A stretch of 6,965 nt of DNA from Octopus sinensis (taxonomy: Eukaryota), in assembly GCF_006345805.1 (NCBI RefSeq), contig NW_021829157.1, positions 1-6,965 on the forward strand, in the 5' to 3' direction. Below are positions 1 through 6,965 of this stretch, in pieces. A model generated the notes under the pieces. That model did not search any database. It worked only from the letters and a program-made list of their open reading frames with translations, and was not told the origin of the DNA. Numbering within the stretch: the first letter of the stretch is position 1; every line of letters begins with the position of its first letter. Made by a program: the position numbers and the translations under genes.

Positions 1-47
1 CAAAGGGGTCCAGAGTAAAGAAAAATAATAAAGGTTGAGGAGCCTTG
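1..47. mobile_element. possible degenerate right end of a hAT/Charlie-type non-autonomous DNA transposon
   Basis: Reverse complement of 31-47 (CAAGGCTCCTCAACCTT) matches the Charlie-like terminus CAGGGGTTCTCAACCTT at 14/17 as I recall it; subterminal GGGGTCC at 5-11. The other end is outside the window, so TIR pair and TSD cannot be checked. Confidence 0.3.
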
Positions 48-49
48 GA

Positions 50-125
50 CAAAACCTTCTTAGGCGATGTTACATCATGGCCACAATCTAATGACGGAAG
101 TTAGTAAAAGAAAAAAGAAAAAAGA
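50..125 (+). mobile_element. diverged 3' tail fragment of a SINE/LINE-type element
   Basis: 62-99 is 30/38 identical to the reverse complement of 126-163 (tail of the adjacent SINE) and is followed by an A-rich tail, GTAAAAGAAAAAAGAAAAAAGA. Confidence 0.7.
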
Positions 126-368
126 TTCAGTCATTTGACTGTGGCCATGCTGGAGCACCACCTTTAGTCGAGCAAATCGACCCTAGGACTTATTCTTTGT
201 AAGCCTAGTACTTATTCTATTGGTCTCTTTTTGCCGAACCGCTAAGTTACGGCGATGTAAACACACCATCATCGGTTGTCAAGTGATGTTGGGCGGACAA
301 ACACACACACACATATAAATATATACACATACATACATACACACACACGCACACACACACACAGACAG

Positions 369-399
<31 letters not shown>

Positions 400-573
400 C
401 ATACATACATATATTCGACGGGCTTCTTTCAGTTTCCGTCAACCAAATCCACTCACAAGACTTTGGTCGGCCCGAGGCTATAGTAAAAAGCACTTGCCCA
501 AGGTGCCACGCAGTGGGAATGAACCCGGAACCATGTGGTTGGTAAGCAAGCTACTTACCACACAGCCACTCCT
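126..573 (-). mobile_element. tRNA-derived CORE-type SINE (octopus OR-like) with internal microsatellite
   Basis: On -: A box TGGCTGTGTGG (568-558), B box GGTTCATTCCC (525-515), CORE-like GGCACCTTGGGCAAGTG (507-491), internal TG/TA microsatellite (414-298), body module AATAAGTAC...GGGTCGATTTGCTCGACT and tail GGTGCTCCAGCATGGCCACAGTCAAATGACTGAA. Family name is from recall. Confidence 0.85.
298..414. repeat. compound (CA)n/(CATA)n/(TA)n microsatellite inside the SINE
   Basis: Directly visible; source of the spurious ORFs 269-493 and 276-545. Confidence 0.95.
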
Positions 574-910
574 AACAAACTATTGTGGACTTCTGACTTC
601 TTCGATATCATTTTCTCTTCAATAACACATTTATTCCATTTATGGATCTGGCCTATAAAGACACAAACTTCGACTGCTTGGCGGTGAAACTGGCAATTTT
701 GGCCTTCCCTCTTGAGCTATGTTTTTCTAGTAATCTCTCAAAACTCTAACTCAGTTGGATCTGTTTCTTCATAACAACGACTGACTGATTTCCCTCCCCT
801 TATTTTCATTTTTCTCTCAACTCGTTTCATTTTATGAACTGAGCTCACAAGTTACTCGTATAAGTCTGTTGGCAGACAGTTTATCATCAAGGCTGGTTTC
901 AAAAACTTAC

Positions 911-1028
911 GAAGGTTCAAAAGCTGCTGGAGTTTGCTAATTATCGGAGGCTGTTTGTTTAGCTTTAGGCGCTTTGTGGGGGATACTAAGCATGCAGTAC
1001 ACAGCTTCAAGATTGCTTCACGGCACTT
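911..1028 (-). other. candidate 118-nt host exon (unverified)
   Basis: On -: acceptor TTATCCTTTCATTTAG (AG at 1030-1029), donor TTC|GTAAGT (910-905), one stop-free frame KCREAILKLCTACLVSPTKRLKLNKQPPIISKLQQLLNL, inside non-repetitive sequence 575-1075. No confident homology. Confidence 0.3.
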
Positions 1029-1095
1029 CTAAATGAAAGGATAATTAAATTTGATACTTTCAAATCGGCAGAGTAGAAGAGAGGCGAGGGAGAAA

Positions 1096-1139
1096 TGTGT
1101 GTGCGTGTGCGTGTGTGTGCGTGTGTGCGTGTGTGTGTG
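1096..1139. repeat. (GT)n microsatellite with GC interruptions
   Basis: Directly visible. Confidence 0.95.
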
Positions 1140-1253
1140 AGTATAATAGATAAAAACGCTGAGATTATGTGTCAGGCGAAGTGGAGGAGGAAAGGGTGAG
1201 GGTTAGTTGTAGTAGCAGTAGAGGATAAACTGTGTGTTTGGAGATTGAAATTT

Positions 1254-1392
1254 ACGAAGCAAGATAGAACGAAAGAAGAAAACGAAGAAATAAGAGAGAA
1301 GAAGAAGGAAAGAGAAGAAGAAGAAGAAGAAGAAGAAGAAGAAGAAGAAGAAGAAGAAGAAGAAGAAAGGAAGAAGAAGATAAAGAAGAAAG
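1254..1392. repeat. (GAA)n purine tract; perfect (GAA)18 at 1314-1367
   Basis: Directly visible; explains the poly-S and poly-L ORFs 1172-1489 and 1252-1596. Confidence 0.95.
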
Positions 1393-1606
1393 GCGGAAAG
1401 TAAATAGTTTTAACGGGGTGGGGAGAGAACGGAAGGAAAGAAACTGGTGTAAAATTATGAATTGATAAAAATACAGCAGAGTATAACAACCCTCTTTAGA
1501 GTCTCGTTTAATCACCTCTACACACTTACATAAGGTTGTGTAGAGTGCGTGTGGATATCTACACGTTCTCGTGTAAAATTGTTTCTTTACTCCCACATAG
1601 GCATAT

Positions 1607-1838
1607 TACATACACATAATACATATACATACATACATACATACATACTCACATACATATACATACACACGTACATACATACATACATACATACTCACAT
1701 ACATACATACATACATACATACATACATTCTTCATACATACATACATACATATATACATACACATACATACATACATACATACATACATACTCACATACA
1801 TACATGCATACGTACACACATACATACACACGCACGTA
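1607..1838. repeat. imperfect (CATA)n tetranucleotide array, left arm of inverted array
   Basis: Directly visible. Confidence 0.95.
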
Positions 1839-1848
1839 CGATCTTATA

Positions 1849-1989
1849 TATGTATGTATGTATGTGTGTATGTATGTATGTATGTATGTATGTATGTATG
1901 TATGTATGTATGTATATGCATTATGTGTATGTGTATGTGTGTACGTATGCATGTATGTATGTATATATGTATGTATGTATATATGTATG

Positions 1990-2023
<34 letters not shown>

Positions 2024-2206
2024 TGTATGTATGTATGTACGTACGTGTGTATGTATATGTATGTGTTAATATATGAGTATGTATGTATCTGTATGTATGT
2101 ATGCGTGTGTATGTATGTACGTATGTATGTGTATGTGTAAGTATGTATATGTGTCTATGTCTGTGTATATGTATGTGTATGTATGTGCGTGTATGTATGT
2201 ATGTAT
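1849..2206. repeat. imperfect (TATG)n array, right arm (reverse complement of the left motif)
   Basis: Directly visible; explains all MYVC and HTYI ORFs. Confidence 0.95.
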
Positions 2207-2270
2207 AGACAGAGATTTTCTCATTTTTGCTTTATCCATCTTAACGTTCTTTTATTCTCTCTCTCAACAG

Positions 2271-2287
2271 ATTAAAAATGCATGTGT
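2271..2287 (+). other. candidate 17-nt microexon (unverified)
   Basis: Branch-like CTTAAC (2240-2245), pyrimidine tract 2247-2265, CAG acceptor (2268-2270), ATTAAAAATGCATGTGT, then consensus donor GTAAGT (2288-2293). Confidence 0.35.
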
Positions 2288-2794
2288 GTAAGTGCGTTCG
2301 TGCGTGTATGTGTTTTCGTATACGAGTATTCAGTTCGTACTGCTAGGTTAAATATGTAACCTCTAAGATAATATGGTTTCCAAAAAACATCAATTATCTC
2401 CTTTTTTTTTCTTTTACCTTTTCATTTTTTTATTTATTTTTTTTTTCATTATCAAAGATTTATTTGGATAAATCTAATTTTGAACTTGTCAACATATGTT
2501 TAAGACCCAATTGACACCAGCATCGAATCATCCTCTGAAGAAATTTCAAAATGGGTGTCCATTACACTTTGAATCGTCAGGCAAATGTTGAATTAGTAAT
2601 GAATATTCGAGAAATGTACTTGATTCTCTCGGTGAAAATCAAAATCGTTTATGTAATATAACTACATGATCTCCCCTGACTATCGCCTTCTCCGACGTTT
2701 TAACTGCTCGTTCCTGAATTACATTTTATCGTCGTCCGCCATATTGCGAAGTCTTTCTTATTGATATCTCGTCGTTATTGTCGATTTCTTTTAA

Positions 2795-3017
2795 CCTTTT
2801 CGTTTCCAAATTTCTCTTGATGTACACTACTTTAGTTTCAACAAATTTTCAAAAATAATGAAGAAATTAGTAAAATATTTTTGTCGTTATTAAGCTGGGA
2901 TTTGGAACATTAATTAACATCGTATTGTGAAAGGAGGTTTTAACTTAAATTTCTTAAAAATACAAAGTTTGTATCATTGAACCTGGGGTGATTTCAGGCG
3001 GGTTGGTATCAAAAAGG
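2795..3017. mobile_element. 223-bp MITE, piggyBac-type (TTAA target site duplication)
   Basis: TTAA at 2791-2794 and 3018-3021. Terminal inverted repeats CCTTTTCGTTTCCAA (2795-2809) and TTGGTATCAAAAAGG (3003-3017) are 12/15 complementary with CC...GG ends. AT-rich non-coding interior. Confidence 0.85.
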
Positions 3018-3036
3018 TTAAGGCTGGCAGAGCCTT

Positions 3037-3048
3037 ATAATAATAATA

Positions 3049-3106
<58 letters not shown>
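3037..3106. repeat. (AAT)n microsatellite with one frame slip
   Basis: Directly visible; explains the poly-N/poly-I ORF 2988-3215. Confidence 0.95.
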
Positions 3107-3107
<1 letters not shown>

Positions 3108-3578
3108 TACATTGTTTTGTCTTGGTATAAAAGATGGGCTACAGCAAGTATTCTGCTCAATACCACAGATTTGCTTGTCAGTTGTTTGACCTCAGGTAGT
3201 TTGAGCATGTTTTAGTAGCTGACGATATGAGCATCTCTGATCACAAGCAGAAGTAGTGGGGATGCATCATAGCCGTGTGTTGAGAGGAATTCTTAGAGGT
3301 TTGGATAATTAACCTTTGGAAACATGGATGGTTCTTTCAACATCCTTAAACAATCCTTATTCAGGGACCTTTTGAGCGGGATGGGCTACTCAACCAGAGG
3401 AAAATTCTAACTGGGCCCCACCTGCAAGGTCATGCGTTGTTTCTCTTGATATGAGATCACCATGTCACGCACATATGGCTGTGATGCATGTGCCTAGTGT
3501 ACTCTTATCAGACGGGTAGTCATGATGGGTATACTGGGCTTCGTATATTTTACCCCCAGTGTCACTTTGACACTGCTC
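3107..3578 (-). mobile_element. unclassified interspersed repeat abutting (AAT)n; possibly a non-autonomous derivative of a microsatellite-targeting (R4/Dong-like) non-LTR element
   Basis: Sharp-edged block, GC-richer than its flanks, ending in (ATT)n when read on -. Resembles an octopus interspersed repeat from recall (unverified). No credible ORF. Strand and class are inference. Confidence 0.5.
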
Positions 3579-3735
3579 AGCAGTATTTCGTCCGTCTTTA
3601 CGTTCTGAGTTCAAATTCCGTTGAGGGTGACTTTGCCTTTCATCTATTTGGGGTCGATAAAATAAGTACCAGCTGAGTACTGGGCTCGAAGTAATCGACT
3701 ATCCCTCTTCCCTAAGTTTCAGGCCCTGGTAGCTA
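3574..3735 (+). mobile_element. tRNA-derived SINE, 5'-truncated, with Meta-domain-like core
   Basis: B box GAGTTCAAATTC (3607-3618); core GACTTTGCCTTTCATCTATTTGGGGTCGATAAAATAAGTACCAG; 3574-3624 is 42/51 identical to 4001-4051. Confidence 0.85.
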
Positions 3736-3738
3736 TCA

Positions 3739-3925
3739 TTCTTCTTCTTCTTCTTCTTCTTCTTCTTCTTCTTCTTCTTCTTCTTCTTCTTCTTCTTCTT
3801 CTTCTTCTTCTTCTTCTTCTCTTCTTCTTCTTCTTCTCCTTCTTCTTTTTCTTCTTCTTCTTCTTCTTCTTTTTCTTCTTCTTCTTCTTCTTCTTCTCCT
3901 TTCTTCTCTTCTCTTCTTCTTATTC

Positions 3926-3961
<36 letters not shown>
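3739..3961. repeat. compound (TTC)n to (TTA)n microsatellite; perfect (TTC)27 at 3739-3819 and (TTA)12 at 3926-3961
   Basis: Directly visible; explains the poly-N/R/E ORF 3736-4167. Confidence 0.95.
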
Positions 3962-4051
3962 GGGCGACGAGCTAGAAGAATCGTTAGGCATTGGACGAAA
4001 TGCTTAGCGGTATTTTGTCCGTCACTACGTCCTGAGTTCAAACTCCGCCGA
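3961..4051 (+). mobile_element. tRNA-like head of the same SINE family, 3'-truncated
   Basis: GGCGACGAGCTAGAAGAATCGTTAG (degenerate A-box region) and B box GAGTTCAAACTC (4034-4045); direct similarity to 3574-3624. Confidence 0.8.
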
Positions 4052-4097
4052 ATGTTTGTCAATTTTTTCGTTTTGCTTTCTTGGAGATGTTTGTCTG

Positions 4098-4140
4098 TAT
4101 ATATATAAAGTAGGATGTGTGTGTGCGTGTGTGTGTGTGT
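4098..4140. repeat. short (TA)n and (GT)n microsatellites
   Basis: Directly visible. Confidence 0.85.
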
Positions 4141-4376
4141 ACGTGAATGTAGTTTATGCACATCCACAAATTAGCACGCATATCACTCAAATTTTAGGAG
4201 GACATTTGTCACGACCCTAGCTGTATTTTCCTCAAATCATTTTCCCCCGAAGCACTCGCGAACAGCGGTAAATAATTTTGAGCCATAACTTCAATTTTCA
4301 CGGCGGAGAAATCCACTGTAGTGACGCCATTATTGTTTACAAAACATGAGTTAAGTCCCCTTCTAGCGACGGTGTA

Positions 4377-4415
4377 AAGAGAAGGAGGAAGAGGGAGGGA
4401 GAGAGAGAGAGAGAT
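4377..4415. repeat. polypurine/(GA)n tract
   Basis: Directly visible. Confidence 0.9.
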
Positions 4416-4578
4416 AACAGATTTTTAAAATTTCGTCTTTTTACTGAGTGATTGACAGGCAAAAACAGACAGACAGGTGTTGTTATGTATGTACGTATGT
4501 GTGAATGGCTTCAGTCACACACACACACACGAGCATGAATGCGTACAAAAAACATGCATTCAAGTGTGTGTTTGACCG

Positions 4579-4602
4579 TATATATATATATATATATATA
4601 TA
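4579..4602. repeat. (TA)12 microsatellite at the PLE boundary
   Basis: Directly visible; composition changes abruptly at 4603. Confidence 0.95.
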
Positions 4603-5090
4603 ATACTACAAAATTAGAGAATGGAGGAAGAATTATCTTACTTAATCAGTAAAACATCAACTACCGATGATACTCAATCCATACTTAATACACCATTACA
4701 TATGAGTAAAGGAAATACATAAAATGAAATGAGATATACAGTAATAGTAACAAGATAAGAGATATAAGTAAAAAATTTTCAAATAATATGCAAATAAATC
4801 AAAACTGACAGCTGTTTCGGCAGTGAGGACAGTCATACCTCATTTAACCTATAAGCCATAAAGGCAGGTATAAATTGAGGCATTAACAAGGATGCCCCAC
4901 GGCCTCTTCAGAGAATTAAATTAAATTTGTTATAATAGTGAAAAATATTATACAATCAATACATATAAATATAAAAATAAAAAATGTAAAATATAAAAAC
5001 TTATACATCATAAAGCTACACTTATATAATATAATACACATTTGTACAAAAAGGAAGTAAACAGAACAAAATAAAAACAAAATATGCACC
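4603..5090 (-). mobile_element. Penelope-like terminal region (pLTR/UTR) carrying a hammerhead ribozyme
   Basis: Contains a PLE-type hammerhead, is T-rich on -, ends directly in (TA)12 and lies next to a PLE GIY-YIG remnant. Boundaries are inferred. Confidence 0.65.
4799..4919 (-). ncRNA. type I hammerhead ribozyme (PLE minimal helix III, extended helix II)
   Basis: On -: CUGAAGA (4911-4905), helix II GGCCGUGGGG...CCUCACUGCC (4904-4819), GAAA (4818-4815), C-AGCU-G, UC, with predicted cleavage between 4807 and 4806. Helix III lies in the palindrome ACAGCUGU. Helix I is weak: 2 bp, a UU/UU loop, then 4 bp. Confidence 0.85.
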
Positions 5091-5098
5091 ATACCTGT

Positions 5099-5712
5099 CA
5101 GAGATAATATAAATGAAATAGATCATACTACTACTACCAATACTAGTACTAGTGATAGGAATATAGCCGATAATGTGAAATTAACTCATTCGTTGATTTT
5201 GGGTTTGGATGATGATAACAATTGTAACACTTATAATGTGAATAGTAGTATAGGGGTGTTGTCCAATTTTAGATTTCCTCATTCTTTAATCTTTGTAATT
5301 TCAGAAATAAAAATAAATGTGTATTTGGTAATCAATGCCTCAGGAAGGAGGTAGTTTACCAATGCACTGTAGATACACAATGAGTAGTAGGGTGTATATC
5401 GGGGCAACTATGAATAGCAAAACAAAGATGGAATTATCACCGATATACTTTTAGGAATAAAAATAGAATGTACTCTACAGGGCTAAGTGCATACATTTGG
5501 GAGCTTAAAAATAAGAACTTAGATTTTAGATTAAACTGGAAAATACTAACTTCAGCACCTGTGTATATATGGAAAAATAAAAAATGCTCTCTATGTATTA
5601 ATGAAATTTTCTTCATTATTAAAGCGGGTCGGCAAATTATTAACAACATTAATGAAAAAAACTTCTTTTGTATTATCATAGGCTACCGTTCACCTTTTCT
5701 AGATTCAAATAG
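5099..5712 (+). pseudogene. degenerate C-terminal part of a Penelope-like element ORF: N/T/S-rich linker plus GIY-YIG endonuclease
   Basis: Manual translation across frameshifts: CNFRNKNKCVFGNQCLRKEVVYQCTV (from 5294; VVY 5351-5359) / SSRVYIGATMNS (YIG 5395-5403) / KQRWNYHRYTFRNKNRMYSTGLSAYIWELKNKNLDFRLNWKIL...KKCSLCINEIFFII...IINNINEKNFFC / HRLPFTFSRFK* (TAG 5710-5712). Matches the PLE endonuclease pattern C-x-C..C..C, xVY, YIG, K-x-R-xxx-H, LSxYIWxLK, CxLCxxE, N..E..CxH. No RT motifs seen. Confidence 0.88.
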
Positions 5713-5762
5713 AACTTAGCACTTCCACTATTATTATTTTTTAACTCCCTTCTTAACTAAAT

Positions 5763-6965
5763 ATACCTGTGGTCTTCTATAATTTCTAAGTATACATTTT
5801 ATATATTTATAATTTTATAATTTTTATAGCTACATTTGTATAATAATTAATGGATGTGTCTAGTATTATTGGTTTCTTGTTTTTTGTATGTGGGTTTTTG
5901 TTTGTTTTTTAAGAGAATTGCAATATGACATAAATAACATATTCATTTTGGTACTTGCCTTGTAATGTGTGATTTTTGAAGTTTTCCAATATTGCATAGC
6001 ATATTGCAGTAATATATATATCTTGGGTAGATACCTAGCTCTGGATAATGTAATGATATGTATAATATGTAATATATGAGAGCCTTTTGTGAGTTTGGTG
6101 GGTTTAGGTTGAGATTATAGGTTTTTTGTATGTGTTTATTTGAAGGTTTTATTGTATATTTGGTCTTTTTGTACTCACCTTAATTTGTATCTTATGCTAT
6201 TCACTGATAAACTTTTTCATTTTTTCATTTTCTTTACATGCATTATGCTTTATAATTATTACTAGCCTCATATATTTAGTTTATATCTATAGTCTTCTGG
6301 ATCTGTACTTTAAACTATCCTTCCATACATATTTTACTTCAACAATATAAAAATATATTCACTCTATTTATTTTTTATTTATTTTCCATTTTATTGTAAT
6401 ATTATCAATTTTTGCATCTAGTCTTCTATTTATTTATTTATTTGCCTTTTTAAGTGTAGATGTTTACATACATATCAAGTCATCTAATTTGCTATCTATT
6501 TATTTTTACTTTATTTACTTATACTGGTGGTTTTGGTAGTTTTATACATACATATCTATCATTTATTTTTATTTAATTTTAATAATATATGAATAATATA
6601 CTGGTTTGTACTTTATAATTATGTGTATAACCGTATTTATTCCTTCGTATTTATTCCTTCTTATTTATTATATCTCTTTCATCTTAAGTCTTTAAATATA
6701 AATTTTATTAAAATTTTTGTGATGTTTCATAAGCGTTTACATTAATACTTCCCCTTCTATTCTTTAATGCCTAAACTGGTATATTATGGCACTATATTTA
6801 TTAAGTTAATAAGTGACTTATTTATAATTTTAATTAATATATATGTTATATTTTATATTTTATAATTTAGCGTACTTAAAACCATAACAAACTTACGATA
6901 AATCTAACAACCGTATGTTTACTCTGCAACAAACCGGTGTTATAAATTTTAAGTTACCCCATGAA
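5763..6965. other. very AT-rich, strand-asymmetric (T-rich on +) segment, probably repeat/PLE-derived, unassigned
   Basis: Uniform composition with no long microsatellites, unlike the flanking host DNA. No ORF in the track and no recognisable motif in partial manual translation. Confidence 0.3.
6632..6659. repeat. perfect 14-bp tandem duplication CGTATTTATTCCTT x2
   Basis: 6632-6645 is identical to 6646-6659. Confidence 0.95.

What the first reader, a model, noticed from the sequence alone, without database searches (positions are those of the whole stretch)
4799..4919. PLE hammerhead ribozyme with a minimal palindromic helix III and an 86-nt structured helix II
Seen: the complete catalytic core on - (CUGAAGA ... 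GAAA C AGCU G UC^AG). Helix II folds by eye into a long bulged rod: GGC/GCC, GUGGGG/CCUCAC, GUU-AUGCCUCA/UGAGGUAUGAC, UUUA-ACCU/AGGUUAAA, capped by GCC-UUUAU-GGC. Known: PLE terminal repeats carry minimal type I hammerheads whose palindromic helix III favours dimeric cleavage, and helix II is usually short. Inference: this long arm would be missed by length-limited motif searches and may be a family-specific domain (RT binding, dimer stabilisation or an ADAR substrate). The weak helix I suggests this copy may be decayed.
Basis: partly seen in the sequence, partly recalled or inferred. Interest (0 to 1): 0.72.

Follow-up and report, generated by a model that had tools for sequence, protein, structure and literature searches.

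The report
Long-armed hammerhead of young Hydra retrotransposon
This is a hammerhead motif, predicted to be a self-cutting RNA, at the tail end of a recently active Penelope-like jumping gene; one arm is 85-100 bases long instead of about 25 at most, keeps its base pairs as the family evolves, and likely serves as a folding and docking scaffold for the element's own protein.

Summary
The motif is real. Core, 8-nt palindromic helix III and 86-nt helix II lie at the stated coordinates (z -4.3), and Rfam misses them. It sits 205 nt from the end of an inverted 3' fragment of a Penelope-like element with Hydra-clade motifs. A full-length copy with an open 960-aa frame exists elsewhere in the genome. 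The window copy is not decayed: it differs from the commonest copy by one extra base, and the weak helix I is a family trait. Across sister subfamilies (914 pattern matches), helix II keeps pairing on internal branches (20 of 23 changes, against 14 of 25 on terminal ones; p=0.027) and is 84-91% identical where flanks are 31-67%. Long arms are the rule here: 13,983 matches with 32-70 nt against 1,217 short. The published descriptor allows about 24 nt. I found no ADAR footprint. No copy starts at the cut site (0 of 125), and back-to-back insertions end at two fixed sites about 173 nt apart. Cleavage is untested. I found no long helix II for PLEs in print, but one key paper was not available. This scan has reported the same class before on other DNA. 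Verdict: new variant of a known kind.

The parts
4579..4602 (.). (TA)n target microsatellite at the left end of the insertion
   Evidence: Sequence; nearly all arm ends of the young subfamily abut (TA)n
4601..5085 (-). Inverted, 5'-truncated arm: the last 485 nt of the element, ending at the 'short' 3' end about 205 nt past the predicted cut site
   Evidence: 95% to positions 5532-6016 of the full-length copy L037; same boundary in the other loci
4805..4913 (-). Type I hammerhead motif from helix I to helix I (2 Watson-Crick pairs: 4913/4805 and 4912/4806)
   Evidence: both pairs present in 42 of 42 aligned copies and not required by the search pattern
4905..4911 (-). Core CUGAAGA (C3-A9)
4819..4904 (-). 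Helix II, 86 nt (85 in the family): 12-bp basal stem, internal loop, central stem of about 16 bp, short apical hairpin
4884..4892 (-). 5' side of the internal loop of helix II; U13, U16, U17, G18, U19 and A21 (helix II numbering) are kept in 40-42 of 42 copies; candidate recognition site
   Evidence: paired partly in some subfamilies, open in others
4807..4818 (-). GAA, 8-nt palindrome ACAGCUGU (helix III, no loop) and C17; predicted cut between 4807 and 4806
   Evidence: intermolecular 8-bp duplex -11.1 kcal/mol
5085..5712 (+). 3' part of the RT-endonuclease frame of the second, sense arm (linker and GIY-YIG-type domain), frameshifted in this assembly
   Evidence: Profile hit 5288-5671, E 1.6e-30; 95.5% to L037 with 64 gap letters against 22 mismatches, so some breaks may be assembly errors
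5713..6965 (+). AT-rich 3' UTR of the sense arm, cut by the end of the contig about 850 nt before its own hammerhead would come
   Evidence: Matches L037 positions up to 4857 of 6016; the window is the whole contig

Best explanation
The motif is the 3'-terminal type I hammerhead of a young Penelope-like retrotransposon with Hydra-clade motifs, and its long helix II is a conserved rod that likely acts as a folding and docking scaffold for the element's own RT-endonuclease, which would let a weak ribozyme cut as a dimer only at some stages of the cycle. Shown: identity of the element, copy number, structure, selection on helix II along the master lineage, two fixed insertion ends downstream of the motif, and no copy beginning at the cut site. 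Inferred: the monomer folds with the core trapped and needs a partner RNA (helix III palindrome) and probably protein; the template for insertion is uncut or re-ligated RNA; reverse transcription starts at two sites about 200 and 373 nt past the cut site and copies through the motif, giving the back-to-back arms of which the window holds one. Untested: cleavage and protein binding.
For: Element: open 960-aa frame in L037 with RWR, DKT, CxCX5C, CxxC and CxH motifs, as defined for Hydra; (TA)n targets. Young: top 40 hits 98-100%; 125 copies share an exact 34-nt stretch. Selection: 89.6% of 1507 cells paired, 11 of 36 pairs with a change on both sides, covariation 0.168 against 0.122 shuffled and at most 0.080 slid; unconstrained RNAalifold recovers basal and central stems; 20 of 23 stem changes on internal branches keep or gain a pair against 14 of 25 on terminal branches, Fisher p=0.027; helix II 84-91% identical between the youngest and the three 86-nt copies compared while the five flank blocks nearest it are 31-67%, GC 47% against 12-25%; six positions of the internal loop kept in 40-42 of 42. 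Weak monomer: the active fold costs 4.9-8.4 kcal/mol over the minimum-energy fold in 7 of 7 copies tested. Precedent: the anole PLE hammerhead cut only when the element's protein was added, and insertion used uncut RNA and two RT start sites (PMC11167929). Ends: 18 of 21 back-to-back pairs had both ends called, and all 18 have one short and one long end; 0 of 125 copies lack C17 before the downstream stretch; L037 and L040 run past one 5,570-nt unit and across the cut site twice.
Against: No cleavage or binding data. The shuffle control ignores relatedness, and the tree is one ladder, so there are only 23 internal events and p is modest. The flanks are AT-rich and mutate by slippage, which inflates the contrast. 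The distal arm was remodelled (97-100 nt in older, 85-86 nt in younger subfamilies), and unrelated families carry unrelated arms of 44-120 nt, so no universal binding motif exists. The dn151-200 flank block is also conserved (72-90% in five of seven comparisons). The cofold minimum of the youngest subfamily pairs C17 with the core of the partner, an inactive form. No conserved pairing between the helix II loops and helix I or the flanks stood out. In the anole element the binding region mapped downstream of the hammerhead, near the RT start sites.
Confidence: 0.5

Rival explanations
1. The long arm is tolerated bulk: it grew by drift in an element that is expanded everywhere, and selection only keeps it folded so that it does not disturb the core.
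For: The unit is 5,570 nt against under 3 kb for most described Hydra elements; the protein has Asn-rich insertions (960 aa against about 700-800 in its nearest homologs); the 3' UTR is about 2.4 kb; arm length and sequence differ between families; the tip was shortened without harm.
Against: Sequence identity in the arm, including loop positions that are open in most subfamilies, far exceeds the flanks; a deletion to a short hairpin would also be folded, yet long arms outnumber short ones about 11 to 1.
Confidence: 0.3
2. The motif no longer needs to cut: the hammerhead fold is kept as a structural element of the RNA-protein particle (for example to pair two RNAs through the palindrome), and cleavage is negligible in the youngest subfamily.
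For: 0 of 125 copies begin at the cut site; helix I has 2 pairs; the core is trapped in the predicted monomer and dimer minima; catalytic mutants did not impair insertion of the anole PLE in vitro.
Against: A re-ligated circle would leave the same genomic picture; N17 varies only among C, A and U where the pattern allowed it, and the two helix I pairs are kept in 42 of 42 copies; arms of one insertion mostly share variants, which does not call for two different RNAs.
Confidence: 0.14
3. The arm is kept as a substrate for A-to-I editing.
For: It is a long, AU-rich double-stranded rod, and heavy editing in cephalopods is known (recalled, no call).
Against: Sense-strand A>G and T>C changes in helix II are balanced: 17 against 16 on internal and 8 against 7 on terminal branches; 0 private A>G in helix II of 39 young arms; no such difference in helix II in contigs of the runs laid (contigs drop rare variants).
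Confidence: 0.04
4. The window copy is a decayed or chance match.
For: The frame in the sense arm is frameshifted, and helix I is weak.
Against: One-base difference from the commonest copy; 914 matches against 0 in the control.
Confidence: 0.02

Closest known systems
Hammerheads of Hydra-clade Penelope-like elements (Craig et al. 2021, PMC8557442; seen: passages, section 11, supplement parts 1-2 of 59 with Files S1 and S2)
   Same: Type I topology near the 3' end in sense orientation, short palindromic helix III, (TA)n targets, inverted 5'-truncated arm, protein motifs.
   Different: The Hydra rows of File S2, the octopus family Hydra-1_oBim included, have stem II of 3-7 bp and loops of 3-10 nt; here 85-100 nt. 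Unit 5.57 kb against mostly under 3 kb; the end extension is about 173 nt against 30-40 bp. Longest arms in that table are in two spike-moss PLE-X elements (9 bp plus a 35-nt loop).
Minimal hammerheads of metazoan PLEs (Cervera and de la Pena 2014, PMC4209133; seen: parts 1-2 of 4, passages, passages of supplement file 2; file 1 not searched)
   Same: CUGANGA/GAAA core, palindromic positions 15-16, G10.1-C11.1, low predicted monomer activity; a 2-bp helix I also occurs in the Drosophila virilis Penelope motif.
   Different: Their 'larger' helix II is 6-8 bp; the descriptor caps stem II at 7 bp and loop 2 at 10 nt; the mollusc examples seen (Lottia, Crassostrea) are short.
PAc, the Poseidon element of Anolis (Frangieh et al. 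2024, PMC11167929; seen: parts 1-2 of 4)
   Same: Two internal RT start sites downstream of the hammerhead that define a 'tail'; AT-rich target; no ends seen at the cut site.
   Different: Other clade; short helix II; tail of 30-40 bp; start sites inside the frame, whereas here both ends lie upstream of the first ATG (about 310 and 140 nt).
Non-LTR retrozymes (Cervera and de la Pena 2020, PMC7229834, passages; Li et al., bioRxiv 10.64898/2026.07.22.740005, part 1 of 5)
   Same: Type I hammerhead with weak palindromic helix III.
   Different: Those are short non-coding tandem units; this motif belongs to a coding, autonomous-type element.

Membership tests
Type I hammerhead ribozyme | Core C3-A9, G12-A14, A15.1-U16.1, H17 | tested here: met
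Type I hammerhead ribozyme | Helix II closed by G10.1-C11.1 and supported by covariation | tested here: met
   the first pairs were fixed by my search pattern, the inner pairs were not
Type I hammerhead ribozyme | Helix I of 3 or more pairs beside the core | tested here: inconclusive
   2 pairs in 42 of 42 copies; 3-4 in some older subfamilies; weak distal continuation
Type I hammerhead ribozyme | Tertiary contact between loop 2 and helix I | tested here: inconclusive
   Only 4-bp matches at background level; non-canonical contacts cannot be seen this way
Type I hammerhead ribozyme | Self-cleavage after N17 | not testable with these tools
   Only contigs were available
Published PLE min-HHR descriptor / Rfam hammerhead models | Stem II 3-7 bp, loop 2 3-10 nt; Rfam match | tested here: not met
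Hydra clade of Penelope-like elements | Single frame, RT followed by C-terminal GIY-YIG-type endonuclease | tested here: met
   960-aa frame with YRDD and VVY...YIG; Pfam gave no significant family
Hydra clade of Penelope-like elements | RWK and DKT motifs | tested here: met
   RWR (RWK in 7 of 9 homologs aligned) and DKT
Hydra clade of Penelope-like elements | CxCX5C linker, CxxC and CxH around the conserved E and N | tested here: met
Hydra clade of Penelope-like elements | Insertion into (TA)n; pLTR and inverted arms | tested here: met
Hydra clade of Penelope-like elements | Generally under 3 kb (descriptive, not diagnostic) | tested here: not met
   Unit 5,570 nt
Hydra clade of Penelope-like elements | Placement inside the clade in an RT tree with the published references; lack of IFD and CCHH | not tested
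   Reference proteins were not loaded; assignment rests on motifs

The most novel reading that the evidence does not exclude
The long helix II and the palindrome form a family-specific packaging and dimerisation module, like a retroviral packaging signal built on a ribozyme. It loads the RNA onto a dimeric RT-endonuclease for paired initiation at two sites 173 nt apart and switches cleavage on only in the particle. About 15,000 such motifs in this genome would be a missed class of protein-gated hammerheads.
Probability: 0.17. Interest if true: 0.8.

Novelty: new variant of a known kind. Interest (0 to 1): 0.5.

Why it matters
What hammerheads do for Penelope-like elements is an open question (stated in PMC8557442). 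Here a recently active family with an open full-length frame, a ladder of subfamilies and a selected accessory arm gives a direct test: shorten or scramble the arm and measure cleavage, binding and insertion. The arm also shows that standard descriptors and Rfam miss most hammerhead-like motifs of this genome (about 15,000 long against 1,200 short pattern matches), so counts of animal ribozymes and statements that an element 'lacks' one may be too low.

Tried and rejected
Rfam: no hammerhead hit. Pfam: no significant family for the 960-aa protein. Decay of this copy: rejected. ADAR footprint: none. Watson-Crick contact from helix II loops to helix I or the flanks: only background 4-mers. Genomic footprint of a cut 5' end: 0 of 125; this would miss junctions that happen to place C before the site. 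Two different RNAs per insertion: arms of one insertion share their variants in L002, L010, L013, L020, L039, L043, L059 and L155, and differ at single informative sites in L023 and L034; not decisive. An RT-like trace that I thought I saw on the - strand of the UTR: no profile hit. Expression: no RNA holder listed on record; runs guessed to be RNA hold contigs of the element, which cannot show strand, ends or level. PLE frame beside other long-armed families: 6 of 55 loci (L081-L135) had a same-strand endonuclease hit within 1.5 kb, covering three other families; the rest had none, as expected for truncated copies but unproven (profile from 60 of 93 proteins). Arms of 123-152 nt: 20 matches, 0 control, not followed up. 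Literature: seven searches found no long helix II for PLEs; 'long helix II' in PMC13725137 means 6-8 bp (passages); PMC13282606 has no ribozyme or hammerhead mention; PMC3088659 passages show none; PMC6765202 passages only review dimers. Lunse et al. 2017 (RNA Biol 14:1499), the main survey of PLE hammerhead variants, is not held and was seen only as a citation; it, subscription papers and unseen supplements could hold the variant.

Full report
Observation. Helix II folds as drawn, with z -4.3 and no shuffle of 200 as stable. Rfam finds no hammerhead. The window is a whole small contig of a 2.72-Gb animal genome; the host is likely an octopus or relative (inference; the nearest named homologs are from Argonauta hians).

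Context. The motif had 1,159 first-look candidates; the 40 scored are 98-100% identical. Longer stretches of 20 copies gave one full-length element, L037, with an open 960-aa frame. It carries RWR, DKT, CxCX5C, CxxC and CxH, the motifs given for the Hydra clade. The unit is 5,570 nt with a 3' UTR of about 2.4 kb. The window holds a back-to-back insertion in (TA)n: an inverted 485-nt end with the hammerhead (4601-5085, -) and a sense arm from the endonuclease into the UTR (5085-6965, +), cut by the contig end. This layout is the one described for PLEs.

Not decayed. 59 of 71 hits in the loci then held are one identical sequence; the window differs by one extra base, which contigs of 4 of 4 runs lack. 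The two-pair helix I is therefore a trait of the family.

Selection on the arm. A pattern that fixes only the core and the closing pair found 914 copies (control 0) in several subfamilies with arms of 82-100 nt. I aligned 42 of 58 distinct sequences; the 16 left out were near-duplicates or copies with private indels or substitutions, which raises the share of paired cells but works against the branch contrast below. Of 36 pairs, 11 show a change on both sides; covariation is 0.168 against 0.122 in shuffles and at most 0.080 when slid; the shuffles ignore relatedness. On a tree from about 600 nt around the motif, which is a single ladder, I counted changes at 22 basal and central pairs, leaving out the two most distant copies: internal branches kept or gained a pair in 20 of 23 events, terminal branches in 14 of 25 (p=0.027). 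Examples are U-A to U-G to C-G and A-U to G-C. Between the youngest and the three 86-nt copies compared the arm is 84-91% identical, the five nearest flank blocks 31-67%; against the 97-100-nt subfamilies 54-58% against 16-52%; the block near the short end is also conserved. Six positions of the internal loop are kept in 40-42 of 42 copies. The tip was remodelled: 97-100 nt in older and 85-86 nt in younger subfamilies. Invariance of the core in this alignment is by construction and is not counted as evidence.

Genome-wide. Matches to CUGANGAG-N-CGAAACNNNNGUH: 1,217 with N 5-29 (control 41), 13,983 with N 30-68 (control 112), 267 with N 90-120 (control 69). These are pattern matches, not validated ribozymes. 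Among 26 distinct arms from the first 30 loci, 23 have a palindromic helix III, which the pattern did not ask for. Three other long-armed families lie downstream of a related endonuclease (6 of 55 loci).

Mechanism. In 7 of 7 copies tested the active monomer fold is 4.9-8.4 kcal/mol above the minimum, mostly because the core pairs with helix III; the palindrome gives an 8-bp duplex between molecules, but in the youngest subfamily the cofold minimum is an inactive form. Cleavage is therefore predicted to be weak and to need a partner or protein, as reported for other PLE hammerheads. Arm ends cluster at two sites: of 52 young arms, 28 end 190-215 nt and 19 end 355-400 nt past C17; in 18 of 21 back-to-back pairs both ends were called, and each has one short and one long end, about 173 nt apart also in older subfamilies. 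This matches the two RT start sites of the anole element, with a much longer tail. No copy among 125 begins at the cut site, and two copies exceed one unit, so the template is uncut, multimeric or a re-ligated circle; the data do not tell these apart. I infer that the arm is a scaffold recognised by the element's protein (confidence 0.5); tolerated but folded bulk is the main rival (0.3). A>G and T>C changes are balanced, so there is no ADAR footprint.

Novelty. Hammerheads in Hydra elements are known, with stem II of 3-7 bp and loops of 3-10 nt, inside the descriptor's limits. Seven searches found no long arm for PLEs; Lunse et al. 2017 could not be read. Earlier notes of this scan describe the same class on other pieces of this genome and in other genomes; a search by this sequence found no earlier window. 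They are unchecked and are not counted as support. Verdict: new variant of a known kind, interest 0.5.

Noticed in passing
L037 (G000:C4:78515600-78525500), 8006-493: Full-length copy: inverted 1.3-kb arm, direct terminal repeat, open 960-aa frame with Asn-rich insertions, 2.4-kb 3' UTR; about twice the usual Hydra length.
   Followed up: yes
L037 6242-6070 and 672-500: The 173-nt tail between the two fixed ends is structured (90-nt windows at z -3.9 and -2.8), with hairpins just inside each end; candidates for RT start signals.
   Followed up: partly
G000:C1:105634457-105636603 and many others: Most short-armed matches listed belong to one tandem repeat of about 353 bp with a canonical small hammerhead, retrozyme-like.
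   Followed up: no
L118, L119; G000:C1:22011359-22013211: Some long-armed motifs (44-51 nt) occur in tandem units of about 400 and 535 bp, possibly retrozymes with long helix II.
   Followed up: no
G000 places listed; L083, L096, L099: An older family has arms of about 105-135 nt, longer than this one.
   Followed up: no
L037 6410 and 5931: Contigs of four runs leave the element at the same two places with the same foreign sequence: a sister family or one expressed truncated copy.
   Followed up: no
window 3574-3620 and 4001-4047; 130-300 and 415-575: Short dispersed-repeat fragments that look like common SINE pieces (label recalled, from no call); the first pair is 85% alike.
   Followed up: no
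window 4601-6965: Differences from L037 are mostly single-base gaps in runs, suggesting an unpolished contig; frameshifts here may not be real.
   Followed up: partly
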